Assembly (NCBI RefSeq): GCF_004010195.1
Contig: NC_057754.1
Location: forward strand, 11,811,609 to 11,875,608
DNA from: Chiloscyllium plagiosum
Lineage: Eukaryota
Direction: 5' to 3'
DNA: 64,000 bases
The stretch's first letter is position 1, and each line of letters begins with the position of its first letter. Position numbers and translations under genes: made by a program. The notes below the pieces were generated by a model that was not told the origin of the DNA, did not search any database, and worked only from the letters and a program-made list of their open reading frames with translations. Positions 1 to 64,000 of the stretch are shown one piece after another.

Positions 1-331
1 ACAAAAATAAGCAAAACTCTCAAGTACAAACATTGTTATACAATTAAATCTTAAATATATATTAACCGAAATTTAACAAAAGTAAAATACCGTGAAAAAC
101 AAACAAAACTCAACTAACTACTAATCTAACCTACAACTAACCAGAGTGTATATTTAAGTCTCTTACATTATACAAATAAGAGAAATTGAGAAAAAAAAAA
201 CAGCGGATAACATAGAAATGGGATAGTGAGATACATGCTCGGAATGTGTTAACGTCAAATGGAACAAAAACCGTATTCGTGTGGGATTCCTCTCCCAAGG
301 GGCCCCGGATCTGCCATGTTCGTAATCTCAA

Positions 332-3300
332 TTAAATAAAAGCCCTGGTTAGGATAGCCGAAATATCTGTATTCATATAATTCAAGAAGGGCTGCCATAT
401 TTTATAAAATAATTCCGTCTTTCGGTGCACCATATTTGTAAGGAAGTCAAGGGGAATACATTTCATAATTAATCTGTGCCAATTTGAAAGTCCAGGGGAG
501 CCCTCAGCCACCCAGTTTACCAAAATATTTTTCCTTGCAAAGAAAGAGAGAATCGAAAATAGTCTCATCCCATGCATGTCCAGGAGGATAAGTTCGAAAA
601 GCCCAAAAGGAGAGATACGGGGTCCACTTTAATTTCCGTTCCTAAAATTTCTGTCAGGGCACTTGCCACTTTAGTCCAGTATCTACGGATCTTATGACAG
701 GTCCATAGACCATTTACAAGAGTGTCCACCTCTATTTTACATTTGGGACACATTGGGGATGCTCCCGCCTTAAATTTTGCCAATCGATCTGGTGCTATAT
801 GGGCCCTATGAAGTATCTTCAGCTTGATAGCCTGAGTTCTGTTACAGATAGTGATTCTTCTGGCGTTTCCCAAATGTAATTCCACGTTCCTATAGAGATA
901 TCTAGTCCCAATTCCTGATCCCATGTTTTAAGCAGATTGTCCATATATCCCGATACTTCATCATGTAGTAAATGATAAATAGTGCTGATGGAGGATACCC
1001 CCATTGGTCGTAGTACTCTACATTCTCTATCTGATTTATAAAGACTATCTAATAACGTAGTCTTCTTCTGTATATAGTCTCGAATTTGGAAGTATCGACA
1101 GAGGTCTCCATTAGGTAATCCGACTTTCTGACGCAGCTGTTCAAAAGACATCAAGACCCCATCTTCCAATAGGCCCCCTCGACATGAGATACCCCTGGAT
1201 CTCCAGAGTTTAAAAGTGGCATCTGTAAACCCCGGTTGGAATCTCCATGCTCCCACTATCGGCGCATAGGGGGATGTTCTATGTGAGTTGCCCTCATTTT
1301 GCCGCATTACATTCTAAGCTTTAATTGTATTTATTATTATAGGGTTTTTACAGTGATCCGTAATGATTTTCCTCTTGTCTGAAAATAAAAGGTTAATAAG
1401 TGGGCATTTTACTTGAGAAGCTTCGATGTCCAGCCAGATTGATTGTGGATCAAACAAGACCCAATCAGCTATGTAACTTAATAAGGAACTTAACTGGTAT
1501 TTCCTAAAATCTGGGAAGTCCAATCCTCCCCTTGCCTGTGGAAGCTGTAGCTTCTACAACTTAATGAGGGGCCATCTATGATTCCAGATAAAGGAACCCA
1601 GCCAGACATATAATATACGTAGTGCCAGCCTCGGAAGCATCACCGGAAGCATTCTCATAGGGTATAGCAGACGGGGCAGGACATTCATTTTAATTAGTGC
1701 TATTCTACCCAGCCAGGAAAGTGGAAGGTCTCCCCACCACTGGAGGTCCTGCCTTATCCTTTCCAGTAAATGCACAAAGTTAGCCTTGTATAACTGACCA
1801 AATACTGGGGTAACAAAAATGCCTAAATATAAGAAACCCTCCAGGGACCAACGAAAGGGAAAATGGGATCCATCCACTAAGTGGGGTATCATAGAAAGGC
1901 CACCCATTGGCATAGCCTCCGATTTTGAGAAATTAATTTTATAGCCTGAGAATGCGCTAAATGTATTAATAACTTGGATTAAGCGAGGTACGGACATCAG
2001 AGGATTACTGAGGAATAGAAGAACATCATCTGCATACAGGGTAATTTTACGTTTACCTGTACCAATCATCAGGGCCGTTATATTAGGATCAGCCCGTATA
2101 GCTTCTGCTAGTGGGTTCAATTATTAGCGTAAATAACAATGGCGAGAGAGGTCATCCCTGACGGCAGTCCCTACCCACACTGAAGCTATCCGAACCTAAT
2201 CCATTGGCAACCACAACTGCTTTGGGATCACTATACAATGTTGAGACCCATTTGGTAAACACCTTTCCAATGCCAAACCTTTCCAATGTGTAAAACAAAT
2301 ATGACCATCCAACCCTATCAAATGCCTTTTCCGCGTCTAATGAAACTCCTACTCCTGGTATCTTTCCCTGATGGCAGGCTTGAATCATATTCAAAACCCT
2401 TCTAATATTATTGGATGATCCACGGCCCTTAATAAACCCCGTCTGATCCTCCTTTATGATATATGGCAGTACCCTTTCTAGTCTCAATGCTAACGTTTTA
2501 GAAAGGATTTTAAAATCTACATTTAGCAAGGATATTGGTCTGTATGACGTACAATCTCTGGATCCTTTCCTTTTTTAAGGATAGGAGAGATAGTTGCCTC
2601 TTTCAGTGAAGGCGGGAGACAGCCCTGATTATATGCATAGTTATACATGTCCACCAGTGGACCAGCCAATATTTCTGTAAGTTCTTTATAGAATTCAGCT
2701 TGAAAACCATCTGGCTCAGGTGTCTTACCGCTATGAAGCTGCCTGATTGCGTCAAGTATTTCTTAGACTGTTAGGGGAGCGTTTAAGATGGATACCTGTT
2801 CCGGAGTTAGGCCCAGAACGGTCAAATGTTTTAAAAATGATTGCATCCTCCGAATCCTGTCTTCATAATCCTGCGATTTATATAAATCAGAATAAAATTT
2901 TCTAAAGATTGCAATAATCTTTTTATGATCACGAGTCAAAATACCCGTACTTTCCTTGATAGACTTGATAGTTTGAGGGGCCTTTTTTGCTTTGCAAGAA
3001 ATGCTAAGTATCCACCCGGTTTGTCGCCAAATTCATATAAACATTGTTTTGCAAATAATATTTCCCTCTTAGCCATTTGGGTATGTGTAGTGTTTAGAGC
3101 TGTCCTAAGGGCCGTAATCCTTTGCAATTTAATAACAGAAGGTCTATCAGCATATGCAGTTTCAGCTGCTTTTGAGCGTGCTTCGAGCAGACGCTGTTGT
3201 TCTCCCTTTAATGTTTTCTGGGTCGCTGAGTCGGAGATGATCAAACCTCGTGCATAAGCTTTGATGGTCTCCCACGTCATTGATGGGTTGCTAGCCGTAC

Positions 3301-4120
3301 CTAAATTAATTTCTAAAGAAGTTTTAAATTCTTGAGAGAATTACTTTACAAATTTACTGTTTTCATTAAGAATATGCTAATGCCAAGGGGATGTCCCATT
3401 GTTCCTCGCCTTGGTTTCCATATGTACAGCAGCGTGGCCGGAAATTGCTATGCTACCTATTTTACAGGATGATATGGAATTTTAAAAAATCGAGAGGGCA
3501 AAAATCATATCAATTCTGGTATGGCATTTATGTGGATTAGAGTAAAAAGAAAAGTGGATGAAGACATCTCCATACATCTGCTAATCCTAATTCTTTGCTC
3601 AGATCCACCAATTGTCTAGATCTGGGAGATACTCCTGCAGTGTTCTTGGGAATCCTATCTATTTCCGGATCCATAATACAATTAAAGTCTCCCCCTGTAA
3701 TTGTATGACGGGTACCAAGAGCCATCAAATTTGAGAAGGGTTCCGTTATAAATTTACAGGGGTGTGCCGGTGGGCAGTACAAATTTAAAATCCCATATTC
3801 CTCTCCATTTATAAAGGCTTTAATCAGAATATGTCGTCCAGATTCGTCTTTTATCTGATTTAGGATTTTGAAAGGGAAATTCTTCCGAACAAGAATAACA
3901 ACTCCCCAACTTTTTGTGCTAAAAGAAGAAAAAAAGGCCTGATCAAATCCACCCTGTCGTAATTTCAAGTGTTCTTTATCCAACAGATGTATCTCCGGTA
4001 GGAGAGCTATATCAACTCTTCCTTTCTTAAGATTTGATAATATTTTCTTCCTTTTGACAGGCGAATTACAACCCTTGACATTCCAAGTGCACCACTTAAC
4101 CGACTGATCAACCATAATCA
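332..4120 (-). pseudogene. L1 ORF2p (endonuclease, reverse transcriptase, Cys-rich tail), multiple frameshifts and stops
   Basis: EN motifs WNVKG, GGDFN and DVWR (3537-4196). RT motifs LNVDFKILSK, SLDAEKAFDRV, CRQG and LYADD (1554-2529). C-terminal CPKC...WTC (565-924). Confidence 0.93.
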
Positions 4121-4602
4121 TCCGGGCAAATCCGAGACCCCTCGGGAGGGGAAACCCTATCCAAAACATCCCGAGCATAGAGCATATAAAATTCACAAAA
4201 AATAAGGGCTCTCTAATACACTCACAACAATATAATAAAAACTATTTCGAAATAATAAAAAAAAATAAAACGTATTTAAACGGAGATTTTCCCCCTTGTT
4301 CCCAGGGGGTATCCCTTCCCTTCCAAAGGTCCATTGTATCCTCTCCCAACCAATGCCTCACCCTTGACCCAGGCGCTCCTCAATAGGATGAGGAGAATTC
4401 AGATATAATACAAAGCTAGAGTTAACAGTGAGCACCCTACCCCCACACCCCCAAGCCACACCTGGATATATTTGGTAATGTTAATACCATGTATAAACAT
4501 ATATAACTATAAAATTACAACCTCAACAAATAATAATACAAAATAGCAAGGGGAAATTACCCCGCTCCTAGAGACAGAGGTAAAATAGAATAAGGTAACC
4601 AC

Positions 4603-4644
4603 NNNNNNNNNNNNNNNNNNNNNNNNNNNNNNNNNNNNNNNNNN
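4603..4644. other. Assembly gap (N run)
   Basis: Run of N in the L1 inter-ORF region. Confidence 1.
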
Positions 4645-4659
4645 ATTATCTCTTACAAT

Positions 4660-5538
4660 TTATCTGAGAATCCAAAATTCCTTAGCCTTTTCTGGCGATC
4701 CAAAGTTATACACGGATCCTTCATGGTTAAAGCGTAGCGTCCCTGGGTAGCGTAAGGAGTACTGAAGATTTACGTCCCTTAAACACTTCTTCGTCTCATC
4801 GAATGCCTTCCTCTTTTGGACCAGAGCTGGGGAAAAGTTCTGGAATAACATGATCTTGGATCCTTTATAGATCATGGCTTGGGAATCTTTTCCAAGATTT
4901 CTTGAGGGTCCTAGGAGGCCTCTCCCTCTTGAGGCTTATTGAGGCCTCTCCCTATAGCTCTGCAGCCGAAACTGGACCGGGCGAGGGCGCTGGTTTGAGC
5001 CAGGCACCCACATATTGCAACCCGGTCGGCCCATTCCAACCTTACCTGGCCTGATCCAGCCTCCAGATTTAATAACTGTGGAAGCCACTGCTCGAGAAAC
5101 GCTGTCAGGTCGCCTTCCTCTTCCCGTTCGGGAAGGCCCAGCAAACGAATATTTTTTTCGGCGACCTCGATTATCGAGGTCATCAATATGATTCTCGAAG
5201 GTACGGACTCTCTGTTCGAGAGTCCGGAACCGATCCACGGCCGATTGCGCTGTGGTTTCGAAGGTCGCGGACTTTAGCTCCGCCCCTCCGATTCGGCGCT
5301 CGGTTTCCTTAATGTCTCGGTCGTGCTTTTGCAGCGCCGCCGAGAGTGAGTCCCATCGACTTCGGGATTCGTCAATGAAAGCGTCGATCTTCGCATCCAG
5401 TTTGGAGATGATTTCCACAAGGTTTGCCATTGTAGGTAAGTCCCCCGAGGCGGCTGCGGACGCCTCTGCTGCAGTTGGACAGGGTGGGGGAGGGGTTCCT
5501 GCTTGCTGAGAGCTGCGGGCTCCCCTCCCTTTAGTCAT
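4660..5538 (-). pseudogene. L1 ORF1p (coiled coil, RRM, CTD), frameshifted
   Basis: Coiled-coil segment ending LDNRGRRK, then NIRLLGLPE in another frame. C-terminal piece YKGSKIMLFQNFSPALVQKRKAF...YSLRYPGTLRF. Confidence 0.9.
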
Positions 5539-5688
5539 TTTTACTAAAGATTAGATTGTTTAAATTTAATACTAAGCAACTAATTAAATTAAACAGGTAT
5601 TTTAAATGACTTGGTGAGTGTGGTGGGGGTGGGTGGCCCACTTTGCCCAAATCTTGGGAGGAGCACAATAGACTCAGACTTGCAGGGT

Positions 5689-5701
5689 CGCCGCCATCTT
5701 G
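5689..5701 (-). promoter_or_regulatory. YY1-type motif (CAAGATGGCGGCG) at the L1 5' end, candidate internal promoter element
   Basis: Plus strand cgccgccatcttg, within about 10 nt of the G-run that starts the element. Mammalian L1 has its YY1 site in the same position. Confidence 0.6.
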
Positions 5702-5709
5702 GATGCCCC

Positions 5710-8700
5710 TGGCTGTTCATTTAATGAACCACATTGAACGCATTCATTCAACAAACTGCTTGCACTGATTGAATGAAACAGATTTCACGTGTCATTTCAA
5801 TGAGTAGTGCTTCTCTCATTTATTCAGAGTCCCGAGCTTTACACTTTAATTCAAAGAAATAATGAGCATATTCATTCAATCATTGAATCAACCTTCAACC
5901 ATTGATTCAATGAATCAAACGTTATATATATAAATGCAATCATATAAAGTTAACGCAGTTTTTTTAGTGATTCCAACTGTATTTATTTCTTTAATGAATC
6001 AAACTGCACACATTCATTCAATGTAACACACTACACGTGCTAATCCAACGAGAAGAGCTTTTCCTTTTAATTTAATGAACCACATTGAACGCATTAATTC
6101 AAAGAAACAAACTGCATGCATTCATTGAATAAAACAGAGTGCACAAGTCAATTCAATGTCCCGAGCATAACGTTTACATTCAATGAAACAACGTGCATTC
6201 ATTCAATCATTGAACCAAACTTCAATCATTGATTCAATGAATTAAACGTTATTCATCGATTCAATGAAAAAATCTTAACTCATTTATTTAGTGAAACCAA
6301 CTGCATTCGTTCGTTCAATGAATCAAACTGCACTCATTCATTCAGTGAAACAGACTGCACGTGTTAATTCCATGAGTATAGCTCTCTCCTTCATGCAATG
6401 TTTCAAGCTTAATTCATTCATTCAATGAGCCAATCTGCACTTATTATTAAATGAGCAGAGCTTCCTTCATTCAGTCTATGGCATCAGTTTCAGGCATTGA
6501 TTCAATGAAACAAAGTGCATTCAATGAGACAGACCACACATGTCAATTCAATGATAGGAGCTTCTCTCATTTATTCAATGTCTCGAGCTTAATGTTTTCA
6601 TTCAATGAAACAAACTGCATTCATTCAATCATTGATTCAAAGGTCCAAACGTTACTGATTGATTCGATGAAACAAATTTAACTCATCTATTTACTCATTA
6701 AATTCAAGTGCATGCAATCATTCAATGAAACAAACTGCATTTGCTATTCCAATGAGTTGAGCTTTTGCCATTCATGCACTGAAACAAACTTCACGCATTC
6801 ATTCAAAGTAACAAACTGCACATATTCATTCAACAAAACAGACTGCACGCTTTAATTCTCTCATTCATGCTTCTCTCATTCATTCAATGCCATCACTTCC
6901 ACGCATTGATTCATTGAAACAAACTGCACATATTCATTCGATGAAACAAAACTAGATTTGTTAATTCAATGAGTAGCGTTTCTCTTATTCGTTCAGTGCC
7001 ATGAGTTTAACGAATTGATTCAATGAAACGAACTGCACGCATTCATTTATTGAAACAGACTGCACATGTTAATTCAATGATAGGAGCTTCTCTCGTTTTT
7101 CAACGTCGCGAGCGTAACGCTGGCATTAAATGAAACAAACTGCATTCGTTTAATCATTGACATCAAAGTTCAATCATTGATTCAATGAAACAAACTTCGC
7201 TCATTTATTTAGTGAAACAAACTGCACGCATTCATTCAATGAAATACACTGCACGTGCTCATCCAATGAGTAGAACTTTTGCAATCCATTCAATGAATCA
7301 AACTGCACATATTATTTCAATGTAACACACTGCACGTGCTAATCCAATGAGTAGAGCTTTGGCTCTTCATTCAATGAACCATATTGAACGCATTCATTCA
7401 ACGAACAAACTGCATGCATTGATTGAATGAAACAGATTGCATGTGTCATTTCAATGTGTCGTGCTTCTCTCATTTATTCAGAGTCCCGAGCTTAACACTT
7501 TAATTCAATGAAACAATGAGTATATTCATTCAATCATTGAATCAACCTTCAATCATTGATTCAATGAATCAAACGTTGTACATTCATGCAATCATATAAA
7601 GTTAACGCAGTTTTTTCGTGATTCCAACTGTGTTCATTCCTTCAAAGAATGAAACTGCACACATTCATTCAATGTGAACCTCATTGAACACATTCATTCA
7701 AAGAAACAAACTGCATGTATTCATTGAATGAAACAGACTGCACATGGTATTTCAATGTCCCGAGCATAACGCTTGCATTCAATGAAACAACGTGCATTCA
7801 TTCAATCGTTGAATCAAACTTCAATCATTTATTCAATGAATCAAACGTTATTCATAGTTTCAATGAAAAAAACTTAACTCATTTATTTAGTGAAACCAAC
7901 TGCATTCATTTCTTCAATGAATCAAATTGCACTCATTCATTCAATGAAACACACTGCACGTGTTAATTCCATGAGTATAGTTCCTCTCATTCATTCAATG
8001 TTTCAAGTTTAACGCATTCATTCAATGGACCAAGTAAGTAGGTAGAACTTCCTTCATTCAGTCAGTGGCTTCAGTTTCACGCATTGATTCAAGGAACCAA
8101 GTGCATTCAATGAGACAGACCGCACATGGTAATTCAATGATCGGAGCTTCTCTCATTTATTCAATGTCACGAGCTTAACGCTTTCATTCAATGAAACAAA
8201 CTGCATTCATTCAATCATTGAATCAGACTTCAGTCTTTGAATTAGTGAATCAAAGGGATTCAATTCAATAAACTGTTAGAAAATGGTTATGAATCCAATA
8301 GCACTCATTCATTCAATTAATCAAATTGCACACAATCATTCAATGTAACACACTGCATGCGCTAATCCAATGAGTACAGCTTTGGCATTCGTACTTTCAA
8401 TGAAATATTCTGGACATCCTAATCCAATGAGTAGAGCTTTTGACATTCGATCAATGATACAAACTACACGCATTTATTCCGTGATACAGACTGCACGTGT
8501 TATTTCAATGAGTAGTGCTTCTCTCATTTATTCAGAGTCCCGAGCTTAACACTTCCATTCATTGAAACAATGAGCATATTTATTCAATCATTCTTCAATC
8601 ATTTATTCAATGAATCAAAAGTTATACATTCATTCAATGATATAAACTTAATGCATCTGTTTAGTAAATCCAACTGTACTCAGTCCTTCTATCGAACTGC

Positions 8701-11700
8701 ACACATTCATACAATCTTACACACTACACGTGCTAGTCCAATGAGTAGAGCTTTAGCTATTCATTTAATGAACCACATTGAACGCACTCATTCAAGAAAC
8801 AAACTGCATGCATTCATTGTTTGAAATAGACTGCACATGTTAATTCAATGTCCCGAGCATAACTCTTTCATTAAATGAAACTAACTGCATTCATTTAATC
8901 ACTGAAATCAAACTTCAAACATTGATTCAACGAAACAAACTTAACTCATTTATTTAGTGAAACAAACTGCGTTCATTCATTCAATCAATCAAACTACACT
9001 CATTCATTCCATTAAATACACTGCACGTATTCATTCAATGAATCAAATGTTATACATTCATTCAATGAAACAAACTTAATTCATTTAATTAGTGAGCAAA
9101 CTGCATTCATTCATTCAATGAATCAAACAGCACACATTCTATCAATGTAATTCACTACAAGTGCTAATCCAATGATTAGAGCTTTTGCTATCCATTCAAT
9201 GCACCACATTGAACTCATTCATTCAAAGAAACAAACTACCTGCATTCATTCAGTGAAACAGACTGCACGTGTTATTTCAGAGTAGTGTTTCTTTTGTTTA
9301 TTCAGAGTCCTGAGCTTAACATTTTAATTCAATGAAACAATGAGCATATTCATTCAATCATGGAATCAACATTCAATCATTGACTCAATGAGTCTAACCC
9401 ACTACACGTGCTAATCCAACGAGTAGAGCTTTTCCTATTCATTTAATGAACCACATTGAACGCATTCATTAAAAAAACAAACAAACTGCATGCATTCATT
9501 GGATGAAACAGACTGCACATGTCAATTCAATGTCTCGAGCATACCGCTTACATTCAATGAGACAACACGCATTCGTTCAATCATTGAAGCAAACTTCAAT
9601 CATTGATTCATTGAATCAAACGCTATTCATAGATTCAATGAAAATAACTTAACTCATTTAATTAGTGAAACCGGCTGCACTCATTCGTTCAATGAATCAA
9701 ACTGCACTCATTCATTCAATGAAACACACTAAATGTGTTAATTCGATGAGTATAGCTTCTCTCATTCATTCAATGTTTCAAGCTTAACTCATACATTCAA
9801 TGAACCAATCTGCACTTATTATTAAAAGAGTAGAGCTTCCCTCATTCAGTCTGTGGTATCAGTTTCACGCATTGATTCAATGAAACAAAGTGCATTCAAT
9901 GAAACAGACCGCACATGTTAATTCAATGATCGGAGCTTCTCTCATTTATTCAATGTCTCGAGCTTAACACTTTCATTCAATAAAACAAACTGCATTCATT
10001 CAATCATTGAATCAGACTTCAATAATTGATTCAATGGTCCAAACGTTACTCATTGATTCGAAGAAACAAATTTAACTCATCTATTTACTCATTAAATTCC
10101 ACTGCATGCAATCATTCAATGAAACAAACTGCATTTGATATTCCAATGAGAAGAGCTTTTGCCATTCATGCACTGAAACAAACTTCACGCATTAATTCAA
10201 AGTAACAAACTGCACACAATCATTCAACAAAACAGACTGCACGCTTTAATTCTCTCATTCACGCTTCTCTCATTCATTCAATGCCATCATTTGCACGTCT
10301 TGATTCATTGAAACAAACTTCACACATTCATTCAATGAAACAAAACTGGATTTGTTCATTCAAGGAGTGGCGTTTCTCTCATTCGTTCAGTGCCATGAGT
10401 TCAACGAATTGATTCAACGAAACGAACTGCACGCATTCATTTATTGAAACAGACTGCACATGTTAATTAAATGATAGGAGCTTCTCTCGTTTTTCCATGT
10501 CCCGGGCATAACGCTGGCATTAAATGAAACAAACGGCATTCGTTTAATCATTGACGTCAAAGATCAATCATTGTTTCAATGAAACAAACTTAGCTCATTT
10601 ATTTAGTGAAATAAACTGCACTCATTCATTCAATGAAATACACTGCACGTGCTCATCCAATGAGTAGAACTTTTGCAATTCATTCAATGAATCAAACTGC
10701 ACACATTCTTTCAATGTAACACACTGCACGTACTAATCCACTGAATAGAGCTTTGGCTATTCATTTAAAGAACCACATTGAACGCTTTTATTCCACGACA
10801 CAAACTGCATGATTTAATTTAATTGAAACAGATTGCATGTGTCATTTCAATGAGTAGTGCTTCTCTCATTTATTCAGAGTCCCGAGCTTAACACTTTACT
10901 TCAATGAAACAATGAGTATATTCATTCAATCATTGAATCAACCTTCAATCATTGATTCAATGAATCAAACGTTATACATTCATGCAATCATATAAGGTTA
11001 ACGCAGTTTTTTCGTGATTCCAACTGTGTTAAGTCCTTCAAAGAATCAAACTGCACACATTCATTCAATGTAACACACTACACGTGCTAATCCAACGAAT
11101 AGAGCTTTTCCTGTTCATTTAATGAACCACATTGAACGCATTCATTCAAAGAAACAAACTGCATGCATTCATTGAATGAAACAGACTGCACGTGTTATTT
11201 CAATGAGTTGTGTTTCTCTCATTTATTCAGAGTCCCAAGCTTAACACTTTAATTCAATGAAACAATGATCATATTCATTCAATCATTGAACCAACATTCA
11301 ATCATTGATTCAATGAATCAAACGTTATACATTCATGGAATCAGATAAAGTTAATGCAGATTTTTAGTGATTCCAACTGTATTCATTTCTTCAATTAATC
11401 AAAGTGCACACATTCATTCAATGTAACACACTACACGTGCTAATCCAACGAGTAGAACTTTTCCTATTCATTTGATGAACCACATTGAACGTATTCATTC
11501 CAAGAAACAAACTGCATGCATTCATTGAATGAAACAGACTGCACATGTTAATTCAGTGTCCCGAGCATACCGCTTACATTCAATGAAATAATGTGCATTC
11601 ATTCAATCATCGTATCAAACTTCAACCATTTATTCAATGAATCAAACGTTATTCATAGATTCAAAGAAAAAATCTTAACTCATTTATTAGTAAAACCAAC

Positions 11701-11745
11701 TGCATTCATTCTTTCATGTATCAAATTGCACTCGTTCAATCAATG
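5710..11745. repeat. Complex satellite built from CATTCATTCAATGAAACAAACTG-like monomers with higher-order repeats
   Basis: Continuous cattca/aatgaa variants. Anchor ATGTAACACACT at 6021, 7320, 10714, 11068 and 11421 gives spacings of 353-354 and 3394. Confidence 0.95.
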
Positions 11746-12175
11746 AAGACACGTGAAAATGACAAAATATACACAAGGATGTTGTCAACGTTTGGAGCGT
11801 AGGGCGAGGAGGAATAGGCTGGGACAACTTTACATGCAGTGTAACGGCTGCGACAAGATTTTCTGCCCAGTTTCCAACTGGGGACGTTTCGCACGGAAGG
11901 CGAACGTGAAGACCACTACACTACATGACCAAGTCGCGGCCGGTGCGGCTGCGGCTGACTGGTGTCCCGCACTGAAATTTACAGCCGTTCTACGCTTCAC
12001 CTTTCCGTTTCCATTAGCTCGTTGTTGTCCAGCGTAATTCACATTTTGCAAAAGTAAAAAAAAAGACACGTGAAGTAGATGACAAAATATAGACGAGGAT
12101 GTCGCCAATGTTTGGAACGTCGGGCGAGGAGGAATAGGCTGGGACGACTTTACATGCAGTGTAACGGCTGCGACA
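11746..12175 (+). repeat. ~110-bp direct repeats (11746-11855 and 12063-12175) bracketing the tRNA-Val pseudogene
   Basis: Both read aagacacgtgaa...gggcgaggaggaataggctgggac(a/g)actttacatgcagtgtaacggctgcgaca. Confidence 0.9.
11858..11930 (-). pseudogene. tRNA-Val-derived pseudogene
   Basis: Reverse complement GGTCATGTAGTGTAGTGGTCTTCACGTTCGCCTTCCGTGCGAAACGTCCCCAGTTGGAAACTGGGCAGAAAAT aligns over 73 nt with vertebrate tRNA-Val. Acceptor stem and anticodon are damaged. Confidence 0.8.
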
Positions 12176-12189
12176 TGATCTTATGGAAG

Positions 12190-12510
12190 GGTTGTAAACT
12201 GAGTATTATTTTTGCCCAAACTGGGGCGAGTTGAAAACTCGAGAGCATAGTTTTAAAGTGAGAGGGATAAAATTGAAAAAGGACCTGAGGCACATTATGC
12301 GTGTATGGAATGAACTACAAAAGGAAGTGGAGGAGGCTATTACACTCAGAAGATTGCAAAGGCAGCCGGATGAGTTTCTGTATAGGAAGGGTTAAGCGGG
12401 ATAGGGGTCAAATGCTGGGAAATGGGACTTGTTTAAGTTGGGGTATGTGGTCAGCATGGAGGAGATACACCGAAGACTCTGTTTTCACGCTGTGTACCCT
12501 AATAACGTTG
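12190..12510 (+). mobile_element. CR1 LINE 3' fragment
   Basis: CR1-type 3' sequence (gagagcatagttttaaagtgagaggg...gtgtatggaatgaactac...gggaaatgggact). A homologous piece lies at about 50700-50940. Confidence 0.7.
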
Positions 12511-12709
12511 TACTGTTTACACCGGCTTTAAAGGAATACTTTTAACGGAGTTTGCCGTCGCTTTCTGTGGCACGGTTATTTAGTCTGTCGGACTGCACAC
12601 GGGAAAGGTAATATTGTGAAACACTGCAGAAACGAACGACTTCCTTACTTTTGCACCGACTCAACATAGCCCGTGAAATATTCCCAGATCCTCAGTTGAG
12701 GATTTTTGC

Positions 12710-13071
12710 AGCTGGAAGTTACCTCAGAAACCCTGTTAATTCGTAAGGTATTGAGCGAATCGCAAAACAGAACCCATTTAACACGGATCGCAAACTAAAC
12801 TGGCAAACCAAATGCATTTTCAGACACAGCAAAGCTGAATGCTGACTGTGAGGGCAGGAGCCATAAACTAATCTCACAACAATTCCAAACGACTGTTTCA
12901 AACATACTGGAGCATTAGTGCACAACCACTTCGAAGAAAGTGCTGTAAAGAGAGAAAGAAAGAACTTAATAAGAATGGGCCATAAAAAGTGAATTTCACC
13001 AATCACAGTCTCGATTAGATTACCTTTCCCTTCCAATGTCTCCAGGACTGAAATGAAAGAAATGGGAGAAA
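12710..13071 (+). repeat. Dispersed copy of segment 47958-48329
   Basis: Near-identical gctggaagtta.ctcagaaaccctgttaa...tccaggac.gaaatgaa.gaaatgggagaaa. Confidence 0.9.
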
Positions 13072-13571
13072 NNNNNNNNNNNNNNNNNNNNNNNNNNNNN
13101 NNNNNNNNNNNNNNNNNNNNNNNNNNNNNNNNNNNNNNNNNNNNNNNNNNNNNNNNNNNNNNNNNNNNNNNNNNNNNNNNNNNNNNNNNNNNNNNNNNNN
13201 NNNNNNNNNNNNNNNNNNNNNNNNNNNNNNNNNNNNNNNNNNNNNNNNNNNNNNNNNNNNNNNNNNNNNNNNNNNNNNNNNNNNNNNNNNNNNNNNNNNN
13301 NNNNNNNNNNNNNNNNNNNNNNNNNNNNNNNNNNNNNNNNNNNNNNNNNNNNNNNNNNNNNNNNNNNNNNNNNNNNNNNNNNNNNNNNNNNNNNNNNNNN
13401 NNNNNNNNNNNNNNNNNNNNNNNNNNNNNNNNNNNNNNNNNNNNNNNNNNNNNNNNNNNNNNNNNNNNNNNNNNNNNNNNNNNNNNNNNNNNNNNNNNNN
13501 NNNNNNNNNNNNNNNNNNNNNNNNNNNNNNNNNNNNNNNNNNNNNNNNNNNNNNNNNNNNNNNNNNNNNNN
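13072..13571. other. Assembly gap (500 N)
   Basis: Run of N. ORFs spanning it are artefacts. Confidence 1.
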
Positions 13572-14273
13572 ACCAGGAGCAGTTACCCTCCCAGCATGTA
13601 GGACTGTGTACACCATCCCAGTGCATTACTCAGTAACACTGAGATCACTGCCCAGTGTGGGGAAAATTGCAGCCCATGCTGGAAGTGTCAGGATGTGCAG
13701 CTCCCATACACTTACAGCTCCATATCTCCATTGTACCATGACAAGGGGGGTGCTGTGGCTGTGAACATCACTGCCAGTTAGAGATGGCGGGGGAATCAGT
13801 TTAAATATCACCACATGGGAGGGGTTTGGGAAGCAGACAGAGAGGGGGAGACTGAGAGACAGTGTCATGGAAGGATGTGTTCCCAGGTTTCAGAATGCTG
13901 AAATGTAGACAGTTGGATAGAATCGTGTAACATGAGCCAGTCTTCCCAAGAAAGATGGGAAAAAGGGATATTGGTGTGAGGTCAGATGAACATTTGTTCT
14001 GCATCTTTGTAACTGGAATTGGTTTCAACAGAACCTATGACTCATTAGGCAGATTCTAACAATAATTTATTTTTGTGTGATTTTCCTTGAGTGTGACAGA
14101 GGGATTATCTGCACGAGGCCGAGCTAATTTCCTGGTGCTATCTTATCGAACTCCCCTCATTAACTACCCACCCCACACCATGGTGTCCCTCTCATTCAAT
14201 ACCAGCCCGATGTTCCGACCCATCATGGCTGGAGGTACTCACCATCGCCCGGGTGCCCCTGGATATTCTGACC

Positions 14274-14440
14274 ATGGCAGATAGGGGGCAAATGCACCAT
14301 GGTTTGTCGACAGGAGCACGGAGGTCCTGGTGGATGGGCTAGTGCAGAGGGGGTCCATTTTCTTCGCAGAGGGGGCCACACCACCAGACCCACCGAGCAT
14401 GGTCTGAGCTCCCCACCCAGCTCAGTGTACTATCTTCGGT
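14274..14440 (+). pseudogene. Myb/SANT-like DNA-binding domain remnant, probably from a PIF/Harbinger transposon
   Basis: Across frameshifts it reads MADRG / APWFVDRSTEVLVDGLVQRGSIFF / GPHHQTHRAWSELPTQLS. This resembles the AP.F...LEVLVD.V...R..LF...AW.E pattern. Confidence 0.45.
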
Positions 14441-14630
14441 CTGAAGAAAAGTCCAGCAATACAGGACAAGCATCAATAACCTTCTCCGCTCTATCAGGAT
14501 AAGGGTCACCGTATTTTCTCTGCTCCCTCACATTCACTGTATATCTGTTATAGCACCGACCCCCGAACAAGGCTTATGCTCCACCAATCTCACTACTGCA
14601 TGCAACACCTTCCCCTTCACTACCATACCT

Positions 14631-14935
14631 CTGTGATGCTGGAACAATCTCAACGTTTGTAGATGGCACCAATCTTGGACGAATTGTGAAGTCCATGGAG
14701 CACAGTGTGGAACTCGAACAGGACAATCACGCGTTGGTGTAGTTTTCGGGCAGATGGGGATCAATGCAGAGCAGTGTGAGGTGATTCACTTTGGTAGGAG
14801 GGACATTGAAAGACAATATAAAGTAGGCTGGACCATTATAAAGGGAGTGCAGGAACAGATTTTTCTGGTTGTATATGAGCACAGATTATTGAAGATGTCA
14901 GGACAAGTGGGGAGAACAGTAAATATCACAGAATA
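14631..14935 (+). mobile_element. CR1 LINE RT fragment
   Basis: GTISTFVDGTNLG (degenerate SKFADDTKLG) and QMGINAEQCEVIHFGR...VQEQ. Confidence 0.8.
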
Positions 14936-15784
14936 GTTTCTGTATCTGAGTGGTTTACAGGAGAAGGTTTAGGAGGGAGTCTCCGTGCTCCTTTCCGAGG
15001 GGGTGGTTTAGATGATGTGTTGTGAGCCCACCGAGACCGTGGGGATTCCATTTGTACCAGCTCGACACAAAAGGGAGATGGCATCAGGACCATTGCTTCT
15101 AAGTTGTGCCAGGTGGAAACGGAACTGCCAGTGGGTTTAAAGTGAGAATTGCCCTTCACTGAATATTACTCCTTACTCGGTCGGTGGGATGTGGATGTTT
15201 CAGAATCTCCACACGAGGCATCCTAAACCTCTCCGGCTCATACCGGGGTCCTCCCCACATGGCGGGGGGAGGAGGGAGGTAACGGATATCGGGCACTCCA
15301 CCTCCCGGCTTGGCCCTCTCTGTCCTATTCCAGGCTCTTTCAGCTGGAATGGGAGGGAGGAAGGGAGGGATGGAGGGTGGGAGTGGGAAGCCCTGCTGTT
15401 AATGCTGGTGTAGGAGGGGGGACATGGTGAGGGGTCCGGAGGAATTCAGTCCACAGTGTTGGATCCATGCAGTGTTATTGGTGTGGGGAGGGGTGGGTAA
15501 AGTGAAGAGAAGTGAATTCGTCCAAGATTGGTGCCATCTACAAACGTTGAGATTGTTCCAGCATCACAGTCCCCATGAAGGAACTGAAATCCTACCACAC
15601 TCACTAGTATGAGCTAGTGAAATACTGCTATGTTCCCAGGCACAGAGTCGAATAATGAAATGCTGTCAATGGAACAACAAAATTCCTGACACACACGACA
15701 CGGAGTGAATGAAATATTGACAAACCACGTAGCAAGATAAATCTGGATAGGCTCCACCTATCTTAATTGACAATAGGGTATTAA

Positions 15785-16545
15785 TGTTATGAATTTGAAA
15801 GTGTGTACTGTACCTTTAAGAGAGAGAGAATGCTGTTCTGAACTGAGAGCTTCCAAGCACCTATGGTATGAAAGGATGGCAGACCCAGAGTGTCAAGGAC
15901 AACTGAAAATATGTCACACTTGGCTGTGAAATAGATCCCTGAGTGGTTGCTCTTTGGACAACAATTCGAATTTTACTAATCAGTTTAAATTATGCCCCAG
16001 AATTCTAAAACCAAATAAGGTTTGAATTTATTGTTTTTTGAAAATAGAACCAATGAGATAATACAATGTTGTGGATATTAAAAATGCAGGCATTTTGAAA
16101 ATTGCAGACAGAGCAAATGCAATCAACACAGATCCAAGAGGTTAGGAAACACTCTCTATCAAAGGTACCTTTTCATATGGAACATATTCACAGTAAACAG
16201 AAAGAAGATGACCCAGGGAGATCGACAGCGGGAAGAAGACATCAAAAACAACAGCTGCTGTGTGGTTTTGAAATTAAGTTAATACAATTTCAATAAGCAG
16301 CTTATTGACACAATATATTGCTATAATCTGTGGGCAATTAATTAGCAGTTTAGAGAAAGGGGGTCTCAGAGTTGTGAATAGTTGGTGTAAAATGGTCACT
16401 TTCAGAGTTAAAAAAAATAAATTGATGTTTTTATTTAAACAGTGGAATTTGGGAGTTCTCTGCCATTCATATTTTATGAGGTGAATTGAACATTTCTTTA
16501 TATTTAGTTTAAGTTACGAGATGTGCTACACGAGATGTCCTAACA
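15785..16545 (+). mobile_element. Probable solo LTR
   Basis: Begins TGTTATGA and ends CCTAACA (TG...CA with short terminal inverted repeat), about 760 bp. No clean TSD seen. Confidence 0.55.
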
Positions 16546-16734
16546 ATTGCTGTGTGTGTCTCTGTGTGGGGCAGGTCTAGCAGTCTCCGTGATGTTTAAA
16601 GCGATGCAATGTCACCCTCTGCTGACCTCCACACGCCACTGCACAGTCATTGGCAGAGGGTGAAAACCAACAGGGTTTCATTCAGTGAGGGGGAGGGAGA
16701 GGGCAGCTGCTCACAGCACCATCCAAACTGATGT

Positions 16735-17510
16735 CTTATCCATGTACTGATCTAAATATCCTTTAAACGTTGTAACTGTCCCTGTTTTCACCACTTCCTC
16801 TGCAAGTTCATTCCACACACAAGCCAGATTCTGTCTAAAATAATTTCCTTTCATGACTTTTGTAAATCTTTTTCTGCACACATTAAACTACCCCCAGTCT
16901 TGAATCCCCAACTCTAGGGAAAAGACATCAGCTCTCCAGCTTATCTGAACCCCTCATGATTTTATAAACCTCTGTAAAGGTACCCCTTAATCTCATACTC
17001 TCCAGTGAAAAAAGTCCCAACCTATCCAGCCTCTCCTTATAGCTCAATCCCTCTATTCCCAGCAACATCTAGGTTAATCTCTTCTCAATGCCCTCCAGCT
17101 TAATAATGTCAATGTCAAAACTAGAGGGCATAGGCTTTAGTGAGAGGGGAACATTTAAAAATGACCTGAGGGGCAGAGTTTTCACCCAGAGAGTGGTGTG
17201 ACTGTGTAATGAGCGGGTAGGATGACAGACTGGTCCTCACCAATGTCCTGTACAACCTCAACAAGACATCCCAATTCCGATACTCAAAGGTTTGGCCATT
17301 GAAGATAAGTGTGTTAAACATCTTCTTAACGACGCTATCTATATGAGATGCAAATTTTAAAGAATTATACCTGGCAGCCTAGGTCTCTGTTATACAGCAC
17401 TGCCAAAGGCCCTACTTTTAATTGTATAGGGCCTGCTCTTTTTTGATTTACCAAATCTAATACCTCGCATTAATCTAAACTAAACTCCATCTGCCACTCC
17501 TCAGCCCAGT
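16735..17510 (-). mobile_element. CR1 LINE 3' fragments, with a short plus-strand piece at about 17120-17215
   Basis: FEYRNWDVLLRLYRTLVR in the ORF track, plus CR1 3' sequence. Confidence 0.75.
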
Positions 17511-18074
17511 GAGTGATAATACCACCTCCTCACCTACACCGTTTAATTATAAAATTCCCTTCCCATCTCCAGGAGCCCTGTACACTCCGGCCTTGATTTT
17601 CACAAAGACCCTGAGCTTGGTTTGCCTTGTGTGGTTAGGGGGAGGAGGGGGGGGGGGGGTGGAGGGGAGGCTGGAATGTGATCATCGGCCTGGTATCATT
17701 TCATACTTTTAGGCAGAGGGCCGACACACGTGAGAGTTGAGTAATACTGATCGGTGTTTTGGGGCCCGAAATTATGGTCTTTCTCCGTCTCTGGTGATCA
17801 ATAATAAATATCTATTCGAGACCCTTTATTGTGCAGAGTGTGCCTGCAGGATTTCTTTCCCTAATTGCGCAGACTACAGATAATAGCAATTAAAGACGTT
17901 CATAGTTAATTTCGATGGCATAGCACATGCACTCAACATCCTACAGTTGAGACAAATATCTTGCATTTGTTTAACAATACTAAGTGTTTTGTGTAATTCA
18001 TTAACGGTAACCTGATTATAATAAATCCACACCGAACTGAAAGCTGGCACTTAACATATAACCCAAAATCTGGG

Positions 18075-18320
18075 TATGGTAGTGTAGTGGGTAGTGTCCC
18101 TGCCTCTGAGCTAGTATTCTGGATTTGATTCTAATTCCTTAATTGGTGTGGTAGTGTTCATAGCTCTGGACTAGAAGGTCTGGTTTAAGTCTCGCCTGTT
18201 GCAGAGGTATGTCCCAGCATGTCAGAACAGGCTGATGAGCAAAAACACCTCCAGGCACAAATGTCAAGGTGTAAATCCCACAGCAGTGTCTCATGATATA
18301 TCTGAACAAACTGACTGAAA
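18075..18320 (+). mobile_element. tRNA-derived SINE remnant(s)
   Basis: A-box-like ggtagtgtagtgggtagtgtccctgcctctgagc, followed by a second head with B-box-like ggtttaagtc. Confidence 0.5.
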
Positions 18321-18444
18321 TAGATTTAGAATTGTGAATTTATGGAGAAGGAAGAGGTGACAGTATTGAATTTCAGAATGTAGGCTCAGGATGACTGAAA
18401 ACACAGCTATTCATGTTGATTGGAGTCACATTTCACAGCAGTAG

Positions 18445-18665
18445 AGGTTTATAAAATCAGAATAGGGTGACTAGTCAGGACTTTCCCCCAGGTTAGGGGC
18501 GTCCAAAGCTAGAGGGCATTGGTTGAAAGTGAGAGGGGAAAGGTTTTGGTGAGGTTTCAGGGGGACCTTTTCATGCAGAGGGTGGTGTGCGTATGGAATG
18601 AGCTGCCAGACGAAGTGATGGAGGCTGGTACAACTACAACATGTAAAAGGCATCTGGATGCTGAC
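18445..18665 (+). mobile_element. CR1 LINE 3' fragment
   Basis: LFMQRVVCVWNELPDEVMEAGTTTTCKRHLD, the CR1 ORF2 C-terminus. Confidence 0.8.
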
Positions 18666-19080
18666 AGACCTGCCGAATCTATCCAACAATTCCTGCATTT
18701 GTTCAAAAATGCATTCATTTTAACACAGCTATTTGAATACATTAAACATTTTAATTTTTTAATGACACAGGGACATATAAACCTGTCTTCAAATCGACCG
18801 AGACCATTTTGAGCTAAGGATATGGCTCTGCGTATGACAGCAGCAATGATGCACCTACATGGAGCAGGGAATGTGATGGAGACATCTGTTTGGACAAGGT
18901 ACAAGGAGATCCACTTTGGAAGAAGATGATATTATTGTGTGATTCAACTCAGAGAGGGAGAAAATGTAATCTGCCTGAGAAGGAACGGCCTATTGCACTC
19001 TCTGTCCTTCATTGTTCCTCATCATAGCAATGTGTGCGAACTAAAAAAAAATCTACAGTCATCGTTACCATTCTTGTTTT

Positions 19081-19412
19081 CATAGAATTCCTGCAGTGTG
19101 GAAACAGACCCTTTGGCCCAACACGTACATACCAACCTTCCAAAGAGTAACCTTCCAAGACCCGTTCCCCTACATTTACTCCTGACTAATTTAACTAACC
19201 TAAAAATCCCTGAACACTGTGGACAATTTAGCATGACCAATCCACCCAACCTGCACAGCATTGGACTGTGGGAGGAAACTGGAGCACCCATTAGAAGCTC
19301 ACACAGACAGGGCAGAATGTGCAAACTCCACGCAGATAGTCGCCAAGGCTGGAATCAAACCAAGTCCCTGGTGCTGTGAAGCAGCGGTGCTAACCGCTGA
19401 GCCACCGTGCGA
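19081..19412 (-). mobile_element. HE1-like tRNA-derived SINE
   Basis: Reverse complement of gcacggtggctcagcggttagcaccgctgcttcacagcaccaggga...; same family as 32293-32590. Confidence 0.85.
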
Positions 19413-19732
19413 TCCCTGCCTAGAATTCATTGGAATCTCCTCACTGCCTAATGCAAAGGGAATTCAGCCAAATCCAACTGTTCCAGGATGAAATCCCATT
19501 GCTAGGAGCTTGTGTGAGTAGAATGTATTCAGAAGCAGAATAACATTTTGGACAATATCTTAATTTTTACTTTTGTCATGAGTTACACTAATATCTGGGC
19601 AAAGTTCTTTCAACTTGAAATTGCAGATTTTTTTTTCTGTGTGTGTGTGTTCGCGCGCGCAAGCGCGTGCGTGTTTGCGTGTGTGTTTGTGCACGCGTGT
19701 TTGTGTGTGTGTGTGTGTGTCTGTGTGTGAGT

Positions 19733-20857
19733 ACAAAGAACAAAGAAAATTTACAGCCCAGCAACAGGCCCTTCAGTCCTCCAAGCCTGAGCCGATCCAA
19801 ATCTAGTGTCGAAAACTGTCGGTCAATTCCTAAGCATCTGTATCCCTCTGTTCCCCAACTACTCATGCATTTATCCAGTTGCATCTTAAATGAATCTACC
19901 ATGCCTGCCTCTACCACCTCTGCTGGCAACGCGTTCCAAATGCCCAAACCTCCGTGTGAAATACTTGCCGTGTGTATCTACCTTAAACTTTCCACCTCTC
20001 ACCTTGAAACCGTGACCTCTCGTTATTGAATCCTTCACCCTGGGAAAAAAGCTTGTCTCTATCCACCCTGTCTATACCCTTCATGATTTTGTAAAGCTCA
20101 ATCAGGTTCCCCCTCAATCTCCTTTTTCTAACCTATTCAACCTTTCTTTATAGCTAGCACCTTGCATACCAGGCAACATCATCGTAAACCTTCTTTGCAC
20201 CCTCTCCAAAGTGTCCACATCATTTTGGTAATGTGGTGATCAGAACTATACACAGTATTCTAAATACGGCCTTGTACAATGTTAACATGAATTGCCAGCT
20301 CTTATACCCATTACCCTGTCCAATGAAAACAAGCATACCATATGCCTTCTTGACCACTCTATCCACCTGTGCAGCAACCTTCTGGGTAAAATGGACCTGC
20401 ACGTCCAGATTTCTCTGCACATCACCTTTTCCCAAGGCTCTTCCGTTCATTGTATAATTCGCTCTAGAATTAGTCTTGCCTACATGCATCACCTCACCTT
20501 TGTCTGGATTAAAAACCATCTGCCACTTTTCTGCCCAACTCTCCAGTCGATCTGTATCCTCCTGTATTCTCTGACAGTCCCTTGTGCTTTCTGCTACTCC
20601 CCCAATCTTCATGTCATTTGCAAACTTGCTAATCATGCGAACAGTTCCCTCTTCCAGATCATTTATATACATTACAAACAACAGTGGCCCCAACACTGAC
20701 CCTTGTGGAACACCACGAGTCACATTTCTCCGTTTTGAGAAACTCCCTTCAACTACTACTCTCTGTCTCCTGTTTGTTAACCAGTTCTTTATCCACCTCG
20801 CTAGAACACCCTGCACACCATATGACTTCAATATCTCCATTAGTCTACCATGGGGAA
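19733..20857 (-). mobile_element. 5'-truncated CR1 LINE inserted in a (GT/GC)n microsatellite
   Basis: RT motifs GVPQGSVLGPLLF, FAND and WAEKWQM. C-terminus WNALPAEVVEAG. Short (TTCTTTG)n tail at about 19733-19748. Confidence 0.92.
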
Positions 20858-21099
20858 CGTGTGTGTGTGTGCGCGCGCCAGTGTTTTTAGAAAGGGAAAT
20901 ATCGATTCTTTATTTTCAATATCCAAACCATATGCTATTCATCTTTCCATCATACTTTGAGTTACATTGCTCTGGATCATAAACGTGCTATTTCAGCTGA
21001 TTAAATAAACTAGCTTGACTTGTTCCTAAAACTGACTCTGACCCAGTCTAAGATCGATATCATCGGCCATATCACCAATCTGGTTACATTTAACATTTG

Positions 21100-21598
21100 T
21101 TGTGAGCAGTGGAAGAGTGGGACTAGAAAAGGAAACAATGTCCCAAAAAGTCGGGGAGCGAGAGGCCGGTGAGTCCGATGTCAGTGGTGGGTGGGTTGTT
21201 GGAGGGACAGGATTTACATACATTTGGGAAGGCAAGGGCTGATCGGAGTTGTCAACGTGGCTTTCTGCATGGGAAATCATGTCTCATTAAGTTGATTGAG
21301 TTTTATGAAGAGGTGACAAAGAAGACTGATGAAGGCAGTTTGGTAGACATTGTCTACACGGACCTCAGTAAGGTGTTCACAACACTTCGATTGGTAGATA
21401 GATTAGGAAGTTTCGGTTACATGGGATACAGAGGAAGCTAGTCACAATTGGCTTGAAGGAAGAGGGGTATTTTTCAGACTGGAGGCTTGTAAGCAGCAGT
21501 TTGCTGTAAGAATCAGTTCTGAGTTCATTGCATTTCATCATTTATATCAAGGATTTGGATGTGTATATTGGGGTCATAGTTAGTAAGTTTACAGATGC
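21100..21598 (+). mobile_element. CR1 LINE RT fragments
   Basis: QRGFLHGKSCLIKLIEFYEEVTKKTDEGSLVDIVYTDLSKVF. Confidence 0.8.
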
Positions 21599-21600
21599 AA

Positions 21601-22128
21601 TGTGACTGGTCAAACTACTCACTGTGAAGCAAAACACCATTTATTTTAACACGACAGAGAAAATGAAACCAAAGAAAGAGGAATTTAGAATAAGGTAATT
21701 CTATTGGACAACGTAACAGAATAATAGATCTAGGAGCTATTACTAATGAACTGGTCCAATATAGGAAAATCCCATAAACACAGTCCCTGGCAGAAAGGAA
21801 AATTCAGACACAGAATGTCACAACCATTTCTCCAATCCAGGAATTAAAAACTGCATATAGAGAGAGTAGCAGCCAGGAGACATTCACTGAAGCTTCCAAC
21901 TCTGTTGAGACCCCAATAGTTTCTGATGTTACTGAGAAACCAAAACCCAGAGATCCTAATCTGTGAGAGCTAGCCACAGCCATTCAGGCTGCATTAAAAT
22001 TAACCCAAGGCCTCCCTAGCTGTTTACTTAAGTGGCCTCAACTAATCAGCTTGGAAATGATCATTCAATCCCTCTCTGAAAAGAAACAAGAACAGAAATA
22101 ACCTCTTAAAGCTGCAGCATCATCGTAC
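21601..22128 (-). mobile_element. LTR-like repeat remnant, related to 37312-37978
   Basis: Shares aagcaaaacac, gaggaatttagaataa, aatgaactg.tccaatata and tctccaatccagga with the 37.3-38.0 kb block. Confidence 0.55.
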
Positions 22129-22199
22129 TTGTCAGTACATCGAGCTGTCAAACAGGAACCAGGGGTAACCCAGTCAGGCCCTTAGCCCTGTCCAATCGG

Positions 22200-22545
22200 A
22201 CGAGGAAGAAGCCATTCAGTCCCGTGAGTCACTTACACAGGAACAGGAGGAGGCCATTCAGCCCCTTGAGTGACTTACAAAGGAACAGGAGGAGGCCATT
22301 CAGCCCCTTGTTTCTCTTACACAGGAACAGGATGAGGCCATTCAGCCCCGGAGTCTCTTACACAGGAACAGGAGCACGCCATTCAGCCCCTTAAGTCACT
22401 TCCACAGCCACAGGATGAGGCAATTCATCCCCTTCAGTCTCTTACACAGGAATAGGATGAGGCCATTCAGGCCCTTAAGTCACTTATGCAGGAACATGGG
22501 CGGCCATTCCCCCTCAACTCACTTACAAAGGGACAGAATGAGGTA
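22200..22545 (+). repeat. 42-bp minisatellite, about 8 units (ACACAGGAACAGGAGGAGGCCATTCAGCCCCTTGAGTCACTT-like)
   Basis: GCCATTC-type anchors at about 22211, 22253, 22295, 22337, 22378, 22420, 22462 and 22503. Confidence 0.92.
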
Positions 22546-22555
22546 ATTGATGTTG

Positions 22556-22675
22556 ATGCCTGATGAATGGCTTATGCCCAAAACATGGATTCCCCTGCTC
22601 CTGAGATGCTGCCTGACCTGCTATGCTTTTCCAGCAATCCACTCTCTACTCCGACCTCCAATATCGGCAGTCTTA
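22556..22675 (+). mobile_element. Short Penelope-type terminal repeat with a degenerate hammerhead core
   Basis: CTGATGA-atggc-ttat-gccc-AAAAC followed by the same body as 59055-59190. Confidence 0.65.
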
Positions 22676-23589
22676 AGTGTCTCCTAATTGATGCTCTAAC
22701 ATGATGAACAAGTGGAGCAGAGGCTGCACAGACAGATTGCTCCACGTTGTTCCTCCTGGCTCCATGCTTATGATACACACGTGGGACTTTAACGTGGTTT
22801 TCTAGTGTTGAGGAGGGAAGCCATATGTCTTGTGTGAAGTCTCAAGAAGGCTTCTTCCATCTCCGAGAAGACAGCCTGGTGTTCTCTACGGAGGGTGGAA
22901 ACTGGTGGGAATGGCTACCTGTTTCAGATGGAAGGTATTTGGCTGCTGTTGGGGTTTGTGAGCAACCTGATGTTCAGTATGGGTTCACACGCCGACTGCA
23001 CAATAACGAGGGGAGAGTTAATTTAGGTATATAAACTATTAGGAAAGTCACGTTAGACTCTCCACGTTCAAATAATGCTGATCTAGTTGTGTTGATCTTG
23101 TCTAGTGCACGTCCTGTACAGTATAACCTGCATGCCTTACTCTGTCCAAGTCTACTTCTACCCTATGATCTGCCTCCACTGCTCATAAAGAAAGTGTTTC
23201 CCTGTACTGAGGTACACGTGGCAATAAATCAAACCAATCAATCCTGGTTAAAGTGTGGAATTTCTCACTCTACCAATATCTCTTTTGGAAATAAGTGATC
23301 GCTGCCATTCCTCATCACCATTTCTTCATCTCACACAGCTCCACAGATTTAAGACTCAGCTTCTTTACTCTATCCTCATGTTACCATCACTCGTGTCTGT
23401 GGTAAAGAGATCATTCCTTACAAAGGAGATCAAATCTGTAGAGAGTGCCCCAAATGCTCTCACAGCAAGGCTCTACAACAGCAGGAAGATGGTTTTACTT
23501 ATGTACTCGAATCATATTACAATGAAGGACAGCCTACCATTGACTGCACCCATTACTTACACAGAGTTTGATTCAGACCGGTCAGCATA

Positions 23590-24735
23590 GACTTGTGAGT
23601 GGGTGATCATGCTTCCCAAATTTGTTAGAGTTCTTTGATGAATTGACCAAAAACGTTGATGAGGGCCGAGTGGTATACATATTCTCTATGGATTTCAGTA
23701 AGTTTGTTGATAAGGTACCACACGGCAGGCTGCACTGGAAGGTTCCATCACGTGGAATGCTGGCGGAACTGGCCAATTGGATACACAGTTGGCTTGATGG
23801 TAGGAAGCAGAGAGTTTAGTGGAAGGATGAAGGTCAGACTGGAGGATCTGTCCATTGCTGTTTGGTATCTATGGTTTGGTTGAGAATATACAAGGCATGC
23901 TTAGTAAGTTTGCAGATGACACTAAAATAAGTGGTATTGTGATCAGTGAGGAAGTTGCAGCAGGACCCTAATCAGGTGCGGAAGTGGGCCGAGAACTGGC
24001 AAATGGAATTTAATATTGTGTGAGGTCTTGCATTTTGGAAACTCAAATCAAGGTAAGAGTTTCATGGTGGATGGGAGTGTCTTTAGGGGTGCAGTGGGTA
24101 GAAGGATCCTGGCGTTCAGGTGCACGGTTCTCTGAGAGTGGAGGCACCGGTAGACAGTGCAGTGAAGAAGGCTTTTGGCACACTGGCCTTCATTAATCAG
24201 GGCATTGAGTATAGAATTTGGGAATTTATATTGCAATCACACAGGACTTTGGTAAGGCCGCACTTGGAGTATTATGTTCTGTTTTTGTCACGTTGTTTTA
24301 GGAAGGTTATTATGAAATTAGAAAGAGTGCAGAAGAAATTTACAAGGACGTTGCCAGGACCCAATGGTCTGAGTTATAGGGAGAGGTTGGACAAGCTAGG
24401 ACCTTTTCTTTAGAGCGTTGGAGACTGTGGGTGAACCTTATAGAGCTGTATAAGATCATGAAGGTATGGATAGGGTTAATGTTCTCAGTCTTTTTCCAAG
24501 GTTTGGAGAGTCGAGGACTAAAGCAGATCAGTTTAAGGTTAGAATGGAAGGAATAAAAGGGAACCTGAGGTGTCAATTCTTTACACAGAGGGATGGTACG
24601 TGGATGAGCTGCTAGAAGATGTGGTTGAAGGGGGTACATTAACAACATTTAAAAAGCATTTGGATAAATATGTGGATAGGAAAGGACTAGAAGAATATGG
24701 GTCAATTGTAGGGAAATGGGTTTAGCGTGGATTGA
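23590..24735 (+). mobile_element. CR1 LINE RT to 3' UTR, decayed
   Basis: LEFFDELTKNVDEGRV..MDFSKFVDKVPHGRL, SKFADDTK and LVRPHLEY...LERVQKKFTR. Confidence 0.9.
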
Positions 24736-25699
24736 CATTCACAAGGTGGAGTCAAACCCTTCTGTTAATTAAAACCAAGCACCCAGAAAAGCTCGTCTCA
24801 CCTCATAATCTTTTAAAATATGAGTGACACAAATCTCCTACATTCTGCTATTTAAACAAAAAATAACACGTTAGTTTCTTAACTTTAATAGTGAACACTA
24901 AACAACAACCATTCACAAATACAAGCTCCTCTTTTCTTAACTACTTACTGGCTGCCCCCAACTCTGTAAAATATGCTCTTCCAACAACCCAAATATTAAA
25001 CATTACAATCTGAAGACCACACAAAACACAAAAACTCTATCTTCCCCGCTGAGTTCACTCTTCCAGCTGCTGATCTCCCTGGACCATGCTTCTTTTACAG
25101 CAAGTAGGTTTGACATGAACATGTATCTTTGTTAGAGAGTGTTTGAGATGGCCAGTAAGGACTCCTGCTCTACAACAGTTACTTTGCTGTTGGATGGCAG
25201 TGGCTCTCCCTCCAATGTTCAAAATGCTGGCTTTATATACTCCCCATGATGCAATAATTCTCATAATTTGATTGCTTACCAGGTGTCCAAACAATAATGT
25301 TCAAATTCCTTTGGCTTCTGCTATCCTGAGCGTTGTTTAGACTCTTTGGTTGCATTTGAATTGCTGTCAAAACAGCAATCAAAACTCAGGTATCCATTTC
25401 CCAGCTAATTGTGACATGTGGAACAGCCTGACCATTAGCTAGAATCTGTGGCTGTAGTTTCTATTCAGCAAAACCCGTTCCGTCTTAAACTGACCAGACA
25501 AGCTTTCGGCTTCATAACACCTCCCTCCTTCAGAAAAGAAAACGAACCATCAGGATGAAAATATGGCATCATTCCTTTTCCTCTAATTCTTAATCCCATT
25601 ATTATGAAATACAAAAGTATTAATCTAGTTATACCATTCATATTAATTCTGCATATTAATTCTGCAACACTGGAATAAGTTAAATCTTACCTAAACGTT

Positions 25700-26600
25700 T
25701 TTCTTTAAATATGCGATAACACATCTGCTATCACATTTTAGGACCCACAGCATGTACATTTTGTAAGCTTAAAGCCGGTAACATAAGACTCCAATGAAAT
25801 AGTCTTTTATCCGGGTCTTTAAATATTCCAAATAATGTGAGAGGTTTGTTGTTGTCCACAATCATATCCGACAATTTGCTTGTCATATAAACATTAAAAT
25901 ATTGTCAGTCCAGTGCGAAATCTAATCATTCTTTTTCACTCATGGGGATGTTTTACTTTTTCGACAAGTAGCCAATTGGCCATTCAATTCCATTATCATC
26001 TTTCTGAATCAATACGTCTCCGACCACTATATCACTCTCATCAAATACAATTTTCAAATGTTTTCAAAATATTTGGTGTAGCTAAAACTGGTGCAGTGAT
26101 TAATCCTGCTTTAAAATTCTCAAATGCCTCCTGGCATTGTTCTGTCCACCACAATTCTGTGTTCTTCTTTAATAAATCCATCAGTGGTGCCAATACACTG
26201 CTGAAGTTTGCAACAAACTTCCGATCGAATTCACTCAGTTCCAAAAACCACACCACCTCTTTCTTCGAGGATGATCGTGGAAATTCCTCAAAGCCCTTCG
26301 TTTTTGTGTTCCATGGGGTCAACCTTCCATGTCCAATGTAATGTCCCAAGAACGTCCCCTCTGCCTTCGCGAATTCTGTTTTCTTTAATTTTATTACCAA
26401 GTTTGCTTCTTGTAATCGTTCAACATGCTCTGCCAACTGTAATATGTGAGCTTTCAATCACTTGCTAAAGGTCATAAAGATAAACTGCCCATTTTGTTTA
26501 TCTGGCCACAACTCTGTTCCTGAGTCTTAAATGTGTCTGGAGCATTGTTCATTCACATGACATTCTCTAACGATTTTTTGTCATATCCGGTAACTTTATC
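25700..26600 (-). pseudogene. Gypsy RT C-terminus, connection and RNase H remnant
   Basis: RLQEANLVIKLKKTEFAKAEGTFLGHYIG...FVANFSSVLAPLMDLLKK...WTEQCQEAFE..LITAPVL, ending in NVIADVLS. Confidence 0.88.
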
Positions 26601-26689
26601 AGACAGTTTAACTGACACTACATTTTTTTTAATTTGAAAGTGGCCACTAAATCTGGCTTTGAAGAGATTTCCTAACACTGGTGGCAATA

Positions 26690-27550
26690 CTCATACGTCA
26701 GCCCCACGGGAAATCGTCAAAGTTTCAGAGTTTTTATCTGCCACCTGCATCACTCTGTACTGTGCTCTCTTCAGGTGCTGTTTAGCTAACTCACCTACTC
26801 TATCTAATTTCTCCCTCACCTCAGATACATAATCCAAGTTTAAGATCGCTGACTTCAGTCTTGTCACTTTATATTTAATCAATTTCAAAGGACCTCTCAC
26901 TTCATTTACGAATATTAACTCAAAGGAACTAAACTGGGTAGATTTATTTGGGACATTTCCAATGGCAAACAATTTTATGGGACACCTTTATCCCAAACAT
27001 TTGGCCAATCCTGACAGTACGCTGTTAACATGGTCTTCAGTGTCTGATGCTAACTTTCCAAGGCTCCCTGGGATTCAGGATGGGACGCCCTTGATTTGAA
27101 GTGCTGTCTGCCGAAGCTCTCCATGAGTTACTTAAACAGCAGAGCGGTAAAATGAGACCCTTGGTCTGACTGAATCCCTCTGTGTAGCCCACAGCATGTA
27201 AAGAAAGCTACCAACTCCTCCACCTCTCATTTTGCCTTAACACTCCGTAATGTAATTGCCTCTGGAAATCTGGCAGACACATCCATTATGGCCAGCAAAT
27301 ATTGGTTTCCACTTTTATTTTAAGAAGGGAGCTACACAATTAATCATAAGGCACGTGAAAGGTTCTTCGAATGCAGTAATTGCCAACAAAGTGACTTACC
27401 TACCACTTGGCATGTATGACATATACAACAAAAATTAACTACGTCCTTGTGCATTCCAGGCCACTAGAAATGCTTCTGTCCTTTAGCCTGAGTCTTCCAT
27501 ACACCTAGGTGACCGCCTGCAGTTCGTTCATGTGCTACCCGTAACACTGT
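26690..27550 (-). pseudogene. Integrase remnant
   Basis: AH...GGHLGV.KT...WPGM, IMDVSARFPEAI, IQSDQGSHFT, HPESQGALE and FSSFELIFVNEVRGPL. Confidence 0.88.
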
Positions 27551-27902
27551 ATACTACTGCTAACACAATCTGGTGCATTTCGGCCCATTTCCCTTCTGCA
27601 ATAACCTGTTGTAGTCTCAATTTTAACTTTAGAGTTCTATCTTTAAGTTAATAATGCTCACAATGTATTATGATTCATTTTCTCAGTGTTTGTGTGTGTG
27701 TGTATGCATGTGTGTATGTGTTGTAAGTCCCCCAGGACTAAACACCTCTGCCTGACCCTCTGCCTGTTCAGGTTTTGTTTCCTGCACCGATACATCAAAC
27801 AGGGTGTCAGTTAACTGAGCATCAACTCCTTTTTTTTCTTTCGTTTTCTTTAACTGCAGCAACTTTTGACAGTGGGAGTCTGTTACTACACAGTTTGGAA
27901 AA

Positions 27903-28778
27903 TTCAAAGTTTGGGTGAAGATTTGTAGCTCGGGTGCTCGTTGTTGTGGTTCTGTTCGCCGAGCTGGAAATTTTTGTTGCAAACGTTTCGTCCTCTGTCT
28001 AGGTGACATCCTCAGTGATTGGGAGCCTCCTGTGAAGCGCTTCTGCGGTGTTTCCTCCGGCATTTATAGTGGCCTGTCCCTGCCGCTTCCGGTTGTCAGT
28101 TTCAGCTGTCCGCTGTGGTGGCCGGTATATTGGGTCCAGATCGATGTGTTTGTTGATGGAGTTTGTGGATGAGTGCCATGCTTCTAGGAATTCCCTGGCT
28201 GTTCTTTGTTTCGCTTGCCCTATAATGGTAGTGTTGTCCCAGCCAAATTCATGTTGCTTGTCGTCTGCGTATGTGGCCACTAGGGATGGCTGGTCGTGGC
28301 GTTTCGTGGCTCGTTGATGTTCATGGATGTGGGTATCTGTTTTTGGTGAATACCTTGTACAGGTGTTCCTCTTCCTCTTTTTGCAGTTCTGGTGTGCTGC
28401 AGTGTGTTGTGGCCCTTTTGAATAGTGTCTTGATGCACCTTCGTTTGTGTGTGTTGGTGTGGTTGCTTTCATAGTTCAGGACTTGATCTGTGTGTGTGGC
28501 TTTCCTGTGTACCTTTGTGGTGAATTCTCCGTTCGGTGTTCTCTGTACCATTACGTCGAGGAATGGGAGTTGGTTATCCTTTTCTTCTTCTCTCGTGAAT
28601 CGGATTCCTGTTAGTGTGGCGTTGATGATCCGGTGTGTTTTCTCTATTTCTGTGTTTTTAATGATTACAAAGTCCTCATCAACATATCTGACCCAGATTT
28701 TGGGTTGAATTTGTGGTAAGACTTTTTGTTCTAACCTTTGCATTACTGCTTCTGCTATGAGTCCAAAGATCGCTGAGC
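27903..28778 (-). mobile_element. Penelope-like element fragment (RT C-terminus, GIY-YIG-region C-terminus, terminal repeat)
   Basis: WVRYVDEDFV, FTREEEKDNQLPFLDV, HRKATHTDQVLNYESNH and AREFLEAWHS...INKHIDLDPIY. Confidence 0.92.
27978..28018 (-). ncRNA. Minimal hammerhead ribozyme core in the Penelope terminal repeat
   Basis: Reverse complement tca-CTGAGGA-T-GTC(acctagacagag)GAC-GAAACGTT-tgc. Stem III is the palindrome ACGT. Confidence 0.6.
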
Positions 28779-28999
28779 AAATTCTTTGTAGAGATCAGGC
28801 ACTGACTCCACAACCAGCCCCTGCTTCGGCTGTACACTCTCCCACGGCTCCTCGTCTTCACTTGGGGTCTCCTTCACCAGTTTCACTAATCCACTGGCTT
28901 AACCTCTTTTACCACATCTGTGTCCGAGCGTACTGCAATGAAAACGCCTTTTTCCCAGTGCCCCTCTTAAACCATCGGTATTATAATTTTATTTGTTCC

Positions 29000-29660
29000 A
29001 CTCCCCTATAGTGAGGACACCTGAGGCCTTTCACCACCTTTCAACACCTTTGGGCTTCTTTTTTCACCTGTGGTAAACTATTGCCAGTGTGACCTACTGT
29101 TGGATTTGTAGGATCTCCCCTTCTCCCAATTTCTATCTCTCACAGGATGAAAATACTCCCAGAAACTAAATTTCATCTCATGTACCAATGCATATTTACC
29201 TGCCATTTCTGCCACGCTTCTCACTTCTTGAACTTTCTGTTCATTCTCATGAATTCTTATCCTCTCTGGAAGTGAGTGTTTAAACTCCTCCAGCAGAACA
29301 ATCTCCCTTCAAGCCTCACAGGTCTTATCCATTTTTAAGGCCAGCACCCATCTATCAAAATGACTGTGTTTAATTCTTTCAAGCGCAACATATGTCTGAC
29401 CTGGTTCCCTCGCTATATTTCTGAACCTCTGTCTACATGCTTCTAGTACCAATGCACATCCACTCAAAATAGCCAGTTTCACATCTGCCTAACCTCTTGA
29501 CCCATCATCTAACAGTGCTGCACATGCCTCACTAGCTGTGTCCACCAGCTTAGTCTGAAGGAGCATTACCCACAAGTTCACTGGACACACCATCTGCCGA
29601 GCTATATTTTTCAAATGAAATCAAAACAGATTTTGACATTTTTCTCACCGAAATATGGCA
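29000..29660 (-). pseudogene. Gag remnant with SCAN-like capsid C-terminal domain
   Basis: Manual translation: ARQMVCPVNLWVMLLQTKLVDTASEACAALLDDGSRG*ADVKLAILSGCALVLEACRQRFRNIAREPGQTY...LREIVLLEEFK. Confidence 0.8.
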
Positions 29661-30360
29661 ATGTATTAACATAGCTGAATACACCCCTATGTTCTCCCTT
29701 CATCTCCATCCTGTTAATTTAACTTTCTTGTCTAATTCCCAACTTCCGAATTTCAAATTCTCTCTCTCTTTTTCCTCTCTTTCCCCTTCTCTTTGTTCTC
29801 TCTCTGTTTCCGTCCCTTTTTTCACCTTCTAACTGCAGTTGCCATTGTTGCAATTTAAGTTTTTTCTAACTCTACTGCACTTGTCTGTTTCTCTGATACT
29901 CCAAAGTGCTTGACAAACTCCATTACAATTTCAGCTTTCCTTTTGTCCCTGGTTAAACCCAATTCCAAACTATTTACTAATTCTACAAATATTCCTTCTT
30001 CTGTCTTTCTAAACTTACTTGGAAAATTTGGGAACCTCTTTAGTAACGTTAAAAGCCATTTACCTCACTTTTAATTTAACCAAACACAAGTGAACAAAAT
30101 TAAACGAATTTTCCCACCGGTTTTATTTGAAGATCGAAGTCACTAATTGCCATGTGTTGAAATTTGCTCGGACCTTTTGTACCCCAAATCTGTCCAAATT
30201 TCACATGGCAAGGCTGCAAACTGTTATGGCATCAATGTCGAATCCCTCTGTTAATTAAAACAACACACCCAGAAAAGCTCACCTCACCTCGTAATCTTTT
30301 AAAACGTGAGTGACAGAGAACTCCTAAATTCCACTAATAAACGAAAAATGACAATTTATA

Positions 30361-30665
30361 TGTTTGCAAGTTGGCTCGCTGAAGCGCAGTGGTATGTCCC
30401 GCCTCTCTATTTATAGCCCTTCGTTTCTTAAAGTGAGTGATGCCATTTCCGGTTCTTCTTTTTTAGAGGAGAATGTAGATTGGATCTAAATTAATGTGTT
30501 TATTGATGGACTTCTGGTTAGAATGCCATTACTCTAAGAAGGTCCATGCATGTCTCAGCATGTGTGTGTGTTGCCCCAGTGAAAGTGGTCCCCTTCTCTT
30601 AATGTAAGGAACATAGTGATAGTGGGTCGTGTCTTTTGGTGGCCAGTTGGGGTTCATGTATCCTG
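30361..30665 (-). mobile_element. Older Penelope-like fragment truncating the Gypsy 5' LTR
   Basis: Reverse complement translates FLE*WHSNQKSINKHINLDPIY, homologous to the 27999-28472 ORF. Confidence 0.7.
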
Positions 30666-31379
30666 GTAGCACGACAACAGTAGCACGACAATGGTGGAAA
30701 AATGATTTTATATACACTGTTTAATCAATGTGTGTTTGCTAATAAGTAATATTTTTCATCTGTGCGCAACATTCTAAATGAACAGCGGAGACACAGTCAA
30801 CGAAAAAAGATGCATATGATGGATAAAATTGATAAAACATTAAAATATTATTTGATGCTCATCTAAAGTGATATGTTCCCCTTCTCTCAACGTTCCCCTC
30901 CCTTTATGGAATTCCTTCCTCTTTTCTCTCATTCTTATCAGGATGTGTTATAATTTCTTGCTTCTGGTGTCCCAACTTATTTCAGTTAATCCCCTTTCTA
31001 CCAGGAAATAAATATATTGGCCTGCTGGGTTCTTTCCAAAGCTAGCGTCTGTCATATTATTGGAGATAAGTATTCTGGCATCAGATCCAGCATTTGAACA
31101 TATTACTCTGTTGTACTTGCACTATACAAAGGACTGCAGCAACTGGAATTGCCAAAATATTGCAGAATGTACATCTACTTCTTTGAATAACCTAGTTTTC
31201 TCATTTTTCACATGTCCTCGTCGATATTCTCTCTCTCTTTCTCTCTTTGTATCTAGTTAAGAAATTTATCAATTATTCTTCGCATGCCTTCTCTCAAAAC
31301 TCCTTCTTTCGGTTTATATCTATCGGTCTCTTCTCGATGTAATGTGATTATAAGTGAGCAACGTAACAACACAGACATG

Positions 31380-31610
31380 TGGGAGGAGCTGGTCAGAGTT
31401 CATTGGAAGGGGAGCCGATCAGGAAAGACCATGGAGCAGCAAAAGCAGGAATTTCTGTGGAAAATTCAGAGAATATCAGAAATTCATCGCCACGGAGATA
31501 AAACATACTCATGGGAGGACAAGGCAGCCATGAGTGATAAGGCTTCAAACCAAAAGAGAAAACGTACAATGTGGTGACGATGATTGGGAATCCAGAGAAT
31601 TCACTGGCTC
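31380..31610 (+). mobile_element. CR1 ORF2 linker fragment
   Basis: EELVRVHWKG..SGKTMEQQKQEFL and GRTRQP, resembling the CR1 region between EN and RT. Confidence 0.55.
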
Positions 31611-32292
31611 TGAAACTACATAAGGCTGGCATCACAGACAGAACTCTGAATCATGGTCAGGGAGAGAAACAGAGGGAAAGAAATTCATTTTAAACACAGA
31701 AGATGGTACTAATCAAGGAAAAAAGATTCAGATGAATTAAACAATTGAATTAAAATCATTTAATTGGTTTTGCAGAATGTGTCAGGTTGGAAGCATGACC
31801 CGGGGAGAGACCCTCAGCAGAATGAGAGTATGAAAATGGAAGTATTGCCACATTAGAAACCGGAGTAGGTCACTGAGTACATGACTGATGGGTGAATGGG
31901 TCTCGATGTGAACTAAGAGAAGACAGCAGAATTGCATTGCTGATATTGCAGCTCAAAACTGCGTATTTATGTAGTGCTATAGACCACAGCAGCAGGAGAA
32001 GCAGAACAGCATTCAACCACAACCTGCAACATTTTGCCTAGGATAATCTCCTCAGTCTGTCATTACCATCAACACGGTCTATGGCTGAGTGACGAGTGTG
32101 GGTGAACATGTCAGGGTCAGAACCACGTGATCCTAATGCATTAAACTTACCACACTTGACCAACAGATGTGATCGAAGCTCCACACTCCTGCCACATTCA
32201 GTTATAAATGGGGTTGGACGATTAAACAAATGATTAGAGATAGGGATGCACAAATATCCCTATCCTAAATAATCGAACAGCCCTGTACATCA

Positions 32293-32590
32293 GGGCGGCA
32301 CGGTGGCACAGTGGTTAGCACTGCTGCCTCACAGCGCCAGAGACCCGGGTTCATTCCCGCCTCAGGCGACTGACTGTGTGGAGTTTGCACGTTCTCCCCG
32401 TGTCTGCGTGGGTTTCCTCCGGGTGCTCCGGTTTCCAAAGATGTGCAGGTTAGGTGCCTTGGCTAAATTGCCAAGTAGTGTTAGGTAAGGGGTAAATGTA
32501 GGGGAATGGATGGGTTGCGCTTCGGCGGGTCGGTGTGGACTTGTTGGGCCGAAGGGCCTGTTTCCACATTGTAAGTAATCTAATCTAATC
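32293..32590 (+). mobile_element. HE1-like tRNA-derived SINE, near full length
   Basis: A box TGGCACAGTGG, B-box-like GGTTCATTCCC, LINE-like 3' end and (TAATC)n tail. Confidence 0.92.
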
Positions 32591-32599
32591 AGTGTAAAA

Positions 32600-33030
32600 G
32601 ACCAGGATGTGGTATCTGCACCATCCTCAGCCGGAAGTGTGGAGTTGATGATCCACCTCACCCTCGCCATGATGCCTACATAATCAGTTTTGCCTGTCTT
32701 CAACCAATTCGATTTACTGCTCGGGACATGAAGAAACAGCTGAAGACAGTAGATACGACAAAGGCAATGGGCCCTGACCCCATTCCTGCAATAGGACTGA
32801 AGGCTTGTGCTGCACAACAAGCTGTGTCCCTGGGGAAGCTGTTTCATTCCAGCTCCAACTCTGACATCCTGGTAATGTGGAAAATTACTCAGCTATGTCC
32901 AGTCCCCTCAGAGGAGAATAACTACAATGTGACCATTTACCACCCCTTCAGTCCCATCACGACAGTCAAATTGGTGGGAGATATTTTTGTCGGAGCTGTC
33001 AAGCAGCACAGAAATAACCTGCTCAGTGTG
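32600..33030 (+). mobile_element. CR1/L2-group LINE RT N-terminal fragment
   Basis: KKQLKTVDTTKAMGPDPIP..LKACA...WKITQLCPV...YHPFS; same family as 34800-36960. Confidence 0.75.
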
Positions 33031-33049
33031 GTTTCCGATAGGAGATGTA

Positions 33050-33480
33050 GAGATGGTGCTGTTGTGGAAATGTCACTGGATTACTAATCCAGACGAGGCT
33101 ATTTCTCTGGAAAGTAAAAACAATTGACAAAATATTAAGGTGCAAAATCTGGTGTCATTAATATTGACCTTGAAGTCAATGTCGATTGTACACACCAATT
33201 TCTTTCCCCAATGTACTTTCAGGAAGTGAATCTCCCGCGCTTTCCTGGTCTGGCCTAAATGTGACTGCAGACACACAGATATGTGATAAACTTTTCAAAG
33301 GTCTCTGAATCGGCCAAGCAAGACACTCTATTGTATCAAACTGCTCCGAGGTCTTAAACCCGGACAGAAAACTCGGCCTCAGCCTCAGTAACAGAAAAGG
33401 AATGGGGAACATAGTCCTGTCGTCAGTGCAGAGACCTCCTTCCTAACATCTGAGAGCTTGTGACAGCATTTACAGAGCTT
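33050..33480 (+). mobile_element. Decayed SINE/LINE-derived repeat
   Basis: gtggaaatgtcactggattactaatccaga head and tggcctaaatgtgactgcagacacacag body resemble common shark repeats. Confidence 0.4.
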
Positions 33481-33489
33481 TCCCACAGA

Positions 33490-34760
33490 ATGCACAGAAA
33501 CATTAGGAATGGAGTAGGCCATACAACACATTGAGCCTTCCTCATTGTCGTTCATGTTCAAACATCTCCGCAATGCACTTATCCCACACAATGAATATAT
33601 CAGTTAATGTGATTAACTTGAGAAGCTATAAAATGGGAAGTGCAGTAGTCCCTTTGGTCCATCGAGTTTGCTACCCAATTCAATATTATATTGGTTGGCC
33701 CTTTATTTCCACACCGTTTCCTACTCTCCCATCATCCCTTTACTGTCTCTAAATCCGTATTTATATTCAATGTGTTGGCTTCCAGGTTCCAGCGCATTCC
33801 TCAGGTTCACCAGTCTCTGAGTGCAGACATTTATTCTCATCTCAATGCAGAATGGCCTGTCTGTACCTAATACTGTGGCCCCTTGTTTTAGACACCACAG
33901 CCTGGGGAATTATTATCCCTGCTTCCAATCTGTCTCACCCTGTCAGAGTTTTATATATCTCACTGAGATCTCCACCCCTTTTCTTAAACCCAATGGAATA
34001 CAGGCCCAGTTGCCTCAAACACTGCTCCCACAACAAGCCTGTCATCATAGAGATCGGTCTGGTCATCTTTCGCTGCTCTCCCTCAATGTCAGGTTTGTCC
34101 TTTGTTAGGTACAGAGAACAAAACTGCACACAATATTGCATAATGTTCGAGATGGAGTCTCACTAAAGCCTTGTACAGGTGCAGTAAGACACCCTTACTC
34201 CTGGACTCAAATCCCCCTAAAATGAAGGTCAGCACACCATTGATCTTCCTAACTGATTTATTTCCTTCAATATTGCTTTCAGTGACTGGTGTACAGGGAG
34301 ATCCAGATCCTTTTCAATGTTACAGCTCCCCACTTGGTGAGTCTATGTACACTGGTCAGCGTGCCAATGCCATTTCCAGTATTCACTTCAGGGTGCAGAA
34401 CTCACTGCCCTGCAGGGACCACGCAGAAGGAAACAACAAAAAGAAGCATATGTCGCTTTTTAGATCAACATATTTCAAACAATCACTTTTCAAACGATAG
34501 ACTTCCAGTCTATTGTTCCCGCCAAAGGGCACACTGTCACCTCTACCCACCTTGCTCTCCATCTGCCACGTATTTGCCCATTCACACCACTTGTCTTAGT
34601 CACATTGAAGCTTTTTTGCAACCTCCTCACCCACTCACAATGTAACGTTCTTTAGTTCTGTCGCAGGATGGGATATATTGTATTTGATTCCTGCAACCAA
34701 ATGTTTAATGGGTATTGTGAACAGCTGTGGCATGAACACGGATCCCTACGATACCTAAGC
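33490..34760 (-). mobile_element. CR1 LINE fragments
   Basis: QYCVQFCSLYLTKD...LRQLGLYS..RGGDLSEIYK. Confidence 0.75.
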
Positions 34761-34799
34761 AACCTTCCTACGTTAATTAAAATATATATATATATTTAT

Positions 34800-36960
34800 T
34801 TCCAGAATCTGGGTGTGACTGGCTGGGCCAGCCTTTATTGCCCGTCCCTAGTTGCCCTTGAGAAGGTGGTGGTGAGCTGCCTTGTTGAACCATTGCAGTC
34901 CACTGTGGATTCAGTTTTGGTAGCACCATTGACTACCAAGGGGCCGTGTTTAGATTGTATTTTAGTGGTGATGGTCAGGGTCTGGCATTTGTGTGGCCTG
35001 AATATTACTTGCCACTTGTTAGCTTGGATACTGTCCAGATCTTGTTGCGTTTAGACATGGACTGCTTCAGTATCTGAGGAGCCACAAATGTTGCTGAACA
35101 TGGTGCAATCATTGGCGACCAACCCCACTTCTGACCTTAAAATGGAGGGAAGGTCATTAATGAAGCAGCCATGAAGATGTTTGGGCCTAGGCCACTGACC
35201 GAGAGTCCTACAGATTTGTCCTGGAGATGAGTTGACTGAACTTTATCAACCATAACAATCTTCCTACGTGTCAGGTATGATTCTAACCAGCGGGGATTTT
35301 GCCCCGAATACCCATTGATTCCAGTTTTGCTGAGGCCCCTTGATGCCACACTTGGTCGAAGACAGGCTTGTTTTAAAGGGCTGTCACTCTCACCCCACCT
35401 CTGGAATTCAGCTCTTTTGTCCATGTTTGAATCAAGGTAATGAGATCAGGAGCTGAGTGACCCTGGTGGAGCCCAAACCGGGCGTCATTGACCAGGTTGT
35501 TGCTGAGCAGGTGCAGCTTGAAAGCACTGACACCTTCCATCACTTTACTGCTGATCGAGAGTAGACTGATGGGGTGGTAATTGGCCGTATTGGATTTGTT
35601 CTGCTTTTTACGTAGAGGAGATATTTGTGTAATTTTCCACGTAATCGGGGAAATGTCGCTGTTGTAACGGTATTGGAACAGCTTGGTGAGGGCAGAGACA
35701 AGTTCTGCAGCACAAGGTTTCACTACTCTTGCCAGAATGTTGTCAGGGTATGTCCCCTCTGGGGTATCCAGTGTCTCCAACTGAATCTGGATATCGCGTG
35801 GAGTGAATCAAATTGGCTGATGACTGGTAACTGAACTGCTGAGGACCACTGGAGGAGGCTGAGGTGGATCATCCACTCAGCACATCTGACTGAAGATTAT
35901 TGCGAATGCATGAACGTTATCTTTTGCACTCGCCTTCTCCAATGACTTGTTTAATTGTCCATAACTATTCTCAATTAGAAGTATAAGGACTGCAGAGCTT
36001 AGATCTGATCCGTTGCTTATGGGGTCACTTAGCTCTGTCTATGACTTACTGCTTGTGCTGTTTGGTGCACAAGTAGTCCTGTTTGGTGGCTTCACCAGGC
36101 TGACACCTCATTTTCAGGTATGCCCAGTGCTGCTTCTGCCCACCTGCACACTCCATTGAACCAAGTTTGATCCTCTGGCTTGATGGTAATTGTTGTGAGG
36201 GGGATATGCCAGGCCATGAGGTTGTGCTGGAGTACAATTCTGCTACTATTGATGACCCACAAAACGTTATGGAAACCCAGATTTGAGCAGCTAAATCTGT
36301 TTGACGTCTGTTCTATTTAGTACGGTGAAAGTGCCACCCAAACGTGTGGAGGTTATTCTCAATGAGAAGTTGTGACTTTGTCTCCACAATGACTATGCGG
36401 TGGTCACTCTTACCCGATAGTGTCATGGACAGATACTCCTATAACTGGCAGTTTAGTAAGGCTGTGGTCAAATATGTATTTTCCTCTTGTTGCTTCCTTC
36501 ACCACCTACTGCAGACCCGAGTCGAGAAGTTATATCATTTAGGACCCAAGCAGCTCAATCAGTAATGCTGCTGGCGAACCACTCTTTTTGTGGACATTGA
36601 AATCCCCCACCCAGAGTACATTTTGTGCCCTTGCCACACTCAGTGCTTCCTCCAAGTGTTGATCAGCATGTTGGAGCACTGATTTATCAGTTGAGAGAGG
36701 CTGCTACATGGTAATCAGCAGGAGGTTTCCTTTCCTATGTGTAAACTCACGCCATGAGACTTCATGGGATAAAAAGACACTGTTGAGGACTCCCAGAGCA
36801 ATTCCCTTCCAACTGTATCCCACTGTACCGCCACTTCTGCTGTGTCTGTCGCTGGTGAGGCAGGAGATATCCAGAGAAGGTGATGGGGAGTCTGGGACAT
36901 GGTCATACTCATAGAATCATGCCACACAGACAATGTCAGGCTGTTGCTTCACGAGTCTGT
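34800..36960 (-). mobile_element. CR1/L2-group LINE ORF2 remnant (EN to RT)
   Basis: EN motif AQNVLWVGDFNVH near 36600. RT segment YHPISLLSISSKVMEG...FGLHQGHSAPDLIT (35373-35780). Confidence 0.85.
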
Positions 36961-37311
36961 TTATTTCTACTCACTGTTTCCTGCCAGCTGCCCCAATCTA
37001 GAAACATGTCCATATATTCGCTCCAATCCACTAAAGTTTGATTTTGCAAACTGGGTTTGGAGCTTTACCAAAATCTTTCTGAAAATCCACGTGTTTTACA
37101 TCCATTGCTTCTCTTTCATTTGTCTCCCAGTCTGTTTCTCAAACATAATTCCCATTTCATAAATCTATGTTAGTGTTTGAGTTTGGTGCCTTAGTCGGAG
37201 TAAATGTGTAATAATAGGGTAGAGGAATGGATCTGGGTAGGTTACTCTTCGGAGGGTCGATGTGGATTTGTTGGGTTGAATTGCCTGTTCGTAAATTCTA
37301 AACCCAATTTG

Positions 37312-37978
37312 GTATTATGATTTAGAACCAGACAAGAGTCCCCAGTTTGCTATAGACGAACCAGACTGCCTCAAACTATTTTAAGAAGGTAGCTTGGATG
37401 CCAACTTTTTCTTATTTTAAATGTAGATGTGAGTTGGGTGTTCCAGATGTGATGCTCCTCGTCAAACCACTCACCATTAAGCAAAACACAATATATTTAA
37501 ACACTCTAATGAAAAATCCATACAAAATGAAGAGGAATTTAGAATAACTTAAATATTGGAAACCTTAACCGAATAATGGATAGAGTAACTTCGACAAATG
37601 AACTGTTCCAATATACTAAAATAACCTAAACACATCCCTTGGCAAAAAGGAACATTCAGACATGCATTTTTGCACACAGTTCTCCAATCCAGGAGGAAAC
37701 AGCATCAAGTGAAGTTACAGAGAGAATAGCAGCTAGGGATAATTTACTAAAACTTCCAACCCTTCTGGGACCCCAAGCACCTGGTAACTGTTACAGCTAC
37801 AAGGAAAAAACTAGAAAGCCTGGTCTGTGCCAGCTGGCCATTGTTACTATTATTTATTAAAAACCCTAAAAGCCTCGTAAATAATTTACTTGAGCCGTTT
37901 TCAGTACTCAGTTTGGCCTTTAAGACCTCTTACTAAAAAGAAAGGAGAAAATAACCTTTTATTTTAAAAGTGTCACAC
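37312..37978 (-). mobile_element. Probable solo LTR, related to 21601-22128
   Basis: Extended similarity to the 21.6-22.1 kb block; ends gtcacaca on the plus strand. Confidence 0.5.
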
Positions 37979-39521
37979 AATTTAGATGCCTGGTCCTTTA
38001 CTCAGTGGGCTTCCTCGTGTTACTGAGCGCAAGGTCACCTGAGAGGGACAACCACAGGTACAGATCAAGTTACAAGGATGTGTCTCATAACTTGTGAAAC
38101 ATGCCTGTCCATGGAGCATCACATGGGACATACCGGGATGTGAACAATAGCCTGACACACACCATTTCATTATTTCTGAGCTACACAATGCCAGCACTCG
38201 ATACACTAGGGAGAGGAAAACCCAAGGCCAGGGAAAGATGCAGAGGGACAGAGAGATTCACATTAAAGACAAAAACAGGCAGTTAATTAACTGAAAATAT
38301 GTTGTGGAAATATGGGGGAAAAGTAGGACTAACTGGATAAGTGAGATCTTCGAGAATAAAATTACAAGAATGAGAACATTAAATAAAGGCATTGTCAGAT
38401 CTGCTGAAATGGTTTGTTACATCAAATTCTGAATCTGCTTCACAGAACACCACAAACAACACAACCTGGGACAAGATGACAGACCAGCATGGAGAGCTGT
38501 GCAGACAATGCTAGTGTGTTGCTCAGTAAACTGCACTGTCTGGAGACTATTGCAAACTTTACTATCATATGCTAACTATACTCGCATCAGATTGATGCCT
38601 ACAATGAGAAGGTTTGCTCTCTGTTTTGCGTGTGTGTGCGAGTGTGTGTCCGTGTGTGCTTGTGTGTTCATCAGAGACTGAGAAAGAGAGTGTGTGTATG
38701 CGCGATTGGCGTGGTTGAATGCGAAACTCATTGTTGGAGAAGGAAAGCACATGGAGGAAACTACTTTAAATAAGAACAATTGGCAGGCTTTTTGTTAATC
38801 AACAGAGAGAACGAGAGAAGTTTCATGGACAAATGAGGAAAAGTGTTTGAGAATGTTAAAATAAAGTCATCGCCAGACGCAATGGCAATATACATCCACG
38901 TGCACATGAATTGACAGATGGATGGGATTTTGGCGTGAGGTCGAATCGGATTTGCTTCGGCAGGTTGAAGCCGGGAGAGTCAGCAGCAGATTATTGACTT
39001 CATTAAGAATGTACATCATAGCTCAAGATTCAAACAGCCGATGGAATAAACCAGTGAGATATATTCTGGAGTGGTGAGTATGAAGTTAGAAATAGTCAGG
39101 GAATGGTGTCAAGAATGAGCTCATAGTCAAAGGGATCACCCACAGTTGTGACTTGCCCGCTTCAGCCACAGATATTGGCCAGGGATGGGATGGAAACAAT
39201 GGAAGGAAGTGGAGTTTGTAACCAGAATAGTAGACAGTGACCTCCATGCTCTTAATAGTTAAATAACAAAGGCAATGATACAATGCGTTGTGGTTCTCCG
39301 CTGAAACTGAGTAGGTTAACATAGAGACCCGTGAGTAACACTGCCAGAGCAGAGAGGGAGACAGTAATTGAACACGTTCATTGATGGTCTGTAGAGTGAA
39401 TATCTGGATTCAGAGTTTCAACAGGAACAATAATAGTGGCAAGAAGTGTAGACTATATGAACTAACAATAATACAGTTATAAAAGGTTTATAGAAAACAA
39501 AATCTGGACAGTAACACTTAC

Positions 39522-39699
39522 CAGGAACACCAACGAAAGCCAGGAAGGGATAATAAAAGTATTGAATAATGAGAAGAGCGTAATAGATCAGCGATGATAA
39601 TGACAACCAATCAAATGCAGAAAGATACCAAACATAAGTGGATAGGCTTCTGTCTATTGTTGGAATATTCCAGTCTAACGTTCTCAGATTCTGATCCAT
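39522..39699 (-). CDS. First coding exon of a GPR139/GPR142-like rhodopsin-family GPCR (N-terminus and start of TM1)
   Basis: MDQNLRTLDWNIPTIDRSLSTYVWYLSAFDWLSLSSLIYYALLIIQYFYYPFLAFVGVP, ending CCT G|GTAAGT (phase-1 donor). The YYP.LA..GVP motif is typical of TM1 in this family. An in-frame TAA lies upstream of the ATG. Confidence 0.75.
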
Positions 39700-40554
39700 T
39701 GTTGGAACATTCCAGTCTAATGTTCTCAGATTTTGATCACTCCTCCCCCTCTCTCTGCTGATCCCTTGATCCTCCCGCTCATGTTATGGGTTACCACATT
39801 GAACGGAACCTATTTATCATTAAAGATAGAAACTCTCCACTGGGATAATTAGAATCCATGGAGATTGGAATTAATCGCAGTCACTGAACAAATAGGCTCA
39901 GTTAACCAGTTCCATACATCACTTTTCATTTACTGGTTTTGGATGGAGTGGATGAGGGTTGCTGAGGGATGGACCATAAATCTTTCAATCTTTTTAATCT
40001 TTTTTTCCTTGTATATGAGAGTATTAACAGAACACTGCAGGGGTCTATATATGTTCCACTCTGTTTATGAAAGGAGGCGGTTATAAAATAACAGATCGTC
40101 TGCATAAAAAAAAGTCGGACGGGCAAGTTTCTAGATATCTGAACACAAAGTACGATACTTATTGACCAGTGTGAGGCTACACCTGGATTTAATGCCCTGT
40201 TGTCAAATACTTTCATAACCTTGAGACAGAGCATTGAGACTGTTGCTCAGGAACTGGTTGAAGCAATTCTGTCCCTATGGACTTCTTACAGAGGGCTAAG
40301 AGAAGGCCATTCAGCCCATGTTAGCCCGTTGCTACTTGAAAAGGTGGAAAGCTGGAATATTGGCACATTTTTCCAAAAGAATCATTCAAAACAAAGAGAT
40401 GTGTCGCTGCAGCTGCATGAAGTGTTACTGAGAGGGCACCTGGAGTACATTGTGTTGTTTGTGTTTCGGTAACTGAGAAGGGATGGACCTCCATTGGATA
40501 CTGTTTACCGACTGCGCGTAATCCACGGGTTGCTGTGTCATTTGATGTCTCACG

Positions 40555-40800
40555 TCTGTTACACAGGGACAGGAGGAGGTTATGAAGCCTCTCGAGTCTG
40601 TTGTAGAGGAAAAGGAGGAGGCTATTAAGCCTCTTGAGTCTATTTCAGAGGGACGGGAGGAGGCCAATCAGCCTCTTGACCCTATTACAGCGGGATAGGA
40701 CGAGGTCATTCAGCCTCTCAAGTCTATTACAGAGGGACAGGAAGAGCCGATTCAGCCTCTCGAGCCTGTTACAGAGGGGCAGGAAGTGTTTATTTAACTT
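40555..40800 (+). repeat. 42-bp minisatellite, diverged relative of 22200-22545
   Basis: GCCTCT anchors at about 40587, 40629, 40671, 40713 and 40755. Confidence 0.85.
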
Positions 40801-41073
40801 TCAAGTCTGTTACGCATAAATATTAGTTTTAAACTAGTTGTGGCATAGGAAAGACCTGATGTAAACATTAAAGTTCTAACTTTGACTGAGGCCAATTTTG
40901 AAAGTGTTGGCGAGTCCTGTGAAAGGCTGACTGGGGTACCCTATTCACAGGTAAAGGGATGGTTGGAAAATGCAAGGCCATTAAAACGTGGTTTCAGAGA
41001 GTCCAGAGCCAACGTCTTCCTATTAGTGAGATGGGCAAGGCTGGTGGGTGCAGGGAGTGCTGGATGGCTAGAT

Positions 41074-41295
41074 ATGATTAGATTACATTACAGTGTGGAA
41101 ACAGGCCCTTCGGCCCAACAAGTCCACACCGTCCCGCCGAAGTGCAACCCACCCATACCCCTATATTTAGGACTGTGGGATGAAACCGGAGCACCCGGAG
41201 GAAACCCACGCAGACACGGGGAGAACGTGCAAACACCACCCGGGTCTCTGGCGCTGTGAGGCAGCAGTGCTAACCACTGTGCCACTGTGCCGCCC
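41074..41295 (-). mobile_element. HE1-like SINE with internal deletions
   Basis: Reverse complement of the 32293 SINE head and tail. Confidence 0.88.
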
Positions 41296-42559
41296 ATACA
41301 TTGATGCTCTGGTCAAGGTAAGGAAGGAGGCATATGTCAGGTAAACAGAGCTGAGATAAAGTGAATCACGAGAGGTGTATAAGGGCAGTGAGTGTAAAGT
41401 CAACGGGTAAATCGGGCCAGAAAAATGTGGACATAAGATCGCTTTAGAAATAGGGTTATGAGGCATTGAAGAAATTTTACAGATCCTTTAATGGCAAAAG
41501 ATTAACTAGGGAGAGAAAAGGCCCCTTAAACATCACTAAGGCCACTTATGTATGGAACCACAGGAGATTGGAGAGATACGAAATAAGTATTTGTCCTCAG
41601 TATTTAATGTGAAGGAGGTTACAAGAGCGAGAGGATGAAGAAATATATAGTGATACCTTGAAAAGTGTCTATATATCAAGGTGGTGTTGGACATTTTAAA
41701 ACACATAAAGGTGAATAAATCCCTGGGATCTGATCAGTTGTATCCCAGATGTTTGTGGGAAGCTAGGAAAGAGATTGCTCAGCCTTTTGCTGATATGTTT
41801 GTATAATTGATTTCCACAGGTGAAGTGTCAAAAGACTGGAGGGCTGCTAACGTAGTGTCATTATTTAAGAAAGTAAGGAAAAAAACAGGTAACTATAGAT
41901 CGGTGAGCCTGACGTCCATGGTGACTAAATTGTTGGACGGGATTTTGAGGGAAAGGATATATATGCATTTGGAAAGATAAGGACTGAAGAGTGCTTTGCA
42001 TATTGGACATCACGTCTCACTGACTCGGTGGAATATTTTGAGGAAGTGATGAAGATGATTGATGAAAGCAGGACAGTGGATGTTGTCTTTATGGAATTCA
42101 GTACGAAAACCAAAATGTTCTACATGGTAGACTGGTTAACAAGGTTAGACTGCCTGGAATCCAGGGAGAGTTCGCTATTTAGATCGAAACTTTTCTTGAA
42201 TATTGGAGACAGGGCTTGACAGTGGACATTTGTCCATTGAACTTGGAGACCTGTGACCAGTGGCGTGCCGCAAAGATCAATAGTGGGTCCACTACTGCCT
42301 TTTACTTATACAAATCATTTGCATTTGAGTATATGAGGTATGGTCAGTAAGTTTGTAGATAATACCAAATTTGGTGGTGTAGTCGACAGTGAAGAATGAT
42401 CTCTCAGTTTATAATTGGAACTTGCTTAGGTGAACTGAGGAGTGGCAGATGGTGTTTATTTTAGTTAAATGTGAGGTGTTGCATTTTGGCAAGACAAGTC
42501 GAGGCAAGGCATACAAGTAGGGTCCTGTCGAAAGCTGCCAATCAAGGAGAACTCCATAG

Positions 42560-42908
42560 AAATTATCGAAATTCCTACAGTGAGGAAACAGCCTATTCGG
42601 CCCAAAGTGGCCACACCGACCCTCGAAACAGTATCCCACTGGACAAACCCCTACCCTATCCCTCTGAGCGTGCATTTCCCATGTCTCGCCTACACATCCC
42701 TGGGTACTATATGCAATTTTGGCTGGCCAATCTACCCTTATCTGTATATCTTTATACTGTCAGAGGAAAACATAGCATCCGGAGGAAATTCATGCAGACA
42801 CGGGGAGAACGTACAAACACCACACAGGCAGTCATTCAAGGATGGAATTGAACCCAGATCGCTGCACTTTGAAGCAGCAATGCTAGTCACTGAGCTACTG
42901 TGTCACCT
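42560..42908 (-). mobile_element. HE1-like SINE, diverged
   Basis: gcagacacggggagaacgtacaaac...gaattgaacccagatc...gcagcaatgctagtcactgagc. Confidence 0.75.
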
Positions 42909-43589
42909 TGTGGTGCAGGTTCTCAGTTCCTTGAAAGTGCCATCACAGGTAGACAGCGCAGTGAAGAAGGCACTTGGTGATCTTCCCTTTATTGGTGAGT
43001 GCTTTGAGTCGAAGCATTTGCATGACATGTTGCATCTGTACAGGACATTGGTTTGATTACTTTTGTAATATTGCCTTTAATTCTGGTCCCCCTGCTGTCG
43101 GAATGGTGTTGTCAAACTTGAAAGAGTGCAGAAGAGATTTGAAAGAATGTTGCAGGTGTTGGAGGGTTAGAGTTACAGGGAGAGATTGAATAGGCGTGGA
43201 CTATTTTCAAGTGTTGAGGCTGAGAGGTGACCATAAAGACGTTTTTAAAATCATGAGGGGCATAGATAAGGTCAATGTCTTTTCCCCAGGATTGGCAAGT
43301 CCAAAATTAGAAGACAAAGATTTAAGGTGAGAGGGGAAAGATTTAAATAGGGACATTTTCACACAGAGACTGCTGTGTGTATGGATTGAACAGCCACAAG
43401 AGGTAGTGAAGGCAGGTACAGTTGCAACATTTAAAAGGCATTTGGACGGATACATGCATGGGAAGTGTTTATAGGGAGATGTGCCAAGTGCTGGAAAGGG
43501 GGACGAGATTTATTTAGGATATTTTGTCGGTATGGACGATCAGACTGAAAGGTCTTTTTCTGTGCTGTATATCTCTGAGACTCTATTGC

Positions 43590-44120
43590 CACTTGAGTGT
43601 ATAACACAGGAACAAGAGGAGGCTATTCAGCTTCTGATTTCTGTCAGTCAGCTTGTTTGCTCAATTGTTGAGAGTAAAATGCAAAAATACATCTTTCAGA
43701 TTTTGATGGTGTTTTACAGAAACAGGAGAAAGGCTTTTAGTCCAGAGAAGCTGTAAGGAATGTGAAGAGGCCATTCAGGCCCTCAATTCCATTCCAAACG
43801 AGCAGCAGGTGAGCACAGAGCTATTGGAGCCTGTTAGTCAGTAGCAGAAGGAGGACATCTACTTTCGCAAACCTTGGATCAGGAGGCAGTCACTCAGTTG
43901 CTCAAGATTGGGACACAGAAAAAGGAGGGTGTCATCCAACTGCTTGAGACTGTGACACAGAAATAGGAGGAAGTCACTCAACTGCTTGATACTGGGACAG
44001 GAAGGAGTCACTCAGTGCTCGAAACTGGGGCACAGGGAAATCTGGAGGTTAGTGAGGCCCCAGGATCCTGTTACACAAGGACAGCAGGAGGTGACTCACT
44101 CTCCACCAGTATGGGACAGT
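43590..44120 (+). repeat. Highly diverged array of the 42-bp minisatellite family
   Basis: Recurrent acacagga(a/c)caggagg.ag(t/g)ca(c/t)tcag motifs. Confidence 0.6.
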
Positions 44121-44910
44121 AAGAGAGAAAGGAAGTTTGCTTGGAACAAACAGGAATTTGTTAATGAATAAATTGCATTAGTGGTCCATTCAATCCTGCC
44201 CCAACATTCACTAAGACTACGGCTGATCTGATGGTGATTCCATCATTCTATTTTACGGAGACTGTCCTCTCTGCAGCCTCTGCACCATTTGTTGGTCATG
44301 TTGCAGACCCAGATGCTGTAACAACAGTCACCATGACTCATCCAGAGGGATGGGTCTAACCGGATGAGTCAAGATTCCAATCACAAGAAGTAAAACACAA
44401 AATAAAGGCATTGCCAGTTGTCTAGTACTCTCACATCCGCAATCCAACTCACATAACCAGCCCATCCATTACATATTCAGGATGGAGCACTGTGTAGACT
44501 CGGTGAAATCTGCCAAAGCAACGAGAAACAAAACTGATGAGTTTCCTTTTGCACTTTAACTCTCTGTTTTTCTAAGCAGCATTTTCTTTAAGCTGAAATA
44601 AAGTCGGAGCAAATTTGAATGCAACATTGATCGTTCCAATGAGATAAATCTAATTCCCTTCCGATTATAACAATGAACATTGTGAGGTTGCAGTAAAAAT
44701 AATAAAATGAAACGCACAAAACAGCGTTTTTGCTATTTAATCCAATTCAGGTTCGGCCATATGAGAAAGGCCATTGAGCCACAACATCGCCTTAATTTCC
44801 CACTGCATGGTTGCTTCTTCACGTGAGAGAGAAAGTGACTGAAGAAATGATAGTCAAACGTAAGTGTGAATATAATGGGAAATTCTTGTTCTCTGTTTCA
44901 TTCTGACACA

Positions 44911-45745
44911 GTTCTGACTCAGAATGTATCAATGACAGCTATTCAATCTGACGAGCATGGCTATTTATTGGATTTTGCTGTTATTATAATTCTGGTGAAA
45001 GCAGAAACACAATGGTGTGGATTACATTCCGCTCTGGAAATTTCTTTTCCATGACTTTCACCGCATGTAATCGTGATGAGGTCACATGTCACCACTCTGC
45101 AAAATGTGCAGAAGAGACCGAGAGATTATGGTGGTGGGTTATTATACCGCTGTGTTCCGCATTCACGAGTTCGAGTCACACTTTGGTTGCTAACTTCACA
45201 AATCACTACTGCAGTTTTACTTTGTACCTCACACCTCTGGTATACTCTGGATCGAGGATCTTGTTGCCCTTATCTGCACGGGAGATTCATGAATAATCGA
45301 CACCAACTGAACGTCGAAATGAAGAGTGAGAGCAGTCATTCTATTCAATTGTACATTAAATTGGTGTAATGAGAAGGAACGCATTTTTCTTTCCACCACT
45401 CATTCCATCTTGTCTTTCTATGAATTTACATCGAAAGAAAGAGAAACAAATGACAAGAGATCGGGTGCACAAGTTTATCCAGTGGGGTTATACGTGACAA
45501 TTTTAACCTAACACTTCACACGATGATCTGATCAGTATTTCAAACAGTCACTCGGAATTGGAACCGCAGAAAACCTCTCCAATGAAACGAACCTTTCATT
45601 CTTTCACAAATTTCTGCTGTGTGTGAATCATACAACGATCCAACATCCATCGTGATCACTGACTTGCCAAATATATAAGGTCTACCAACTTTCTTCAGCA
45701 ACCACAGCTTCTGTACACAGCCACCTGTGCTATGCCCAGTGTCAT
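44911..45745 (+). pseudogene. Heavily decayed GPR139-like GPCR coding body
   Basis: Colinear frameshifted echoes: LTSMAI/DFAVIII (TM2 LVAMA.ADLLVII), GNFFSMT..C, TSHLW, VILFN (TM5), NSHSEL/NRRK (HSDPEMENRRKS), FIL (TM6) and LQ..SFCT/TA..AM (TM7). Preceded by an acceptor-like ...tctgacacag. Confidence 0.45.
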
Positions 45746-45811
45746 TTGTTGTCTCTAGGTAACAGCACATTTCTTCTTCCTGAGTTTATGAGCCTTGTTC
45801 CTGATCTGTCC

Positions 45812-46107
45812 GATTAGATTACTTACAGTGTGTAAACAGGCCCTTCGGCCCAACAAGTCCACACCGACCCGCCGAAACGTAACCCACCCATTCCCCTACA
45901 TTTACCCCTTCACCTAACACTACGGGCAATTTAGTATGGCCAATTCACCCGACCTGTACATCTTTGGACTGTGGGAGGAAACCGGAGCACCCGGAGGAAA
46001 CCCACGCAGACACAGGGAGAATGTGCAAACTCCACACAGTCTGTCGCCTGAGTCGGGAATTGAACCCGGGTCTCTGGCACTGTGAGGCAGCAGTGCTAAC
46101 CACTGTG
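45812..46107 (-). mobile_element. HE1-like SINE
   Basis: Close reverse complement of 32293-32590. Confidence 0.9.
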
Positions 46108-46360
46108 TTTGATAATCCTTTTCTATCACTTCGTCCTATCCCCGCACAATTCTGAACTTATGAATAAAATAAGGTGTGAGACCAAATGTTAAACAAAGTG
46201 GAAGTATGCCATTCAGCCCATGGACTCTGCCCCACATTCAACGAACTCATGGTTGATCTGATAATCTTCAAATCCTTTCTGCTCACTGATCTTGACAAAG
46301 TTTCATCATCTTTCTGATTAACTATCTGGCACAGTTTGAAAATACCCAACAACTCAACCT

Positions 46361-46419
46361 CAGCAGTGGGTGCCACTGGAACTTGGATCCAGCGCCCTAG
46401 ACCGCTCGGCCACACTACC
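46361..46419 (-). pseudogene. tRNA-Leu-derived pseudogene (CAA in the loop; variable and T arms deleted)
   Basis: Reverse complement GGTAGTGTGGCCGAGCGGTCTAGGGCGCTGGATCCAAGTTCCAGTGGCACCCACTGCTG. The anticodon stem CTGGA/TCCAG is intact. Confidence 0.8.
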
Positions 46420-48703
46420 AGCCGGCCACCCTGCCCATTTTCTTGCATTTCCAATTGTGCTCCTGCATAACAACAGATGCAAAGTCACATTGCAAGTGTT
46501 CCATGATCCCTCTCCGACTCGCACAGCTGCTGGGATGTGCACAGCTACAATATCAATTTCGCAGCAGATAATGATAGCCCATCAATCCAGATAAATATCA
46601 ATGGTAAGCTGAGTCTATCTTCTCAGACTCTTTTCAGCTACAAATGTATCTGTGAGTGCGTGAGAATATATGTTCGGTTATGATTTGGTAAGATAACCAT
46701 GAGCTGCATGACATTACTGCAATTTCGATTCTTGCTTTGCGAAATGATTTCACCCATTGCTCGAAGGAGAACAACTTTCATGTTTACACGGAACATGACA
46801 CACACCGGACTACAAGGAAAATGCACAAAGCTGAGCAGGCCGTGTTCCACATCATACCGTGCAGCATAGTTTCTATCACTGTGTCTGTTTTGCAGATTAA
46901 GAGTCCCAAAGAATGTTCTGAACCCTCCAACCTGAGGTGGCATTACAATCCGAGAATGACAGATCACATTATGAGGATGCTCTGACCTCGGGGACAGTTC
47001 GAGATGCCAATTGCCTTGCATTTTACCTTAACAGTGCAATTTGCTGCAGAGATGGTCACACCTGGACATGAGGCGCATGGATACCAATTGAGTTGGATAC
47101 CTGTGTGGGTATTGACGAGAAGCGACTCAAGAACTTTTGCGAAATTCCATGCTGCTTAGTAGAAATGCAGTTTCTGTTCACATCAGTCTAAATGGCAGTT
47201 TCTGAACACAGTAACAGAAGTAAAAACGTAATTACCCCACCCCACCCCCCACTCCAGAAGAGGTGCTAACTGCACTTGAGTGCTTTTTGTTCTCGATGTG
47301 AAGAGCTCTCACGCCTGAGTCACCTTCACATCTCTTGTTGCTGAGTAAATCACAAAGATGGGGTTTCACCAGAGCTGCAGCTGCCTCACTTCCCCACTCG
47401 CCCTGCCCATTTACATTTTCCTGCTCATCAGTGATTTAAAGAAATCAAATGGATGTGATGTCATTCTGTAGCCTCTCTGTCATTTCCTCAGTTTCAGTTC
47501 CAACATGGCTTAGATCTCGGGGCGCACCTTAATACTCGCGACGCTATGAAAGCACAAATCCAGAGGTTGCTCTGAGAGTGTAAATTCATTCATTGCTGTT
47601 GCTGATTGAATGAGCCACGAACGTGCGAACTGCTCCACAACATGATTCAGGACCTCTGGTGCCAATTCTCGCTCGTTGAAAAAGGACAGACAGCTTCCAA
47701 ATGAGGACTTTCAGAGGCGATTCTGGGGTACGTTTGACAGACAGACTAGTTCAGGAATCCGTGGTGCACTGTGACACCAGTGCCTCAGCTTCTTCCCTGT
47801 CTTTGAACCGGGCCACCTGCGCAAGGAATGCAAATGCGTTGCTGCTTTTCGTGGAAGGATCAGAACGCGGTAACTCCACTCTCAAAGAGAATGGCATATG
47901 ATCAGAACCAGGTTGGAGAAAAACTTTACAATGCTTTGCACAGTAATTAAATGGAAGTGCTGGAAGTTATCTCAGAAACCCTGTTAACTCGTAATGTATT
48001 GAGCGAATCCATTTAACACGGAACGCAAACTAAACTGGCAAACCAAATGCGTATTAAGACACAGCGAAGCATGTATGCTGAATGTGAGACAGTCGGAGGG
48101 CAGGAGCCATAAACTAATCTCACAACTAACAGCAGGGCAATTCCAAACTACTCTTTCAAACACACTGGAGCATTAGTGCACCACCACTTCGAAGAAAGTG
48201 CTGAAAAGAGAGAAAGAAAGAACATAATAAGAATGGGCCATAAAAAATGAACTTCACCAATCACAGTCTGGATTAGATTACCTTTCCTTTCCAATGTCTC
48301 CAGGACAGAAATGAAGGAAATGGGAGAAATTTAAGAACATATGACATAAAAAAATTCATTGGAATTATTTTCCCATTCGACAGAACACCAAATAACGACG
48401 AGTCGAGTCGAGTCACCGCAGGACTTTGTTTCACAACAGCAATGAAATAACAGTCTCCATTCGGTTCCAGTAACAGCTCAACTTGCCTGGAACATAAAGC
48501 AGCAGTAGAGCTGCTTGCGATTTTCCGTGCGGGAGGCGAACACGATCATGACAGCACAGACGCTTTGAGAAATTCGGCACTCTCCCACAACACAGCTAAC
48601 TCTCCGGGAAGCAAACCCGTTCGTCTTTTGTCTTGAACATCAACACAGCAGTGAACGACACAGCATTTTCGCATACTGCAGCGTTAGAGTTGATCAGCAG
48701 ATA

Positions 48704-48792
48704 TAGCAGTGGAGGGATTCGAGCCAACACCCTGATTGGAACTGGAACCTAGACCCTAGATTTAGCGGTTTCGCCCGCTCGGCCATACTAAC
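48704..48792 (-). pseudogene. tRNA-Leu-derived pseudogene
   Basis: Reverse complement GTTAGTATGGCCGAGCGG...TCTAGGTTCCAGT...GTGTTGGCTCGAATCCCTCCACTGCTA. A box and a B-box-like sequence are recognisable. Confidence 0.7.
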
Positions 48793-50418
48793 AGCCGGGT
48801 TAGTATGGCCGGGTTAGTATTTTCTTGCATTTCCAAGTGTGCTCCTGCATAACAACAGATGCAAAGTCACATTGCAAGTGTTCCATGATCCCTCTCCGAC
48901 TCGCACAGCTGCTGGGATGTGCACAGCTACAATATCAATTGCGCAGCAGATAATGATAGCCCATCAATCCAGACAAAAATCAATGGTAAGCTGAGTCTAT
49001 CTTCTCAGACTCTTTTCATCTACAAATATATCTGTGAGTGCGTGAGAATATATGTTCGGTTATAATTTGGTAAAATAGCTATGAGCTGCATGACATTACT
49101 GCAATTTCGATTCTTGCTTTGCGAAATGATTTCACACATTGCTCGAAGGAGAACAACTTTCACTTTACACGGAACACGAAACACAACGGACGACAGGGAA
49201 AATGCACAAAGCTGAGCAGGCCGTGTTCCACATCATACAGTGCAGCATAGTTTCAGTCACTGCGTCTGTTTTGCAGCGTAAGCGTCTCAATCCTAAAAGC
49301 GGAGGTAGCATTACAATCCGAGAACGACAGATCAAATTGTGAGGATGCCCTGACCTCGGGACCAGTTCGAGATTCCACTTTCCTTGACTTTTACCTTAAT
49401 CGTGCAATTTGGTGCAGAGATGTTCACACCTGGACATGAGCCACATGGATACCAACTGAGTTGGAAACCTGTGTGGGAATCGATGAGAAGCGACTCAATA
49501 ACTTTTGCTAACTTCCATGCTGCTTTGTAGAAATGCAGTTTCTGTTGACGTCAATCTAAAAGGCAGTTTCTGAACATAGTAACATAGTAATTACCCCACC
49601 ACACCCCGGAAGATGTCAAAGAGGTGCTAACTGCACTTGAGTGCTTTTTGTTCTCATATGAAGAGCTCTCACGCCTGAGTCACCTTCACATCTCTTGTTG
49701 CTCAGTGAATCACAAAAATGGGGTTTCACCAGAGCTGCAGCTGCCTCACTTCCCCACTCGCCCTCCCGTTTACATTTTCCTGCTCATCAGTGATTTAAAG
49801 AAAACCGAATGGATGCGATGTCATTCTGTAGCCTCTCTGTCGTTTCCTCAGTTTCAGTTCCATCATGGCTTAGATCTCGGGGCGCACCTTAATACGAGCG
49901 ACGCTATGAAAGCACAAATCCAGAGGTTTCTCTGAGAGTGTAATTTCTTTCATTGCTGTTGCTGATTGAATGAGCCACGAACGTGCAAAGTGCTCCCAAA
50001 CATTGTCGCATGTTGAATAACGACAGACAGCTTCCAAATGAGGCCTTTCGGAAACGACTTTGGGGTACATTTGACAGACAGACGAGTTCCGGAATCCGTG
50101 GTGCGCTGTGACGCCGGTGCATCAGCTTCTTCCCTGTCTTTGAACCGGGTCGCCTGCGCAAGGAATGCAAATGCGGTGCTGCTTTTCGTGGAAGGATCAG
50201 AACGCGGTAACTACACGCTCAAACAGAATGGCATATGATCAGAACCAGGTTGGAGAAAACCTTAACAACATTTCTCCCAGTAATTAAATGGAATTGCATT
50301 ACTTTTCACCCCGAGAGCAGATTTGCGTGAGCAAACTCAAAGCCAGGATTGCGAATGGGAAAGCAAGCAAGAAAGCTCCGTTCTCGCTTGTCTAAAAGGC
50401 TCCTGTCGGGAACAGGGC

Positions 50419-50492
50419 TGTTTCTGACCAGTTTCATACTGGGGAACCTTTCCCGTGTAAGGCGAACGTGATAACCATGACACTTCAGAAAC
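50419..50492 (-). pseudogene. tRNA-Val(TAC)-like, probably a pseudogene
   Basis: Reverse complement GTTTCTGAAGTGTCATGGTTATCACGTTCGCCTTACACGGGAAAGGTTCCCCAGTATGAAACTGGTCAGAAACA. Acceptor stem GTTTCTG/CAGAAAC is perfect, but the T-loop is mutated (TATGAAA). Confidence 0.8.
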
Positions 50493-51899
50493 AATTCGCA
50501 CCGGGAGCTGTTGCTGCTCAACAGTGCCCAGCACTGACATTTTCAGCCGTTCTACGCTTCATCTTTCCGTTCCCAATAGTTCCTTGTTGTCCAGCGTAAT
50601 TGGCATCATCGAAAAGGCAAGAAAATCGTGTGAAATTGCTTGCAAAATATAGACAAGGATGTTGTCAGGGTTACAATATTTGGACTACAGGGCGAGGCAG
50701 TGTGGAAAGTTTGTAAACTGAGTGTTTATGTTTTTTACCCAAGGTGGGGCGAGTTGAAAATTAACAAGCATAGGTTTAAGGTGAGAGGGCTAAAATTTAA
50801 AGAGAGACCTGAGACGCATTTCCCACACAGAAGGTTGTGCGTGTATAGAATAAGCTACCAGAGGACGTGAGTGCACTCAGAATATTTCAAAGGCAACCGG
50901 ATGGGTTTTTGGATAGGAAGGGTTTAGGGGGATAGGTGGCAAAAGTAGACACAAACGACTTGAACAATTGTTAAATATTAGATATTAGCAACAATTATTC
51001 TTGTAAACAGTTCATAGCAAACTAGAAAATGATTAGAAATCTCATATTGCTATCCATAATGTGTGGAAATGATCATTAGTTATTGGAATGCAAAAGATTC
51101 AGCAGTATCTTACTTCATAACGCTGAATATTAATCCAATGATTATTGAGAACATTCAAATAAGAAACAATCAGATATTTGTTGTGAGTGCCTGATGGGAA
51201 ATGTTTGGTTGGTTTGTGGGTGTGTTGACCTGAAATAAAAGATACACCTTTCATTGTATTACTGGCACTAAGAAATAATGGAGTAAACTATTATGTGAAT
51301 CTCACGATGCTTGTTACAAAACTTAAACTGAACTACTGTATGACTGTTGGAATGACAATGAATTGACAATTAATTTTAGAATTCTGACAAAGTAAATGGT
51401 ACAATATTTCCCAACGAGTTTGCTCTGCTGTCGATTCGATATTTAGTAAGGTCAGTGAAATCCAAATTAAAATACTGGCATGATGAGTTCTCAAAAAACT
51501 GACACATGTAGCAAGTATTGATCAGAATTGTTTTGTCATTCAAAACTCTCAGATATCGTATAATTCTAAGCTTCGTGTTGCTGCTATTCTTCTGTAGAAA
51601 TACAATATGTAATTGTTGCAATTTTTGTGGCATTAATGTTTTGACATTCATGACAGAATAACAAAGAAAATAAGTAGATAAAGAACATATGTATCAGAAA
51701 AATACAGTAAACGGCATTTATGGAGAAATTGCTTTCAATATTGTCTCCAGAGAAAAAAAAAACAGCTGATTAAGTTTAATGGTGATCTGATCAAAATGCT
51801 CGCAGTGACTCATGTACTGAGTCACAATTACACTTTTGTATGGGTGATTGGGCTGGAAACTTGCCTGTACCCAGAACTGGCGTCATCTTCGATTTTTTT

Positions 51900-52125
51900 T
51901 TAGAAAACATCCCCTGCATTGTGGAAACTGGCTCTTTGGCCCAGCAAGTCCACACCGACCCTCCAAAGAGTAACCCACCCAGACCCATTTCCCTCTGACT
52001 AATGTACCTAACGCCGTGGGCAATTTAACCTGGCCAATTCACCTGACCTGCACATCTTCGGACTGTGGGAAGAAACCAGAGCAAACCCATACAAACACCG
52101 AAAGAATGTGCAAACTCCACATAGG
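51900..52125 (-). mobile_element. HE1-like SINE, 5' truncated
   Basis: gtggaaactggctctttggcccagcaagtccacaccgacc...gtgcaaactccaca. Confidence 0.85.
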
Positions 52126-52978
52126 CTGGAATTGATTACTATTAGCATCCTCAGCTGTAAGTATTTTAGTTTGACTATTGCCCTAGGAAAGATGTAACAT
52201 GTAAACAATAAAAAGGTTTCTCTTGCTTATGTTTCTGTGGGGCAATCGCATTATTTTAATAGCATTTTGCTGTTCTGTTGGTTCGATATTCATTAAAAAT
52301 GGTAAACTGTGGATTAAAATATAGTAGCTGGCTTTAAGGATAGGTGAAAAAATAAGAGCCATTCACCGAAAGTTGAACAGAATTGTTTTTGCTCAAAAAT
52401 GCAGGTAATAAATAAAATATATATTTATATCTATATACTGGTATTCTTCTAGAGCAATGTTATCTTAAATTATGTAATTATTGTTATCAATGTTGATATA
52501 TTTGTGTCAGAATTAGGAAGAAAAAATCCATACAATCAAAGTGAACATTACACTGAACAAAAGCTACATTGAGTGACATTTGACTGGAAAAGGAATTTTC
52601 ATAAATATGTCATCAATGTACGTTGATATATAACATTTAAATAAGAAAGACAAGACTGGAACAACTTCAAAGCAGTTTTCTTATTATGAAACGAAAATAA
52701 TACGCATGAATTGAAAAACAGTCTTTAATGTGTCATATCAGCTGAAGACCACTTGCCATTTTCCAGAAATGCAGGACTTCCAAAAATTCAAAATTTAGCG
52801 TTGGTGAATAATACAATAAAATATATGCAACATCAGCTTTCTCTTGCACACAGGAAAGAACAAGAAAATGTAAAAGATTTTCAGCATGAAAAAGATTTAG
52901 TTCTTAGTATTACAATCAATATCCATTCAAAAGTGTAATTGTTTCTTTAAGCAGCAGACATTTTGTTTAATTACTAAG

Positions 52979-53776
52979 GTGAGGGTGAGTTGGAGGTTTG
53001 GATTAGGAATTGGCTGGATGGAAGAAGACAGAGGGTAGTAGTTGATGGCAAAGTTTCTTCATGGAGTGCCGTCACTAGCGGTGTTCCGCAAGGATCTGTT
53101 TTGGGACCATTGCTGTTTGTCATTTTTATAAATGACCTGGAAGAGGGGTTAGAAGGTTGGGTGAGCAAGTTTGCGGATGACACAAAAGTCGGAGGAGTTG
53201 TTGACAGTGAGGAAGCATGTGGCAGGTTACAGCAGGATATAGAGAAGCTGCAGAGCTGGGCAGAAAGATGGCAAATGGAATTCAATGTAGCTAAGTGTGA
53301 GGTGATTCACTTTGGGAAGAATAACAAAAAGATGGGGTACGGGGCTAATGGTCGGATACTTGGTAGTGTGGATGAGCAGAGGGATCTTGGTGTCCATGTA
53401 CACAGATCTCTGAAAGTTGCCACCCAGGTAAATACCGTGGTGAGGAAGGCATATGGCGTACTGGCTTTTATCGGTAGAGGAATTGAGTTCCGGAGTCCTG
53501 AGGTCATGATGCAGTTGTATAAGACTCTGGTACGACCGCATCTGGAATATTGTGTGCAGTTTTGGTCGCCATACTATAGGAAGGATGTGGAGGCATTGGA
53601 ACGGGTGCAGAGGAGGTTTACCAGGATGTTGCCTGGTATGGAAGAAAAATCGTATGAGGAAAGACTGAGGCACTTGGGGCTGTTTTCATAGGTTAGGTGG
53701 GCTTGGATCGGCGCAACATCGAGGGCCAAAGGGCCTGTACTGCGCTGTATTCTTCTATGTTCTATGTTCTATGTTC
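52979..53776 (+). mobile_element. Young 5'-truncated CR1 LINE with uninterrupted RT C-terminal ORF
   Basis: 233-codon ORF with GVPQGSVLGPLLF, SKFADDTK, WAERWQM and LVRPHLEYCVQFWSP. (TTCTATG)n tail. Confidence 0.95.
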
Positions 53777-55989
53777 TAAGCTGAAATGTAAGATATAGAT
53801 TGCATTTATTGGTTGGACTGAGGCCAAAGGTTTACGTGGTAATTGCTCTCAAAAACAATAAAAGACTTAGGTTACTCTACTGAACAGTGATTGATGCTAA
53901 TGAAGATCTATGTTCCCCCATGTGCTGTGTTTTGTGTGAGCACTGATTTCAATAATGCAGATTGAATAATTAGGTTGACAAGGATCTTATTTAAAAATAA
54001 TGAAGTCTTGATGCTAGCATTGCTTTGGAAACACACTTAAACCAGCATGCAATAAATGAGAGTTATGCAAAGTCAAAACATTTCAATCTGACATTCAGTG
54101 TACATCGGTGAGTGAAAAATTAAAAAGAAAATCAGACAATTCATAATCTAAACAATAATTTAAAAATCACTTTGAGCAAAGGATATAAAGACATTAGAAA
54201 AATTACAACATTTCGTTACAATTTCAGGAAATCAGCTGATTGATGAATAATAGGAAGTGGCATTTGTTTAATTTATTGAAGAAGATATTGATTTTCATTT
54301 CATTGAGAATAAGCTTTTATATGTTTTATTTGTTTGAATGAAGCTCTTTGGAAAAATAATTGATGAATATTTATCATTTAATGAAATGAAAATTAAATTG
54401 CTTTTGCCAAACACGTGCATTGAAATGAAATAATGAATTCATCATTCAATGTGCATACTCTGCTAAAGCGATCTTTTATTCTTTCCGAATATGTACACTT
54501 TCCAAGATTTCAATATTAACTGTGACTGCTTAATGAAAGAACAGAGATGTAAGTTTCTTTCTGTACTCAGAAAATTCACATGAATTTAAACAATTTCGTC
54601 ACATCAAAAATAGTTAACTTTCACTGTAAGTCGAAAAACTATAAAGGCTAGATTTGAAGTGAAATATCATGAATTTAATTCAGCAAAGTTTCCAGGTTAA
54701 GATATTAATCAATATTCATAAAGATTAAGAGATTGCACACTGTAATATCTTTATATTAGTTATTATATGGAGACATAATTCTACGACCCCCTTACTGGTT
54801 TGAACAATTATGAGATATTAGCAACAAATGAATGGCTACTAGTAAACTGAAGAATAGCGAGATATCTCATCTTGCTATTGGACAGGACAAAGCATAGAAA
54901 TAAATATTAACTTTTATTGTGATCAGTATTTTGAGATTTGTATCAGATTTAAGAAGAAAATGAACAATTAATATGAGAACTTCAGTGAATGAAAAACTCA
55001 GTAAATTAAATTTACAGAGGCAACTCTCAGTATTTGCTCTGATGACCTGATAAATAATATTAATGGGCATGCGCTGAAAATGTTTAACAAAACCAAATTT
55101 ACACTTGGTGTGCAATATTTGGGCTGAAAACCTGTTTGAGAAAAGCAAAAATCAGGACCATCAACACTTCTTCGTGTTAGAACCCGTGGTCTTTAGGAAT
55201 AAAGAATATATGTTGCTTTGAGCGACCAGTGTTGTGTGCAATTACTGCAGTTATTGGAAGTAATGATAACCAGATACTTACTGAGATGCTTGCTTTCAGG
55301 AGCAATAAGATAGTTACTTAGATTATTCCACTAAATAGTAATTAGCTGGTCATGAAGACATTTGTATGGCTTTATGTGCAATGTTTTATGTGAGCATTGA
55401 TTTCAATAACATTGAAATAGTTCACAAAATTTAGGAACAGGTTGACAATGATATGTGAAATCAACAATTTGAAAAAAAATCTTTGGTAGAATTCCTTCTC
55501 AAACACAATGAAACCATTCTGCAAGAAGTGATATAAATGTGAGGCATGCAATTTTCAAATGACCACATGCCAAAATTTTCAAAATATATTAAACTTTCAT
55601 TCAATATGAATAGGTGAATGAAAAATAAAGGCAAATTCTCGACGATTGATAAATTGAACTATAATTAGAAATTTAATTTGATCAAAGGACATAAACATAA
55701 TTAAATAATTTGCAATATTTAGTTAGAAATGGAAGGAATCAGCTGACTAATGATTAATAGGAAGTTACATTTCGGTATTTTATAGTAGAAGAAATCAACT
55801 TTCATTACACCTTTATAATAATGGAGAACAATGAATTATGTGCTTGAAATGTTTGAATTCAGCGCTTTTTCACCTTTATGACTGCAATGTTCTCAAACAT
55901 CTTCCACAAATTTAGATCCAGGAGAATTACATACTTCCTTTTCATGGGAACCTGAAGAAAATATCTTCTTTTGAATCAAAGGGAAAAAA

Positions 55990-56280
55990 TGGGCGGCACA
56001 ATGGTTAGCACTGCTGTGTCCCAGCGCCAGGGACCAGGGTTCCGTTCTCATCTCGGGTGACTGTCTGCATGGCATTTGCACATTCTCCCCATGTCTGCGT
56101 GGATTTCCTCCCACAATTCAAAGAATCTCAGGCCAGGTGAATCGGCCATGCTAAATTTCCCACATGAATACATTATTCGGGGTAAATATAGGGTAGGGGT
56201 TTGGGTGGGCTACTCTTTGGAGGGTCGGTGTGGATTTGTTGCGTCAAAGGGCATGTTTCCATACTGTAGAGAACCTACTC
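55990..56280 (+). mobile_element. HE1-like SINE
   Basis: gggcggcacaatggttagcactgctgtgtcccagcgccagggacc... Confidence 0.85.
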
Positions 56281-58002
56281 TAATGAACAGCAGAGCGTGA
56301 ATTAGTCATTCAATGTGACTGTTCACGTGAAGACAACTTTCCTCCATTACAAAAAAGTTAAATTTTCAAACATTAAAAAAGATTGTTTAATGAAACAACA
56401 AAGAGATGTTTTTTCTTTTTTGTTGTGTGAAACATCAGGAATTTCAAATTATTTTTTAGCATGAAGAATAGTTCATTCTTATTGTGATTATAAACACAAT
56501 AAATGTTAGCATTGAAGTGAAAATACTTAAATGAATTCAACATTGTTTTCACCATTAAAATAAAACTTGATACTCACAATGATTGAGAGATTATACACTG
56601 CAATATTTTTATATTGTTCATATACTGAGTTGTAATTCCACATTGATGAAAGATACTGGATTGAACAATTATTAGAAATTCGCAGCAAGTGGATTATCAA
56701 AATTCTATCAGTCAGTTTAAGAATAATGAGAAATCTCATATTGCTGTTTGACTGAGCAATGTATAGAAACGAACAGGAATTATTCCAACGAAAGGTAATT
56801 ATAGTTCTCTGAATTTTTTAGTCAGAGGTTATTGTGATTTTTCAAATGAGCAAATATCAGACATTTACAAAGAGTGTTTGATTGGAAGTCATTGGTTCCA
56901 TTGTGGGATAGTTTACCTGCAAAAATAATGGATTTTTATATTGTAGCATTCGTTAAACTTAACTTAAAATTAACTTAAAATGTGAATTTCACTATATTTG
57001 TTAGACTAATTGAAATACTTGTGCAATTATTGCAATGATAATGATTGGACAATTAATGTTGTCTTGGAAACAAATAAATTGATTCAATAGCTTAACAACA
57101 CTATGAAGGTTGGTAAACAAAGGAATATAACATTAGGTTTAAAGATTGAACCAAAAAAAACGAGCCATTCAGTGATTATTGGACAAAGTTTTGTTTTTGT
57201 TTTAAAACTTATAACAAATCAAGATCATCAACATCCCAAAAATGTTGGTGCTAGCATCCTCAGCCATCTGCAATAAAACAAACTATTGGTTTTAACTGCA
57301 TATGCAACTGTGTAATTACTGAATTGAAATATAAGATATCGATTGAATTCGTTGGATGGAATGACCAGCAAATGTTAACTGTGGTTCTTGCTCTCAAGAA
57401 CAAGAAGAAACTGAGGTGATTCTGCTCAACATTAATTATATGATCACCAAGACCTTTGTGTGGCTCGATATGCCATGTATTGATTTCAATTACATTGAGA
57501 TATTTTATGTGATATCAGAATGGATTAATGATTGGGTGTTAAGTGAGATATTTGCAACATCGATATTCAAGTGAACAGACTCCAATATTTTCAAAGCATT
57601 TCAATTTCACCCTATATATGAGTAGGCGAGTGGCAAATAAAAGGAGCTCTCACTACATCAATTAAAGAGGAAGGAGAAATTTAATTTGATCAAAATATGG
57701 AGCCATAATGAGATTAATTACAATATTTTGTTGTATAATAAAGGTAATCACAGACTGAAGAGCAATAGGAATTGGCATCTGTTTCATTTACTGAAGGAGA
57801 AATCAATTTTTTATCTTGCACAGTAGAGAAAAAGGACTGAGGTACGTGAGGTGCTGAAATGCATATTGTTTATGTGTTAAATGTTTATTGAAACTCTTGC
57901 AGGATTGAATTCACAGAATATATCATATTTGAACATTCCTGAGCTGATTGGCAGTAAAATGATATTGCTCACTTTATGGATAATAATGGGATTCTTTTTA
58001 AA

Positions 58003-58310
58003 AATTCTCTACAGTGTGGAAACAGGCCCTTTAGCCCAACAAGTCCACAGCGACCCTCCAACGAGTAACGCACTCAGTACCATTTCCCTCTCACTAATGC
58101 ACCTAACACTATAGACAATTTAGCATGGCCAATTCACCTAACCTACACATCTTTGGACTGTGGGAGGAAGCCGGAATGCCCAGACGAACCCACACAGACA
58201 TGGGGAGAATGTGCAAACTCCTCACAGACAGTCGCCCGAGGCTGGAGTGGAACCTGGGACCCTGGTACCGTGAAGCCACAGAGGGAACTACTGAGCCACC
58301 ATGCTGTCCC
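58003..58310 (-). mobile_element. HE1-like SINE
   Basis: acagtgtggaaacaggccct...ggactgtgggaggaa...actgagccaccatgctgtccc. Confidence 0.85.
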
Positions 58311-58590
58311 AATTTTTATCAGATATTTTAAACAAAAAAATCATTATTTAGATATTTTAAGTTTTAAAAAATACAATGTTCTCAAATTAAAAATTTACAG
58401 ATACTACAATGAGATACATATTTTTGTTAGTGACCTGAAGATAATAAGTTGCAGAGTTCTGTGATTATGGGAATGAACAACAGATCGAAGCAAATCCAAT
58501 GTTGAATTGAAAAGCAAATTTTCGAACCAACATTCTGAGCTGCTCTGACACATGTCTATTGAAGGTGGGAATGCCTTCTAGTCTTGTAGT

Positions 58591-58798
58591 CATGATTTGG
58601 AGATACCAGTGTTGGACTGGGGTGTACAAAATTGAAAATCACACAACACCAGGTTATAGTCCAACAGGTTTAATTGGAAGCAAACTAGCTTTCGGAGCGA
58701 CACTCCTATCACCTGATGAAGGAGCGTCGCTCCGAAAGCTAGTGTGCTTCCAATTAAACCTGTTGGACTATAACCTGGTTTTGTGTGATTTTTAACTT
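58591..58798. mobile_element. Palindromic non-autonomous element (Penelope-type terminal repeat) with 12-bp TSD
   Basis: Inverted arms at about 58628-58707 and 58720-58799. Flanked by TAGTCTTGTAGT at 58579-58590 and 58799-58810. Confidence 0.85.
58710..58744 (+). ncRNA. Minimal type I hammerhead ribozyme
   Basis: CAC-CTGATGA-A-GGAGC(GTC)GCTCC-GAAAGCTA-GTG: intact core, 5-bp stem II, palindromic AGCT stem III and stem I CAC/GTG. Confidence 0.75.
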
Positions 58799-59054
58799 TA
58801 GTCTTGTAGTTGAGACATTGCCAGAGCTACACAAGAGCCTTTCATTATGTTCTCACCAAGGAAGGGTGGGAGTATTGTCACATCTTCACTGTGGTTATGC
58901 AAATGAAAACTAAACAAGATTCGTTGCGATAATTGGCCTGATTCTGTGTGTAATGGACTAACAATGACGTCGTAATTCAAAATAATAACGGTACAAAGCA
59001 CAAATGGTCTCAAATCAGAAAATTTTGCAACATGAGGAACTCAGAAAAAAAGTG

Positions 59055-59190
59055 TTATTCCTGAAGAAGGGCTCATGCCCGAAACGTCGATTCTCCTGCT
59101 CCTTGGATGCTGCCTGACCTGCTGCGCTTTTCCAGCAACTCACTTTCAGCTCTGATCTTCAGCATCTGCAGTCCTCACTTTTTCCCTTCC
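59055..59190 (+). mobile_element. Short Penelope-type terminal repeat carrying a hammerhead core at 59059-59090
   Basis: TC-CTGAAGA-A-GGGC(TCAT)GCCC-GAAACGTC-GA, then gatgctgcctgacctgctgcgcttttccagc... Confidence 0.75.
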
Positions 59191-60074
59191 TTCCAGTACT
59201 GTACAACTTTCAACAATTCAAAATTTACTCTGATTGATAAAGGAAAGAGCAAACAGCTGTAAATTCTTTTTCTTGTTTACACAAAAAACTCACAAAATTT
59301 GAGCTAATTTTTCACATTGAAAATACTGAACTCAGTGTAATCAGAAATGTTAGCATTGCAGGAAAATATAATCAAATCAAAACACACATCGATATACACA
59401 ATTATTGGGAGATTGAACACTGCAAATCCTTTTCATCAGTTGATGTACTGAGCCATAATTCCACTGTTATACCCCTTAATGTACTGAGCAACTATTAGAT
59501 TTTAGCAATAACTAAATTATTAATATGCTATGAGTGAACTGAAAATAAATAAGAAATCTCTCATTGCTATTTGAACAAGCAATATGTATAAATAAACAGT
59601 ATTTATTGGACAAAATGTCATTAGAATCTCATGATGGATGACGCTGTGATTACTTTGACTGTTCAAATGAGTAGCAATCAGCTATTTCCAATGAGCATTG
59701 GATGGAAAATTAATGCTTTTGTTTTATGAACTTGAATAAAATGCTTTGGTTTATTGTAATATTGGCACTAAGAGATAATGGATTAAGGTAAGATATGAAT
59801 TTCAGAAGTTTTCTGACAGGTTTCTAGTCAAACTATGAGTGAAAAATTATGGCTCAGTACATCAGTAACTGTAAACATTTTAAACACATGCATTAAAGAT
59901 ATTTGTTAATTCAGAACAAAAATTGAAAAATGACCTCTGTAAACGTCATTGGCCGTATCTTTCGACTATACTCAAGTTTGTTGTTTACCTATTTTCGTCC
60001 TAATTCTGACAGTCACGGTTAAATATTCATTATATTAAATGTCATGTGAGTTACACATTCCTTTACTTGAAATG

Positions 60075-61085
60075 AGCATAGAACATAGATCTGTGCAGCA
60101 CAGGAATGGATACTTTGCCAATGACTTCGTCCTGAACATGGTGCCAAATGAAACTCCTCTCTTCTGCCTGTCCTTGGCCCAAAACCCTCCAGCCCTTCCA
60201 TATTCATGTGCCTATCTAAATGACTTGTAAACGCTCCAATTGTATCTGCCTTCACCACCACCCAGGAAGTCCATTCCAGGCACCTACCACTCTCTGTAAA
60301 AATATATTTATCCCTCCCATCTCCTTTGAAGTCCCCAAAATCCACCCACCCCATTCCCTGCCCCACCATATCAAGTGCATGCCACATCGTTTTTGACATT
60401 TCAATTCTCAGAAAAACATTCTGACTGTTAACCCTATCTATACATATCATATTTTTTCATGATTTGATCAAGTCTCCCCTCAGAGCCCACTGCTCCAGAG
60501 AAAATATTCTGTTTTTTTCTAGCATCTCATTATAGTTCATACCCTCTACCAAAGGCAGCATCCTAGTAAGCATCCTCTGCACCATCTCCAAAAGCCTCTA
60601 CATCCTTCCTGTAATGTGGCGAACAGAACTGAACACTGTTCTATAAGTATGGCCTAAACAAAGTCTTATAAAGCTGCAACATGACAATCTGACTCTGGTA
60701 ATCAATTCGCTGACCAAAAGAGATAATCATGCCAAATGCCATCTTTACCACCCTATCTACTTGCGTGTTCTATTTAAGGGAGCCATGGACTTGAATTACA
60801 TGATTCCCATGAACAACACAGCAGTTCATGGTCCTGACTTTCACCACATAATTTTCCTTATTATTTAATCTCTAAAAGAGCAGCACCTCACACTTACATG
60901 GATTATACTTTATCTGCTATTTCTCCACCCATTTCTGCAGCTTTTCTATGTCCCACTGTAATATTCCATAACTCTCTACACCATCCACTATTCCCCCAAC
61001 CTTTGCATTATCTGCAAAATTACTAATCCATATTTTCATCCAAATCATTTTTTGTATGCCATCCCAGTACAGATCCCTGTGGAAG
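60075..61085 (-). mobile_element. Decayed CR1 LINE 3' part
   Basis: catagaacatag tail, CR1 C-terminal residues (ADTIGAFTSHLDRHM) and an SNFADNAK-like RT motif near 61000. Confidence 0.85.
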
Positions 61086-62559
61086 AACGAGGGAAAAATA
61101 GAATTCTTGAATAAATGAGACTCTTGAATGACAAAACAATTCTGATCAATAATCTCTGAATGTTATTAACAAAACAATATTTTAATCCTCAGTTTACCAA
61201 TCTTAATGAATATCTAGTCAAGATCAAAGCAAAGTGCTTTGAAAATATTGAATCGTTTTAATTGTTGTGTTCTAACATTATATTCCTTCACAGAATGAGG
61301 GTGTTGCTGTAGAGGCTAGCAGTTATTTCCCATCCCTAATTGCCCAGAAGACAGTTGAGAGTCAGCTACGTTGTTGTGGGTATGGAGTCAGACCTGCCGG
61401 TCACACCGTAATGAAATTTAGTCTTTGTAACAAGCATCATGAGATTCCCCCTTTATTTTTAATCCATTATTTATTGATGCCAGTATCATCATGAAATATT
61501 AACATTTTTTCCGGTCAACACACCAGCAATCAACCAAAGATTTTTCATCCAACACTCACAGTAAATATCTGATACTCTTTCATCTGACTACTCGTTTTAA
61601 TGGAAGGATTATTAATCAACTTTATCAATTATAAGAAGTCGAATTAATTTTCACAACAATATGTCAGTTCTCTCCAACATATTGCACAGTCACATTGCAA
61701 TACAAATTTTCTCATTATTCTTAAATTTGTTTTCAGCTATTTTACACAATTTTCTTGCAAATAACGAACAGGTTTCAATACAATATATCCAGCTGTAGAT
61801 GTGGAAGTATGGCTTAGTACATCAACTGACTCAAAAAATCATTGCACTCTACAATCTCCCAAACATAGCTACATTTAATTTTATGGGTGGAAACTTAGTT
61901 GGATTGATTTGATTATATTTCACTTCATTGCTCACATTTATTGCAGTTCTTGCTAAAAATCCATTAAATTTCCAATGATTTCATCAAATACCACATGTTT
62001 GAAAAAAAGGGAATTTGCTTTCAGCTGATCTGTCATCTTTAATACCTTTTCTTTTTTCCCAATTCATGCACATTATTTTAAATTTTTAGTTCAATGTATG
62101 AAGAAGTGATTTGAAGATACAGAAATGTTAAAGCTTTTATCCCAAATTATTTGTCAATGTACAATATTTGCAGAAGTGTGTCACAATTCTTCTTTCTACC
62201 AAATGTAATGGATTGTACCTTTCACGAACAAGGGTAATCACATTCATTTCTATTCACGTTCTGTCTAATTCTGTCCTAAATATCTAACCACTGATTGTAG
62301 TGAAAATTTGACAAATTATAAGTTACATTTCTCTCCAAGAAATACAATGGAAAGAAAAGAGAATTCTTGAATCGCCTGCATTTTTGAATGAAATCATAAT
62401 TCTGTTTGATAATGACCATTAATTTTTTTTCAACCAATCAACCTAGTTACCTTGTTTTAATCCTGTTTACTGATCTTAATGAATATTTAATCAACATCAA
62501 AGTAAGCTACTTTGGAAGCACTGGAACAGTTTTGTTTTATTAGAATTCTAACATTAATT

Positions 62560-62700
62560 ATAAATAAAAACCGAAAGATCTGTAGATGCTGTAGTTCAGG
62601 AATAAGAACTTGAAATTGTTGGGAATACTCAGCTGGTCTTGCAGCATCAGTGGAGAGAAAGCAGCGTTAATGTTTTGGATTGATTGACCTTCTGCAAAAT
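62560..62700 (-). mobile_element. Degenerate copy of the hammerhead-bearing short repeat
   Basis: Reverse complement resembles 63103-63240. Confidence 0.5.
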
Positions 62701-63102
62701 GGTCCTCAGTATCAACACATCTGCAAACAAAAAAATGACTTCACATCTAGTTTTGTAGAAAATATCACATTTTTTTCTTATTTGAATACTGATAATAATC
62801 ATTGCTTATTATTCAGCCTGAGCAATTCACTCCAATAACTTCTGTTGATTGTTGAGTCAAATAACAATGAGATATGTCACTATTCTTTAGTTTACTACTT
62901 TCAGTTTTTTAAATCTAATTATTTCCAATATCTAGTAATAGATTTTTTTCAATCCAGGTTTCCTACAATGTGGAAATATGGCTCAGTTCATCAACTCATG
63001 GAAACGTTTACATTGTATATTCTCCTGATCATTGTGAATATTGATTTTCACTTCAACAATGGAAACTCTGATTAAGTGAATTCGTTGTGAACAAAAATGT
63101 AT

Positions 63103-63240
63103 TTTGAAGAAGGGTCACTGGACCCAAAGCATGAACTCTGCTTTCTCTCTGCAGATGCTGCCAGACTTGCTGAGCTTTATTCCAGCAACTTCTGATTTTA
63201 TTTCTGATTTCCAGCATGCACATTTCTTTGGTTTCTTGCA
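63103..63240 (+). mobile_element. Degenerate copy of the hammerhead-bearing short repeat
   Basis: tTGAAGA-A-GGGTC(actg)GACCC-aaagc followed by gatgctgccagacttgctgagc...ccagca. Confidence 0.6.
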
Positions 63241-63380
63241 TTGATTGTCTTTCACATTAATGCTAGCATTATATATTTCTAACTATTACAATAAGAGCTA
63301 ACTATTTTTCATGCTCAAAATCATTTAAATTTCATGTGTTACTTCTGTACACAAAACAAAATTAACATATGTTTGTTCTT

Positions 63381-63863
63381 GTTGTGGTTCTGATCGCCGA
63401 GCTGGAAATATTTGTTGCAAACGTTTCGTCCCCTATCTAGGTGACATCCTCAGTGCTTGGGGGCCTCCTGTGAAGCGCTTCTGTGGTGTTTCCGCCGGCA
63501 TTTTTAGTGGCCTGTCCCTGCCGCTTCTGGTTGTCAGTTTCAGCTGTCCGCTGTAGTGGCCGGTATAACAAAGAACAGCCAGGGAATTCCTAGAAGCATG
63601 GCACTCATCCACAAACTCCATCAACAAGCACATCGACCTGGACCCAATATACAGCGGACAGCTGAAACTGACAACCGGAAGCGGCAGGGACAGGCCACTA
63701 TAAATGCCGGAGGAAACACCACAGAAGCGCTTCACAGGAGGCTCCCAAGCACTGAGGATGTCACCTAGACAGGGGACAAAACGTTTGCAACAAAAATTTC
63801 CAGCTCAGTGAACAGAACCACAACAACGAGCACCCGAGCTACAAATCTTCACCCAAACTTTGA
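63381..63863 (+). mobile_element. Penelope element 3' end with an inverted terminal-repeat copy and 14-bp TSD
   Basis: 63381-63567 is the reverse complement of the terminal repeat in about 63650-63827. The plus part encodes QRTAREFLEAWHSSTNSINKHIDLDPI. ATATGTTTGTTCTT occurs at 63367-63380 and 63864-63877. Confidence 0.92.
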
Positions 63864-64000
63864 ATATGTTTGTTCTTTTCGTCAACACTGAATCTTGAAT
63901 TGGTAGAAATCACAAATTTGTGCAAATAAGGGAAGTTGTCTTCAGCTGAGGAGTCATATTGAATGAAAAATTCTTTATTTCCAATCCATGAGCTTTAATT

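Follow-up and report, generated by a model that had tools for sequence, protein, structure and literature searches.

A palindromic, hammerhead-bearing insert in a shark genome is probably a dead-on-arrival Penelope-like insertion of two truncated 3′ ends joined head to head

Insertions of EN+ Penelope-like elements (PLEs) show a recognizable architecture. According to the available parts of the published descriptions, they share an inverted, 5′-truncated copy lying head to head with the direct one, a 30-40 bp tail at one end only, a short target-site duplication (TSD) of 8-10 bp and a hammerhead near the 3′ end (PMC8557442, PMC3846280). Inverted pLTRs and short 3′ extensions are likewise among the known features of the class (PMC8969392), and strong 5′ truncation is normal (PMC8557442, PMC8969392). 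How the inverted ends and tails are made is still described as undefined (PMC8557442, in the part available): palindromes have been read as self-priming on an antisense template (PMC3846280), and the tail has been ascribed to resolution by the endonuclease (PMC8557442). The accessible account of the Anolis Poseidon element PAc reports that the element's protein cleaves each strand of the target and extends both, that reverse transcription begins at two sites which delimit the tail, and that uncut RNA is the template, with the ribozyme dispensable in vitro (PMC11167929). The minimal hammerheads of metazoan PLEs are mostly single dispersed motifs, with opposite-strand pairs 100-700 bp apart also mentioned, and were found to have no activity as monomers and low activity as dimers (PMC4209133, in part); dimer cleavage was studied by Lunse et al., as cited in a review (PMC6765202, in part). 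Non-LTR retrozymes, which are present in the one cartilaginous fish sampled, are non-coding, carry type I hammerheads and are related to pLTRs (PMC7229834; 10.64898/2026.07.22.740005; both in the portions available), and PLEs themselves have been reported in the whale shark (PMC8455134, in part).

Here we describe a locus at 58579-58810 of a 64,000-nucleotide stretch of the Chiloscyllium plagiosum genome (the window), which we regard as very probably a dead-on-arrival insertion of a highly abundant shark PLE, consisting of two heavily 5′-truncated 3′ ends placed head to head, one of them tailed, within a 12-bp TSD. The 3′ end copied is the pseudo-LTR with its minimal hammerhead. This reading builds on what can be read directly from the insert and its relatives, namely its anatomy, the abundance of its family, the two 3′ ends and the variable junctions. 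The original prediction of an almost perfect fold-back held up well: the arms at 58628-58707 and 58720-58799 form an inverted repeat of 80 nt each, 94% complementary and separated by a 12-nt spacer, and the fold energy of 58579-58810 is -139.9 kcal/mol (z = -18.0), a stability reached by none of 200 shuffles. The predicted 12-bp direct repeat, TAGTCTTGTAGT, is likewise exact. The window holds this 12-mer at 58579-58590 and 58799-58810 and nowhere else, and the pair resembles a TSD; a 12-bp direct repeat at the fold-back ends would arise by chance with a probability of about 2e-5, with 121 registers allowed for. The last ~4 nt of the left copy may also match the end of the element tail, and the first T of the right copy also fits the element.

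The two halves of the 208-bp insert are unequal. A one-sided extension of 37 nt at 58591-58627 (minus strand) has no partner in the fold-back and represents the PLE 'tail', which the other arm lacks. In the minus-strand direction, the left arm (58628-58707) matches the right arm from the base directly after the CUGAUGA box and then continues for the additional 37 nt; the insert is two head-to-head copies of one sequence end. The right, direct copy (58708-58798, plus strand) is 5′-truncated and tailless, with the shorter 3′ end and the whole ribozyme, and the left, inverted copy carries the extension but is cut directly after the first box and, because it starts there, has no ribozyme core. The two meet at 58706-58708, where 0-2 nt can be assigned to either arm. 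It had been proposed that the opposite strand holds a mirror copy of the hammerhead with a broken CUGAUGA box. The minus strand of the insert is indeed without any CUGANGA, but the box was not mutated: it was cut off by the junction at 58707/58708. The tail at 58591-58630, read on the minus strand, resembles a pyrimidine tract followed by CAG, with an ATG at the very end, and could possibly be an intron end and the start of an ORF.

On the plus strand, the insert carries a complete minimal type I hammerhead of the PLE kind at 58710-58744, as originally predicted. Stem I is formed by CAC (58710-12) and GUG (58742-44; 3 bp), followed by CUGAUGA (58713-19), a bulged A, stem II (58721-25/58729-33; 5 bp) and GAAA (58734-37), and a palindromic AGCU (58737-40) takes the place of stem III, with cleavage predicted after A58741. 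A strict descriptor of this motif matched in 0 of 100 shuffled windows, and a loose one gave 0.14 matches per shuffled window. The descriptor found four cores in the window (58713+, 59061+, 28015- and 63453-), each of which includes a 4-nt palindrome; 100 shuffled windows averaged 0.14 cores of any kind and 0.01 palindromic ones. Our own descriptor matches the core, but no hammerhead model is among the eight Rfam matches to the insert up to E = 1. The type I core, the bulged base before stem II, the G10.1-C11.1 pair and the palindromic 15.2-16.2 positions are shared with metazoan PLE hammerheads, and the stems of 3 and 5 bp compare with 4-5 and 7-8 bp in the Schistosoma families (PMC4209133, in the part available). 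Unlike the motifs described there, the hammerhead of the insert is buried in an 80-bp hairpin.

The earlier suggestion of a ribozyme sequestered by this hairpin agrees with the folding calculations. For the closing pair of stem II, the computed probability is 0.0 at each of six transcript lengths that include the left arm and 0.82-1.0 without it; stem I becomes unstable in folding once the transcript extends beyond 58750, and forcing the hammerhead fold in the full insert would cost 35 kcal/mol. For two strands, the free minimum (-34.9 kcal/mol) has stem II pairing between the strands and is not a dimer hammerhead. The ribozyme of this copy, inherited from the parent element, is most likely silent, because read-through of the plus strand would make the left arm first, which pairs with the ribozyme. 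Read-through of the hairpin might also yield double-stranded RNA.

To place the insert in its family, we compared the interval 58400-59000 with contig sets from three related organisms (X1, X9 and X14), in which 46,509, 49,030 and 33,598 contigs matched, respectively. Summed contig depth, which is not a copy number and gives an order of magnitude only, reaches the millions along the greater part of the two arms and the tail and is at most 3,000 on the flanks in all three sets; the insert itself is the single copy of its family within the window. A stretch of lower depth, 58673-58714, is one in which contigs either break off or match the right arm more closely. At 58705 the depth amounts to 2,927, 639 and 362, and at 58733 to 4.70, 2.11 and 1.44 million, so that the centre lies 1,604, 3,299 and 3,984 times below the arms (0.025-0.062%), a trough that depletion of long hairpins in short-read data would deepen. 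The 37-nt tail belongs to the family, because in X1 the depth at 58589-58609 is 1.5 million. Among the contig pieces listed, the tail end lies where pieces begin, at 58586-58591, and loose ends with unlike flanks gather at 58635 and 58797-58799, which marks the short 3′ end (18 of 931 rows listed; flank agreement 0.35-0.37, median length 168-255 nt). In all three sets, the rows listed show two end sites for the copies, separated by the length of one tail.

The junctions vary from copy to copy. Head-to-head joints from an antisense to a sense arm make up 14 of the 15 joints listed (of 349), and these 14 have 13 distinct antisense ends and 11 sense starts, each seen in one or two contigs per run; some of this scatter could stem from later deletions inside older palindromes. 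A joint of 'opposite strands' at 58680/58744 was left out of the count, as it reflects a colinear copy that changes from one arm to the other, and no empty-site joint is among the 15 listed. The listed loose ends behind 58680-58682 extend across an intact box, and 207 X1 contigs have non-palindromic sequence before 58710. Other arrangements of the family also occur, with X1 joints from 58798 to 58641 and from 58761 to 58635 running tail to tail, and a go-back joint in X9 from 58790 to 58712 with 40 letters between that is possibly a short tandem. An exact 21-mer of the arm had no matches in metagenome, prokaryote or viral contigs, as expected for shark DNA. Within the insert, four of the five differences between the arms are left-arm changes against the contig majority, and at the most divided sites of the family (58726, 58742 and 58754) the arms are the same, a pattern that fits one template and later drift. 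None of the family variants listed (40 of 143 rows) falls in 58713-19 or 58734-41; among the same rows, loop II varies (58726 G>A makes up 34-45% of the depth), and GUG persists despite a common 2-nt deletion at 58742. Drawn from these 40 rows, conservation of the hammerhead core across the family is suggestive only.

Taken together, the abundant arms, the low depth at the centre, the two ends one tail apart and the scattered joints argue that what is repeated is the 3′ end of a PLE, and that the fold-back was made at insertion. The original prediction had instead taken the ~200-bp palindrome as a MITE- or retrozyme-like family unit, and here it did not survive the comparison: the arms belong to a huge family, and the centre is a junction particular to each insertion. 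Neat boundaries, the direct repeat and at least five contig pieces, from three runs, that cross the centre with similar junctions could speak for amplification of the whole 208 bp as one mobile unit, but these pieces contain 2-4 gaps, the left end of the insert lies outside the arms, the hairpin would shut the ribozyme, and an unrelated family described below has the same build with arms that differ in length (189 and 299 bp); with the trough and the scattered junctions, this reading is already largely refuted and we consider it very improbable. A MITE is rejected on two counts: terminal inverted repeats at both ends are lacking, since the left end is 37 unpaired nt, and the centre depth and scattered junctions do not correspond to many copies of one fixed unit. 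Nor does the insert have the build of a tandem non-LTR retrozyme. Retrozymes are head-to-tail tandem arrays with a hammerhead in each unit, and in the account available they combine canonical hammerheads with circular RNA (PMC7229834); the insert is one head-to-head structure with a single, minimal core and one copy in the window.

Two further readings, an error of the assembly and a host gene for a small-RNA hairpin, are together extremely improbable. Inverted repeats do trouble short-read assemblies (PMC8557442, in part), but the arms differ at 5 of 80 sites, and both flank junctions are present in X1 contigs, though X1 may be the source sample. Rfam microRNA models match the insert, but their scores of 91.2, 40.8 and 28.3 bits lie far below the gathering thresholds of 249, 81 and 61 bits, and the arms are a high-copy repeat; a microRNA precursor was rejected, the matches reflecting the hairpin only.

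Of seven features of EN+ PLE insertions considered, four are found in the insert: a minimal type I hammerhead, an inverted truncated copy, a 37-nt tail, and variable truncation and junctions. The insert differs from described EN+ insertions in being truncated so deeply that no ORF remains. A protein search with an open 40-residue frame across the left arm returned no candidate, Pfam found nothing at its cut-off in five frames of the window, and searches with this one frame and one window copy linked no RT or GIY-YIG sequence to the family. A frame from the ATG in the CUGAUGA box stops after 8 codons, in contrast to PAc, whose ORF begins at stem II (PMC11167929, in part). An RT and GIY-YIG ORF was seen for a neighbouring PLE family and none was found for that of the insert; the Penelope RT/endonuclease proposed earlier stands as the likely mover.

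That neighbouring family provides a second head-to-head insertion in the window, ~5 kb away at 63367-63877, which is the only other close inverted repeat in a self-comparison and is flanked by a 14-bp direct repeat (63367-80 and 63864-77). Its antisense arm (63379-63567, 189 bp) is tailless, and its sense arm (63567-63865, 299 bp) carries a 39-nt tail and a remnant of the GIY-YIG C-terminus; the hammerhead is intact on the left arm, and its GAAA box is changed on the right. Both arms are 94% identical to a longer 5′-truncated copy at 27902-28790 (minus strand), which retains a C-terminal part of the RT, a GIY-YIG remnant, a minimal hammerhead at 28015 and a tail. The frame remnant at 28321-28794 has 51 homologues among 125 candidates, the closest, from Chiloscyllium and Hemiscyllium, being 85-88% identical, and two of four homologues scanned carry RVT_1 together with a GIY-YIG match that falls just short of the Pfam cut-off; it is these homologues that identify the family as PLE. 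Given the shared build and the GIY-YIG remnant, an unrelated, protein-coding PLE family leaves the same footprint, here with unequal arms. This family (28015/63453), and not that of the insert, is the PAc-like one: the copy at 27902-28790 appears Poseidon-like, with an ATG at the start of stem II as in PAc (PMC11167929, in the part available). A third family with a minimal hammerhead and an ACGU palindrome was noted at 59058-59185 (plus strand), 22559-22672 and 63154-63217; its copy at 59058-59185 lies 260 bp from the insert on the same strand and is truncated right at the core, and the AGCU/ACGU mismatch makes a mixed dimer unlikely. Yet another PLE has left a GIY-YIG remnant, older and more diverged, at 30475-30721 (minus strand).

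How might such an insert arise? We consider it somewhat better than an even chance that cDNA synthesis on the element RNA was primed by both ends of the target, each using a different one of the two RT start sites, that the two cDNAs came to a halt close to the hammerhead and were linked through 0-2 nt of microhomology, and that gap filling gave the 12-bp duplication, the fold-back being a by-product of insertion. Joining of two primed cDNAs would explain the inversion, the one-sided tail and the TSD at once. The tail delimited by two RT start sites and the cutting and extension of both strands are PAc data (PMC11167929, in part); the window copy spans the predicted cut site, in line with the uncut RNA template reported in that work. 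In the literature searched, which lay mostly outside subscription journals, we found no statement of a two-primer insertion model.

Self-priming of a single cDNA, or of an antisense template, by snap-back on a short palindrome on the 5′ side of the hammerhead is a rather improbable alternative. Self-priming has been proposed for PLEs (PMC3846280, in part), and ATCA/TGAT and CTCC/GGAG near the junction can pair, but a single event cannot produce the arrangement in the insert, in which the arm with the more downstream start is the tailed one, the second family's junction at 63567 is a 1-nt overlap with no palindrome, and the junctions of the insert's family scatter along the arm. In the insert, the arm with the longest upstream reach is the tailless one, so it could not have served as the source of the tailed arm. 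A single snap-back therefore fits poorly, and two primings are favoured here.

A different source for the RNA has also to be weighed, in which the insert stems from a short (~130-150 nt) non-autonomous, hammerhead-bearing sequence that derives from a PLE end and that a PLE protein copied in trans, with the fold-back still made at insertion. No coding sequence is tied to the family, its abundance is very high, and non-autonomous elements derived from pLTRs have been described (10.64898/2026.07.22.740005; PMC3846280; both in part). The sense arm begins at 58706-58708 in 4 of the 14 joints, as it does in the window copy, and upstream loose ends agree only at 0.46 among the rows listed. The 4 joints and the centre-crossing pieces are hints of a preferred 5′ boundary, but part of the clustering at 58708 stems from an edge effect, because the stretch compared has no element sequence upstream of that position. 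The upstream loose ends are short, with a median of 40 nt against 168-255 nt for unique flanks, as if entering more repeat (among the rows listed), and deep 5′ truncation by itself is usual among PLEs (PMC8557442, PMC8969392). We regard a derivative of this kind as unlikely. We would only tentatively hold that the insert records each cut strand priming its own cDNA from one of two RT start sites before the two were joined, in a family that may be a non-autonomous mini-PLE with RNA starting just upstream of the hammerhead.

The surroundings of the insert are rich in older repeats. A dispersed SINE-like repeat, presumably the shark HE1 SINE, occupies 58005-58310 and about eight other places, with copies 70-86% identical. 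Several direct repeats of 75-89% identity between 56500-57200 and 59340-59800, at a spacing of ~2,820 bp, suggest either an ancient duplication or a pair of old repeat copies flanking the insert. Decayed L1-like, CR1-like and gypsy-like frames, recognized by eye from translations, and a tRNA-like stretch scoring 31.9 bits lie at 565-5550 (minus), 20220-20909 (minus), 26041-26457 (minus), 52978-53691 (plus) and 11864-11925 (minus). The window also contains 542 N at about 13,070-13,610.

As a single locus, the insert matters little, since its architecture and insertion pattern are already described for the PLE class, a known class of retrotransposons. PLE stumps of such a build mimic MITEs and microRNA hairpins in annotation. 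An abundant family of this kind supplies many junctions for comparing how PLEs make their inverted ends and tails, and is large enough for the two-primer model to be tested by counting.
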